A stretch of 63,061 bases of DNA, the filler included, from Platydemus manokwari (Eukaryota): NCBI GenBank assembly GCA_037951405.1. It is 5 parts of 5 records of this genome, joined end to end, with 100 filler letters (N's around TTAATTAATTAA, not from the genome) between each part and the next. Parts side by side here need not be neighbours in the genome. Positions count along the whole stretch, not along the records: positions 38,207 to 53,886 come from JBBMOY011255874.1; 4 more parts are not named here. The stretch is one strand, 5' to 3'. The stretch's first letter is position 1. Each line of letters opens with the position of its first letter. The notes beneath the pieces were generated by a model that had not been told where the DNA came from, did not search any database, and saw nothing but the letters and a program-made list of their open reading frames with translations. The translations under genes and the position numbers were made by a program. This document shows positions 1 through 63,061 of this stretch, one piece after another.

Positions 1-847
1 TAATGTTTAATGTTACAATAGAGTCGAAATTTTATGAGACTATTTTCTAACATTAAAAATTTAATATTATGATAAAAGTATTGCTATAGGATCTGATTTA
101 TAATAAAGCTAATTATCAATTTAATACAAAACTACTTTAATTTCAATGGAATCTCTGACACACTATATTTAAACAAATAATGCCAACACTTATTATGCTA
201 AATAGGTCAATAAAATTTAATAATTTGAAGACGCATAAGCTAAAATAGTGTTTTGTTTTCTGGAACAATCTTCACGAAAGACAATCACATTATTTCAGAT
301 TGATAAATGTAACCACGCTTACAAATAGGAGGATTAGATGAAAAGAGAATAAATTCCGATAAAATAAACATAATTCAATGCATAAATAAGTGAAAATGGG
401 ACCTCTGATTTCAATATGCATTAATAATAAAACCAGTATAAAAACTTTCACATTGTATTCAAGTACGACACCGAGTCGAGTTTTTTTCCTAAATACTCGC
501 TTTTTGTTGCGTGATGGTGTTCACGAAAATATATTCGATAAAACAATAAATGCTTCTAAATGTCAAAAATTTCTTCGAAAAATAAGATGTCTGATTAGAA
601 AAATGAATAGGAAACAATAATTTTATTAAAATAATTACAATCTCTGGTATCGCGATCAAACACTCTTGTCAATAAAACAAATAATTATTATCGTGAACAT
701 ATCGAGAAACGCGTTAAGTTTTGTCTCGTAAAATAAACAGCAGATAGCACATATTTTTTATGCACAGACATCACACGAATAAACATTAATGAATGCAATG
801 TTACCAATTTGTTTTAATCGACTGACTGGAGATAATATGGGAATATA

Positions 848-3800
848 TCAGATATTACTATTATCTTGACTGTTGCGCTTCGATAAATTCATCTTTACAT
901 TATCCGCAAGAGCACTGGTTGAAATGACCAATTTGTCTTCGTCGAGATTAATCTAGATTTAATACGTATAAAAATAAATAATTTATTCCAAAAATAAAAA
1001 TCATACTTCTTCATTGATTAAATTGCTCAATTCCACTCTGTAATTGTCCAAGGCTACACTCATTGCCTTGTGTTTAGGTTCTTGCACGTGAGACATGAGC
1101 TCATAATAATCACGCAGTAACAAATAGCATAATGTGAGAAATTCCCTAAATTAATATTATTTATTATCTTTATAATAATCATGAAACACACACGTAATTG
1201 TAAATTTCCATATTTGAATATGATAAAAAATATCTATGGTAAAGTTATGCGAATTAAGTGACCGATTATATATTACGTAACTTGTTAGTCAGTAGAATCC
1301 AATAAACAATTCTTCATCTTGCTAATAGACATCATATTTAAAGAATAAAATAAATCAATATTTATTCAAGATCAAAATAGCAGTTAAGGAGTAATTTTTA
1401 TCTATTCAGACTTGATAATGGTGAATATGATAATGTAAAATAATAAAATTTTAACAAATTCCAACATAAAGTTTTTATGAAGCATCGAAACATAAACATA
1501 TATAAAATCTCAGATTTATGATTGAATTGAATAATATTCATCATCATTTAATCGATATTTATTTCATCGTATATATCAATAAAACAAGACCAACTGTCTA
1601 TGATTTAGTTTTCATTTAAACAAAACATGAAAACAATCAAGCCAATTTTCAATGTGAATTACTCATTTTTGATTAATACATTCAATAGATAATAAACGGA
1701 ATAAATTAAATTTGATCTCATTTTTCAATATAATGTATTGTATCAATATGATTATCAGACGGTGCAATAGCAGTAGTTAGAAATTTTATGAATTTCATGG
1801 AAAGATATAATTCCAAGTAGATAATTTATTTATTTAATCATCATTCATGCTGAACCATTTTATAAATTTATTTTATTTTACAGATAATTTGTTGGACAAT
1901 AATGATAATAATAATAAAAACCGTGTAATTTATAATATACGATAATTTAAATTTTACATTGATCACAATTATAATGTTAATACTTAAAGTGAGTAATAAC
2001 AATGGATAATTCAATAAATTTATAATCAATTGTTAAATAAATGAGGCTATACATCGAAACAAAGGTCGAAACAAATTGTTTTGAATCTATTGAACTTATT
2101 CCGGTGTTAAAATATGTCAATACATTTTTATAAGTAGATTGAAATATGAAATGAATGGTAAAATGTAAATGATAATTCATTTAATAAACACAACAAAACT
2201 GTGCTAAAGTCATGTCCCAATTTTCGGATTTCTATGATAACTGTAAGAATTGAGCCAAAAATATGAATATGTTAGTTTTAAAATATAACTTTGTCATTAA
2301 GACAAGAAATATGAACCCAGTATTTATAAGATCAACTTAATGGTAAACATGTATACATATCAATAATACAAGAATCATACTAGATATTTTAACACACTGA
2401 CGGACAGTAGACACAAATGAAGTTCGAAATTTAAAACTATGTGTGCGTACTTAAGCTGCAAGTCGTGTAATAGGTGGAAAACAAAAATCAACCGAAAGAA
2501 TTGTTTCCAAAACATGACACTAGCCTTCTATTTGTACGCCGGTAAATGCACATTTGTGCCACTATAGCCGCATTGTCCAAAAAAGACCGTTTCGTTTTAG
2601 ACGGCTATTGTCGTCATACCACATAGTGAACTTCGCTTTGACGGTTATAGACGCAAGTGTCCGTCAACGTATTAATTATAAAAATATAAGAAGTATTTTC
2701 ACTAATGCACGAAATAAACATAAGCCAGACAGCAACACAAACCGTATAAAACATTGAGAATAAAATATATCTATCAGATACAAATGTAGAAATACACCAT
2801 AATGATTGAGATATTGTCGATCTTGATTAAGATTTTGATGAAAATGAAATTAAATACAAAAATTATAATTAAAAAGAAAATTCATTTTCTCTGATAAATT
2901 TTCCAGACAAATCCATTGCAACTATTTAAATTTTTGTAACAAAAAATGAATTAATAGATTTCTCCATTAAATACACGAGGTTCTTCTTTATAAAACTATA
3001 GAAATATTAAATAAATGTAAGAATTCGAGCTATTTTAGCTTCAGTGTCGAGCTTTTTATTATGTCAATATTATATTCCCAATTTTACAATTATTTAACAC
3101 ACTAAAAACTTATTAAAAAATAATGAAACGAATGATTTATAAAGCAATGGGAATAAATATAAATATCTAAATAGAGAATTAAAATGTGAGTAATAAATAC
3201 GAAAAGAATAAGCAAAACTTATCAGATGATACTCACATGAATTGAATTTTCAACTGTTTAACTTTATCCTGAGGGTAATTGACTTGATTTTCTTTCTGAA
3301 GAAAAACCCTAGCATAAGCCATAGGTCCCTGATTGACTTGTGGAAGAAGTGCACCCGACATATGCATATCCATCAACAAAGGTATACTGTTTACTCTTGT
3401 GTGATTGGATATTGTTGATGAATTTGAATTAGAGGCTACAGAAGAGATAGATGACTTAGAAATCGTCGTTGATTTGTTGAAAGCCAAGTGCATTGCCAAC
3501 TGGCTGTTTTTGAGCTGAAATTGAGATGAACAACCGAAAAATGAATGATAATATTATAACAATACCTTTATCTCGTCAATAGCTCGTTCAATAGGTGAGA
3601 AATCTATTTCCTTAATGCTCACAACCTCTAATCGTCTCTTTAAATGAGGAAAGCTTGCTTCTACAGTGAGAATTGTGCGTCGCTTCCATTGGATACTAAG
3701 ATCATCTGTTTGCTTTGATTTCAAAACTCCATCATTATCATTCTCTGTATAATAATCGAGCATCAATTACAAACAAAAATGAAATTAAAACGTCAAATTC

Positions 3801-6800
3801 ATGCAAAGCAAACAAAATTATCATTTATCAATGATTATTTCATTCCAGTACAATGTTAATTCAATGGGAACTGATATCATTTTTTCTTCAAGAAACCCAC
3901 CTGTACAAATAATCCACCAACAGTCTTGACCCGTGGCTATCAATAATGGATGAATAAAGTTAGATATTATTATTAATAATAACATTGGATATGGATTACA
4001 GATCATTATCAATAATTTTGAAAATGATAATAATATCACGAATTTGATGGATAACTTCATACGATATTCAAGATCGAAAATTACAACTTCATAACCATTC
4101 GTAAGCCATAACTAAAATTTGATTGGAGAAACATTTATGGACTTCTATTATGGATAAAGATATTATTTGCAGGCAATTAATTCAACAGAATAAAGTTTTC
4201 CAAGACAAGAACTATAGAAACAAAATGGTGATATTAGCTGGAGTCTTTTTTTAAAATAATTTATTGTTATTAATTTTCACAATAAGACGGAAAAATCGAT
4301 TAAATTTACGTGAAATAATAATAAAAATAACATACGTGTTTTCTTCACAAAAGGAGTTTCTAGCATAAACTTGGATATGTTATATTGTCTCTCAAACATA
4401 CTATGGCGTTCCAATTCTTCATCATCCTCAAAAAATGGCTCAACATGGGTGACTTGAATCGATGCCATTTCTGGATCGAGCTTAGAACGATCAACATGGT
4501 TTTCGACAATCATTTGAACTCTTTGTGCCTCATATTTTTTTGAAAATAATTTCTGCAATTCCTCACGAACGACACAAAATTGCTTTCCACTATCTAATCG
4601 ATAAATGAATACTTTACCGGCCAAACTTTCAAAAGGCTGAAATAAAAATCAACGAAAAAATCAACTACTATCAAAAAATCTGTATTCACTTTTCCATACA
4701 ACACTACACGATAATAGGACCCGATTATCCTCTGATTTGTAGCTTCGGAACTTTTGATTTTCATATAACCTGAAGCCAAATGATGATAAATATCAGCCAA
4801 TTGTTCATAGTCCCTTTTCTTTTCATAAATTGGAATCAGTAGTTTGTAAACATGTCGTAAAACTTCCCACAAACCAGCGGCATCGAAGTCATTAGCAACC
4901 TCTCGAAGTAGTTTAATGACTTCCTCCTAGATCACATTCAAATACAGACGTCCGTCAATTATAAATTACTTTGGTATAATGAACTTCCAATTGAACTGAA
5001 TCGTCACGCATTGCACTCTCTTCACGTGGAATATTTGGAGATATTTTTTTGAAGCTCTCGCTCGTTATGGAATAGGTTTCTGAAAAAATGTTAAACGCAT
5101 TATCATGAAATTTAAAAAAAAAGATATTCATATAAACATCACCCATTAATCAATATTCTTACATAATTAATCTATTTTACAGAGCATATAAACGAGATAA
5201 TTAAAGACAAAAACATCCAGAATATAATTCACTACTCTCTAATATTCCGTAACCACAGTAACCAATAACATTTAATATAATTAAAAATAGCAAAACTAGA
5301 AATAAATGATATTTCGATGATGAATATGAAAATTCACATGGAACACAAAGAAGTAATAATAAATATTACAAACCTTTTCTTTTCAAATATTCAGCAATCA
5401 TTGCAGCTATATGAGCCTTGCACATAGCCATTTCTGAACGAGAATGGTTTCTTTCATGAATCGAATAAATCTTCTCAAGCCAAGTTCTGAAATATTCCAA
5501 TGTTGATTACAAGGATTTAATTATTTGATAAAAATAGTTTTAGACACCAAAGAGTAGATGTTAAAAATTAGTGGATTAATTAAGAATTATAAATCATTTA
5601 TATTTGTAATTACAGAAAATTATTACAACTATATTCGGTAATAAATGGCATTTTATATAATATTATAATTTATATATTGGTGGGTTGGGACAATTTCAAT
5701 TGACAAGATTACGATTTGAAAATAATTTTACATTGATTATTTCCACATGAATAAACAAGGTTTATGATTCAAAATCGTTACATAACAAAAAATTAAAGAG
5801 AATACATAAAAAATACTAAAAAATAATGAAAAATCAAACTATTAAATGTATAGTAATTTTAAAGTGGGGATTGTCAGGTACCTGTTAACAGTTATAATAT
5901 CTTTTATTATCACATTTTATTCATTAATTACTATCAGATTGTATATAAAACTATTCCAAGCATGAACAGAAATGTTACTATCTCAATATATCAGGTTGTT
6001 CAGAAGTAGCATGACTCAAAATTGATAATTTACACAAATTGGTACTTGCTCTACTAACTGAACATGGGCTGTTGCACTAAAATGAAAGCAGACTTTGTGA
6101 TGTTTAAAATAATTTGACGGATTAATATCAATTATTTTTGGGTAAGACTACTTCTGAGAAAGCTTGTAAACAAAATATGAAACTATTACGATTGGCTAGC
6201 TTTTACATATATTTCATACCTTCTCAAAGCTGGATTACTGGAATAACCTTTGGCAAGAGAATATTGGAGATCAACCAACATTTCATGATCATCCTTGTGT
6301 TCATTCATTTGAACAGTAGCCATTAAAACCGTTCTGATTCGTTGGGTCAAGTCTGAAACTTCTTCAAAGAAAGACTGCATGCTCAATTTGGTTGTCGAAT
6401 GAACACCTATCGCTTTTGGTTTAATCGGAACAGCCGGTACGTTAACACGAGCTTTATTTGATGGATTAGGTTGAGTTTTTTGCATCTCTAATTCGGCGAG
6501 TCGCTTCAAGTAATTGAGACTGTCATTAAATTTCAAACCAACAGTTCGATCTATTTTCGAAACAGCAACAATCATCTGAAAAATGATAATAATTTCAAGT
6601 TTTTTTAATGTATATGAGTATAATATATTGGGTCATACTTGGAGGTGAACGCGATTTATGCCAGGCTTGTTGAAAGTATCGTAGCTGCATCTCATCATTC
6701 TATAAAGAAATCCACAAGCCTCAATTCGCACCGAGGTAAAGCGAGTGTCTAGAAACCTCAACGTATATAAGCTCAATTCACTGATAACGTTGTGACAATT

Positions 6801-9771
6801 CGCAAAAAGAACCTAGATGAAATAAAAAGGTAATTAATTGATGAAATGATTATATTTGCAATTAACAAATCATATGATATCAAAAGGACTAATAACGATG
6901 TTGTAAATAATTATGATATTGTTCACATTAAACATTAAAATAACCATAATACATACCTTGGGAAACGTTGAGACGAATACTCGCATTGACACAAAAACAT
7001 GCCGTAACACTGTTTCTGATTGGTTAACTGAAAGTAGTGTCAAGTAGATGTCCACAATCTTTTTGAAAATCACGTGATCAGCAGTATAAGTGAGAATCTC
7101 TTGCTATAAACAAAAGATTAAATTGCCGAAACATAAGAGAATTTAATCAACTTCTACAATTTATTTTTGATCTCAAGAAAAAAATTGTAAATGTTATTGA
7201 TTTACATAAATAATATTGACTTGGGCATCAAAATCATCACAGTTTCTCAAAAATACTCTAACATTTTATCTATGTTTATCTATGATGGTTTCACTATTCA
7301 CGTTACTCAATAAACGAGAACTTGGTCGATTTACATTGTCATGGATGAAAATTACCAATTTTATAAGAGCGAAATAAATCGAAATGTATGACAAATAATA
7401 TGGGATTTGAATTGAATTTAGAACTAAAAAAATATTTTCTGACATTATTTAATTTCGTTTCATACTACTGATATTTGTCAGTAAATAATAACTGAATGCA
7501 ATTAAAATAGAACATATTTTACTAGTGGTCGGTGTGAGTCATTGGCAATGTTGAATCATACAATTTATTTCCAAATTTGCAGACGATTTGTCAGAATTGT
7601 AAAAAGTAAAAAATTCAAACTGCATTTATAAAAAGTTGCTATAATAAATGCTATTTGAAATGACACTTTTAATATGATGATATTAATTTTTCAGACAGTC
7701 TTTCCAATAATACTAATAAGAACGATTTATTCATCACAGTCATTGTTAATATTTATTCATTATTTTTATTAAAAAAAATCAATGTTTTAAATTAATATTT
7801 TTTTGTATTTTCATTTGTTGTGTTTTTATTGATTAAATGTTGAGTTTTATTTTTATTCATTTATTATCAATAATTTTCAAATTTGTAAAATAATTACTGA
7901 GCCACATGTCGATAACAATAAGCACCAAATAAAATGCGCCAAGTTAGAGTGAGAAGGTGATGGATTCGAATATATTATCAAGATAGACATATTTCTATTC
8001 TATGGAATGGACAACACGAGTTTATTCATGCGACTAGGGGGTAGAATTGTAAACAATAGATTTATCAACCCCCCCATAACCCTTAATAGTTAGAAAATGT
8101 ATAAATTATTATTAAATTTATAAAAATTAATCCCCAATTCTTATATGGCAAGTTATGTCAAATATATCCAATCGTACCTTGAAGGAAATACAGTAAGCTG
8201 AAAGAACGTCCAGGACAACTAATCCAACCTCAGTGCTCACATTACCTTCTAGTGAAGCTTTGTTTTCGGCTAAAAATTGCAAAATTATTTCAATTATTAA
8301 TAATTTGAGGATCAAACCCTGATCAAATTCATCCAAATTACCAGTAATACTCGTTCGAGGCCCATTTGATGATCGCAATTGAATTTGATTATGAGCATTG
8401 GTGAGACCACTTGTACTGATAGATCTACAATGGAACATATAGTGAATATCAATACATTGTACGAATCATTGACAAATCTAACTCCAAATTACTGATCACT
8501 TTTTTGCCCTGATATTTCAAATGATGAATGGAAAATCTGAAAAAGAAAATAAGATCATTGAAATATAAAACATAATCGAAACAGGCTCATTGAAAGCCAA
8601 TAATCACCATACATGAGTAATTGCAAGAATTCTAATCGTTCTTGAACAGTAAGATTGCAAATTGTTGCTTTCATGTCCTCTGGTGAAATTGTCGAAAAGA
8701 TGTGAATGAGACAAATAAAGAGATCTCTTTGGGTCTTATCATTGAGATAGACAGATGATCGTATTTCTTGGGCTTTACTAGATAATTTTGAATTAGTACT
8801 ACTTAATCGCTGATTAGGAAGGCTTGGAGCTTGATTCTTTTTTATATTTAAGGATAAACCAGCTCTAGAAAGTACAAAAATTTAAGCAAAATATTCGACG
8901 ATTTTTACTTCCGCCCCCACGAGTTTGTATTTGTTACAGGAAGTCTTTGCAAAGAGGATCGTTTGTTAGCCGTTTCTAAAAACAGAATGAAATAAACAAT
9001 ATAACAACACCAATTTACCAATGTTAGATTTGATAATCATTTCGTCTTCAAGACTGTTCGTGTCACCAGCTTCTTGCATTTCATCCAGACCAGTCAAAGT
9101 ACTTGTGCTATGTACACTACTTGCATCTGAATCCACATGGCGACGTGTCGATAAAGTCCTTAATGTTCCTCCTTCAGTTATGCCCGCTATTTGTTTTAAC
9201 CAATGATCTTCCACTTGACCATCTTTACCCAAATAAACCTGACTACTTCTAGCTGGTTTACTATAATTTGTACCGAATCCCAAACCATACACACTACCAC
9301 CAGCTCCATCACCAGAACTTCCATTCATCGAGCTATTCGTACTAAGAGTATCACTAGAAAAAGTACTCAACGGTCGAGAAGAAAGAGATTTGTCAGAATG
9401 TTCATAGATTTCATTCATTATTGTTGATTTGGAATGTAAATTTCCTTCATGATAAATATTATTGAACAAATATTAATTTATCATTTGAACGTTACCTGGA
9501 AGACAAAGAGCTTTTTGATTTTCAAGAATGATAGAAATCAATGGTAGATATAGTACGGCGATTCTCGATTGTGTATTGATATTGGCATTATAGCGATCAT
9601 CGAAAAGATGTTTGGCTAACAAATTCCTCAATATTACAAAAGGTATTCTTCGAACGGCGCTCGATGAATAGATATCACACATTTGTTGATGAACTTGTTG
9701 TAATATTAGACCAGCCAAATAATGTTGACGACAATAGGATTCTGATAATATCAATTCGAGAACCGGGGGTG
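848..9771 (-). CDS. DOCK-family guanine nucleotide exchange factor, DOCK9/10/11 (zizimin)-like; multi-exon, 5' part missing
   Basis: Spliced exons with GT-AG borders and consistent phase, e.g. 9771-9496, 9444-9019, 4636-4336, 3744-3566, 3514-3237, 1145-1007, 952-848 (TGA at 850-848). DHR2 motifs: [84 protein letters not shown]. Upstream DOCK motifs: [31 protein letters not shown]1/PH exons are not seen before the gap at 10622. Confidence 0.9.
2393..2671. mobile_element. piggyBac-type MITE, copy 1 (in a DOCK intron)
   Basis: TTAA on both flanks (2389-2392, 2672-2675); terminal inverted repeat CACACTGACGGACA...TGTCCGTCAACGTA; near-identical copy at 32202-32479. Confidence 0.8.
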
Positions 9772-10621
9772 CTAAAAGCAATAAAATGAAATCAATACAC
9801 ATTTGTTTTTAACAATCAAAATTCAAGACATATTAGTTGAAATAAATAAAAAAAATATTATAAAGATGACAATCTCATTTAATTCTAAACTCATAAATCA
9901 AATGAATAACATTATATATAGAGTTATAGAATATCATTTTATTAAAATGGTACTTCATTTGAATTCTTATTTATTAATTTCTATATTTTTTTATAATTAA
10001 TCAAATACATCTTTTGTGATGGCTGATAAGTTATCAGTAATATAATTCAAATCATTAATGAAAACATTTCGATATGTTTGGTATTTTGTCATTTAATAAT
10101 AATTTAATCTGTTTTATAATATAGTCTATCAAATAAAATGTAAAGAATAATATATTGTTTTTCTGTCATATTTTATTTCTATGTATGTGTGTATATTAAT
10201 CATTAAATATTGATCGGATTATCTATTATAATTCAATTGAATTAATTTTCAAATATCTTCATAAAAATATGGATTGTCAGATTGTATTAAATCGCAAAAA
10301 AATAAGATAAAATGCAGGCTTTAAATAAGAATATTGATTTGGAACCGGTTTAATAACATAAAAAAATCGAAATGAATTATCATCGAAAAATATTTATTGA
10401 AATCAAAATATATTGATGTTAACTAAATATGAATATTTTACGATTATTCTTGTAAAATTAATTCTATAAATGTACTTTTTCGGTGATTGATTTTAGTGAA
10501 CAAGACAATTTGGAAATAATGATTTAGATAACACACAAACACACAGACACATAAAATACAATTTCATCATTTATCTGGTAACTTTATTATAAATATAGAA
10601 TTTTTATGTTAAATAATGAGG

Positions 10622-10721
10622 NNNNNNNNNNNNNNNNNNNNNNNNNNNNNNNNNNNNNNNNNNNNTTAATTAATTAANNNNNNNNNNNNNNNNNNNNNNN
10701 NNNNNNNNNNNNNNNNNNNNN
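10622..10721. other. Assembly spacer (44N-TTAATTAATTAA-44N)
   Basis: The same 100-bp construct occurs four times; the 12-mer places stop codons in all frames. Confidence 0.97.
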
Positions 10722-11297
10722 TAAATAAACTATATAGAATTTTGCAATACACTCAACATATTTAAAATTTCATTTTAGGACTTTTTTTAACTTTAGCCTA
10801 ATATTGTTTAATTTTCATGTTGAACTATTACAAAATCTTGTCAGAATTTTATGACTATTGATTTGCTATTGTTCATTATTTCACCATCAATTATTTTTTT
10901 GAATCATTTTAAAATGGTAGCTTATAATTTTATAGAATTAGTTTCTTTTATTTATTAAATCGTGCAAAAGCCATCATAAAACTATGCTCTAGAGCTATTA
11001 TTTCCATAAAAAACATTCATAAAATAAATTTTAAATTAAAATGATTTTTAAATTTCTCAGAAACATTTTGATCAAAAATATAGAATACATCAATATATTT
11101 TATCGATTATTACGCTTAATTACGAATAAAGTCGATATTCTCAAATTTAAAAGTAAATATAATGTACGCCACCTTAACCTGTTACATGGATATTCCCTAT
11201 AGGACACAATAATTTAATATTTTTATTGCTTTTTAAATTATTATTGTGAAGGAATAATAAATACTTTTTGAGAATGAATGTTTATTTCATCATTTAG

Positions 11298-12087
11298 AAT
11301 CACCAGAGAATCAATTCAGCAAATCCTGGTTGCCAAAACCCGAAGATCTCAAAAAGTTTTAATTATTCTTTATTTATCTACACATTAAACTCGATATAGA
11401 TCTAAAGATTTTCCATCTAAACCTAAAATCGTTGATGATCCATCTAAATTCCTATTACCTGTAGAATCAACGGGTTCACCGAAAGTTATTTATAATGCAA
11501 TCCACAGTTTTAAGAAATCCGGATCAGGAGGAGCTAATAGCGCCATATCATTGGATCAGCCATATGGAGATAAAGCAAGCATTCCAAAAAAAAGTAAATC
11601 GAATTCCATGTCTAGTGGAGCTGGAAAAGATCAAATTCATGAACATGCCGATCTTCATGAATCACCGAAAAATCAAAGTTTATACATATATACTTACTGA
11701 ATGGTGTTGAGAATAATTTCTAAATAGATCCTAGTATCACGAGTTTCGATGAAGTCTATAAAAATGAGGATTATATGAATTCTCGATTTCTTTCCATGCA
11801 AAATGAGATAATGAGTCTTAAAAATGAATTGCAAGATGTCAGATCAGAGTTTCATAAATTCCAATGTGCAACCGATAATCTACAGGTAGACATTAACATT
11901 TTTCCTGATATTTCTGTTTAATAAGGAGTTTTTCCTTTATTAGCTCGACATGAATACAAGTTCTGAATTGAATTCTCAAAAAATGCAAAATTCCATAGAA
12001 CGAGTTGATCGATTAGAACGCATGCTTGATTTGTTGAGACAGCAGTGCCAAATTGAGTTCTGTACATGGAAAGATGTAAGCTTGTAA
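11298..12087 (+). CDS. 3' exons of an unknown protein with a Pro/Ser-rich region and a C-terminal coiled coil
   Basis: Four phase-compatible exons: 11298-11355, 11400-11677, 11728-11885, 11944-12087. They read ...SKDFPSKPKIVDDP...SMQNEIMSLKNELQDVRSEF...IERVDRLERMLDLLRQQCQIEFCTWKDVSL*. Start not in this contig. Confidence 0.7.
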
Positions 12088-13309
12088 ATTGTGATCAGAT
12101 TTTCAAATTTATTTCTCGACTTTTTGTTTCGATAAAAATTATGTTTTTTGGTTTTTATAGCGCTTTCACTATCAATTCTGTTCATTTCTGATCTATAAAA
12201 TTGTCATACACATTAATTATTATCGATTTTATCTATTTATTTATTTTAATGTCACAGAGAATTAAGAAGACTGAAATCTGTTTGTGTCATTGTTCTTTGA
12301 AAAATATTGATTTGACATTTTAAATTATTTTGTTTATTTTCTCCAATCAGTGAGAAATGTTACTCCGAGAATACCAAACATTGATCGGAATATAATTTCC
12401 CCTGGTATAATAATAAACAATTATCTGGAATCACCATATGATAATGTACAATAATGAGTATGTTTAGAAAATCTTTTGCGCAGTAAAAGGTCTCGTTAAT
12501 AAATATCTATCCCCATTACACCTGTGACCAATTTGCGAGGTCTTTACTGGTGGTCGATCACATATATCGGTGTTAAATTCTCGAATTATAAATTAATAAT
12601 ATTTTTTATAGACAAAATACTTCATAAAAAAAGGAAATTTTTTTAATAATGATTTTAATAAGATTTTGTTTAAAATAATATCGCCATGTTAAAAATTTTA
12701 AACTGAATAATTATTTGTTTAAGTCTTCATTTTACCTGAGAAATAATTGTGTGGCTATATATTGATTTTTAAAAATATATCTAGATCATGATTAATGTCG
12801 AAATGTTGTTCACAATTCTAATTATATTTCTAATGATATAATAATAATAATAATTGGTATAGCAGATTTAAACACGTGATGTTGTTGAATAAATTGCAAA
12901 TAGATTGCATTTCTTTTTGAGGAAAAGTGCTCTTGCATTTAAGGCATAATTTAAAAATAGTATTTTAATCTTCTTCCTGATTTTAAGAGAATTCATGTTC
13001 CTATAAACATCAGATGCCATGCGAATCTCTGTTTGACGTTGATTTATGGGTTTCAATTTCCCTTTGAATTTTCAATGTATTAATTTTGATGGAAGTTTTT
13101 CGTTCGTGTTTTATTTTCTTATTTCTCTTATTCTAATATTCTTTGGATTGGTTTCTGAAATATTTACAATAATTGGGAAATAAGGGAAATAGTAAACGAA
13201 TTGAAAAACCAAAACCCATAAAGTATCAATAACAAAATTATTTAAACCCATAAAATTAATGATTTATATTTTTCAATAAATTCCAAACTAAATAACGATA
13301 CTCAATTTT

Positions 13310-14380
13310 GTTCCGGAATGTACAGATTTCCTAAAAACATTTTCAATATTTTTGATAATTGTTCTATGTGTTGAGTGTATTAATCAGAAATTTGAATGTG
13401 AAAACTATTTTATCCAAAATATTACAATCGTAATCTCAACAACTACAAATAAACCTTTTTACAACTCACAATAGTAAATCACACAAGACGAGATCAATGG
13501 CAGAAATTCAAAAACAGCATAGAAAGTAATCAAAGAGACTGATTACTAAAAATCACACAAAGATAAGCTTAACTTGCAAGTGACCGACCAAAAAGACTGG
13601 TATTTTCTTAATACAATTTTCTTAAAATATTTTTACGCATTAGAAATACTGAAAGATAATTTAATAAAATTTTGAAATCACTTATTGATATTAATAAGTG
13701 GTTCTTATATTTATTATGTTTTTGTTACTAAAGGATTTCCGAAATCTGGAAGAAAAACTTGATTATCGATTAACAACAACTCGTAGAGATCTCCAAGACA
13801 ATATCGATTCATGCAACAACAGTGTATGGTTTGCCTTGATATCATTTTTCATTATCAAATGATGTATGCAGATAAGTTTGGTCGAGAAGAGAACTGAACA
13901 ATTGCCATTCATGTCTAATCGTGGTAACAAAAATGACGTTGCCGTTATCACAGACCATTTGTGCAATTTGGTTGTTTCTTTAATCGCATTTGTCATGCTT
14001 CTTTTGTCATCTGGATTCCATTTACTTATCAGATTTCTCAATATTGGAGCAACTATTTGTCGCCACAGGTAAACTAGTTAACGTGATTTTTCTTTTTTAC
14101 AGCTTTTTCATGGGTCTAGAAATACACTCTTGCCACCTGTGATAATTGGAAGTGCTTTGATCATTGCTTCTGTCAAGTGGTCTTTATGGAACAGATTTTA
14201 CACGTTTTTATCAGATTCGGGTTATTTGCCCAACTTCCTAACTGGATCTTAGCTGATTATAGGGACCCTATTTATCCGTTATGGTTGATCTTAACTGTAT
14301 TTATAACTGTGTACATATATATTTTGATTCATGTTACTTTTAAGATGTTCTCTATCATATTTCAATTTAGTTATCAATAA
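13310..14380 (+). pseudogene. Probable pseudogene of a multi-pass membrane protein
   Basis: Exon-like segment 13734-14068 with splice sites and hydrophobic stretches, but an in-frame TGA at 13860; flanking segments need frameshifts to stay open. Confidence 0.4.
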
Positions 14381-17300
14381 TTTATAGTGAAACAATTTGT
14401 TATTTATTACCATCTGATTCCAGTGTAATTTATCAATAATTTTTCATAGCAATAATGTGAAATTGATCTATTGATCTAAAATGATGATTTTTTATCAATA
14501 TTTTCATGAATCGATTTTGAATCACAATATTTGATCTTGATCGATATTAATAATAAACAAAAAATTACTAATCAATTGCTGACATTCTAAAATGTAATTT
14601 TTAATAATCTTAACATTAATTCACCTAAATGTCTCATCATGTTCTCATAGAACAAACATCTTCACTCAATTTTTCATTCATCACATTGAAACAGTTAAAA
14701 CCATTTTGTTTGCTGTTGGTTTTTTGGTGGAATATTTTTATATAATATTTATAATTGAGTATTTGCATATTGGCGGGAATTTATTTGTTCTGATATCTAT
14801 TTTCTGGTTTATTTCATTAATTTAATGTATCTCTGATGATTAAATACAGCCGCAATTTTATCATTGGCGACTACATATATTGGTTTCGTGGTTTGAAATA
14901 AAAATAATGATTTTTTCTGATAATTGATCATGGGATTTTCATATAATTTATGAGATATATTTTTGAGATGAATCGATTGGTGATGAATGAAATGGCATTC
15001 ATTTTTGAAATTCACAAGTCCATGAATAATTAGGAATTAAAGGTGGTAATTTTTCAGGCAAATTGTTGTGTTGTTAAAGTTTTATATATAAAAAATAGAC
15101 AAAAATTTAAAAAATGCAACACCTTCAAAATATGGGAAACTCCTAAAGTCTGGTACTCCTAACCTGGTACTTTAAAGTAAATATATGAGCAATTCGAAGG
15201 AATTTTACTAAGTTCGTCATCATTAGAATATAGAAACTAATAAAAGACTAAGCGTTGGTGTCGATTGCTAATATTGAAAGGTATTAATATTTGCCAGGAA
15301 CAAATATACAAGAATATTTACAAAATTATGATGAGATTATTAATAATTGCAATGAAAAAGGATGCGATGAAAATATGATGCAACATCATGTTAATTAGAT
15401 TTCAAATGATTTTTTTGGGTTTTTTGAATATAATTGAAATTGAATTAAAATTTTGGTGTTATACGATAACAAGCAGACATATTTTCGAGTTATAAATACG
15501 ACATTAGGTGGCGATTTTATTCTCAACAGAATCTGCTCTTCTCAGATACGTAGGAAGGGTTTGAACTCTCTGATATTAAAAATAATATTTAAATATAAAT
15601 AGTCAGGGTGAATATTAACTATCCTAAAAAAATAGGAATAATAATAAATAATCAAATAAAATGATACAATGGAATAAATTCTATTAAATAAAATAAAAAT
15701 CTAATTTTAGAGTATTCAAAGATACATTTTACTATTGTGGACGAATATACCATTCAGGACAAAATTTAGGTGTGTCCAACTAGGTGCGAGAGACCCATGT
15801 CATTAAAAAAGGAGATGGGAGAGAAGTATTGGCCTTAATAAATTTTAAATCAACCACACAGCTATCGAGATATTTGAGAGGGCATAAGAGTAATTTAAAA
15901 TTTTTCTCATCATAATGTTATCGGATAAATTTCTTTGAATGATAAATATTTGAAATCTTCCTGACAATAGTTTAACTGCTTCGGAATTGAAAACGTTTCG
16001 TAATAATAGTTAAACTACTGTTAAATGATAATTATAAATGCTTCGTAGATTAAAATTGCTTTGGAAAACCAATTGTAGTACAAACAATGTTTTGAGCGCG
16101 TGAAATAAAGTGCAATATACTGATTTTGTATTTCTCATGCATCATATTGATGTGCGAAATTTTGTCTCGTTTTGTTACTAATTTTAGGGACTCTCAAAAC
16201 ATCATGTCTAAATTTAGCATTAGCCTACTTTTGCATTTTAGCTACTTGAGTTGCTAAATTGACCTATACTATTTTTAACAATGACGTAGTTACTAAAAAT
16301 ATATTTTGAAATACTTTTTTTGATTTTGACCTTAGTTCTTATTTCGGTGATCTTGGGGTCATTTAAACAAAAGACTTTGTTATGGCGAAACAAATTTTTT
16401 ATTTTATTTATTTTAAATTAACTTTAGTGTGAAAATTTTTTGAATTTTATTTATTTTCTTTTTGAATTTTATGTGGAAATTTTTTTATTTACTTTTTTAT
16501 TTCTCTTAGATACTTTTTATTCTTAAGACTATTTATACTTTAATGCCTAGTTATGTAATGTAAGAACGGATTTTAAATTTTTTATAATTTTATTTTCTCT
16601 TAATGCTTAATATTTTATATCACGAGTATAGTTGGATTCCACAGATTTGCAAGAAAAATATGTTGCAGGTTTGGAAATGCTACATAGAATGAATAATATT
16701 CCTAATTCAACTTTTTGATAAAAATTAGAAAGATTTATTATTGTCACAATTATAAAAGGTAAATAGTGATTGGTTAAGCCTTAAGTCGGACAAAGAAATC
16801 ATCTAGAGACAGACCTGGTAGAAGAAGTAATGCGAAGTAATAAATGGCATGAAACATCTCGATTAGGATCCTTTAATCAAAGAACTTCTTCATGCATATT
16901 AGAAAAATAATAAATTTATAAATGTAAAAATATTTTCAAAAGATAATACTCGTGGTGGAGATTTTGTTGTTATGCCAAAAGAATCTGCTGAAGGTTTAAA
17001 TTTGTTCGTTTCATAATTTAATAACCAACAATAATATAAAAATTTTAATATTTATTTAAAACATAACATCGAATTATAAAGACATACTTCTCAAGCAATA
17101 ATAACCTGAAAAAAAAAATATTTAATTTGCTTTTGTAATTATGCTTATACTTTTTAAAAAGCCAATTGAACTGATCGCATAATTACAAGATATTATTTTC
17201 TTAATAGAATAATTATAAAAACATTAAATTAAAATAATATTGATAGTAATTCTACATACTAACACGTTGAGTGGGTATTTTATATTTGTGTTATGTTATT

Positions 17301-17659
17301 GTTTAAAATAAATTCATTCTAGCGCATATTTGAAAAGGATGTTCATGATAAACTATATATTAAATTGGAGGCAACTGTATAAAGAAGTTCATTCCAATAT
17401 CATAATCAATATTGGTCTTCCTTATATACTTCTATTATTTTGATTTAATTTATATAGATTTTTTCGATTTTCATGTACTTTAATATCTGAAATGTTTTTA
17501 AAGTTAAATTGCAAATTTCACAATTTTCCCCATCATTTTTCTATTAATAATTTTTAATAAGGTTTCTGAATACTTGAATTTTATTAGTAAATCATATTTA
17601 AAAATGAATTTCTATTTTGTAAAAAATATTTTGATAATAGTAGTCTTAGTACTTAAATT

Positions 17660-18770
17660 TGAATGAGCGCGAACGGGAACGAACGAAATTTTTGGCCCAG
17701 TATTGTACCAAATACCGAGCATGACTTCTCCTAACCTAAGTCAAGGCAAAATAAATGGCAAATCTTTATTGTACAAAATTTTTTATGCAACAGGAAACTG
17801 TCACCAAGGTGCCTGACATTTTGAAGATTATTATGGCAGATTAATTGATCGCCAGCGAATTTTTTTTTCATTTGAGAGATGTTAATAACCGAAAGTGTTG
17901 TCGAAACAACATGCTCCAAAATTCGTGATTATAAATACTACAATGACGTTGGTGCAGTTGCTAATACTTGAAATTAACTGGATAATATTTTCTTCATATG
18001 AAATGCATTTAATTATCCTGGCATTTGAAAATCTTCCGTTTGTTACATTCTTGTAACGAACTTGAGTATCGAAACATATCACTCTGGCTTATTTCAAAAT
18101 CTTTATTGAAGATAACTATTGAGTCTTTTTAAAGACTTCATCTTATTCCAACAAAATCGTCAACCAACAAAGAAACTTTTAGACAGATAATGTATTGTTC
18201 TATCTTTATATCAATCACCATAAGTTTGTTTGTTGGTCTGATATAAACCAAATTTCTTCATACTAAATTCATGTATCAACGCGGTGTCAGTGTGCTGTTT
18301 CATATTTCATCAGTACAGCTGTTAACTGTGAACATTATCTCTCTATGTTTTGAAATCCAGGCTGTGTTCTTGCAGGATGGAACCTTGCACATCTGCCGAC
18401 CATACATCGGTCATTCGAAACATAACTTTGCAATTATTACTCTCTTAGGAAATCTTTTCGAATAGCCATTACAATCAACCTACTAATCATGTGATATATT
18501 TCTTTGATGTTATATGAAAGAATCATCCTCAAGCCTTGGGTGAAAATTATTCTGAATCGTCGTCATCAATGCCCACCTTTAATTGATATTTGTTTTGTTG
18601 CAAATATATCATTGCTCAGCTTATTTCTTTTTCCTTTTCCTTTTTGTTGGTTTAATATTCTTCAAATCCTCCACATTTACTTTTCGGATACTTGTTTCCC
18701 ATTTTCTGACACTGTCCAGTTTATTTTATTAAAAACGTTGGTGTTCCCCTATGTGCGTTATCTCTGATTT
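17660..18770 (-). mobile_element. Decayed hAT transposase remnant
   Basis: Degenerate hAT motifs in the expected order on the minus strand: RCAR.H (cf. RCxAH), EI*NSTL (cf. TRWNST), LATAPTS (cf. C-terminal dimerisation region); many stops and frameshifts. Confidence 0.4.
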
Positions 18771-21119
18771 TTTATAGTTTATGGAGAACATTATACAATG
18801 ATAAGTGTTCTTTATTTTATGTCTATGTTAATATGGTTATTTTATTTATTTTATTATTAATGCGAAGAAAAATCACTATTATAATCCAAATATTTGAATA
18901 ACCAACCTATATAAAAAGTTAATTAATAAATGATCACAAAATAAACCATCTAAATATTCCAGTAGAAAAATTAACCGAATAAATATAATCCCATTAATTA
19001 AATATTCAGAATCCGGATATCCAATCGAAGAACAAGAGGTATAAATGGCTTATACCTCATCCAAAATATATTTGAAAGCACTACTTGACCTTATTAGGAA
19101 ATGACTAAACACGATTTCGAAGCCATGAATAAACGAATATTGATTGTATTTTCCACCGAGCTCGCGAATTTCATCAGAAGTTATGTTTGTATGTTCTGTA
19201 ATCCATTAGAGTGATGAATTTGGTTTTTATCTTCCACTATTATTCTGTCTTTTGTGATTTCCAGAGGCTTATCAGCTTCTGAATTCGTTAAACCAAATGA
19301 AATATATCAAAAAAACTACCATTATATTTTTCACCCTGACATAATAATCAGTAATTTGATGATTATTGATTGTGGTGTTAGCAATCAGGAAATTCAGTCT
19401 CAATTGTTTATGTTAAGTTGGATTTATTTTACTTCAATCACTTCATTCAATAGCTTTTATTTCTTAATTAATCCTCAAATTTTATTCTGTAAATTTAAAA
19501 AAATATAATGAAAATAATTCAATGATAAGTGATAAAAATTATGAATGGCATTTAATTAAAACAAATTTTTATTAAAACTTAGGAAGCCGAATGTACTGAA
19601 TAATATATAATAGATATCTAAGTAAATTTCAAAAAGTGATATCTGCAAGTGCAATTGATTTAAACTGCGACCTTGCAAGAAACAACGTAGGTTTCATTTA
19701 TCCCATCATTCTTATAGGAGCTGAAACATTCAAGAGACTGATGTATGTATTTGGAATATCAAATTTATGTGTTACGATTATTAAAATGAATTGGAACGGT
19801 ATCTTACTAGTCCCGCAAAAATGCCAGATAATATTCTACTATCGGTACCAATGCTTAACAATGACTACAAAATTTCAGCCATTGTGTTTTGTTTGAACGA
19901 ACATCTCATTCCAGTTGTTTAGCTATTTATATCAACCTGACTTATGTTATAATTTCTTTTCCTTTTATTAATTATCGAATTCTTAAATTTTATCTCGATA
20001 TCATTGTCATTTTATTTTAAATAATGTTCTGGATTTAATTCCTTAGTCGGAATTCTGAAATATGTAATCTTAACGATTATTTCTGGAATTGTTCATGATT
20101 TATTACAATACACGTTATTTAAACAAATGTTCATTATTTTCTGTAATTATTCACCGGGTAAACGTAGTGAAACAATGGAAAATCACCTATTTGATGAAAC
20201 TTTGTTAGAGTGGTCCCACCTTAAATAGTTAAACACCAAAATGGAATCATTTTAATATTAAGTTATTTTTAAAATAATTAATGAGAATATTTGAGAAATT
20301 AAGTAAGATTAATGGTCTTCCTAAGAGATCAAAACTAATCTTGCCAAATTTCGAAAATTAGTTAGAATCAAATACGTATAATATTCTTAATGAATGAAGA
20401 GTAAATAAAACTTAATTAATAAAATATTGTATTAAGTAGTGGAAAATAAAATAATAATTACTAAAAATAATTAATAAAATTAAAAAAAAACAATGAGGAA
20501 TTTGTTTAACAATGAAGAGCCCAAAGATAGACAAAACAAAATAAAACAAGTAAAATAAAAAGTAAAACAAATATAATTGAAAACAAATATAATTGAAAGT
20601 AAATCGTGATTAAAGAATAAAACAAGAGGAGAATAATAAATATTAATGACTAAAAATTAATGATAAACGTACGAAATAAAGTTAAATTAATATGTGACAT
20701 TGGAATAAAATGGAATAATAATTTCTAAGGTTAAATTATGAAATTTATGAATTTAAAATTCAGAAAAACAGTTATGAACTATTTCCGGTAGCTGAAATAA
20801 ATAATCAGTACTCTCACACTGCAGTAAGTTTAAACAAAAGGATGCGCACAGAAAGGATGTGCATGGTTTGAATGAGTATTTAAAGAGCGAGATAACTCTT
20901 TATTTTCACCATTCAACCAGAAACTACAAAAAGGTAAAATGTTTATTATTAAAGTGCAGATGTACGAGAGTGGAGTATATTGTATTGTCGTATTAGCAAT
21001 GTGATAATTTGTGAAGTACTGTGTTACAACGTTATATTAGCCATGAGTAGATTCTAAGCATAATTATCCAGTAGAAGTATCAGAACTTGGTCTTTGTTTT
21101 ATTAATTTACCTTTATCGG

Positions 21120-21195
21120 GGCCTGTGTCCTTGAAACATTGATATCTGGTGTAAATTGTAAGTAAAGTCTATCTTAGTCAGAAAGACGTATTTAT
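21120..21195 (-). mobile_element. Gypsy-type reverse transcriptase fragment
   Basis: Reads KYVFLTKIDFTYNLHQISM, resembling the RT motif FSKIDLxSAYHQIPM; surroundings decayed. Confidence 0.4.
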
Positions 21196-24100
21196 TTTTA
21201 CTCACTGTGCGTCGAAATTATAGTAGGAGTAAGATGAGGTAATTATAGCCGAGCCGTTAAGTCAAAGTAATTTTAAACTTAACAACTTCATAAATTGTTT
21301 TTAGCAATTAATTTGCAAAAGTAACAACTGAAAATAAAATATTTACTTGACATTTTAATAATATATACCTAGCATGTGGTATTTACTGCACAGTGTTGCC
21401 AATAAAAATAATATAAATATGATGATAATCAATTGACGAATACTAGTAAGAGAAAATGCTGGAATTGCACTTAATTTTAATAAATTATAATCAGAATCTT
21501 AACGAACCAGAAATCAAACAGAGATCTTAGTCAATCAGAACTGGATGAATATTTTAAAGGGTATTCGTGACGGTTTTTACCAACTCTTGTGATTGTATTG
21601 TTGAGAAGTATCGCATAAGAATTCAAAAGAGTGGTAGTTAGACCAAAACTAGTTTCTCGGCCGAATTTTTACCGTTTTATGCATTGACATATTCTTTATT
21701 AAGAACTTAGTCTTCAAGTTATCGATTTTTGTACAATGTTATCCAAAATACATCTTAGTGAAACGACTTATCGTCTTTTGGAGTCAGATAAGTAAATGCA
21801 CATGAAGATCTGACATGCTATGTTGTTTGATGGAGTGCGTTCATTTGAAAAGTTTTATTGAGGAAATTTAAAAATGATATCTTAATTTACTATTATGAAT
21901 TTTGTACCAGAGGATTTTTGAACAACCGGAACGATTATTTGTTCTGCGAGACCTTTGTTTTTAGGTATTATATGTAGTCGTGTTTTAACTAACACAGAAA
22001 TATATCCAATAACTATCCAGAATCTGGATAAAGCTCCAATGTGCAAATAAACATGAAATCCAAATTCAAAACAAAGTCTTGACTTGAATGAATGTCCGAG
22101 TGACTACTGGAGATTAGACAAACCAAAACGATTATTATATTAAATGGTACATAACGGGCAGCTAATTGAGCGCTTATAAACAAGCATTGGTTTATGGTAA
22201 CTTATTCATTTCAAACGACAGCAATATCTAATTAAATATTATTATTAAATTAAAAAACTACTACTGGCAACGATGAACTCTAAAATTTATCAGATGACTT
22301 TAAACTATATTAAAAATTTAGAAAAATGAAAATATTTTTCAAAATGACTTTCTTTTCACTTTTCAGCGAATATTCTGATAAGAAATGAAAAAAATGATAA
22401 AGATAAGTGTCGTGTTACATTATTTACACACAGATGTTCCTTTTGCTTACCGCTTTTGATAAATTCTTAAATGAAATCACTTTGTAGATTTGCGATAGAA
22501 TTTTTGAAAATTAGATCTGTAAAATCTATATTTTTTGAAAAGAAATTTCAATGATCTTAAAAATATAATAATTCTCGAATTACGTAATCAAATAATGCAG
22601 TTTAATTCTACATTCAATCTGAAGAGAGATATTTCCTTATAAACAAAATCATATTTGGTGTGATGAAATGATTTTAGGGTTATCATCATTTGAATAAATC
22701 GCAAATGCAAGCACATTCAACCCGCTTGTGACAGGAGTTTCAAACTGAAGCTCGACAAAGAATTATATAATTGATTTCCATTTAATTCTGCTTGATATTT
22801 TGTATTATCAAAAACAATTTAAGAGCAAGTATTTTGATGCATTACATAATATTTATTATTTCTTCCACATTATATTTAGATAATGCCTGCATTTCTGTAA
22901 TTACATGAATTTCTCTTACATCAAAGCAAAGTATTTGCTTATATTATCAGTGATGGACTTAATGATGAAACCAATTATTTTATAGGTTCTTAAATGAGTT
23001 CATTGATACTTTGTTTATTTTATTTGACTTCTTCTATTTTTAATGATGACTGTTCTGTTATTTAGACTCAATAATTTATATAGCCAACATTGTAATTATC
23101 TCCAACGAGTGAAATTTGGCCATTTTTAGTGAATAACTATTATCGAGACCCATCTTTAAAAACAAAGCATTTCTGCGCTTTCTTATATCTGCCTGTACTC
23201 GCAACAGAAACTATTAAGACCATAATGAATTGATAATTCTTTATCTTTGCTTTGATTTCTGCGATATTTTTTAAATTTTTTATTGAAAAACAAATATATC
23301 ACATTCAATACTATATTTTTTTAAAAACATTGGCTTCGTCGAAAGAAATAAGAACAAAATTTATATGAGAATGAAATATATTTGCGACACCCGGACAGCA
23401 ATCAAGAATGTGTTGTTATGTTTTCGTGGATTTTATTAGTAGATTTTATGATAGATTTAAGAATCCAAAGAAGCTTAATAAACATATGAAAATTAATGAT
23501 TTGACGCGATTTTAAATTCGTTGATAAAAAACGATCGATAATGATTTTAAAAATCTGACTCCAATAGGTGCAGTTAGCGTTTGGTAAATTTATCACTTTA
23601 AAATACAAATGAAATAAGAAAATAAGCAACAAATATTATAATAAAATGTTATTGGTGAATCAAAATCAATACAATATTGATTAGAGACAATGTAATAATT
23701 AATAGCAGAAATTATAGCTTATCAATAGGAAACAGGGATTTGATTTAAATAATTAATTAACTTATTATTGAATATTCTATCGTGTTAGAGAAATTGTTGA
23801 GGATGGCTCCTATGCCTGTGGCCGTATAATCCATGTATACTGTTAAGATATTACTGATGGTTAGGCATAAAGTTCCATCAACCACTCTTAAAATTCAATT
23901 TACTGATTTTAGATTTTATTCGTTACTGTCCTAAGTGCTAGGTAGTTATTGGCAATATTTGCTTTAAGAGGACTAAACTAATTAAATTTAGCCATAAGCA
24001 TTATCGTTTGTCTTTGTTTATAAATCGGATTAACTCAATTAATAAATATTCTTGTTGGAATTTATTATGGGTTTTTAGTGTCACTATAGGCACCAGTAGA

Positions 24101-24952
24101 TAATTGTGTTAAATTGAAACTTTGAAGCTAGTTATTTGAATTCTAAACATTGAACAGATGCAGTAGGTTTGTGAGCTTCTTCAGCAACAATGAAACAATT
24201 AATGATAATTCTTTTTCTATGGGGATAAATTAGGAAGCATAAGATAGACGAAAAAGTTCCGAAATAATTTTAAGATCAAAATCTACGGAGATAGAATGAC
24301 AATCGAAACGGTAGTTCATATCTTGGAAGCCTGACAGCTTAGAAATCGTCAAGTTCATAATTTATGAAATGACTAAAAATTTGAAGCTTCTGCACTTGGT
24401 TAAATTTAAATCAAACGATACGAACGAGTTTATTTGACTGTCGTTCTACTCACAATATTTCATGGATTTCATGACAATTTTATATCATATATATGTAATT
24501 CAAAATTGCTGGAGCTTCTCCAGATCAAGGATTTAATAACTGAAGAATATGTATTGTATCCTTTGTTTAAAATTATTAAAATTATAAAATTTTTTCCTTC
24601 AAATGTAATGTTAAATGATGAAAATAGACAATTAGTTTGTGACAATCAAGGATTTATGCATATTTTTTTATCAAATGCATTAGACACGGATATCTCAAAT
24701 TTCTGCACTTCTGTTTTTTGTTCAATGGTTAGCTTTTTTGCGAATTTTTGTATTTTTAAAGGTTCATTCTTTAATCCAACAGAATTATAATCCAATAGAA
24801 TGATGACCACCATTTCTATTTATCGATGTTAAGTAAAGTGCATTACTTTCAAAATCTTTCCTTGAAAATCTATATTTATGATGTCATTGTGACATCATTA
24901 TTTATTATATATCACAATTATTTGGAAATTATATAAGTTTTTGTCGAAAAAA

Positions 24953-25906
24953 ATGAAAAATGTTTTCAAAATTAAGACGAATAAAATTACCAAAACATCT
25001 TCCAACAGCCAAGCCGACAATTTGACAAAAGATATCGATAAAAATGAACCCACGAAATGCCAAATTACGGTAAAGCAAATCGAATTACCAAATAAAGCCA
25101 ACAAAAAGGTTGACACTGACGATCATACAGCAAAAGCCTCTTCAATGAAAACCCATGTCAAAGACAATAAGAAACCAGAAAATTTTATTCAGAAATTGAA
25201 AGCGAAAGCGAAATCCCTTGATATAGTTGCTGGAAGAAAGAAGTTAAAAAAAATTGAAAAAGAAAAAATGAGATCCCAATTGAAAAAATTGAAGGAACTC
25301 AAAGATGAAATCTCGAAGGTCAAGGAAGAAATCAAAAGTTTTGATAAATCTATCTGGAATTTGAAACAATCTTCAGGACAATTTCTTGAGTTTGTAAGGA
25401 TTCTGAAATAGAGATCGTTGAATAACAAATTGTTGATTTTTTCATTTTTAGGATAACGAATCAAATGACAGCAAAGATGTTTTCAGGGAATTTCAAGTTA
25501 TGTGGGATAATTATGACAATTTTTGTCAATTATTAGAAATTACGGATAAAAATCATGAAGATGAATTTTTAAATGAAAAAGTGGTAAGTAACATGATATT
25601 CACTTGATATTTTACACAATAAAAAAATTAATATTCTGTATGCAGCAACAAGACTTTTTGAACGCCAAGCTCCACAAATACCTGAAAAATATATTGGACG
25701 AATCTATGGAAAAACTTGATTCCTATGTGAAAAATGAAGATAGTTTGGTGAAGGGATTGGAACATATCGAAGATATATTCACAGATATACATAATCAAAC
25801 TCCGTTTGAAGCATCAATGTCGTATGTGACATCGAAAGTAAAATTCTTCATGAAGGTCTCAGAAAAATTCATTGAAACAGAACTTAACGGATCCAACAAA
25901 TTGTAA
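24953..25906 (+). CDS. Hypothetical 277-aa Lys-rich coiled-coil protein, 3 exons
   Basis: ATG at 24953; exons 24953-25393, 25452-25583, 25646-25906, all phase 0, with gtaagg/gtaagt donors; open to TAA; heptad-like LKKLKELKDEISKVKEEIKSF. Confidence 0.8.
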
Positions 25907-26117
25907 GGAATTTTCAAATTTTATCTGCAAGATTAAAATTTTTATTTAGTATTTTGAAATTTATCCGAATAGTTGTGCTTGGTACTGCTTTGCATATACT
26001 GTCGAGATGGTTCTTTTGATTTCAAGAGCCAAAAATCTATTGAGAATTTGTCCGAGACTTAATTAAACTATATTATCATAAAAATTAAAGAAAATTCATT
26101 CATAATCTTTTCTTCTT

Positions 26118-26217
26118 NNNNNNNNNNNNNNNNNNNNNNNNNNNNNNNNNNNNNNNNNNNNTTAATTAATTAANNNNNNNNNNNNNNNNNNNNNNNNNNN
26201 NNNNNNNNNNNNNNNNN
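26118..26217. other. Assembly spacer
   Basis: 44N-TTAATTAATTAA-44N. Confidence 0.97.
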
Positions 26218-26294
26218 GCGTTATAACAATTTGTGTTAATAAAATACCTGCATAAAAACATGAATAACTTTTGACTCAACCTGGTATATATATA

Positions 26295-26517
26295 CAAGGT
26301 GGCCCAAAACTGGGTTTTACATTATTAAAGTTTGTGTGTGACAGAATGTTTTGGAGAGATTTGAAGAATGTTCCAATGTTGAAGGATGATATTTAGAGCA
26401 TTTGAGAGATTGAATTGTTTATATTAACAAGTATAACGAATTTTCCAGAGTTCTGGTGTCGAATTTTCAAATAAATAGTCTATGTGATAACTGTAAAATT
26501 ACTTTTGGCCCACCCTG
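26295..26517. mobile_element. Tc1/mariner-type MITE
   Basis: TA on both flanks; imperfect TIR CAAGGTGGCCCAAAACTGGGTTTTACA / TGTAAAATTACTTTTGGCCCACCCTG; the left end recurs at 47554. Confidence 0.7.
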
Positions 26518-28229
26518 TATATAAATATATGTGTGTGTTTCTCAATTAGTCTGTGTGTGAATATCGAAATTGGCTTTTTTCAGATCACAATTTTTTAAAA
26601 ATATGTGTAACATCTTTAATATTCCTTTACAAATGTGGTTAAATTCGATCGATTTAATTCATGAGTAAAAATAGAGATTAAACAACTTACGAAAGAAATC
26701 TTAATATCTCTACTACGACTCTTCTACTTCAGTTTTGATATATTTATCTCTGTCGACCTTTGTCAGCTATTTTATACACTTAAATAAGCTTGATTGCAAT
26801 ACAATTATTGATTGACTATTCTATTGTTTTCTCAACAGTTAATTTTTAAATAAAATTCTATAATAATTTCCGCATTCGAAATCTATTGCTTAGATACTCC
26901 TCCGGTTGCCAAGCAATCAATAAATATCCACAAATGCAATAAATCGATTAAAATTTTAAATTATTTTATTTATTTGTAAAACGAGTTTCTTGCAAACGTC
27001 ATTTTCATTATATTGGGAATCACAATATCCGTCTATCTCTAAAATCAATCATTGGTATACAGTTCTGCAAAACAGCATGACAATAATTCACTTTATGTAG
27101 CAAATGCGTTAAATTAAATCTCAAAGTAAAGCCTGTATATTTATATATTTGTTAAATACTGTTTTCAGAATTTGTTGCCATGGTAAGATAATTATTCTGC
27201 TGAAGCAATGTCGAAAAAATTGGATAATGAAAATGATAATAATTCATTGGTCTAAGTTTTTTATTGAGGAAATTTAATAGTATCGCTGATTTTATTTATA
27301 ATTAGCAAATCAAGTTTGGAAATTTTGGAACTCTTTTTGATGGACTTATAAGTTATTTTTATTATGAACTCTTTCACTTAAATAGATTTATCGACCTAAG
27401 GCAACTGTGAGCAATTAAAATGAATTATTTCATTTATTAAAAAATTTCAAAGTTAATTAAAAGAAATTACAACGATAAAAAATTATTTTTTCACCTTTAT
27501 TTTACAATGATTCTTAAAAGAAGTCTTTTCAACAAAGTCCAGAAATTCTCGAATTTATATGTACTTGGTGATTTGTGAATCCAACATCAAAATTCCAAAA
27601 TTAATTACGAAAAATTATTATTATAAATTGGGAATCTCTTTCGGTTTGATATTTATTTTGGAACTTATTTTCTGTAATAGATATTAATCGATAATAATTG
27701 TTTGGTGATATTTGAGCATTGTTGATTTGATGGTGGGAAAATATATTTTGAAAATCAAGAAATGTTTTATTTTTAAATAAAATGAACTGCATTAAAAATA
27801 TTTATTTGTGATTTGAGCAATTAAAGGCGTTAATGAAATAGATTTTGCGAAAATCACTATATTTAAATTTCCATAAAAGAATGTCAAATAACATGTTTGG
27901 TTAATATTGAATAAAAATCAACTTGAATTATTAGTTAGAAATTTTCTTTGTTTCACAATTGTAGCATCATCTCTATATTTCAAAACCTATTCATTGGTAT
28001 CTGAGTGTTGATATAAGTTTTGATCATTTATCATTTTATTGGTTTTCTTTTATTTTTATGACATTTAATATCTAAAATATTTTATCGTTGAGTATTACCT
28101 TGATTTTTTGTTCACTTTTATTCATCCAGACTTTCCAAGATCATTTATAAAAAAAATTAAGAAAATTTTTAACAAATTAAATTTGATTTATTAAAAATAG
28201 TAATTTTTCGCATTTATTTCAACATTTTA

Positions 28230-29744
28230 CCATTTTTCATACTGTTTGATAATAATAACAAACTAAATGGAAAGAAATAATATTAAATAAATTACAAATA
28301 TATCAAAAACCAGTCGAAAAGTAAAACAATAATATCGAAATAATTTGTGGTTTTTAATCATAAATTGTTATAGCAATCAATTTGTTAGATATTAACAAGT
28401 AGATGATAAATAAATAAATAAAAACATAATTTAATTAATATTTAAAGTTATAAATAAGGAAAATGTAACACTTTACAACAACCATTAATTAGAACTCAAA
28501 GTCATCTAGTGCCAACAGATCTGATAACTTACCTTGAATATTTGCTATACACGAGCAACACAATCCAGGTATAATCAGCTCCACAGCGTTTTGAATTTAT
28601 CTCTCCAAAAATTGGAGGCGATATTCTTTTACAGTCAGTTGGCCTCTGAATTCATCATTCAATAATGAAGAAATGTTTTCGGCCATATTTCGTTTAATCT
28701 GGGCTTTCATAACAGACCAAACTTGCTCAATATCTGTATAGTGGCAAGGAGCATTACAAGCACCAGAATGATGAGTTTTCTGTATAAAGAATATGCTTTT
28801 CGAAAGCATATTCTTAACCATTCTTGCGCATTATCTTAATGAAATGCACCACGCCGCATTTCAAAGTGAATTAGGCCAAGAGACCCAATACACCCAATAA
28901 TGTGTACATTGGCCTCCTTGGATCCCGCTGCAGCTTCACTACACCGAGTGCCTTGTACTAACCTATTTTCTGATCGAGAAATATGAATTTTGAGATTACT
29001 CGCATCCATAAAGAGAATAGGCAGATTATTACCTTGAAAGGCTAGTAATATTTGAGCAAACACTTTGCTCTTCTCCTTATTCTCTGAAGTATTTGTCCTT
29101 TCTGGCTCAAAACGTATTTGTTTCAGTGTATACATCTAAGTGTCTCAATATCGTAGCCTTAGAAACAACTAACGAATAGGCAGTCGGCTGGGGAACATTT
29201 AGCTGCATTGCTAACTGTCGCCAATTTCCGTCTGCATTGAATAGATCCAATATGCGGGTCTTTTTTGTTGCCCATTCGATTTTTTGTTCCTTACCTGATA
29301 CCATGGAATAAAAATTTAAAATATATTTTAAAAAGGTTAAAGAAAGTTTATTTAATAAATAAAAGTGCTACCGTTTTAGCAAGATAATGTAAAAGTTTTT
29401 AAAAATTAAATCTAAAAATTCTTACTTAAATTTGAAGTTTAGGATTTTATTAAATCTAATAAATATATTGAATTAAATTTACCTTTGATTTTTTTGAGTT
29501 TAATTTTAATCATTTATTAATATTAATCGTATTTTTGTTGTCATATTGAACTGTTCTTGATTATTGCATGGATTTTGTGCATTTTTATTATTATCATTTA
29601 GTTTGTTATTATTATCATTTAGTTTGTTATTATTATCATTTAGTTTGTTAATATTATCATTTAGTTTGTTATTATTATCATTTAGTTTGTTATTATTATC
29701 ATTTATAATAGTTTGTTACTATTATCATTTAGTATGAAGAATGG
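28230..29744 (-). mobile_element. Defective IS630/Tc1 (DDE_3-type) DNA transposon with TIRs
   Basis: TA flanks; TIR CCATT(T/C)TTCATACT...GATAATAATAACAAACTA at both ends. Transposase fragments from ATG 29304: HTH (WRQLAMQLNVPQPTAY), LFMDASN, GSKEANVHIIGCI..RRGAF, NAPCH, IEQVWSVMK. Frameshifts and internal deletions. Confidence 0.85.
29585..29733. repeat. 21-bp minisatellite (TTATTATTATCATTTAGTTTG), about 7 units
   Basis: Directly visible tandem units ending inside the right TIR of the Tc1 element. Confidence 0.9.
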
Positions 29745-30989
29745 TATATATCTCATTAAATTAACACGCCAGAACTATATTGAGTTGTTGGGCCAGCTGT
29801 CACCTTGTAGTATTTCTTGAATGTCTGGATTGGTCAAGATTATATAAATGGTATTTTAAACCACATCTTTCCATTATTTTAGTATGAACATACGTTTCCT
29901 TATCAAACTACATCTATTTGATCGCTTTTCTTTGATGACCAATGAGCATTAAATCAACGTTCAATTTAAAATTGCGCGAACAATTTGTTTTTATTAAAAT
30001 TCTTATCGCTTTGCTTGTCAAAAAATTTTCTTTGTCGTTTTGACAAGTCTTAAGATAAATGATAATTGATAACAAAGAGAGAATAATTAGATATCTAATG
30101 GACACTAATCGACACATTGATTCGTTAATAATTAGATCAATAAAATGTAGTATTTGGATAAAGTTCTTGAATAATATTAACAGCAAATTTGTATGTAAGT
30201 ATCTGAAAACTATCGAATAATTGATAAACATATGGATTTCCACATGATTTTTGGAAAGAATATTGATTATATTTTTGAAATATTTTAAATGATGATATTT
30301 CACCATCAGTTTGAAAATAATTAAAAAATTAATAAATAATTAAATTAAAAACGATAAACACGTGTTTCATTATATATTTTAATATTTTGATATTTATTTA
30401 ATTATATTTTGTTTCCATAATACGGATTTGATTGATGTGATTGTGTATATATGGGTGTGATTGGTTATAAATGAATATATATAGTCTTATCCCAAGAAAT
30501 ATCGACTATAATGTGTACCGAATTATCATAAATTATTTCAGAGATTTGATATTAATATATAACATGAATCAAACGCCTTTGAAGTGCTGGGTATGCATGA
30601 ATAATTCGCATGTAAAAATTAAATGAACACAAAATCTGATATATCATACCAGAAATAATAATTTCACGATCATTTGACCACTAGCGCATTATGGAATATT
30701 GACATTCTAATGTAGAAATAAAATACAGCTTAAGATTTTATAATGTGCGGATTTTTTTTGCAATTATGGAGTGTTTTTTTTGGAACACACAACTCAGTTA
30801 AGTATTCAAATTTTATTTACCTTTTTATGAAACTTAGACTGAATAAACAGGATTTAAATTGTTTTATAATTTGTTTTGATTATTGATTTACAGTTAATTT
30901 ATCTGTTTGTATTTTTTTGTCCGAAATTTCTAGTGAGCACAAATAATATCAATAAATATACACAAAGACGCCGAAACTCATCAATTGCA

Positions 30990-31480
30990 CAACTGTGATC
31001 GAATATGATCAGGAATAAAAACTAAGTGCTTTGGTATCAAATAAAATTTGACTAATTTGAGGCTCTAAACATTGTTCAAACGAAGTGTTGACAGAACCAC
31101 CAAGGTCTCCAATTGTCTATTGACGATTTTCGTGTACCGAATATTGAATTTTATTGAAGGGCTGTGTATCAGTTTATGTTTGTGTTCTCTTCATCATGTT
31201 CTCGATCCTCTCTTTACAAAATTTTATATTACTCATGTTCTTGTTTTCGACATATCCTAGTCATTGAAAATCTTCATCAATATTTTCAGCGTCTCTGCAA
31301 TGAAAATCGTATTATGCAAATAAATTTTAATGTAAATTCTTTGCTCAACAAAATCAGACATTGTAAGTCTTAATTGATAAAGGCATTGGCATAAATTTGA
31401 AATTAATGGCATACTACAAATCGATAAACTCCTGAATTTAAAATTCAAAAATTCCCGGTCATATTTTATCACAGTAGTTT
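30990..31480 (-). mobile_element. Mariner transposase 5' remnant
   Basis: ATG at 31361: MSDFVEQRIYIKIYLHNTIFIAETLKILMKIFND*DMSKTR...ENRQ*TIGDL...LIPKHL, matching the mariner N-terminus (EQRxCIKF, TLxMLxxAFG, NRRLTIREL, WVPxxL); multiple stops. Confidence 0.7.
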
Positions 31481-31567
31481 CTAGCGTTTACTTTTAATTG
31501 AGATTTTGATATGAAATTCATTTTAAATCATTCTAACATTTGCCAGTATTTTACGTTAATTGATCAG

Positions 31568-33168
31568 GTGTGTCTGGTTTTACTATTTTAATTCTGAAAA
31601 TGGTAAAATATTTCTGAAAATGTGTAACACCTGATTTATTTATTGATTCCATTCTGAAATAATATAGTAGGAAATTTTCAATTTATTTGATTGGTTTAAA
31701 TCACCAACTATGAAAGTGTAAAATTATATTTTTATTCAAAATCTTTTGATTAATTATTTTGCGAGATTTGTTTTCATAAAAGCCTTTTTATTTACATTTT
31801 AGTTTTAAGCTAAACTTTGTTATAATATTTGCTATAATGTATTTTCTCGATTTTATTGTGTTATTATATCTCTGCTTTGTTCATTTTCATTATTTTTTGA
31901 AAAATTGACATTAAAAATTAAATTAAAGGAAATATAAATTTTTTTTAGTGATATGAAACGAATTTTAATAATGTGATCTTGGGTTTGATTTAATTAAATA
32001 CGTTATTATTCTACTTGGTGTTATGTTTCCTTATTAAACTTTCCTGATAACTTTATCATTATGATTGCAATGGTGTTTAATGAAATTGCCTTGGAAGTTT
32101 CAATGTTCTCAATATATTTTTGATGAGTTACATCAGTAATATTTGATTATATTACCGTTGCGATTAAGATGTGATTTTGAGATTTAGATGAAGAGTCTTA
32201 ACACATTGACGGACAGTAGGAACAAGTGAAGTTCGAAATTTAACACTTTATGTGCGTACTTAAGCTGTAAGTCGTGTAGTAGGTGGAAAACAAAAGTCAA
32301 CCGAAAAAATTGTTTCCAAAAAATGACACTAGTCTTCTATTTGTACGCCAGTAAATGCATATTTGTGCCGCTATAGCCGCATTCTCCAAAAAAGACCGTT
32401 TCATTTTAGCCGACTATTGCCGTCATCCCACATAGTGAACTTCGCTTTGACGGTTATGGACGCAGTGTCCGTCAACGTGTTAATTTTTGTTTATCGGTGT
32501 TGATTTTTCTTGGTATTTTCAGATATAACTCTGAGCAACAACAATGCAGAAGTTAACAACATTCAAGAAGATAATAAATCAAAACCACGCGTGTCCACAG
32601 TTGGACCTATAGTGACAATTACAGAAAGTTCTCCTTTAAATAAAGGGTTACTTTCATATCAGAATCCATTTGCATTTTTAGAATATATATATTTAGTACT
32701 TCGAAACCAAAAGTAATTTCAACCCAAAAAATACCAGTATCCTCATCAGGCGAATCATCATCGGAAAAGACACCTCAACAACATCGATATAAGAAAAATA
32801 TAATCAATTATCGTGCATCTTCACAAACACAGGCGACAATTGACACAACTAATTCAAGTGCTTCATCAACAAATGATAAATCCACTTCTCCAATAACAAC
32901 CAAACCTACTGAGAACACAAATGTGACACTTAATGAACTGTTATCCAATCCCGAAAAGAGGTAAAATGTTTTTAATGATTGTTTAATGATTTATTTGAAT
33001 AATCGATAAAGCAGAATAATAATCATTGGGAAAAGAAAACACTATTTTGTTTGAATTAGATTTCTGAATTAGATTCGAATACTCTATCTATTCATTCATT
33101 ATCATTTCCCTTTCATTCATTCCTCTTTTAGGAAATGGGCTGAGAAATTGTTTTTCCAATTTACCTAA
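31568..33168 (+). CDS. 3' exons of an unknown Ser/Thr-rich, probably disordered protein
   Basis: Phase-compatible exons 31568-31602 (35 nt), 32523-32646, 32697-32960, 33132-33168, reading CVWFYYFNSENDITLSNN...TLNELLSNPEKRKWAEKLFFQFT*. 5' exons not resolved. Confidence 0.65.
32202..32479. mobile_element. piggyBac-type MITE, copy 2 (intronic)
   Basis: TTAA flanks at 32198-32201 and 32480-32483; TIR CACATTGACGGACA/TGTCCGTCAACGTG; co-linear with 2393-2671. Confidence 0.8.
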
Positions 33169-34747
33169 TAACGAAGTTCCTTTTCTTTCATTTACTGTCT
33201 AGCACGATAATGTTATTTTTCATCAAACTATAACGATGTTAAAATATTCAGATTATTTACACTCCAAATGTTTTAACGGTTTATTTGAGTATTTTTCGAA
33301 ATAGAATAAATGTATTTTTATTTTGTTTAAACCAATCATCATTATATATATAAACAATGGCTTGTTATCAACTATTGTAATACCATCTGTGCGTTGATGG
33401 GTTTTTCGAGACAAATCATAGATTTTCTACACAAAAATTTATATATTTTCTTTAAATTTAAACTCTTGCGATAAAATGAATTTTTTATCTTTATCTGTTG
33501 CGTTATTGGATTCTAGAATCTAGTATTGGCTCAGAAAATTATAATTACTTGTATAATAATAATTTAAGTCTTATAATGTTAAGTTAATGGAATCATTGAT
33601 AATTTCAACCGATTCCCAGTTCTTTTGAGTGCTAGTATTGAATTGAACTTCCAATCCATCATTTATTAATTCACTTTCTGATATATTGGAACCCACAATC
33701 ATTTTACTCCATATTATTAAAACTTACCATTTGATCACCCTTTGTGAATACATTACAGTTTCACATAGGCATACATTTTAAATAAATATTTAACTTTCAA
33801 AATTCGTTAACATAATATTATGTTGTATGATAAATTTCGTAACCCAGTTAATGGACACTATGAGAGTTAATTTTTAATTATTTAATACGAAGCTTTATGA
33901 ACTATAAATTCTATTTAATAAACAACGAACAAATCAGTTGTATCCATCTCACCAGGTAAGCTAATTAATTGAATGCCGTTGTTGTAAATGACGTCTCTCA
34001 ATATTTAAAATTATGAATGACAACTATAGTGTCACACATTGTCCTTTCAAATGTTGAAAATTGCGGAAAAAAATTATTTTTAAATTGAAAAAAAATAACA
34101 AAACATATTATTTTACAAAAATAACAATAAATCCAACTGTAATTGCAAGTCTGTAAGGTTAACACGAATTTAAATGGTGGTTTTTTTATCGGGATTATTA
34201 ATCCACATGTGTGTGATTCATTCCATTTATATGATCTATTTATCGATCCAACTGATTATTTTCTTGTGGGATTTGTATTTTAAATTATTTGATTCAATAT
34301 AAACCAGAATATCTGTTTCATCCTTTATTTTCTGTTGTTGTAAGCGTTTCTGTTTTTCATTTTATTTTTATGAAACATGATATGTGGTTATTATTTCCTG
34401 CATTCAACTAATGGGAATATAAGAGCCACTCAAATTTCTCTACTGGCAGCTCAATTATGGATAAAATAATCAGAAAAGCAAAGATTTTAAATTGTTTTCA
34501 AAATCAAAAAAATTTATTTATTGACCATAGTAACATATACGACCCGTGTAATCATCATTCTTTAATATTTTTCTTCTATTTTTCACATTATCGAAACATA
34601 AAACTTGGAATCATTTCTATGGTATTTGATAACTGACGTTATAAATATTTCCCATCAGATAAAATTCAATAAAATGACTTTAATGGAATCTGAAAGTTTT
34701 GGAAGGTTTTCAATACATAATCTTTGAATACCAATACTTTTGAATAT

Positions 34748-34887
34748 TGAAAGCCTGAGTCTTCGATAGTAATTAACAAAATTAAGAGATTTCGACTTGA
34801 GAAATTTTTTAGATGTAATATGCAGCCTTATTTCTTAAGTCGAAATCTCTTAATTATGTTAATTACTATCGAAGACTCAGGCTTTCA
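34748..34887. repeat. Long inverted repeat: 58-bp arms, 24-nt loop
   Basis: 34748-34805 is the reverse complement of 34830-34887 with two mismatches. Confidence 0.9.
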
Positions 34888-35507
34888 GCCTATATGTTTC
34901 GATAGTTTCATTTTTATTTGATCAAATCTAATGGATTATTATTCAAAAGAATTATTCACCAAAACTATATCCATGAACACGATTTTGAGATCAAGCTTTG
35001 TTGTCCAGGATTCGATAATGAATATCATTATTTATTGAAAAGGTATTTATATTTCTAGTAACCAATAAATAGCCTTCGACATAACATTCTTTTAAAAGTT
35101 TCTTCACTTATACTTATCGCAATATAAATCTCTATGTTATTCTTTGGGTTGAAATTTGTCATTCTATTGACATAGTTATACAAAATTTGAAATAATACTT
35201 CAAATATTTCAATCATTTTATGATTTTAACATAGAATTTTCAACATCCAATCATAGTATTTTTCTTGTATATATGACACGCACTTTTCTTTGCAATACAT
35301 ATTAGGCATTCTTTTCGCTTTATATATGCTATAATATATACCATTTATTCAGGATTGTATGTTTTCATCGAAGTCATGAGTTTTATTATATATACTATCG
35401 TGTTATTTATAGAGTTACTTGGAAATGGATATCCATTGCATTAGAATAAAATTGCAAAAATGTAACATCAAATACATTGCTTTGATATTTTTATTGTTAA
35501 AAATGAA

Positions 35508-35610
35508 TTGATGCGATCAAATGTTTCCATTGATGTGATCAAATGTTTCCATTGATGTGATCAAATGTTGCCACTGATGTGATCAAATGTTGCCATTGAT
35601 GTGATCAAAT
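35508..35610. repeat. 22-bp minisatellite (TTGATGTGATCAAATGTT(T/G)CCA), about 4.7 units
   Basis: Directly visible tandem units. Confidence 0.9.
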
Positions 35611-36179
35611 TATCGTCACTTCATCATCGATGCATGATATATTGTTCATAATATTATGCTTATTATATTTTCAACTCATAATAGGTTAACCTATCTTGTT
35701 ACACAATGCATGAACACCACACTCTACGACAGCTGTTCCTTTGCTTTAATTTTAGCATAAATATCTGGATAATTTCCGATACTCTGTTTTCGGTCGCACG
35801 ATTGTCTATTTCAACGAAGTTTGTCGGATACATTGTAGGTGAAAACATGGTGTGTTTTACTAACTTTTATTAAACTGTAAAGTATAATAGGGAAAACTAA
35901 TGCTAATACTAATACCAATAATTTTATTTTTTCAGTATTGAGCCAATTATCACATTAGAATCATATATTATATAATTGATATCGTACTTTAAATAAAATC
36001 GTTATTTATTCAAGTAAGACATTATAAAATACCTTTTTAAAAGACTAACTGTTAAATTCTTAATTTTAAAAATATTAAAATTACTAAAAGTCAAATTTAA
36101 ATATTTTAACTAAAAAATGAAGATCTAATATAAAATTGTGGACATTATGATTAAGATTAAAAAATGGAAATCAGAATTT

Positions 36180-36460
36180 ACCATGTTTATGGAAATAATG
36201 GTTTCTCAGTCGGCACTTTGTCCGATATCCAGAGTAGCGCAGTTGGTCTACTAGATGAAAGTAGAAGGCTCCCGATATGCTTTGGACCCAGTATTCTATT
36301 AGAGGCGTGGTAAGTCCGATACCGCGTAGATTCATTGAAGTGTATAGAAAATTGTTGTTGCTGGATTTTGAGCCGTTCAAATTTGGAATTTTCCGCGAGA
36401 CTTGGCGAATTTTCTTGTCGAATGATTTAATTAGTTGGCCGTGTTGATCAGTAATTACTT
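36180..36460 (-). mobile_element. Non-LTR retrotransposon fragment (post-RT thumb region, R2/R4/NeSL-like)
   Basis: Open frame LIKSFDKKIRQVSRKIPNL...NNFLYTSMNLRGIGLTTPLIEYW resembles the LxxxDxxIR...LYxxxxxGGxGL motif downstream of RT. Confidence 0.45.
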
Positions 36461-37194
36461 GTGCATTTTATCAATATTATTAATTAAAACCGATGTTATA
36501 ATTTAATGACCATTTAATATTACTTTCTATTCATTTAGATTTAAACGTGGATCAACGAAAAGAAGCAGTTTTGCCTTAAGCTTAGAAAAGGGGTCCTTTG
36601 ACTTACTTTCATAATAATTATTTTTCGAATTCCAGATAATTTTTTAAATCAATTTTATATATAATTATGATTATTGATTTATTCGTATAATTCAGTTTAT
36701 ATTTCACCTCTTGGGATATCTAATAGGGACAAAACATAGTTTTAAAAACAAGTTTCCGTTCTAATGACATACCTTCATACATTTATTTGAGTTTTTAAAT
36801 CGAAATTTTTAAAATTATAAATCGAGTTATTTAATAAAATATAATAATTGTGAAAATTGAGAGTGCCTCTCAATTTTTCTCAAATACGAATAAAGCGACT
36901 TTCGTTTAGAAGGGGTCTTTGTCAATGTTTCATCTAATTTTTTGTAAATCGCTTTGCGAAATTTTTAGAGATATGCAAAATATGATAAACTGTGTGCTCT
37001 GTGCACACAGGAATGAACAAAAGCAGGAAAATAATTTATTCATGTGATAGACTCCTTATTTCTTAACATGACTAATATTATGGATACAATAAACTGTTGA
37101 AGATAAAACTATAAGCTACAATAAAACAATTATTTAAAGAAAGCAAATTGTATATTCTACTTTCTGATTGTGTCAATCGTGAACTAACATTGGA

Positions 37195-37500
37195 ATTCTT
37201 CTCTCTTCTATCGTTTGCCTGTACCCATGCTTTGTACACACAATCTAAATCAACAACAACATTATTTTGAAAATAGGTCTTAATTCTTACAATCATGTCC
37301 AGACGCACATTTCACTCATTGTAATTCTTTGCTTGGTTTTAATGGAATTCATTAAAATAAAGCCCCTTTAAAAGACTGCTCTTGTTGCCGTAAATGTCCC
37401 AGGAATGTACCACAACTTGGACAAATTCAATCTTCTCGACTTCTTTAAGAAATTTGCACAATTTCTAGAAAACTGTTCACAGATTTTGATTTCAATTTTC
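37195..37500 (-). mobile_element. hAT transposase C-terminal remnant (ZNF862-like type)
   Basis: Reads, with frameshifts, RGF.LMNSIKTKQR..MSE.RLDMIVRIKTYFQNNVVVDLDCVYKAWVQANDRREK, typical of the hAT dimerisation domain end. Confidence 0.65.
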
Positions 37501-37836
37501 TTTGAGCATAGAATTTAAAATTATTGTACTGTTATCTTATAACTTGTTCTGATGTATTAAGAAAAACCGAAATTATCTTACATAAAAAAGAGATTTCGTC
37601 ATTTCCAACAATTATAAAATTATATATGTATTTTATGCAAGATTACATGTCCAAACAGGACAAAAAGACGTTATTTATTTATTTATATAATTTTTAAGCT
37701 TTCAACACAGTTTAATTCTAAATGTTCTATTGTTAGGTCCATATGCCTCAATTTTTGTGACACAGTTATTCAGTAAATTTCAATAAAGTTTCCAATACAA
37801 ATTTCAAGTGAAGTTTTCTTCGATAGAATTGAGCAG

Positions 37837-38106
37837 ATGGTGGAAGACATTATGGCACATGAAACAACGAAAGAGGACCTAGTGGCATTCCTGGCAGTCC
37901 ATTGCTCAGAGGATGCGGAATTGGAAAAAGAAATAAATATGAATGATATTGTCGAATTACCGAAGATTAAGACGGTAATAAAAAAGTTAGACGAAGTACA
38001 GGAGGTAAAAAATGTGAGTGCTGCAACACTTGAAGAGTTAAGAACCCCGAAGATTTCGTACGATAGAATGCAAGGAAGACCAAGCACAATTATAAGAATC
38101 CAAAAT
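37837..38106 (+). mobile_element. Possible LTR-retrotransposon gag fragment, cut by the gap
   Basis: Purine-rich intronless open frame running into the N spacer; no diagnostic motif seen. Confidence 0.25.
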
Positions 38107-38206
38107 NNNNNNNNNNNNNNNNNNNNNNNNNNNNNNNNNNNNNNNNNNNNTTAATTAATTAANNNNNNNNNNNNNNNNNNNNNNNNNNNNNNNNNNNNNN
38201 NNNNNN
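38107..38206. other. Assembly spacer
   Basis: 44N-TTAATTAATTAA-44N. Confidence 0.97.
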
Positions 38207-39289
38207 AAATTTAATTTCGTTTTTGTATTAAGCACCAAAAAGTTAAATAAAAAACTATCAAAGCTAGTTGCATTACAAGAACTATAATAAAATCAAAAAA
38301 CAGCACATTCATACTGTTATAATAGATGTGCATAATCAATTAAGTAATTATTTGAAGATTATCGTAAAGATAAATATTTTTCTTCAAAATAAATTAAGTT
38401 GTAATTAATCTTATTAAATATTTTAGGCATATTACCAATGGATTACAATCGATTATAAGTTATGTACCAAAGTAAAATAATAAGTGGATTTATGATAAAT
38501 CTTGTAATTAATGCTGATTATATCATTAGAGGTATCTTATAATCATTGCTCAATGAAGGCTCCAAACTTTAATACATGGGACTAGAGAATGCTTAGACTT
38601 CTGATGTAACAAGTAATGAATAATTATTTAATAAAAGTAAAATTATTCTAAATCCTAAACTTAAATATTCGTGTGAATTATCAAGTAATATAAGCACCGA
38701 TAAGAAAGTATTTAGAATGTTCTTGACAAACTGTTTATGTAATGCATAAAGTAATCCTAAATATTTTATTGCGAAAACATTTTTAAATTTAATTCAAATA
38801 AATAGATATTGATATCTAGTGTTCCGAAATGTTGCTTAAACACATGATAGCTCAAAACAAGCCTAATAACTAATATTCGGTATAAAATCAAAGATTAGTA
38901 AATGCAATTAAGAGTATACTACAATTGATACTTAGTATAGTAAGCACCATAATTAAATTTCAAGACGATTAACAGATACTTTTAAATTTATAAATATTAA
39001 AAAATTAACAAATATCAATTCAAAATCTAAAACTTTCATAAAACTAAAATTAGCAAAATCCTGAAATAGACAAAACCAAAGTAACTTACAAGACAAAATA
39101 TAATGCAAAATCCAAGACAAAATAATAGATAAAAATAAACAATGAAAAATACAGTTTCACGTTTAATTTTAAAAAATTACAATTCCATAGCCAAACAGAT
39201 TAATATTACAAATCAAACAAATCTTGCAACAAGAAACAAATTATAATGTAATTAAAAATAAATGATTTATTAATATACAAAATAAAATA

Positions 39290-39913
39290 TTAAAAGGGTT
39301 GGGAACTTATAAAGCCTTTATCTCGTAGAAGATCTTTAACAATATTTTTCACAGTATTCAACTTTTTCCTCATTTCAAGCATGTCAGTTTTCGCATTAAC
39401 CATTTCTAAAGCTGATTTATTCAATTCTTCTTCTAATTTAGATTTATTCATTTTCTGTTTTTGTCTATAACGAAAAGCTGCATCACTATTACTAGCTTTT
39501 TTTTCATTACATATTTCACTATAAAAATTTGATTGTGTATCAAAGTCTTCAAAAAAGGCATCTACATGTTTGCGTTTTCGTTTGTTCGAAGTCTGATGGA
39601 TATATTTATATTCAGTACAAGGCGATGAGGAATCAATTTCGGAAAAAGTTCCGTTAAAAAGATCGTTAAAGTCATTAGGATCAGGCAAGGGCGCTTGACT
39701 AAGTTCTTCAATAAGCTGTGTTAATAGGGCTTCATTGAACTCACTAAAATCATCTGGTAAGTCATAGGATTGAAGGGACAATGACGAAGAGTTAGCTTCA
39801 TCCTCACAACATTCAATAATATTTTCATCATTGTTTGGATAATAATCATGTGATCCATATTTGGAAAGTTTTGGATCTGCGTCCAAAAGTAAATAATCGA
39901 TGTTTTCGAGCAT
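39290..39913 (-). CDS. atf4: ATF4/ATF5-like bZIP transcription factor, 207 aa
   Basis: First in-frame ATG at 39913 (MLENIDYLL...). Acidic N-terminal region; basic region EKKASNSDAAFRYRQKQK (ATF4: KKMEQNKTAATRYRQKKR) followed by a C-terminal zipper; ATF4-type uORF leader. Confidence 0.8.
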   Translation of the reverse strand: MLENIDYLLLDADPKLSKYGSHDYYPNNDENIIECCEDEANSSSLSLQSYDLPDDFSEFNEALLTQLIEELSQAPLPDPNDFNDLFNGTFSEIDSSSPCTEYKYIHQTSNKRKRKHVDAFFEDFDTQSNFYSEICNEKKASNSDAAFRYRQKQKMNKSKLEEELNKSALEMVNAKTDMLEMRKKLNTVKNIVKDLLRDKGFISSQPF

Positions 39914-39947
39914 TTGTATTTGAGGTTGTATATTGTAAGTTAGCCAT
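39846..39947 (-). promoter_or_regulatory. Inhibitory-type uORF2 overlapping the bZIP start out of frame (33 aa)
   Basis: ATG at 39947 (attATGg) reads MANLQYTTSNTNARKHRLFTFGRRSKTFQIWIT* and stops at 39846, inside the main CDS. Confidence 0.7.
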
Positions 39948-40048
39948 AATGAAACTAGACAAAAAACATTTAAAAGAAATTGAAATGATAGTAAATTATT
40001 ACTTATTTGGGAGCGCTTTCGCACTATTAGCAAAAATAGGTATATAAA

Positions 40049-40063
40049 CTATTTCATCATCAT
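40049..40063 (-). promoter_or_regulatory. Short uORF1 (MMMK*) in the putative leader of the ATF4-like gene
   Basis: ATG ATG ATG AAA TAG on the minus strand upstream of uORF2; a candidate 48-nt GT-AG intron (40002-39955) lies between them. Confidence 0.55.
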
Positions 40064-41339
40064 TACGAAACAAAAGTTTGAAAAACAATAATGAAACTAA
40101 ATCAATATGAAGAAACAAACATTGTTTTTTTAATAAAAATTATTTTTGAAATTTTTAAATAGTTTGTTTTTGCAAAAGATAAATAATTTTTACCGATATA
40201 AATAAGATGCAAATAGAATAATGTTCTGAAAATTATTTTATATTTTATTCATATTTTAATAATTATTTAACTTTAGAAATCGAAATCGATTAGCTTCAAA
40301 CTGTGTTTACTACTTAAATAATTTTTGTAAATAATTTTAAAAATGCAAATATAAATTTTGATGTAACTGTTTGAATAAAAAATTTATGATGGAATAATCT
40401 ATCAACTTTTGCAATTTTCCTCGAGTTTTATTAAAGACTCAGAATTAAATATTTTCAATCCTTAACAATATGTCAATTCATGTGTCGATAAATTATCCAA
40501 CTTTGTGTTTAAATTGACGGGATATCTAAAAGTTAAAACAGCTACGTGAATATTACTATTTTTGTAATTATTGGATAAGTTCTGATATCGTGATTTTAAT
40601 GTTTTCTATATAGTCATCTAATAAGCTGCCAATAATCATAGAGGTCTGAAAATTTATTTCTTGTACAACCATTTCTTGTACCATTACATTATTCTAACTT
40701 TAAATTACGAAATAATTTACTTAACTAAAAACTCAATATAAATATTTGGATGAAAACTAAAATTGTTTTGTTATTTAAAGATTCCGTACGTAAACCTTGA
40801 TAACTTGAAAATTTATGCAACTATTATAGAACGATTCCATGATTAATCAACCCATCAATCAACCCCACAATGAATCTTCTCCACAGATTAAGTCTCATAT
40901 ACAGCTAATATCTAATTTAAACTCCTCAGTCAAGCAGAGTTTAGGGCAAAATGAAGATGAAGAAATGATAAAATACACTTAAAAACATAACAACAAATAA
41001 ATTAATTACTCACTGGACTTCGAGTCAAGGTGAAAAACCAAACTAAACGCGATCAATAACAATCTATTTTGAGCTGCAACATTATGTGTACAAAAAGTAC
41101 ACACCATCAATACTAGGTAAAGTCAAAATAACGAATTTTTCATGGACGACATACAATTTTAGATTTCCATGAATATTTTACTGTATTCGCATAAACTCTA
41201 GTCATCCTTGTTGAGATAGATGACATCCAGAAGCCTAAACAAACGTTATTCGTTCAAAAACTGATTCATTATAGCCAATTACTTTTTACAATCTTAGCAT
41301 ATTTGGTTGTCGCTATTATTCATTTAATTTATATATAAT

Positions 41340-41850
41340 TTATTAAATCAATCGTTGTTATTTTTTAATTTGGTTTTCATTCAAAGCTTTCTTAATCTTC
41401 AGATTATGTTGACATCCACATACTGATTGCACTAGTTAATTTTTGAAACATATGTTGTTTCCTTTTCGTTTTTCTCAAATATATTATTGGTATTTAAATC
41501 ACATTAATTTAGATTTACAACATAGAGAACTATCATGAATCATAAATCGGCCTCTTCTAAATAAGTATCATCATTTGAAGATTTCATTTCAAGTATTCTT
41601 CAATTGTCAAAATAGATACATAAAATGTTCCCCCACCTAAATCAAAGACCAGATCATTTTGTTCAGTTCCTACTTTCTTATCCAACCCATTCGCAATTGA
41701 AGTAACGGTGGGTTGACATTCAATCCACTTATTTCACCGGAATCTTTTGTTGCTTGTATTTCATTATCATTGTAATAAACAGGTATACTCATTATTGCAT
41801 CTTTTACGGTTTCTCTAAATATGCTTCAAATATTTCTTCATTTTTTTCTT
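41340..41850 (-). pseudogene. HSP70 pseudogene fragment (ATPase domain)
   Basis: Reads, with frameshifts, KMK.IFEAYL / [33 protein letters not shown] / [13 protein letters not shown] / [14 protein letters not shown] / [11 protein letters not shown] / DTYLEE, co-linear with HSP70 [26 protein letters not shown]...[15 protein letters not shown]. Confidence 0.8.
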
Positions 41851-44012
41851 CTGATAAGATTGTTTTATTATCACCCCTACATTATTGAGTGACTTTCTGG
41901 ATCTTCTCCTCAATCTTCTGGAGAAAGTAATATTCAATAACCAACGGCATGGATTGGCAGCATGTTTGGGTCCAGACATTTCTGATTCTTTGAGGACTAG
42001 CTCTTATTTAGAACATACATGGGATTAAAATAACTAATATTTTGTGTCTTTCTATGAATATTCCACGTAAAATTTTGGAATATTTCAAACTGCTGGGATT
42101 TCATAACCTAACTAAATTCAGTAAAATCAATTTTTACCCACCCTATTATGCTTTTGCATTTGATCAAGATTTTCCAATTTTTTCTGATATGGCTAATTTT
42201 TATTTAAAATTGTATAAAGGATACTGCCGAAAGGATGACGGGCTTAATCATGCTCCCAGTTCCAGGCGAAACTCGAGCAAAATTTTTTTAGAAAAAGTTG
42301 AAATTTTAAACTTATCTCACAGTGCAAGCCTCGGTATAGAAGGCATCAATGTTCCCTTAATAATAAGTAAGTAAGTCTGCAACGATAATGAGTCAAATTA
42401 TGCTCATAGTCCCATCGAAAACTCACATAAGGAAGGTTATTCCATCAATAATAACCATTCCGGGCCCTCTAAGTCAAGCTCTCGGTCTGAAAAATGGTTA
42501 CTCAACGATCAAATATCCCCAATACGATCTTAAATATATCATTAGAACTCAGACAATTCGATAACAATCAATATAAACGCAAACGATTATAAGAATGGAA
42601 TGCCGGACGTTTCCAAACTTAATAAAAGCGATTGTAAAAGTGACCGACTCTTAAGCCCCAGTCTCGTAAACCGAAGATAACAATATGACTGAATCATATT
42701 CTCCGGTCAAAGAGACCGACTCTAAAAAAATTCAAATGAGATGAACCCACTGGATGAGAGTCAAAACCTGTAGCTACAAAAGGATATCAAAGTTGAATTC
42801 CAAGAAGTCAAACTCCCAACAGAGATCAAAGATAATAGTGAACCGATCCCAAACAATATTGACTTAAATGAGACCACCGAAATTACCAACGCAAATAGTG
42901 CGAAAAAAATCTTCGGTTAAGTCAACGTTGCAAAAGACCGACTATCGTCCGATGGCAGACATTACCATTCAACACGCCGAGAACTTCAAATGATTCGATC
43001 AAGAAATCGAGGCAAAATAACGACCCTGCTTTGAACCATCGAAACATATCACACAAGATTCGCCAACTATCCAATCTGAGATCAAAGGGAAGACTAAGAC
43101 TATGGGAAACTAAGCGAATCTCTGACAATAGTTCTTCTCAGTCAAAGAACAGTTCAAAGTTAAAATCACCGAAACTCGATGACATTTCCAAGTAAAAAAA
43201 ACAATCTGAGGAAATAAAGGCTGGGAAACTTATAATGACCAAGAGGTTTGGGTAAAGAAACAAACATCTCTACCCACCCGATGACTATGACTCTGGCGAT
43301 AGCCACGAGAGTGGTGACAGTTCCAGAGACTATGAATAGGATCCTGGTACATATGCCGCTATTGTTAATGAACGAATGAGATTCTACGAGTATTTCAGCA
43401 ACAAATCAATAGACTATCTTTTATATTTAGAGTTGATGACGAGAGAAATATTATGCCAGGTTTATCTGACTAACTCGCTAAGCAATGTATATAAATAGTA
43501 ATTATTAATTGTTGTTTGTTGTCTTTCTTTATTTGAGTTTTATATTTTAATATTGTTTGCCATTACATAGCCATTTTTTCTTCCTTTTTATGATCTGTTA
43601 AAATGAATTTAAATTTGTTTATTATCATGAATTTTTCATTCAGCTCATGCCCCCCTCATATGTATAGCTAGTTAATACATTCTGGAAATTTAAAATTAAA
43701 TTTAAACTTCAGTTGATGGGTTTTTTGTCAAAAGATTGAAATGAGTTCAATAATTTAATTAAATAATTTTCATACGAAAGGTTTATAAGGAGATTGAATG
43801 TTTTAATTAATTGAGAGCCTCAGCAAGTTTATTTTGCGTAATCAACTTTTACAGTGTTAAAGCATTAGAGCGATATGGTATCATTAATAGAACAGAATAT
43901 GATAATAATAATGATCATAACTCAAAATAATAATATTATAATAGAATCAGCTTATAAAAATAATACGAAAAAACTTATTTTATTTTATCAAGGTTAATTA
44001 TTAGAAAGATCT

Positions 44013-46665
44013 TTATAAATCCAAATTCATGTAATGGCCGAATAAATCTGGATAATTGAATATTTCCAGGAAAGATATTTTGAAGTGCTTAGCAAAACCA
44101 TTCAGAGAAGTGGATTGAATAAGCTTGTAAGTTAATTCGCTGCAAATTTTCTACAACAACAATTTCAAATAGATAATTTAAATAAAGAGATGTTAAAATG
44201 GCTTACTTTAGTTGCTTCAGACGTATTGATAGTTTCAATAGTCTTGAAATTATGACGCTTAGCTAAATCAATGGTATATTTTTCGATAAAATATAGCAGT
44301 TGAATTGCAGAGGAGCTTTTCAAACCATTTGACAAAGCAACAATCAATACACAGAGTTTCGGAATTCTCAACTGATGCATTGTCCGGGGTTTGCAATAAT
44401 ACAAAAAACCTTGCAAAATATTTTCGGGATTGACTTCAAAATGTTCGTCTTCATTTTCCAGCATATAATTTGAACAGTCTTCTGACAACTGTACAGCCAG
44501 AATAGCATTAGATTTTAAATCTCTAATGCAAAACGAACAACGACTTTGTAATGCCCAATCATAGATCTCAGATACTACATCAACAAATACCTGAACCGAA
44601 ACATTAAGATATTTCACGAGAAGATCTTTAGTATAAAAATTCTTGACCAAAAATCCAATAATCTCATCTTTATATTCGCCCTCAATCGGTTCCACGATGA
44701 AATTATTGTTGATGAATTCAGTCAAGCTTTTTCTGGGGTGAATGTTACACACTGATGTCGATTGTAGTAAAATGGAATCGATTATGTCTCCAATAATGAA
44801 ATTATACAGAAAGACTTCTGTAGTACAAAAGAAACCCTTCCTATTAAGATCGGCAATGCAAATAACAATCGCTATTGAATCGCCTCCGATTTCGTAAAAA
44901 TTTGTCGACTCAGTTATATCATCACAATACTTAGCTAAATGTCGGACCAAAATGTGAAATATTAATTTTCGATTGGAAATTGAATCCGGAAATAAAGTTT
45001 CATCCAAATTAGCTTTTTGGAAGTCTTTGGTCAATCTTGAACGATTTTTTAAGGGTTTCGATTTCGTTTCTATAATTTTATTATTGAAAATAATCTTCGA
45101 TGCAATTGATGATAACAACTTTCTGTCGGGTTTCATTGACTGAGACTGCATTGGAATGCTGTCGATATATTCCAATCGGGGAAGAATGATTCCTGGTAAA
45201 GTTCTCAATAGATTATTTATAATCTCATTTTTTGCTTGGATTTTATTAATATTTTTATTTTTTAGAGACACAAACGAAACCAAATGGCTTTTGTCGTCGT
45301 TCATCAAATGAACAGTGAAGCAGTTTTCAACACCACAATGAAGCATCACCGCAGCAGTTACATCCTTCATGAAGACTTTCTTTCCATTTATTTTAACCAT
45401 GTCATCCATTCTTCCACAAATATATAATTTTTTATCATCGATAAAGCCAACATCTCCCGTTTCAAAAGAATGCCCACAATTCGGAGAAACATTTTCCCCA
45501 ACGACAATTACTTCTCCTTCATTTTCCAAGTCAGAACTGATTAATATCTTATTGTTTGATATTGGCAATCCAACCGACAAGAAGCCATTCTTTGAATGTT
45601 TATCTACATCCTCTAAAGTCATTAATATTTCACAACATACATCGCCACACACTTCAGTAGAGCCATATAGGTTCACCAGTCGGCAATTATTAATATTAAA
45701 ATCTTCAAAAAACCGCTTTGCAACTCGTGGAAATAGCATTTCTCCACTGGCGACGACAGTGGAAAGCGTAATCAAAGAATCCACTATCTCGGGGTTAACA
45801 TTAATTTGATTCATCCACTTTTGTAAAAGCGATGGAACTGTCAATAACCATGTTACCTTATATGTCTCTATTATTTTTGATAAATATATCATATCGCATG
45901 ATTGCACGGGGGAAACTATGACCATAGTTGCACCAGACAGCAAAGAACTCAAACATTCGACAATGTTATCGACAAACATGAAGTTTGTTCGATGACAAAT
46001 GACTTCATTGGTTTTATACGGAAGGTAACGCCATTGCCAAAATAAGCGGTTAAATATCTGACAGTTCGTCAAAGTCAAAACTTTTGGTGTACCAGAACTG
46101 CCTGATGTGGTTAAAATGACTACTGGATTATCTCGGGAATGAGGAACTAAGCGTTCATGATTTAAAATATTAGGACAGAAAATCCAATCAGAATTGACTA
46201 ATAAACTTTTCACTGGCATAACTTCAACTTCATTTTCTGTCTCAGAATCAAGTATAAGATCAATAAACGAGTTGTCGTGAATAATAAGAGATATGTTACA
46301 GCTTCTAATCATTTGTTTTAATTGGTCACTGTTTAAGCTGGTGGAAACCGGAACAATAACCAAACCGAGTTTGAGACAGGACAAAATTGTTATCAGTCGT
46401 TTGAAACCTTCATCTAAGAAAATGCCAACGTGGAAGTATTTCCAGTTCTTTTCGTTGGAATTGAAGAATTTCAATATATTTCTCGCAACGGTATTTGCCT
46501 GATTATTTAAGTCGTAAAATGTTATGCGACAATCATTATGAATAGCTGCGATATCATTTTCTTGGCCACTGGCTTTGGAATTCAGACAATGCATCTCGAA
46601 ATATGAGGCCAAATTATGACATTGATCGAATCGTTCAACTTTGCCAAACGAATATTGAGAATTAT
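44013..46665 (-). CDS. nrps: Ebony-like stand-alone non-ribosomal peptide synthetase (adenylation - thiolation - AANAT-like amine-selecting domain); putative beta-alanyl-monoamine synthetase
   Basis: Large exon 46665-44207, 56-nt intron, last exon 44150-44013 (KICSEL...HYMNLDL*). A-domain cores: TTSGSSGTPK, FVD, SGE, NLYGSTE, ETGD, GRMDDMVKING, KPDRKLL. Carrier domain NFYEIGGDSI (phosphopantetheinyl Ser). C-terminal domain with NFYTKDLL and NTSEATK (Ebony SFYxKADL, NTSPLTQ). True start codon unresolved. Confidence 0.9.
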
Positions 46666-47553
46666 CTACAAAAACAACCTTTATTAAGCATTAGAAAATT
46701 ATAAAATATAAAAAATGAATCTCCTTTTTGATTAAAACAATAAAAATGATTATTTCTTTCATGAATTGATTTATTAAAACAAATTTTGAAATAATTTCCT
46801 CTTTCAAGCGGGAAAACCACACTTCTTAAATGATATAAATACATTAATTTACTTGGTAAATTAGAAAAACAAGAAAATATAAAATACAGACGGCTGAACA
46901 GCAATATTTTAAGTATTCTTTTAAGCATTTCATTTTGTATCGATTATATTTTTTTAATTTCACTTGTAAAGTATTTTCTCCTTTTGGAAACCGCAGAAAA
47001 TTAGATATTTCATTGAACTCATACCGATACCGTCTCCGATAGATATCTACAATCTTCGTTATTTACTTATATTCCATTTCTGTAAGCATAAAACTTGATT
47101 TTAAAAATAATTTGACCGATAATTTTTCGAGAGGTTCGTCTGCTCTAAGAGTGGATATTAATTAATCAATGAGATCATTTTATTCATTCTCTGTATTTGT
47201 TTGTTATGAATTTAATTGAATAAAAAATATTTTTAAATTCACCTTCTCAGACGCGTTGGCCGTCATTTATTGGCTCAGATCATTTTTGCAGTTTTCGATA
47301 ATTCAAGTTATTCCATGACACTCATAAGAAACTTTAGCCTATTTGATTGATTAATTAAAAATTCCAAAAATCATTTTTGGACCTTACGAAAAATGAAATC
47401 AATAATTGTCTTTTTGGTTTCGCTCATACATGTGTATTGGGGTGGGGAGGGGGTTAAGAAAACAATTTTTAATAAAGAAACAGTACCGTACTTCAAGAGA
47501 TTTTGCATATTCGTATAAATATTTTAAAAATATGGATGACACTATTAGATATA

Positions 47554-47610
47554 CAAGGTGATCCAAAAGTAGGTTTACAGATATTAAAGTATGTGTGCCA
47601 GAATGTTAGA
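47554..47610. mobile_element. Truncated left end of the Tc1/mariner MITE seen at 26295
   Basis: TA-CAAGGTGATCCAAAAGTAGGTTTACAGATATTAAAGTATGTGTGCCAGAATGTT matches the start of 26295-26517. Confidence 0.65.
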
Positions 47611-50189
47611 ATATATATAATAAACATCTTTTTTTACACAAACAAATAAATACAAAATTTTGGAAAAAAATAAAATAGCCAAAGTAATTTCAAGAAACAA
47701 TCCAATGGCAAAACACGGTTTATGATTCGTCACGAACAAATAAAGATATTTCAAACATTTCCTATCAATTGTGATATAATTAAATCATAAACTTGATTGA
47801 AAAAATTTAATTCTCAAAGAAGTACTCTTCACCTTTTCATATATCGATCTCTCGCAAGAAATTGTTCTTTTAATCACTACATCTGTTCAATTTGCTCTAG
47901 CAGATTTGTAGTGATTTTCATTAAGAGCTCCTACTAATCTAGAGGCATTTTGGGGTTATATGAATTTATTAAAACAACTTCGAAAAAATGAATTTTTTTT
48001 CGTTCAGATAATTTGTGAAGTACATAGAAAAACCAAATTATTAATATAAAATATCAAAATTAATATTAATCACAGCACATGGAGTTAATAAAGAAAATTT
48101 GTAACGATTTATTCAAGAACATTTATCATTGAAATTCATTGTTAGATTATTTGAAGTAATGTTAACACGCTTTCCTTTTTTAAATATTTTATTTATTTAA
48201 TATGGATTTATATTTTTATATATTTTGTTTACTCAACATTTATTTTTTCCCTCAGCACATGAATCAACTAATTAATTGGTACAAAATTCATCGGACATTG
48301 AATCAATCCAGATAAAATCCCGATATTATTTTATAACTATTCCATACATTACCAGTTGTACTTATTATCCTGAAGAAAAGAAGGGAAAGTTTTTTATTCG
48401 TTTACATATTTTAAATAAATCGACAGAGTGCTTACGGTGATTACTGAATGACTACTTGAATAAAATATTGTTAATCTCATAAAATTTTAACTATATACAG
48501 CATGAATACTATTCACAAATCTAATGGAAAAATTGCTTGAAAAACCTTTTAAACCCCCCCCACAATTTCATTTTATATCAATTTATTATTAAAATCCCAA
48601 AATATTAGCTTTTATCGGCCAAGACATTTGTTGGGAATTACGTTATCTTATATTATTTGAATAAAAATGGATTTCATAATTTCACAAATATATTGGATGA
48701 ATAGTCATTAATAAAACTTCCTATAAATAGTTAATCATTAATTTAACTTCCCCTTTAAAACTAGCAACCTATTTATGATGAGAATTAATCATTGCAATTT
48801 CTGGTCTTTTGAATTTACCAAGACACTATACCAGATGAAAATCATAGATGAAAATTATCAATCAAACAATGCACTCAATTAAAGTTCAAAGCTTACACCA
48901 AATGATAAATACGAACGCATTAGGATTTGCGAAAATAGAAGGGCGGGTTGTAATGGGTTTATTTGATTTGGCTATCTATTAATTATAAATGGAAACTTTT
49001 TTAAAAAAACCATAAGATCAAATGAAGCATCAATAGTTACTGGGTTTTTCAAAACAAATTTAAATACACTTAAAAAATATTTATAATATCATTTTGAACT
49101 TTTATTTCTTCTGCCTAAAATGAAAATAAATATTTTAAATAAATAAAATTTTTAACAATTGAAAATAAACTTTTGATATCAAATCGCACTTATAAATTAT
49201 ATAGTTTAATATATTGTCAATTACCGAATTAATCAAGTGATGAGCACCTATCTATCATCAAATGACTCTGAAGTTGAAAAACACATCTTAATATGCATCT
49301 TCTATAGATCTTATAAAAAAATAAAACTCTAAACAAAATTATTGATAAAATTATTTTATTAATACCTCTATTTATAAAAAGAAATTAAAATTAGCATGCA
49401 CTTCATAAATAATTTATTGTTTTTAGCCTAAACACTATAACCAGTTAGCCGTCAAAATGATTTATACACAACATATTTCATGGTTTTAAATAATTATTAT
49501 AAATCTATATCTATTCGATTTCATATTGATTTTTATTATCACATACAACTACATCAAATTTAAGTTGCTAAACCAGGCTTAGGTCAGTTGGTGGGATGAA
49601 ATAATCATTATACATTCAATCGAATTAAATTCTGATATATTTTGCAAGTATTTATGCTATGGTTGTATTTTCCGGGATTATTTATTCATTTTGTATATAA
49701 TTCGATTTAATTTTATTTTGTAACATAGTTTTTTAGATTTATAAAAATTAAATGACACTCAACATGTTGTGTAGGCTTATATTTATATTTCTAGTCTCAG
49801 TATGAGACGTTATAATGTCATAAAAGAAGTTATGAAAGTAAAGGACAAAAATATTTATTTCGGTTGAATTAGATGATTGAATTTCTTTATGAATTAAGGT
49901 GGTATAATGAACTAAATAATGCTATATGGTTTATTTATGAAAAGGCGGTAGAATGTATTCACGTATGTTAGCGACAAATAATTCATTAAATGCGCACTGA
50001 ACACATTTTTGAGTAATCAACATAAAAGGTGCATTAAATTACAATATTTAAACAAATTATCGGTTTTTAATATTCTATATTTAATTTGTTAAGAATCAAA
50101 TATTAAAACTTTAAAGATTAATTGATTTATTTTCATAGATACACAATTAATCGCTTATATTTGGAAGCTGTGCTGATTAGAATTCTGGT

Positions 50190-50470
50190 GAGCACTCATT
50201 TACCAATCATGGACTAGTATCTATTCACAGTGTGTCACTCTAACACAAAACTGCATTCATCATTGTAAATTATCTCCACGGTTTTATAATTTTCATCAAA
50301 AAATTGATCCACATACATTTCATTGAGTTCTCTCAAATTCTAACCTCCTCTTAATTGAGACTGGGTCAGATTTATACATCAATCTTTGTTCAAAATTTTG
50401 GAAGTTAAGGCACTCTTATTCTCAAACCATGTCTCTTATCCAACTCTCATAGTAAATGGATATTTTACAA
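50190..50470 (-). mobile_element. Decayed Tc1/mariner-superfamily transposase fragment
   Basis: KRRLEF...IIYNDECSFVLE*HTVNR resembles the first catalytic-Asp region IxFSDExxFxLxGxVN. Confidence 0.45.
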
Positions 50471-53400
50471 ACGTATCGATTAATGTAATATTTGGATCAA
50501 CTCAATCTGGTTCATAAAGTTTGTTATCAAATACCAGTTGTATATCCTCGTTATCCTTCTTATAAAGTTATCCTTATCTCGTAAGGAACATTTATAAATG
50601 AATTTTGGATACATAACTTTTCAATTTCCTAACAAATTCTAATAATTTTCTTCCCAGTGTAGTGTCGATATTTTTTATGCTAAATATTCATTTAAAAAAC
50701 TAAGTTACTATCCTAATAATTAATAATTTTCATAGCGGGAATATATGTCATGATATCGGTAAAAGATTTTGGAAATATTTTTGGAAGTTTTTAAAGAAAA
50801 CTATGAATATATTGCTTGTCCATTTTTTATTTGAAGAGATTGAGAAGAAATACTGAGAATTGTTTTTGTGAATTTTTAAGATTGCGAAAAAAATTAATTT
50901 TGTCTAAAATCTTTTTAATTCGTATTTAAAATTTCAGTATTGATTTTATTTCAACTTTGGTTAAAACAACAATACAAACTGTTCTTTACAATAAATAACG
51001 CAAATTCCATAAATACATTTTTATACCTCTAATATATTTTTCAATTCCATATTTTGCGAAAATTGGGTTTAGAAAGCTAGTCTGGATTCGAAAAGTATGG
51101 ATTGAGTATTGATAGGCAGAATTTTTATAGGAATTTTCATCAGTAGACACATACACACTTTTTGTCGTAATTATAAGTCCTCTGAAAACTGCTTTAATTT
51201 CGTTGTTGTCTAATATTTACTAACACATAATGCCAATAATTCCTAATCTAATCAAAGTCAAATTAAGCTTGGTAAATTTAGAATAAGAAAATATTATCCA
51301 ATGACAGTTCAGTATTTAACAATATTAAAAAAGACAAAGAATTAAATATACTTTCCAATCTCATATTAATTGGATAAATATTGTTAAATGGATTTAGATA
51401 CAAACATGAAGAATTAAGTAAATCTAATTGGATAAAAATATTAATGCAGACTCAAGATTTCAAACACTATCAATAATACTTTTATATATTATTTGATTTG
51501 TAAATTTTTATGTGCGGTGTTTATCTAAATAAATTAACCAGTCAAGGATCATTTAGAATTACAAAAATATGAATGCCATCCATTGAAATAAAAGCAAGAT
51601 GTTGGATAAAAACGCCTACCAAGGAAGCAGATAAAACTTATTCAAAATATCTGGATCCAAAGTCACAAAAATTTAAAAACCGAAACAGCTATGATTTGAT
51701 ATAAATGGTTTTTTAAATCATTTTAATCATTCCAAAATTAATGACTTCAAAAGTTATTAAATGATTAAACTGATATTTAAATAATGGTACTAAGAATTGA
51801 GTATCCCATTTAGCTACCTTGTAGATTAAAATTGAGAATCAGAAATGATTTTTAATTAAGTCAGTTGATCTGTACTCTCGATAAATTAGATGTGCTGTAT
51901 ATGCTTTACAACTTACCATAAGTAAAGACTCAAATGAAATATAATTGGCCTTATCAACTAAATATGAAAGACAACAAGTTCAGACAGGCTTAAAATTTTT
52001 TGAATTATTGATTTTTCTGCAATTTTTCTGACACAATCTTCCTAATCTTGTGACGTTTATTCGTTATATTTGATGACAAAACATCTTGATATAAAAGAAT
52101 TTTATAAAAGTAAATCATTACTTGATCTATCTCGTTTTAATAATTCTACATATTCATCTGTCGTCAATAACAGCATTTAACATGTCACAAACGTCCAATC
52201 ATTATTTGGAAAATATGAAAGATTTGCTTAATATTAAATATATAGCTAATCACACGTCGAACATCTCCAAAGGAAGATCTGCAGAAATTCATTGAATATT
52301 TAAAAATGATTCGCTGTGGAACATCTTGTTACCGTATAATTTTTAAATAGCATATATCTTTCATGTCTGCGAATAAATTTATTGGAATCTAGTGAAATGT
52401 CAGATATTGTTATTGGAATCAGATAAATATGTTAAACCATTTAGGAAACAAATGAAGTCATGATTTAATTTCACGTATATAATTCCTTTATATTCAGAAA
52501 TGTTGCCATGAAATTTCAGAAAATCTCATGCAAAATATTAGAAAATTTTGATTGAACTAATTTTCAGATTTAATAAGCAGCGTATTCAATAATTTATGAC
52601 GACAAAATATAAGTGGAGATTATCAAGGCAAGTCCGCAATAAACGGTTGGTTTTAAATTATGGTTTTGGATTAGTTTCCATTGAAACGTGAATGATTCAC
52701 ATCATTTGTTTTGTTTATTTGGAATGTTATATCAGCGCGATAACTAGTGGATACAAACATCCACAGTGATAATAAATATATTTACAAATCTTAAACCAGT
52801 CATTCAATTATGTCTGATATTAAAAAAATTCTTTTACAAAAATTTTAAAAAAAAACAAAGTGAAACATTGATATGGAAAAGCCAAATATATTCTTCATCA
52901 GATTGGATTGCCTGATATCAAATACTTGAATCAATTAATGATTATTTCCCATCACATTGTTTCCAATTGGCAAATAATTATTTACAATTATTATTGATTT
53001 TTTTTAATAATAAATAATGCAATATCGGTTATTTATCAAGTGGATTTTTGTAGAAATTAAAAATTATTTGAAAATAATTTTATAATATTTAATAACGACA
53101 ATGAAAATGAAACTAAAAATGATAATAATTATAATTAGTAATTAACAATATATTAATAATTCGTGGGATAATTAATATTAACAATAACAAAAAAACAATA
53201 AAATAAATAATTATTGATTTTAGCAATAATAAATAACATTATTATATTATATTATTATTACAGTGATTATCATAATCACAATAACATTATTAATAATATA
53301 AATACTAATGACCTAAAAATTTTAATTATATTCACATTATAATAAATATAATTAATAATATTAGTAACTACATGCATTATTAGAATAGATCAGGGTTGCG

Positions 53401-53886
53401 CAAACTTTTTAAATTGCGCCCCCACTTTTATTATATTAACTACTGACGCTCTTAAAACAGGCCCATAATAAATCATAACTCCCATATGAAATACTATTTA
53501 CATGAAATAAATATCTTCACAACAAGATATAATTCAAATTATGCTTTTTTATTAATTAATAATTTTATCACAAAATAAAAATTGTAGTTATTTGAAAAAA
53601 TTAAAGCCACAATAAAATTAAATTTTATTAAATAGACAAATATCATTTATTAATATAATAAATAATGTAAAATAATCACTCATGATCTCCATAATAATCA
53701 TAATATTAATAATAATAATAATAATAATATAACAATCTTAATGATAAAGACATTATATTTACAATAATTTTGTTACAATAATTATAAAAAATAAAATAAT
53801 AAATAATTAAATTTCAGTGGTAGACAATGTTATGGTATTATATAATTATTTTATTAATATCAGAAATACATTAGTAAAAATAATAA

Positions 53887-53986
53887 NNNNNNNNNNNNNN
53901 NNNNNNNNNNNNNNNNNNNNNNNNNNNNNNTTAATTAATTAANNNNNNNNNNNNNNNNNNNNNNNNNNNNNNNNNNNNNNNNNNNN
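53887..53986. other. Assembly spacer
   Basis: 44N-TTAATTAATTAA-44N. Confidence 0.97.
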
Positions 53987-55350
53987 ATGCTCGTTATAAA
54001 TAATTTTCGGTTTAAATGCTCAAAAGAAATTTCCTTTACAGAGGTCATGTTTTGTAATAGAAAAGCCTTGCTTAAATTTTTTTTAAAATAAATAATTAAA
54101 TAAATGAAAAATTACAGTTTATTTTTATTAATTTTTCATGACAAATTTCTCATTTAAACAATACAAATTTAGATTTTACGAAATGATTCGCCAGCCTTTA
54201 TAACTTACATAGTGACATCGTGGCTCGCCATTTTTGTAATAGTTCATTGTGTTTTGTCAATTATAAAGAAAGACAGCAAAATTAAGTTGTGGGAAACAAT
54301 GAAGTTAGTTTTCAATTAAAAATATTTGAGTGTTAACATCAACGAATAATATTTAAAAATCGGTATTTTATTCTTCATAATATTCTAGCCGAATGCATAT
54401 CAGAATGCCAAACAGGTTTTAATATTTTCATAAGTATACATTTGGTATGTAATAAAAGGTAATAAATGTTTAATTTATAATTAATTGAAATAATTGTTCA
54501 CTTACCATCTTAAAGACAATCATAAGAATAAATTTATTTAAACATTTATTGATAAATTATCATTATTGATTTAATATTTGAAATTCAATTTAAGCAATTA
54601 AAGGAAATTATTGGAAAGTAAAAAAAAAGTACACTGTGAACATATTCATGTCTGTGAAAATCGACTACGATTTTGAAAATTTTAACCTTAAAAACCAGAA
54701 TTTCTGACTTGAGTATCAAACAAGAAATTTTTATGTTTTGAAATAAATCAGCACCTTTATGATAAACGAAAATTATTTTAAGACAATTTTCAACTCTCAT
54801 AGTTCATGTTAAATTATCGAATTTACTTGTTCCGTTTTATTATGCTTAGAACGAGTATTAATATTTATTATGTAATTTAGAGATTTCCCCTAACATTTAT
54901 TCTCATCACGAGATCATTCAATAACAACAAGAATATCCAAATTGTGTTTTAATATTTTCCGGAAAGATCTGCTATGTTCTATTCTCCCATTTGAGAAATT
55001 TCCTCAATTTTGGAGTATTATAATAATGCAGCTACAAAATATAGTTAAAATAAAGATCAAATATTTAAGTTCAACGTACTTTATAAAATAATTTTCTCAC
55101 ATGATCATATAGTATACCAGTAATCATTAATTCATAGGTGTCACTTATTGTTTGTTAATCGACATTTAATTATTGTATTTCACAAGCATTTTAAGCATGT
55201 AATTCAAGTTTAAAAGTTTCATGTTGTTTTTGAACTGTTTTAGTCTCAGCACCCTCTGAGGTAGATATTTGAAATGCTTAGAATATTCTAAACTGAGTCT
55301 TCTTTGATACTTTAAGATATTTTCAACTGATAAAACAAATAAATGCTTTC

Positions 55351-55385
55351 CTCTCTCTCTCTCTCTCACACACACACAGACACAT
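55351..55385. repeat. Compound (CT)n(CA)n microsatellite
   Basis: Directly visible. Confidence 0.85.
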
Positions 55386-56060
55386 TTATATATATGGGCC
55401 GGCAACAAATTTCGTCTGTGAAATCTTTTCAAAATCTAAAAAAATACAATTTAAAGCATTCATTTGTGAAAATCACATGTGCAATTATACTAAAAGTGTT
55501 AGCAAACCATAACTGAGCCTAAACATAGTCTCCATCAATTTCAATGACACTCTGAAGGTGACGTGTAAAATTTTGAAACTCGCTTGTGAGCTTGACCTCT
55601 GATGTTGACTCTACCTCTCCTGAATTACTGAAGTTTTTTCTACCTTAGAAAATTTTTAACTTTGATCTTCAGATATTTTCTTACTAATAGAACGAATTTT
55701 TTACTGGCTCCTATTTATATCATTTTTTTTAGTTAAGTACTTGAACTAGAGTCAAAACAGTGAATGAAGAAATACATACGTCTTATTAAATAAATCGAAT
55801 TATACAATACAATAATAAGAGTAGAATGTCGAGATACAAAGATAAAATTTGATAAAATTTTAATAATGGACTCGTTATCATAAATTTCAAAACTGTGTGA
55901 ACATTGCTAGACAGTTGAATATTAAATACAAACTTGCTAGCTTATATTTATGTAATATGATTTTCATAATTTTCTTGTCATTTGAATGGAATACATAATG
56001 TTATTATTAAAATCATTTCGAACATTTAATTTTAAAATTAGAATATTCTATTCTATTCAG

Positions 56061-59000
56061 AAATGTCTTTTGTATTTTTATTAATCTTCGCAGATTCAAT
56101 TTTTGGATTCTTCCTAGAGAATATTTTCATTGGAGCCGTAATGTCCTACTGATATTTCTTCTTGATATTTTGTGGAATATTATGATTTATTGTTTGATAA
56201 GGTCAGCTAAACACTTGTGCGGTGTTGATATAGCTACTGTGTTTTCCATTAATTCATGCATATCATACTTGTTGTTTTGGGTGATATTACATAAGAAATT
56301 TATCGCCATACGGGTAAAATTTTGTATAATGTATGAATATAGTCGAATAATTTCATTTTTAATTAGATAATAGCATTTATAATTGGGAGTAGTGGTGTCA
56401 TAATCAATATATATGTTAATATCAATTTAATGTGGAGTAAAGTTCTTGTTGCCACAAGTGCCACAGCATTTTCATTGATTATTGTTAGTTTTTATTTATT
56501 TATTTAATTTATGATTTTTAAATATTTTTGTTTGCGAAAATATTCAAATTTGCTATCACCTTTTCCTTAGTCAATTTTAGTTTCTCATAAACAACAATGT
56601 TGATCAGTCTTGTACAAAATTTGAATTAAAATGTGTTTTATTAAAAAAATATGTTGTTATTAATGTTTTATTAAAAATAATCCAGATACACACAAGCTAA
56701 TAGGCTAGAACAATGAAATTTTTATCGGTGGAAGTTTTAATATTATAAAGAGGTAACGTGTATAAAGCATCAAATAGTGGCAATAGGTGGATCAAGAAAA
56801 TAAGATCAAAGCCAGAAATCGTTGAAAGAATGAGATAATTAGAAAATATTCTTTTCCTTGGAGTAAGAATGGTTATTTTCCTGAAGATGACCAAAATAAC
56901 CAAATAATCAGCATTTCTTTTGTCTTATGTTGAAGCATTTCTCGATAAATTATATCGATCAAAGTTTTTTTAGTTTTTAGACTTAGACAACTAAGGCAAT
57001 GTTACCAAATCTAATTAGATGCGGAATCTTAAGAAAAACAGCAATTTTGACTACATCGTGTCAATTTTGATACGTAGGAGTTCTGTTCGGAACTAGAGTC
57101 ACTCCAGGAAATTTACAAGAATTGATGAATGCAGTATTAGGTAAATAAATTAAAGATTAGCAGTTACATAGTTATTTGATATTTTCCAAAACAACAGATA
57201 GGTATTTAGGGTTATTGTGTCTACAGTACAGAGGTTTAAGGTTAAAGAATCGATCCAAAAATGCTTATTCCGAAAGGATGGAGTCAGATATTTGAGTAAT
57301 TAATGCCGAATGGATAAGTACAGATAAGAGTAAAATTGAGGTCATTAAATATTCTGATAGGTCTAAATGCTTGAACAAGATAAAAAGTTTGGAAATATGT
57401 CATCATTATCAGATTTATCAAAAATTATGAGAACACAGCCAAACTATTGGAGGGTCTGTATGATAGGAATAATGAAACTTTTATGTGTTTCGATGAATTA
57501 ATTGAACTAATCTATATAATTTCAAATTTCACGAATGACTTTATTCTGGGTACCCATCAAAGTTTCTACCTTTAATATCAACATGGCAACAATTGAAAGA
57601 GAAAAGTTGTAATTGTTTCCAAAGCAATCAGGCAAATTAAAGACTTTACTGGATTACGAGTAAAGGATTGATGGCCGTTTACTACATCTATCTTCATTTC
57701 ATCAGAACAGAATAAGAGAAAACAGAAATTGAAAAGAGAAATTGACAAAATAAAATAAAGCAGTAAAATAAATCAAAATATCAGAAACTTTCCAGTTTTA
57801 GACATGGATTAATGATCTCAGTTGTTTAGAGAATTAACAAAAAATTACAAAAAATTATCGTATAGGAGATATAAAAGTAGATAAAATGGAGATGTAAAAG
57901 AAGATTTTAAAATATAGAAGAATTAGATTTTTCGTGAAATAAAATAAAATGAGTTGTCGATACAGAGACAGTTAACAAAATCAAAGATTTTAAAGAAAGG
58001 GGAATGTGAGATATTTCAAATGAATTGAATTTTATATGAATTAACATTTTTATTTTAAAACCTTTTCATGATTTGTCATGGATTGATGTATTTATTAAAT
58101 ACCTGATTATCAAAAATTGTCGCTCTATAAAATCTTTGAATTTGGTAGCAAACCGGCTTGCGAAACATAATGTTAATGTCATCTGTCATAATTATGTGAT
58201 TCTATTGTAGCGAAAAAGATATTATCCAATGACAATGGTACAAAACCATTGGTACACGCACATTATAAACTCAAAAAATATTTAAAAATAGCTACACACC
58301 TGTTCAGCCTTTACAAACAAATCACACAGGAGTAAATTACATGATCCAGAATTATTACACTGTAGCTAACATTGATGATAGACTCCGAAAGAAGCACTGA
58401 ATCACTGATATGCAATAAATCATGAAGTATCATTGTTGTCATGCTAAAGCTCATCAATAAGACAAAGGCGCTACAAAAGCAATACAAAGAGGATTGAAAA
58501 TTGAGCTATCATTTTCATTGATGATTGCAGCACAATGAGTTAATATCTCTAATAATAATAATAATTTTAGAACTTTCAATATTTGGTAATAGAGAAATGA
58601 TTCTGTTATTATCTGATCATGATCGCTACCAAAATGTGAACTTAATTATTGATTATTTTTTACATTATTATACTGTCACTTGACCATGACCAAATGATAT
58701 AATTGTTTACAAAATATTATTTGTGAAAACCCAAAAGTATTGATTTTCTTGTCACCAAAATATATAAATATCTTCCATGTAATATAATTTTAAAATGTGA
58801 TGTGATAACTTTGAATCTCTGTGTGTAGTCGCTACTACACTTTTAAACACTGAACTTAATCATTAGAATAGAATAATTGTTAAAATTAATTAAAGAATCA
58901 CTTATTGATTAAATTTTAATATATTTTTTAGTTTTATACATTTTAATATTAATTTTTTTTAAAACTCAATTATTGACGAATCAGTTGCTGTTTTTAAAAT

Positions 59001-62000
59001 AAATCCATACCACATATGTGAGTATGATATTGCTTTAGGCAATTCTCAAGAATCTTCAATGCGTCAATAACCGGAAAGAAAGCTCTACCATTTTTATAAT
59101 AATAGGTAATTACAATTTAAAGCATTTATTTTTCAATAATTATTTAGGAATAACGAATACGTTGTTTTTCTGGCCTCTTTTTATAATATTATCCGTTTTA
59201 ACTAAAGCCGAACAATTAGAATGGAATGGAATTTCATGGGTTTACATTTTAGTTTGTGGTTTTGGAATTTTTGGTAATTATTTCAAACAAATTTGTGGTC
59301 ATATTTTAATTCCAGGTACATTTCTCGGCATAGAAATAGCTGGGATGTATACAACAAGATTTACGACAACTTTACATTTTGTATTGTCGATTCCATTTAC
59401 TTATGGTAAAGCTAATTATAAATATTTATCAATATCCATTTTAGTAAACATTATTTTCTATATAATTTTTGTTTTAATAGTCCAAAGGATAGATTAGAGT
59501 GAATATGATTGGATAATTTGCTTTGTTAAAACACATTTTCGGAAAAATAGATTAAATTAAATTTAACAATGATATTGTTTTTCATGTAAATTTTGTTCAA
59601 TTATTTCAATCAACCATGAGATCACATCGAACATTTGTAATTTAGATTCACTCATGTTCAAAACAAAACAAAGAATAAAGTATAAAAATAATAGTTTATT
59701 GTTTAAAATGATTATATTTATTCTCGAATATTATGAAATTTTATAAATATTAATTTTAAATCTAAGACAATCACAATTTTAAATAATTTTTATTTAATAT
59801 CCTTTATTCCAATAGAATCCATTCAAAATATAGTTATTTAATTGTTTTTAATAAACAGTAACTATAATGTTCACGAACAATGTAAAATAACTGTAAGAAA
59901 CGCTTGAAAAATGAAAAAATATGGCTAATGGTTTTTTAAATGAAGTCGACATTATGAATTATGTGTAATTAAAGACAAAATTATGATTTATATTTATATG
60001 GGAAATCTGTGTCGATGTATATATTCGATATTAAACATTTGTAAGTAAAACAATATGAATGAATAATTTTATAAGTTAAAAATAATTGACGAAAAAATTA
60101 AAACAAAAATATCTTAATTCGAAATTTTTTTTAAAATACATTTAATTAAGGTGATTTACAATCTGAAATAATAAAACAAAGAATATCTGATGAGAATTCA
60201 ATTGTGATAGAGATTCTGTTTAAATGAAAGTTTTTTTTACGGTTTGTTAAAATATAATTTTCAATAATGTTGATAAACAAGTCAAAAATAAAGATATTAA
60301 TTAAATATAGGACATAAAATGAGAATGTGTCTTGATAGAATTGAGTCAAATATTTCTAATTCCTTAGTAAAATCTTTTGTATTATTTTTATACTATTTAC
60401 AATTATAGGATTACATTGTTATTTTAATATTGTTAAATAAATTATCAATTTTCTCTTCTTCTCACGGTTTATACGAAGAGTTGTATTGCTTAAAAACCAT
60501 CATCCATGGGAATGAGAAATTTTTTTCTCTTTTAATGGTGAGATAGTTGCTTACGATCTATACATTTCTTTAAATTTAATCTCATATGTTCGATACGCTT
60601 CGGTGCTGTGGTTTGATTATTTCTATTATATTTATTATCTTTAAGCAGTTATTGATAGTTTGAACACTATTGCGTCTTACATCATTGTGAGAGTCCTGAA
60701 TAGTGCTTATTATACTTTTCCCTATAAAAAAACAATAATTCCACTGGTAAAAAGGTGATAAGATGGCATTGATGTCAGTGGCACTATATATTAGCAGAAC
60801 TAATTTTTATGTTTTATAAAATTGTATTTTGTACAGCAATACAATTTGAATAAATAAAGATCTACCAAGCACAAATTTACCTGGGTAGTGGCGATATAAA
60901 TTTACGACCGAAAGTAAATTATCGATGATTTTGTATGTGTTATTCTAAAATAAAATTTAAGATTGATTAAGAAAAATAATTATTTCGATTATAAACGTGT
61001 ATATTGAGATTTGGAAGCCTAAAATATAAAATATTTAATTGGTTCAATTTAAAATTTAATTTCTGAATTGCTTTATTGGCTAGGAATTTCAGCATGTTAC
61101 CAAATTATGATGAAGCATTATTTATTATAATATTTTACTAATGCAATAATTATGAAGGTTAACTAAACAAATCATTGACAATTCCAACAGTTGGTTTTCT
61201 GATAAACTTTGTTTATACTAATTTCCAATCATTAGTATCATAAAGGAATTCGAATTTGATAATTGATTTATTCAAATCAACGCCAATTTCATTGAAATTC
61301 CTTATAACTGACTGTTGGGGATGCGAGAACAAATTTCTCAATTATTTTTCATAATTATTTTTCATAAAAATACGAAACATAATTCCATGGTGATTGGATT
61401 CATTTTTATTTATTTCAAAGCCACATAAGCAAATAGCAAAGTTAAAATGATGAGTGATATCATATCATAATTTACCAGAATCTATGACAATATTACATAT
61501 GTAGTTATTTTTCCTAGGAATTTTTTCAATTAATCATAGAACTGTTTAAAATGCTATGCTAAAATTAAGATTATTATGAAAAACAAAATTTGGAAATGAA
61601 TAAGAAGCATATTTTGATTAACAATAACATATTTTCAGAAATATTTTTCAATACAAATTTTCAATTTAATAGGAACAGCAAAACATTTAGTTAACTTCCA
61701 TTTTAACTAATTTATTTGATATAAAATTTGAAGAGTTATCTTACATAAACTTTGGATTGCTTTAAATAAATATTAAAAATTCACTTCTCAACGAATTCTC
61801 TTCAGTTCCAATAAGTTAGCTGGATAGCACACTGAACATTTAAATAAATTTTCATTAATATATGGTGTCAGATATTTTAAATAGATTTTCGGAATATTAT
61901 CTCATAAATCATCAAAAATGAATGTTAATTTATATTTTTTGGATTTAATTTGGACTATAAACAGACCATTTCTTAGAATAAAAGATCGAAATATTTTAAA

Positions 62001-62785
62001 ATTAATTGGTTTAAGTTGAATTTCAATGGAAAACTGCTTTGTTTAAAATTGAACTATCTTGACAAAATATAATAGTTGATGTATTTTCGAGCAAATATAT
62101 GAAATTTCGGCTTAAGTAAAGAAAAAGAGTTCTTTGAATAACTTTCTTTACAATGAATTTTTACGCATGAGATAATTTTATAACTTTATTTTATATATAA
62201 CTGCTATGTTTGACTTATTCGTGTAATTCAGTTAATATCTCATTTTTAAACATGTCTAATAATGACAAAACATAGTTTTTAAAGCAAATTCCCATTCTAA
62301 TCACAACACTTCTAAATGATTGTTTGAGTTTTTAAATACACTCAAAAAATTTCATTTTAGGACCTTTTTTATAACTTTAGCCGAAATTTCATCTATAAAA
62401 AATTGTGAAATATTAATTAACAGTAAAGAATGGTGAATTTAATACTTTTCATTTTAATAATACTAAAATATATTAATTATTTCTAGTTATAGACGATTTA
62501 TGGTTGAAAAACCCATATCATAAGAAGGACATGGAAATTCTCAGTATTGTTTTTGTTGCAGTGTCAATTATTTTGAATTCTATTCCATATCAATTAATCA
62601 GAATAATTCGGAATCGATTTTTTCCAAAAAAAATTCGCCAAACATCAAATAGAAGAGTTTCACTTTCTGCAAGAAATCATTTATTAGGAAACGGTAACTC
62701 TATTATCAATCTTCCCAACTCTCAATTGCGAACAAAAGAACAATCGATATCTGATGTGAAGGTAAACAATAAACACAATGCTTGA
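56061..62785 (+). CDS. SLC35F3/SLC35F4-like DMT-superfamily transporter; 5' end unresolved
   Basis: Phase-compatible exons 56061-56313, 56367-56483, 59039-59105, 59148-59273, 59316-59405, 62487-62785. Motifs LWNIMIYCLIRSAKHL..VDIATVFSIN..SYLLFWVILHKKFIAIRIIAFII, LTKAEQLEW..ISW, VLSIPFTYVID parallel SLC35F3 LWTLTNYLY...FLLSWIVLRDRFMGVRIVAAIL, FTKVEYW, VLSIPVNAVID. Confidence 0.75.
56750..58010 (+). mobile_element. Decayed Gypsy LTR retrotransposon inside a transporter intron
   Basis: RT remnants (CYQI*LDAES, KTAILTTSCQF*YVGVLFGTRVTPGNLQELMNAVLG, KCLFRKDGVRYL); polypurine tract AAAGAAAGGGGAA at 57992-58004 followed by TG. Confidence 0.7.
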
Positions 62786-63061
62786 CAAGTCTTATTATAT
62801 TAATGGAGTTCTATTTGTTTCTAAATTATGATGAATGCGCTTTATCATCATTTGTCATCTAAAATGGGACCAAATTAGAACTATTTGTTTTAATTTTCAT
62901 GTCTGTTGCTGAATTTGGTTTGGTTTTATTTATTATTTACGTTTAATTAACGAAATGACTTTATTTGAAATTTTATATTTTTTTTTAATATTATTAACGA
63001 AATAAATAATAATATGTGTGAGAAGTTTTATACGATTTAAATTTTTAAAGATTTAATTTAT

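What the first reader, a model, noticed from the sequence alone, without database searches (positions are those of the whole stretch)
39846..40063. ATF4-type two-uORF translational switch hidden by the ORF caller
The ORF track starts the gene at a TTG (40033), but the first ATG is at 39913. Upstream lie a 4-codon uORF1 (MMMK*) and a 33-aa uORF2 that overlaps the main start out of frame. A likely 48-nt leader intron removes another ATG. This is the delayed-reinitiation layout that makes vertebrate ATF4/ATF5 inducible by eIF2-alpha phosphorylation. Inference: the integrated-stress-response switch is conserved here despite a very divergent protein, and the triple ATG of uORF1 may ensure ribosome capture.
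Basis: partly seen in the sequence, partly recalled or inferred. Interest (0 to 1): 0.7.

Follow-up and report, generated by a model that had tools for sequence, protein, structure and literature searches.

The report
Conserved two-uORF leader on ATF4-like gene
A small, fast-evolving bZIP transcription-factor gene on the minus strand has the same leader layout that makes ATF4 stress-inducible (tiny upstream ORF, spliced leader intron, second upstream ORF overlapping the start codon), and two related species keep this layout base for base, so it is a real but already familiar kind of translational switch.

Summary
The main ORF starts at ATG 39913, not at the ORF caller's TTG 40033. uORF1 (MMMK*) lies at 40063..40049. 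A 33-codon uORF2 (39947..39846) overlaps the main start out of frame. A 48-nt GT..AG segment (40002..39955) holds the one other upstream ATG.

In this sequence alone the layout is only mildly unusual: 9 of 585 random ATGs in this AT-rich piece show it. The comparative evidence is decisive. The protein has only two detectable relatives among 1.8 billion representatives. One comes from two identical mRNA-like contigs that lack exactly the 48-nt segment. The other comes from a genomic contig with a 46-nt GT..AG intron at the same site.

After splicing, all three leaders contain only the two upstream ORFs, with identical geometry:
- uORF1 AUG to main AUG: 102 nt.
- uORF1 stop to uORF2 AUG: 53 nt.
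- uORF2 overlap with the main ORF: 68 nt.

Leader exon 1 is as conserved as the coding sequence, while the intron and both flanks are at background level.

The protein is a weak bZIP with ATF4's RYRQK basic-region motif. ATF4 orthology is not statistically shown, and stress inducibility is untested. I rate it a new member of a known kind.

The parts
39290..39913 (-). Main ORF, 207 aa, ATF4-like bZIP protein. The true start is ATG 39913 and the stop is TAA 39292..39290.
   Evidence: Full-length alignment (residues 1-204 to 1-209) to P0001 at E 2.9e-38 and to P0002.
39914..40033 (-). Spurious N-terminal extension from TTG 40033 produced by the mechanical ORF caller. It is leader sequence, not coding.
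   Evidence: The relatives have in-frame stops in the equivalent stretch. The extension runs through the intron and uORF2.
39320..39502 (-). Basic region and leucine zipper (residues 138-198). It has the N-x7-R-x9-L spacing, the motif NSDAAFRYRQKQK and a hydrophobic 3-4 repeat.
   Evidence: Pfam bZIP_2 E 0.019-0.026, 15 bits, below the 22.3-bit cut-off. NFIL3 bZIP E 0.017. AlphaFold models a single helix 143-198 with pLDDT 83-97. The block is invariant in all three species.
40003..40090 (-). Leader exon 1, taken from the start of the conserved block to the 5' splice site. It contains uORF1 and two small conserved hairpins. The exact TSS is unknown.
   Evidence: 77% identity to L003, against 50 +/- 8% for shuffles. 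The 200 nt upstream are at shuffle level. The equivalent stretch is contained in the mRNA-like contigs L001 and L002.
40075..40081 (-). Initiator-like TCAAACT (YYANWYY), kept as TCAAATT and TCAATTT in the relatives. It is a candidate TSS with A+1 at 40079.
Evidence: L002 begins 2 nt downstream of the equivalent A. This is a weak motif-level inference only.
40049..40063 (-). uORF1: ATG ATG ATG AAA TAG (MMMK*).
   Evidence: The relatives have ATG ACG AAA TAA or TAG (MTK*) at the aligned position.
40051..40071 (-). Predicted 7-bp hairpin (GUUUCGU / AUGAAAU) with the uORF1 AUG(s) in its loop.
   Evidence: Consensus fold of the three leaders. All pairs are kept, with one G-C to G-U change and no compensatory change. 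Energy is -4.2 kcal/mol, z -2.5. Weak evidence.
40012..40025 (-). Invariant 14-nt element AGUGC-GAAA-GCGCU: a 5-bp stem with a GNRA-type loop, between uORF1 and uORF2.
   Evidence: Identical in all three species within an otherwise diverged AT-rich leader. It folds in every prediction. No covariation is possible because nothing varies.
39955..40002 (-). Leader intron, 48 nt, GTAATA...TCTAG. It removes the upstream ATG at 39969.
   Evidence: An exact 48-nt gap in L001 and L002. A 46-nt GT..AG intron at the same site in L003. Intron sequence similarity is at shuffle level. The neighbouring gene has a 56-nt GT..AG intron.
39955..39969 (-). Intronic mini-ORF MFFV*, absent from the spliced leader.
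   Evidence: The L003 intron has no ATG.
39846..39947 (-). uORF2, 33 codons, with a strong start context (A at -3, G at +4). Its ATG lies 34 nt upstream of the main ATG, so it reads in a different frame. It overlaps the main ATG and ends 68 nt inside the main ORF.
   Evidence: The relatives have 34 codons, the same context and the same TGA position. A 3-nt indel preserves the frame relation.
39266..39271 (-). Candidate poly(A) signal AATAAA, 19 nt after the stop codon.
   Evidence: Read. Not tested.

Best explanation
The minus-strand gene 39913..39290 encodes a small, rapidly diverging bZIP transcription factor of the ATF4 type. Its mRNA leader is a compact ATF4/GCN4-style delayed-reinitiation switch.

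Proposed mechanism:
1. Ribosomes translate the 3-4-codon uORF1 (40063..40049), and the 40S subunit resumes scanning.
2. The 48-nt leader intron (40002..39955) has been spliced out, so the resumed scan covers 53 nt.
3. When ternary complex is plentiful, ribosomes reinitiate at the strong-context uORF2 AUG (39947). They then terminate 68 nt past the main AUG, so the bZIP protein is not made.
4. When eIF2-alpha is phosphorylated, a fraction of 40S subunits reacquire ternary complex only after passing the uORF2 AUG. These initiate at the main AUG 34 nt further on.

Shown here: the sequence features, the intron, the inclusion of both uORFs in mRNA-like contigs of a relative, and purifying selection on the layout and its spacing.

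Inferred: reinitiation behaviour, stress dependence and ATF4 orthology.
For: - Features at the stated coordinates.
- Only two relatives were found among 1.84 billion representatives and the word-index database. They give contigs L001, L002 and L003.
- L001 and L002 are identical over 968 nt, come from two samples, and lack exactly the 48-nt GT..AG segment. L003 is genomic and has a 46-nt GT..AG intron at that site.
- In all three spliced leaders the only upstream ATGs are uORF1 and uORF2. uORF1 AUG to main AUG is 102 nt, uORF1 stop to uORF2 AUG is 53 nt, and uORF2 ends 68 nt into the main ORF. The uORF1 stop varies TAG/TAA while remaining a stop. A 3-nt indel keeps uORF2 out of frame.
- Leader exon 1 is 77% identical (shuffles 50 +/- 8) against 70% for the CDS. 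The upstream 200 nt, the intron and the 3' flank are at shuffle level.
- Chance of the layout is 1.5% per random ATG here. Retention under 20-30% random substitution is 5-11%.
- bZIP character: N-x7-R-x9-L spacing, a long helix 143-198 with pLDDT 83-97, and weak Pfam and NFIL3 matches.
- RYRQK is ATF4's DNA-binding motif (292RYRQKKR298, PMC4075335). Nine of the 11 listed papers (12 held the string) are about ATF4.
- The same leader design is documented for mammalian ATF4, Drosophila crc and C. elegans atf-4 (PMC5666893; PMC8857226; PMC10998230; PMC8514241).
Against: - There are no RNA, TSS or ribosome data for this organism. The only run holding the sequence is DNA contigs.
- That L001 and L002 are mRNA is inferred from the missing intron and from where the contigs end, not from a library label.
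- ATF4 orthology is not supported statistically. Pfam bZIP scores are below cut-off, a profile of the three proteins does not recover ATF4 among solved structures, NFIL3 is the best bZIP match, and no known ATF4 appears in the large searches.
- The interval between the uORF2 AUG and the main AUG is only 34-37 nt. From my recollection it is roughly 100 nt in mammals, so the window for late reacquisition is narrow and the quantitative behaviour may differ.
- Only three species, representing two deep lineages, are available.
Confidence: 0.65

Rival explanations
1. The uORFs are real and conserved but act as a constitutive brake. uORF2 simply lowers main-ORF translation through capture and leaky scanning, with no eIF2-alpha-dependent switching.
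For: The distance from the uORF2 AUG to the main AUG is very short at 34-37 nt, which leaves little room for delayed reacquisition of ternary complex. No stress data exist.
Against: A pure brake needs no conserved, very short uORF1 at a fixed 53-nt distance. The conserved pairing of a 3-4-codon uORF1 with an overlapping uORF2 is the specific signature of reinitiation-based control as described for ATF4, crc and atf-4.
Confidence: 0.2
2. Leader conservation reflects other elements, and the two uORFs are carried along incidentally. Candidates are the invariant AGUGC-GAAA-GCGCU hairpin, the hairpin around uORF1, or a DNA-level bZIP site (TGATGAAAT in the window, TGACGAAAT in the relatives).
For: The 14-nt GC-rich element is invariant, and a 7-bp stem encloses the uORF1 AUG in all three species. 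The uORF1 sequence resembles a C/EBP-ATF composite site; that consensus comes from my own knowledge and was not tested.
Against: The hairpins are weak (-4 to -6 kcal/mol), show no covariation, and the whole leader folds no better than shuffles (z 0.5 to -0.9). These elements would not explain the open 33-34-codon frame ending at the same TGA, the frame-preserving 3-nt indel, the TAG/TAA stop swap, or the absence of any other upstream ATG. Under 20-30% random substitution the layout survives in only 5-11% of simulations.
Confidence: 0.08
3. The upstream ATGs are chance occurrences in AT-rich intergenic DNA. The transcript starts downstream of them, or the relatives' contigs are genomic and the 48-nt difference is an ordinary indel.
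For: About 2 upstream ATGs per 102 nt are expected here, and 1.5% of random ATGs show the layout. The library type of L001 and L002 is not on record.
Against: Conservation begins about 27 nt upstream of uORF1 and is as high as in the CDS, while the flanks and the intron are at background. The indel has exact GT..AG ends in two species, with unrelated sequence and lengths of 48 and 46 nt, which implies a transcribed exon upstream of it. Spacing is identical in three species.
Confidence: 0.04
4. uORF2 encodes a functional conserved micropeptide (a peptide-dependent uORF) rather than, or in addition to, acting by position.
For: The uORF2 peptides share about half their residues between the window and the relatives, including M-x-x-L-x-Y-T in the non-overlapping part and a C-terminal IWIT.
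Against: Two thirds of uORF2 overlaps the conserved N-terminus of the main protein, so its conservation is confounded. Identity is similar in both frames. The non-overlapping part is only 11-12 codons with few shared residues.
Confidence: 0.05

Closest known systems
Vertebrate ATF4 (and ATF5) 5' leader: delayed reinitiation with uORF1 and an overlapping uORF2
   Same: A very short 5'-proximal uORF is followed by a last uORF that overlaps the main start codon out of frame. The downstream protein is a bZIP with the RYRQK basic-region motif (PMC5666893; PMC4075335).
   Different: This leader is much more compact: a 53-nt spacer, 34-37 nt from the uORF2 AUG to the main AUG, a 33-34-codon uORF2 and a 68-nt overlap. 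PMC5666893 gives an 83-nt overlap for mammals. The protein is 207 aa and has no statistically detectable similarity to ATF4 outside the basic motif. A spliced leader intron lies between the two uORFs. Function is untested.
Invertebrate ATF4 homologues: Drosophila cryptocephal (crc) and C. elegans atf-4 (formerly atf-5)
   Same: Both are small invertebrate bZIP genes with regulatory uORF leaders. C. elegans atf-4 has two 5' UTR uORFs whose deletion raises reporter translation (PMC8857226). crc has a similar regulatory leader with an overlapping uORF (PMC10998230; PMC8514241).
   Different: No detectable sequence similarity to either was found in the searches. The organism is unidentified. Spacing details could not be compared because no crc or atf-4 sequences were available through the tools.
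Yeast GCN4 and fungal CpcA/cpc-1 uORF control
   Same: The logic is the same: reinitiation after a short uORF, tuned by the supply of eIF2 ternary complex, on a bZIP mRNA (PMC10998230).
   Different: From my own knowledge, GCN4 uses four short non-overlapping uORFs and its basic region is of the AARRSR type, not RYRQK. Here the inhibitory uORF overlaps the main ORF, as in ATF4.
Drosophila Xrp1 leader
   Same: It is a bZIP whose last uORF overlaps the main ORF in another frame and which is induced downstream of PERK (PMC8514241).
   Different: The Xrp1 uORFs are long (124 and 288 codons), and uORF2 is homologous to main-ORF sequence in other species. Here the uORFs are 3-4 and 33-34 codons.

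Membership tests
ATF4-type two-uORF leader (delayed reinitiation) | A very short 5'-proximal uORF (2-4 codons) that terminates well upstream of the next AUG | tested here: met
   MMMK* at 40063..40049, and MTK* in both relatives. The spacer after splicing is 53 nt in all three.
ATF4-type two-uORF leader (delayed reinitiation) | The last uORF starts upstream of the main AUG, is out of frame with it, and terminates inside the main ORF | tested here: met
   uORF2 runs 39947..39846. Its ATG is 34 nt (37 nt in the relatives) upstream of the main ATG, so the frames differ, and the overlap is 68 nt in all three species.
ATF4-type two-uORF leader (delayed reinitiation) | Both uORFs lie in the mature mRNA (TSS upstream of uORF1) | tested here: inconclusive
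   Met in the relative: the intron-less contigs L001 and L002 contain both uORFs. For the window's organism there is only indirect support, namely a conserved exon 1 upstream of a GT..AG intron. No RNA run was found.
ATF4-type two-uORF leader (delayed reinitiation) | The layout is conserved between species beyond background | tested here: met
   Spacing is identical in three species and there are no extra upstream ATGs. The leader is as conserved as the CDS while the flanks and intron are at shuffle level.
ATF4-type two-uORF leader (delayed reinitiation) | Main-ORF translation is induced by eIF2-alpha phosphorylation and depends on uORF1 and uORF2 | not testable with these tools
   This needs reporters or ribosome profiling with and without stress.
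bZIP transcription factors | A recognised bZIP domain at a curated threshold | tested here: not met
   Pfam bZIP_2 scores 15-15.5 bits against a cut-off of 22.3, and bZIP_1 scores 14 against 27.6.
bZIP transcription factors | A basic region with N-x7-R, the first zipper Leu nine residues later, a heptad hydrophobic repeat and one continuous helix | tested here: met
   The N142...R150...L160 spacing was read from the sequence. The block is invariant in three species. AlphaFold models a helix 143-198 with pLDDT 83-97. It aligns to the NFIL3 bZIP at E 0.017.
ATF4/ATF5 subfamily | The basic-region signature AAxRYRQKK, with Tyr where most bZIPs have Cys or Ser | tested here: met
   The motif here is AAFRYRQKQK, invariant in the three proteins. 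ATF4's DNA-binding site is 292RYRQKKR298 (PMC4075335). Nine of the 11 listed papers containing the string concern ATF4. The match is to a motif only.
ATF4/ATF5 subfamily | Significant overall or domain sequence similarity to known ATF4 proteins | tested here: not met
   No ATF4 chain was recovered from solved structures with the protein, its bZIP part, its basic region or a 3-sequence profile at E up to 10. Only two unnamed relatives were found in the large protein libraries.
ATF4/ATF5 subfamily | A beta-TrCP degron DSGxxxS (motif recalled from my own knowledge) | tested here: not met
   None of the three proteins contains a DSG string.

The most novel reading that the evidence does not exclude
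The leader is a miniaturised, rigidly spaced variant of the ATF4 switch in which conserved RNA elements do part of the work. One candidate is a hairpin that holds the uORF1 AUG in its loop. Another is an invariant GNRA-capped hairpin between the uORFs that slows scanning, making a 53-nt spacer behave like a longer one. The uORF1 sequence might also double as a C/EBP-ATF-like site for autoregulation by the encoded bZIP. The gene would belong to an under-sampled lineage whose ATF4 has diverged beyond sequence recognition.
Probability: 0.12. Interest if true: 0.55.

Novelty: new member of a known kind. Interest (0 to 1): 0.35.

Why it matters
The finding corrects the gene model. The start is ATG 39913, the leader has a 48-nt intron, and the TTG extension is spurious. 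It also identifies the likely integrated-stress-response effector of an unidentified, very AT-rich eukaryote, in a case where homology searches fail to name the protein. It shows that leader architecture can outlast recognisable protein similarity, which makes uORF layout a useful marker for finding ATF4-type genes in divergent lineages. The exactly conserved, unusually compact spacing (53 nt, 34-37 nt, 68 nt) gives a natural minimal version of the switch for testing how distance sets reinitiation timing. The mechanism itself is well known, so the gain is in annotation and comparison rather than in concept.

Tried and rejected
- RNA evidence in this organism. The look-up of sequencing runs returned a single run of unknown kind. 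Laid on the region, it gives continuous DNA contigs with no joints, so it says nothing about TSS or splicing.
- Word-index protein search with the single protein found nothing. It succeeded only with a two-sequence profile.
- The search for related loci in metagenome contigs found nothing. A degenerate DNA pattern for AAFRYRQKQK returned only the contig already held (L005 = L001), so there are no further relatives in that collection.
- ATF4 identity by sequence. Four solved-structure searches (whole protein, bZIP part, basic region, 3-sequence profile) never returned ATF4; the best match was NFIL3. The Pfam bZIP score is below cut-off.
- A Foldseek search of the AlphaFold model against PDB gave no meaningful hit, as expected for one long helix plus disorder.
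- N-terminal extension or stop-codon readthrough. In the window, uORF1 is in frame with the main ORF and its TAG is the only in-frame stop before 39913. I rejected this reading because the relatives have further in-frame stops there.
- The leader as a strongly structured RNA: rejected, with z-scores of 0.5 to -0.9. Rfam has no match in the piece.
- Taxon identification failed. Exact-protein look-ups found nothing. The neighbouring gene's best named relatives are a tapeworm and a Penicillium protein, both at 24% identity. The sample accessions appear in no paper.
- The bacterial promoter and terminator scan is irrelevant to a eukaryotic gene.
Full report
**The observation**

The gene lies on the minus strand of an extremely AT-rich piece (GC 0.23-0.38). 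The mechanical ORF list starts a 247-aa frame at TTG 40033, but the first in-frame ATG is 39913, which gives 207 aa ending at TAA 39292..39290.

Reading upstream on the minus strand I find the following:
- ATG ATG ATG AAA TAG at 40063..40049 (MMMK*).
- A 4-codon MFFV* ORF starting at 39969.
- A 33-codon ORF from ATG 39947 to TGA 39848..39846. Its ATG lies 34 nt upstream of the main ATG, so it reads in a different frame, and it runs 68 nt into the main ORF.
- A segment 40002..39955 that begins GT, ends AG, is 48 nt long and contains the 39969 ATG.

Every coordinate in the finding is therefore correct.

**Is it more than chance?**

Taken alone, only modestly. ATG density in the piece is 0.019 per nt, so about two upstream ATGs are expected in 102 nt. 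I treated each of 585 ATGs in the piece (both strands) as a mock start. Nine of them (1.5%) show short uORF(s) followed by a last uORF that overlaps out of frame by at least 30 nt. With the protein sequence held fixed and synonymous codons resampled, the overlapping frame stays open as far as observed in 4% of trials for the window and 10-11% for the relatives.

**Relatives**

The protein is nearly an orphan. The word-index search found nothing. An exhaustive phmmer scan of 1.84 billion representatives found one protein, P0001 (211 aa, 50% identity, E 2.9e-38, aligned residues 1-204 to 1-209). A two-sequence profile added P0002 (213 aa). P0001 and P0002 are 76% identical to each other.

- P0001 is encoded on two contigs of 1074 and 968 nt from different samples (L001 from JGI, L002 from Logan). 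They are identical over their 968-nt overlap.
- P0002 is encoded on a 1674-nt assembled contig, L003, with 561 nt of upstream sequence.
- Two further scans of metagenome contigs gave no additional relatives.

**The intron**

MAFFT aligns the window leader to L001 and L002 with one clean 48-column gap that coincides exactly with GT(40002)...AG(39955). L003 carries at the same position a 46-nt segment (L003 472..517) that also starts GT and ends AG.

The two intron sequences are no more alike than shuffled sequence (63% against 59 +/- 8%). The neighbouring NRPS-like gene in the window has a 56-nt GT..AG intron (44206..44151), defined by homology to P0003, so introns of about 50 nt are normal in this genome.

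The simplest reading is that L001 and L002 are spliced mRNA and that the window and L003 are genomic copies with a positionally conserved leader intron. L001's 3' end falls just after an ATTAAA, within a 3' UTR that is homologous to L003's downstream sequence. That fits an mRNA contig but does not prove it.

**Conservation of the layout**

After removing the introns, each of the three leaders has upstream ATGs at only two sites:

| Feature | Window | L001/L002 | L003 |
|---|---|---|---|
| uORF1 | MMMK*, stop TAG | MTK*, stop TAA | MTK*, stop TAG |
| uORF2 length | 33 codons | 34 codons | 34 codons |
| uORF2 start context | A at -3, G at +4 | A at -3, G at +4 | A at -3, G at +4 |
| First uORF1 AUG to main AUG | 102 nt | 102 nt | 102 nt |
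| uORF1 stop to uORF2 AUG | 53 nt | 53 nt | 53 nt |
| uORF2 end, nt into main ORF | 68 | 68 | 68 |
| uORF2 AUG to main AUG | 34 nt | 37 nt | 37 nt |

The uORF2 stop is the same TGA in all three, embedded in the codons for the conserved YGS(H/L)D. The 34 versus 37 nt difference is a 3-nt indel, so the frame relation is preserved.

Segment by segment, window against L003:

| Segment | Identity | Shuffle mean +/- sd |
|---|---|---|
| Leader exon 1 | 77% | 50 +/- 8 |
| CDS | 70% | 57 +/- 4 |
| 200 nt upstream | 63% | 60 +/- 4 |
| Intron | 63% | 59 +/- 8 |
| 3' flank | 61% | 61 +/- 4 |

Conservation therefore switches on about 27 nt upstream of uORF1 and off in the intron, as expected for an exon under selection.

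Suppose the leader were constrained for unrelated reasons at the observed 20-30% divergence. The full layout would then survive in only 5-11% of simulations. Under neutrality it would return to the 1.5% background, without the exact spacing.

**The start codon**

Both homologues align to the window protein from Met1. Their upstream in-frame sequence contains stops. The TTG-40033 extension is thus an artefact of the ORF caller and runs through the intron and uORF2.

In the window, uORF1 happens to be in frame with the main ORF, and its TAG is the only stop in that frame before 39913. Because this is not true of the relatives, I discard a readthrough or extension reading.

**The protein**

AlphaFold, run with the three-sequence alignment, gives a disordered acidic N-terminal half, a short conserved helix (residues 56-73) and one long helix (143-198) with pLDDT 83-97.

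The helix carries N142-x7-R150-x9-L160 followed by a 3-4 hydrophobic repeat, which is bZIP geometry. Sequence statistics are weak:
- Pfam bZIP_2 scores 15 bits against a cut-off of 22.3.
- The best solved-structure match is the NFIL3 bZIP (E 0.017).
- ATF4 was never recovered.

What points to ATF4 is the invariant AAFRYRQKQK. ATF4's DNA-binding site is 292RYRQKKR298 (PMC4075335). A full-text search for the string RYRQK found 12 papers and listed 11, of which nine are about ATF4.

I therefore call the protein ATF4-like. I do not file it as a demonstrated ATF4 family member. The kingdom of the organism is also unresolved. The neighbouring gene's best named relatives are a tapeworm protein and a Penicillium protein, both at 24% identity.

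**Mechanism**

The architecture matches the textbook ATF4 design: a very short uORF1 that allows the 40S to resume scanning, and a last uORF that overlaps the main start out of frame. The literature describes this for three systems:
- Mammals, where the two uORFs are said to be conserved from invertebrates to mammals and uORF2 overlaps the main ORF by 83 nt (PMC5666893).
- C. elegans atf-4, which has two uORFs whose deletion raises reporter translation, with induction on translation stress (PMC8857226).
- Drosophila crc (PMC10998230; PMC8514241).

I infer the same delayed-reinitiation logic here. The version here is compact, with 53 nt to uORF2 and a further 34-37 nt to the main AUG. This narrows the window in which late-reloading 40S subunits can choose the main AUG. 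Because the spacing is exactly conserved, it is probably tuned.

None of the dynamic steps is shown. The only sequencing run that holds this DNA is genomic.

**Secondary elements**

Two small hairpins are predicted in all three leaders:
- GUUUCGU / A(C/U)GAAAU, enclosing the uORF1 AUG (window 40071..40051).
- The invariant AGUGC-GAAA-GCGCU (40025..40012).

Both appear in the consensus fold and the single-sequence folds. They are weak (-4 to -6 kcal/mol) and show no compensatory changes, and the whole leader folds no better than shuffles. I report them as conserved sequence blocks of unknown role.

The uORF1 region also reads TGATGAAAT (TGACGAAAT in the relatives). From my own knowledge this resembles a C/EBP-ATF composite site. 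I did not test this.

The triple ATG is specific to the window's lineage. If the TSS is at the conserved Inr-like TCAAACT (A at 40079), uORF1 would lie only 16 nt from the cap, and extra AUGs could help capture ribosomes. This is speculation.

**Verdict**

The gene-model corrections and the leader intron are well supported. The two-uORF layout is under purifying selection. The mechanism and the ATF4 orthology remain inferences (overall confidence 0.65). This is a new member of a well-known kind of translational switch, found in a lineage where the protein has diverged almost beyond recognition. It is useful for annotation and comparative work but is not conceptually new.

Noticed in passing
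window 41587-41792 (minus): Two short ORF fragments in different frames match Pfam HSP70 (E 3e-5 and 7e-6, profile positions 139-163 and 182-207). This looks like a decayed Hsp70 pseudogene about 1.5 kb upstream of the bZIP gene.
   Followed up: partly
window 44016-46687 (minus): NRPS-like gene with AMP-binding and PP-binding domains. The ORF caller's 815-aa frame from TTG 46612 is incomplete. The homologue P0003 (877 aa, 59% identity) aligns from 46687 and continues past a 56-nt GT..AG intron (44206..44151) into a second exon at 44144..44016. A likely splice acceptor near 46657 suggests a further 5' exon. The best named relatives are a tapeworm and a Penicillium protein at 24% identity.
   Followed up: partly
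window 40012-40025 (minus): A 14-nt GC-rich element, AGTGCGAAAGCGCT, is invariant in all three species inside a diverged AT-rich leader. It folds as a 5-bp stem with a GAAA loop. Its role is unknown.
   Followed up: partly
window 40051-40071 (minus): An inverted repeat GTTTCGT...A(T/C)GAAAT encloses the uORF1 start codon and is kept in all three species. The same bases include TGATGAAAT (TGACGAAAT in the relatives), which resembles a C/EBP-ATF-type bZIP site, so autoregulation is possible. The consensus is recalled from my own knowledge and was not tested.
   Followed up: no
window 40049-40063 and 39914-40048 (minus): In the window, uORF1 is in frame with the main ORF, and its TAG is the only in-frame stop between it and ATG 39913, both before and after splicing. 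The relatives have additional in-frame stops, so this looks accidental.
   Followed up: yes
L001 1-15: The mRNA-like contig of the relative begins with a run of 15 T that has no counterpart in the window or in L003. It may be a genomic T-run or a library or assembly artefact, so its 5' end should not be read as a TSS.
   Followed up: no
window 42207-43206: A local GC rise to 0.38 with strong AT skew (0.26), plus unannotated ORFs of 68-110 aa with no Pfam match (42042-42374 on the plus strand, 42922-43128 on the minus strand). It may be a repeat or a transposon remnant.
   Followed up: no
tool behaviour: the search for related loci with the two-protein alignment reported no relative in metagenome contigs. 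A DNA pattern scan then showed that the contig Ga0247628_1030519, which encodes P0001, is in that collection. A blank from that tool is therefore not evidence of absence.
   Followed up: yes

What the first reader, a model, noticed from the sequence alone, without database searches (positions are those of the whole stretch)
44013..46665. Animal stand-alone NRPS (Ebony type): candidate beta-alanyl-monoamine signal synthetase
Seen: an intact A-T-C-terminal-domain enzyme with a short spliceosomal intron, so it is a host gene rather than bacterial contamination. Established: NRPSs are rare in animals; Drosophila Ebony makes beta-alanyl-dopamine/histamine, and the flatworm NRPSs of Schistosoma and Schmidtea make beta-alanyl-tryptamine, which acts in sexual development. 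Inference: this gene produces a dipeptide-like hormone or pheromone; if it is a divergent paralog, the product may be new.
Basis: partly seen in the sequence, partly recalled or inferred. Interest (0 to 1): 0.8.

Follow-up and report, generated by a model that had tools for sequence, protein, structure and literature searches.

The report
Planarian-type Ebony-like beta-alanyl-amine synthetase gene
This is a real, spliced animal gene for a one-module Ebony-type peptide synthetase; its closest named relative is the planarian enzyme already shown to make the sex-development signal beta-alanyl-tryptamine, so it is a new member of a known family, not a new kind of enzyme.

Summary
On the minus strand, a stop-free exon (46665-44207), a 56-nt GT-AG intron (44206-44151) and a last exon (44150-44013) encode 864 residues. 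The order is adenylation domain, carrier domain with a GGDS serine, then a C-terminal domain. That C-terminal domain's only clear match among solved structures is the amine-selecting domain of Drosophila Ebony (profile E 1.7e-18).

There is no canonical condensation domain and no PQQ repeat, so this is not AASDH and not a modular NRPS. The motif-anchored substrate signature (VDVSVSLGDK) follows the beta-alanine pattern. The same pattern appears in a tapeworm homolog, a fungal homolog and AASDH-like proteins.

The closest named relative is Schmidtea mediterranea NRPS, roughly 55-65% identical by eye, with the same length and C-terminal tail. That enzyme makes beta-alanyl-tryptamine. The only close database relative is an unnamed 877-aa protein (58.5% identity). 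A tapeworm protein comes next at 24%. The host is therefore most likely a poorly sampled triclad flatworm.

Two things are unresolved. The exon has no in-frame start codon before conserved residues, so a tiny 5' exon is missing. And planarians have a second, gut-expressed paralog whose sequence I could not obtain, so the product (tryptamine conjugate or another) is inferred.

Verdict: new member of a known kind; moderate-low interest.

The parts
44207..46665 (-). Large coding exon (2459 nt). It starts in phase 1 after the acceptor tttttgtag and ends at the donor AAA|GTAAGC. It encodes the A domain, the T domain and most of the amine-selecting domain.
   Evidence: tblastn of P0001 gives a single HSP over 46687-44207 (58% identity).
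46666..46667 (-). Putative 3' splice acceptor (AG) of an unlocated upstream intron. An AG sits at the same position and phase in the homologous locus L001 (ccttcttcag|AA).
   Evidence: There is no in-frame ATG upstream of 46594 within the exon, although conserved residues are encoded there. This is an inference, not shown by RNA.
44151..44206 (-). 56-nt GT-AG spliceosomal intron (GTAAGC...TTGTTGTAG).
   Evidence: Read-through stops after 13 codons. The homologs are continuous across the junction: EATK|KICSE in this gene, EATKKLCSE in P0001, EATK/KICS in Smed-NRPS.
44013..44150 (-). Last coding exon: 45 codons plus the TAA stop at 44015-44013. It encodes the end of the amine-selecting domain.
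   Evidence: The tail ...GHYMNLDL matches P0001 (...GHYMILDL) and Smed-NRPS.
45110..46582 (-). Adenylation (A) domain with NRPS-type core motifs: TSGSSGTPK, FVDNIVE, NLYGSTE, TGD, GRMDDMVKINGKK and the A10 lysine in SMKPDRK.
   Evidence: Pfam AMP-binding E 2.6e-44. NCBIfam amino-acid adenylation domain E 2.5e-43 and a DltA-length match over residues 11-501. Signature VDVSVSLGDK.
44837..44923 (-). Core of the thiolation (carrier) domain. The phosphopantetheine-attachment serine of the FYEIGGDS motif is the codon at 44878-44876.
   Evidence: Pfam PP-binding 17.5 bits, below the 20.8-bit cut-off. G-G-x-S is invariant in all four aligned homologs. The serine is marked as conserved in Ebony, Smed-NRPS and Sm-NRPS.
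44207..44689 (-). Amine-selecting (AS, aaNAT/GNAT-like 'atypical condensation') domain, the part in the large exon. It continues in 44150-44016.
   Evidence: PDB search: the only hit for the single sequence is Ebony 6DYM at E 1.3e-5; with a 4-sequence profile it reaches E 1.7e-18. Foldseek top hit is 6DYM, followed by dopamine/arylalkylamine N-acetyltransferases, but the model is poor (pLDDT 52.6). Atlas features of this part are nearest to arthropod aralkylamine N-acetyltransferases.

Best explanation
This is a nuclear gene of an AT-rich flatworm, most likely a triclad planarian. It encodes a single-module, Ebony-type nonribosomal peptide synthetase with domain order A-T-AS.

Proposed mechanism:
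1. The A domain adenylates beta-alanine.
2. Beta-alanine is transferred as a thioester to the phosphopantetheine arm on the GGDS serine of the T domain. The arm is installed by a separate PPTase.
3. The C-terminal aaNAT-like amine-selecting domain binds a free biogenic amine.
4. The amine attacks the thioester and releases a beta-alanyl-amine.

By similarity to Smed-NRPS the most likely product is beta-alanyl-tryptamine (BATT), the somatic-gonad niche signal that triggers planarian reproductive development.

Shown here: the gene structure, the three domains, and homology of the tail to Ebony's AS domain. Inferred: beta-alanine as substrate (from the signature pattern), tryptamine as the amine (from its relation to Smed-NRPS, which could be orthology or paralogy), expression, and the 5' exon.
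For: Gene model.
Domains: A domain; T-domain GGDS invariant; AS domain matches Ebony 6DYM at E 1.7e-18 and nothing else credible, with aaNAT-like neighbours by fold and by features. Whole-protein Atlas features are nearest the arthropod 'beta-alanyl-bioamine NRPS ebony family' cluster (0.98).
Substrate signature: VDVSVSLGDK follows the pattern (V/I)D..(V/I/L)S.(G/A)DK. Tapeworm P0002, fungal P0004 and AASDH-like P0008/P0005/P0012 share it; canonical alpha-amino-acid domains start with D instead. Ebony and ACSF4/AASDH are both documented beta-alanine activators (PMC10531068).
Tree: this gene + P0001 100/100, then + tapeworm P0002 99/96, separate from AASDH-like proteins and CoA ligases.
Smed-NRPS: the sequence printed in PMC11214079 SI Fig. 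S2 matches block by block, about 67% in the TSGSSGTPK-to-A4 block and 78% around IQLLYFIEK...ETINTSEATK by my count. It has the same length class (867 vs 864+ residues) and the same tail. Smed-nrps is required for BATT synthesis.
Against: - There is no RNA evidence: only one DNA run holds the sequence.
- The start codon and first exon were not found (one search gives 37 phase-compatible candidates).
- S. mediterranea has a second, gut-expressed nrps paralog that is not needed for BATT.
- The Smed comparison rests on OCR text with visible errors.
- The signature positions were anchored on motifs from memory of GrsA-PheA numbering, not on a structural alignment.
- The same signature occurs in AASDH-like proteins, so it speaks to beta-alanine only and says nothing about the amine.
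- The AS-domain model is of low confidence (pLDDT 52.6).
- No true Ebony or Sm-NRPS full-length sequence could be put in the tree.
Confidence: 0.72

Rival explanations
1. Same enzyme class, but this copy is the counterpart of the planarian gut-expressed paralog or a lineage-specific paralog. It would conjugate beta-alanine (or another small acid) to a different amine and have a non-reproductive role such as amine inactivation or a digestive or defensive metabolite.
For: Issigonis et al. report a paralogous nrps expressed in the gut whose knock-down leaves BATT unchanged. This gene, P0001 and Smed-NRPS are about equally distant from each other (about 55-60%), which could reflect either speciation or old duplication. 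Position 239 of the signature differs among them (V/I/T/A).
Against: Length, N-terminal layout and the C-terminal tail (KICS...GHYM.LD) all match the gonadal Smed-NRPS. A weak hint comes from the reverse cloning primer for the gut paralog. It translates to RQKWVAE, where this gene has LQKWMNQ and gonadal Smed-NRPS has LLQKW..Q (my translation). Neither gut primer matches the window within 3 mismatches.
Confidence: 0.2
2. A decaying or non-functional copy: the large open frame survives but the gene lacks a usable start or promoter and is not expressed.
For: No in-frame ATG at the 5' end of the exon. No RNA run holds it. At least 7 kb of AT-rich sequence without open frames lies upstream.
Against: There are 864 codons without a stop across two exons, clean GT-AG sites, all catalytic motifs and the carrier serine. 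An AG at the same position and phase in the homologous locus L001 points to a conserved intron rather than a truncation. The lack of RNA runs is expected for a species with a single public run.
Confidence: 0.05
3. An AASDH/ACSF4-type beta-alanine activator, an acyl-CoA ligase, or a bacterial or horizontally acquired modular NRPS fragment.
For: The A domain alone scores against DltA, CoA ligases and bacterial NRPS modules. AASDH-like proteins share the same signature pattern.
Against: No PQQ or beta-propeller repeats, no PF00668 condensation domain and no thioesterase or reductase domain. The tail is Ebony's AS domain. The A domain clusters with flatworm A-T-AS proteins, apart from AASDH-like proteins (94/65) and CoA ligases (99/96). 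The spliceosomal intron and host-like base composition also argue against it.
Confidence: 0.02

Closest known systems
Schmidtea mediterranea NRPS (Smed-nrps, SMESG000023215 / SMEST023215002.1; Issigonis et al. 2024, PMC11214079)
   Same: A-T-AS architecture; 867 vs 864+ residues; shared blocks (AAIHND, TSGSSGTPK, FNRLFWQW, FVDNIVECLS, TVPSLLQKW, LVNLYGSTEVCGDV, IQLLYFIEK.TIDLA, TIETINTSEATKKICS, GHYM.LD); roughly 55-65% identity by eye on the OCR text. It is the enzyme required for beta-alanyl-tryptamine synthesis.
   Different: It comes from a different species: no Smed primer matches within 3 mismatches and only one public run holds the window. Orthology versus paralogy is untested. Expression and product are unknown here.
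P0001 (unnamed 877-aa protein from a Logan contig of SRR33002330; locus L001)
   Same: 58.5% identity over 863 residues, with the same domains and tail. An AG at the same position and phase precedes the conserved N-terminal residues.
   Different: The locus has 42% GC, against 34% for this coding sequence. The contig is continuous where this gene has its 56-nt intron, so it is either a transcript or a gene that lacks the intron. The organism is unknown.
Neodermatan flatworm NRPSs (Schistosoma mansoni Sm-NRPS, BATT pheromone synthetase; Anoplocephala perfoliata P0002)
   Same: Same A-T-AS order, GGDS serine, NTS..T motif near the C-terminus and the VD..(V/I)S.GDK signature. The A domain of P0002 is sister to this gene + P0001 (99/96).
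   Different: Only 24% identity to P0002. The parasite proteins are longer (961 and 1227 aa) with many insertions.
Drosophila melanogaster Ebony (beta-alanyl-dopamine/histamine synthase; C-terminal domain PDB 6DYM)
   Same: Architecture, beta-alanine-type A domain motifs (VD in A4, GSTE..GD in A5) and an AS domain homologous at E 1.7e-18 by profile. The nearest Atlas cluster is the arthropod ebony family.
   Different: About 25% identity in the AS domain. The A2 and A6 motifs have diverged and the A6-A7 segment is shorter in the planarian-type proteins. Ebony's biological role is amine inactivation and cuticle tanning, not a developmental signal.
AASDH / ACSF4-U26 (vertebrate beta-alanine-activating enzyme)
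   Same: A related A domain with the same signature pattern, followed by a T domain.
   Different: AASDH carries C-terminal PQQ-like repeats (PF13360/PF13570 in P0008 and P0012). This gene has none and has the AS domain instead.

Membership tests
Ebony-type stand-alone NRPS (A-T-AS) | N-terminal NRPS-type adenylation domain of the ANL superfamily | tested here: met
   Pfam AMP-binding E 2.6e-44; TIGR01733 amino-acid adenylation domain E 2.5e-43; core motifs A3, A4, A5, A7, A8 and A10 present.
Ebony-type stand-alone NRPS (A-T-AS) | Beta-alanine-type specificity signature: no Asp at position 235, Val/Ile-Asp at 235/236, Ser301, Asp331, Lys517 | tested here: met
   The motif-anchored code is VDVSVSLGDK. 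The same pattern is in P0001, tapeworm P0002, fungal P0004 and AASDH-like proteins, and is absent from the other A domains in the set. The positions were anchored from memory of PheA numbering, and no biochemical test was done.
Ebony-type stand-alone NRPS (A-T-AS) | Carrier (T) domain with the phosphopantetheine-attachment serine in GG(D/N/H)S | tested here: met
   FYEIGGDSIAIV, serine codon at 44878-44876. G-G-x-S is invariant in four homologs. The Pfam PP-binding score is sub-threshold, 17.5 vs 20.8 bits.
Ebony-type stand-alone NRPS (A-T-AS) | C-terminal aaNAT/GNAT-like amine-selecting domain in place of a canonical condensation domain | tested here: met
   Profile of four AS domains against the PDB: Ebony 6DYM at E 1.7e-18, next hit at E 0.068. 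Single sequence: E 1.3e-5. No PF00668. Fold and feature neighbours are arylalkylamine N-acetyltransferases, though the fold model is weak.
Ebony-type stand-alone NRPS (A-T-AS) | Catalyses beta-alanyl-amine formation | not testable with these tools
   Needs a holo-enzyme assay.
Planarian gonadal nrps orthologous group (BATT synthetase) | Closer to SMEST023215002.1 than to the gut paralog SMEST014974003.1 | tested here: inconclusive
   Strong full-length resemblance to the printed Smed-NRPS. The gut paralog's sequence was not obtainable. The only clue is a primer-derived peptide.
Planarian gonadal nrps orthologous group (BATT synthetase) | Expression in somatic gonadal or vitellarial niche cells together with aadc | not testable with these tools
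   No RNA run holds the sequence.
AASDH / ACSF4-U26 | C-terminal PQQ-like beta-propeller repeats after A-T | tested here: not met
   No PF13360, PF13570 or PF25292 at E <= 1. The A domain lies outside the AASDH-like clade.
Canonical modular NRPS | Condensation domain (PF00668), usually with TE or R release domains | tested here: not met
   None found. Bacterial megasynthases match through the A domain only.

The most novel reading that the evidence does not exclude
The gene is not the BATT synthetase ortholog. It would be a distinct planarian paralog (gut-type or lineage-specific) whose amine-selecting domain picks another amine, giving a beta-alanyl-amine with an unknown signalling or metabolic role in a flatworm lineage that has not been studied.
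Probability: 0.2. Interest if true: 0.5.

Novelty: new member of a known kind. Interest (0 to 1): 0.3.

Why it matters
Ebony-type NRPSs are among the few nonribosomal peptide synthetases native to animals. In flatworms their product, beta-alanyl-tryptamine, controls sexual maturation in both schistosomes and planarians. The authors of the planarian study explicitly ask for wider sampling of nrps genes across flatworms (PMC11214079). This locus provides a near-complete gene model, lacking only its first coding exon, from a species that is otherwise almost unsampled: one public DNA run, and no close protein in 5.8 billion except one unnamed relative. It is useful for comparative work on how conserved the BATT pathway is and on which AS-domain residues track amine choice. 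It does not change what is known about the enzyme class.

Tried and rejected
1. The exhaustive representative search with the whole protein was wasted. Multi-module bacterial and fungal megasynthases, with summed A-domain scores, filled all 150 rows, and no Ebony-type protein was listed apart from P0001.
2. Three word-indexed searches (whole protein, 4-sequence profile, T+AS region) returned no arthropod Ebony, no Sm-NRPS and no Smed-NRPS.
3. AlphaFold on the exon-encoded part of the AS domain with a 4-row alignment gave pLDDT 52.6. The Foldseek ranking (6DYM first) is only weak support.
4. The 5' exon was not found. tblastx and blastn between the upstream regions of the window and L001 found nothing conserved. 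A scan for ATG...GT exons in the right phase gave 37 candidates with no way to choose among them. Among the shorter ones are MYLYHLR at 46844-46823 and MLKRILK... at 46928-46853.
5. I considered a spliced-leader AUG as the start. It does not fit the phase of the 46666 acceptor, and an alternative AG at 46680-46679 would fit only speculatively. I dropped the idea for lack of evidence.
6. The run search found only one DNA run. Laying its contigs confirmed the sequence (one contig over 43534-46712 with 0 differences) but says nothing about splicing.
7. Rfam, tandem-repeat and dispersed-repeat scans of the piece found nothing relevant.
8. The Izore et al. 2019 paper on the Ebony AS domain is not held, so individual catalytic or amine-pocket residues could not be checked.
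10. I did not type the OCR Smed-NRPS sequence into a script, so the identities to it are by-eye block counts.
11. The three primer searches used scope 'window', not the piece. Outside the piece there is only N and linker, and nothing matched.

Full report
**What is in the sequence**

The piece (38207-53886) is AT-rich: 24-29% GC in the flanks and 33-35% over the gene. On the minus strand a frame stays open for 841 codons, 46690-44168. The sequence read directly shows three features:
- an acceptor-like tttttgtag|AT at 46666/46665;
- a donor AAA|GTAAGC at 44207/44206;
- an acceptor TTGTTGTAG|AAA at 44151/44150.

Removing the 56-nt intron (44206-44151) joins the frame to 45 further codons that end at TAA 44015-44013. 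Reading through the intron gives a stop after 13 codons. With splicing, the tail KICSELTYKLIQSTSLNGF...GHYMNLDL aligns to the tail of the closest homolog P0001 (tblastn 44144-44016, E 9e-10). It also aligns to the tail printed for Smed-NRPS. The spliced product from the acceptor onward has 864 residues.

**The 5' end is not complete**

Upstream of the first in-frame ATG (46594) the exon still encodes residues conserved in the relatives. This gene reads ...GKVERFDQCHNLASYFEMHC and P0001 reads ...GRIERFDHRHSLASYFEMHC. Smed-NRPS has about 30 residues before the same YEM. The frame is closed by a stop at 46690-46688 with no ATG in between.

In the P0001 locus (L001) an AG (ccttcttcag|AA) sits at the same position and phase. 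I therefore infer a conserved phase-1 intron and a very short first coding exon, about 7 codons by comparison with Smed-NRPS. I could not locate that exon. The upstream regions of the two loci share nothing, and 37 phase-compatible ATG...GT candidates exist within 3 kb. No RNA run holds the sequence. The one DNA run carries a contig identical over 43534-46712, which confirms the sequence and nothing more.

**Domains**
- A domain. Pfam finds AMP-binding at E 2.6e-44. NCBIfam finds the amino-acid adenylation domain at E 2.5e-43 and a DltA-length match over residues 11-501.
- T domain. Pfam PP-binding is sub-threshold (17.5 bits), but the FYEIGGDS motif is there and G-G-x-S is invariant in the four aligned homologs.
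- What is absent. There is no condensation domain, PQQ repeat, thioesterase or reductase domain.
- C-terminal domain by sequence. The last ~220 residues have no Pfam family. Searched against all PDB sequences, they hit only the C-terminal domain of Drosophila Ebony (6DYM and four sister entries) at E 1.3e-5. With a profile of four such tails (this gene, P0001, tapeworm P0002, Penicillium P0004) the hit rises to E 1.7e-18, and the next hit is at E 0.068.
- C-terminal domain by fold and features. An AlphaFold model of the exon-encoded part is poor (pLDDT 52.6). Its best Foldseek match is still 6DYM, followed by insect dopamine and arylalkylamine N-acetyltransferases. Language-model features of the tail alone point to the same acetyltransferase families. 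For the whole protein they point to the arthropod 'beta-alanyl-bioamine NRPS ebony family' at 0.98.

The Ebony architecture A-T-AS is therefore met feature by feature.

**Substrate signature**

I anchored the ten Stachelhaus positions on the A4, A5 and A10 motifs, using PheA numbering from established knowledge and recalled from memory. This gives VDVSVSLGDK for this gene. The other codes are:
- P0001: VDISVSLGDK
- tapeworm P0002: VDTTISFGDK
- Penicillium P0004: VDASVSYGDK
- AASDH-like proteins: (V/I)D(Q/A)S(L/V)SLGDK

The other A domains in the set begin with the usual Asp235 or have CoA-ligase-like strings.

Ebony and ACSF4/AASDH are both documented beta-alanine activators (PMC10531068), so the shared pattern supports beta-alanine as the acyl substrate. 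This is an inference, not a measurement.

**Relatives and placement**

Among 5.8 billion clustered proteins the only close relative is P0001: 877 aa, from a Logan contig of SRR33002330, 58.5% identical over 863 residues. Next comes a hypothetical protein of the tapeworm Anoplocephala perfoliata (24% identity, full length), then a Penicillium protein of the same architecture (23%).

I built an A-domain maximum-likelihood tree of 31 sequences. In it this gene + P0001 (100/100) join the tapeworm protein (99/96). AASDH-like proteins form a separate group (94/65), and acyl-CoA ligases lie across a 99/96 branch. The AS-domain match to 6DYM fills that gap.

**Comparison with the literature**

Issigonis et al. 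2024 (PMC11214079) describe Smed-nrps, an Ebony-like gene of Schmidtea mediterranea. It is expressed in somatic gonadal niche cells and is required, together with aadc, for beta-alanyl-tryptamine synthesis and reproductive development. They also mention a gut-expressed paralog that is not needed for BATT.

Their SI Fig. S2 prints Smed-NRPS (867 aa). Despite OCR noise it matches this gene block by block:
- AAIHND
- TSGSSGTPK...FNRLFWQW...FVDNIVECLS (about 67% identity by my count)
- TVPSLLQKW
- LVNLYGSTEVCGDV
- IQLLYFIEK.TIDLA...TIETINTSEATK|KICS (about 78%)
- the ...GHYM.LD end

This is far closer than Sm-NRPS or Ebony in the same figure.

The window is not S. mediterranea itself. None of three primers from the paper matches within three mismatches, and a model species would be held by many runs rather than one. 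A survey of animal NRPSs had already placed flatworm NRPSs with Ebony (PMC10531068).

**Interpretation**

The gene is a triclad-type member of the Ebony/Smed-NRPS family. The most likely mechanism runs in four steps:
1. adenylation of beta-alanine;
2. thioesterification on the carrier serine;
3. amine binding in the aaNAT-like domain;
4. release of a beta-alanyl-amine, with beta-alanyl-tryptamine the default expectation.

The main open alternative (about 0.2) is that this copy corresponds to the gut paralog or another duplicate with a different amine. A pseudogene reading is unlikely given the intact frame and motifs. AASDH, CoA-ligase and bacterial readings are contradicted by the architecture, the intron and the base composition.

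**Verdict**

The novelty is limited to a new member of a known kind in a poorly sampled flatworm.

Noticed in passing
window 39293-40048 (-): A 252-codon open frame, about 4 kb downstream of the NRPS gene on the same strand. The N-terminal half is acidic and the C-terminal end looks like a basic leucine zipper (AAFRYRQKQKMNKSKLEEELNK...). Pfam bZIP_2 scores only E 0.026. It is probably an ATF4-like bZIP transcription factor gene.
   Followed up: partly
window 42200-43700: GC rises to 0.35-0.38 with a strong excess of A over T on the plus strand. The open frames there (42012-42371+, 42367-42561+, 42899-43192+, 43169-43405-) have no Pfam match. This could be a lineage-specific gene or a UTR and remains unexplained.
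   Followed up: partly
window 47000-53886: Nearly 7 kb of 24-27% GC sequence upstream of the NRPS gene has no open frame above 76 codons, no repeats and no Rfam hit. The missing first coding exon and the promoter must lie somewhere in it or beyond.
   Followed up: partly
L001 (Logan contig SRR33002330_45242), 419-3052: The only close homolog sits on a 3178-nt contig of 42% GC, much less AT-rich than the window. It is continuous across the position of this gene's 56-nt intron, yet it has an acceptor-like AG where this gene's exon begins. The called N-terminus (MIIIEINPQLIIHVPSS) may therefore be read-through of an intron.
   Followed up: partly
proteins P0003, P0009, P0201: These proteins fuse an A domain carrying the (V/I/A)D..S..AD signature to a PLP-dependent decarboxylase domain (PF00282); P0003 and P0201 also carry a condensation domain (PF00668). 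They lie close to the Ebony-type and AASDH-like A domains in the tree. This may be a module that makes and activates its own beta-alanine-like substrate.
   Followed up: no
protein P0004 (Penicillium pancosmium, 862 aa): A fungal protein with the same A-T-AS layout, the GG.S serine, the NTS..T motif and the signature VDASVSYGDK. Ebony-type architecture is therefore not confined to animals.
   Followed up: no
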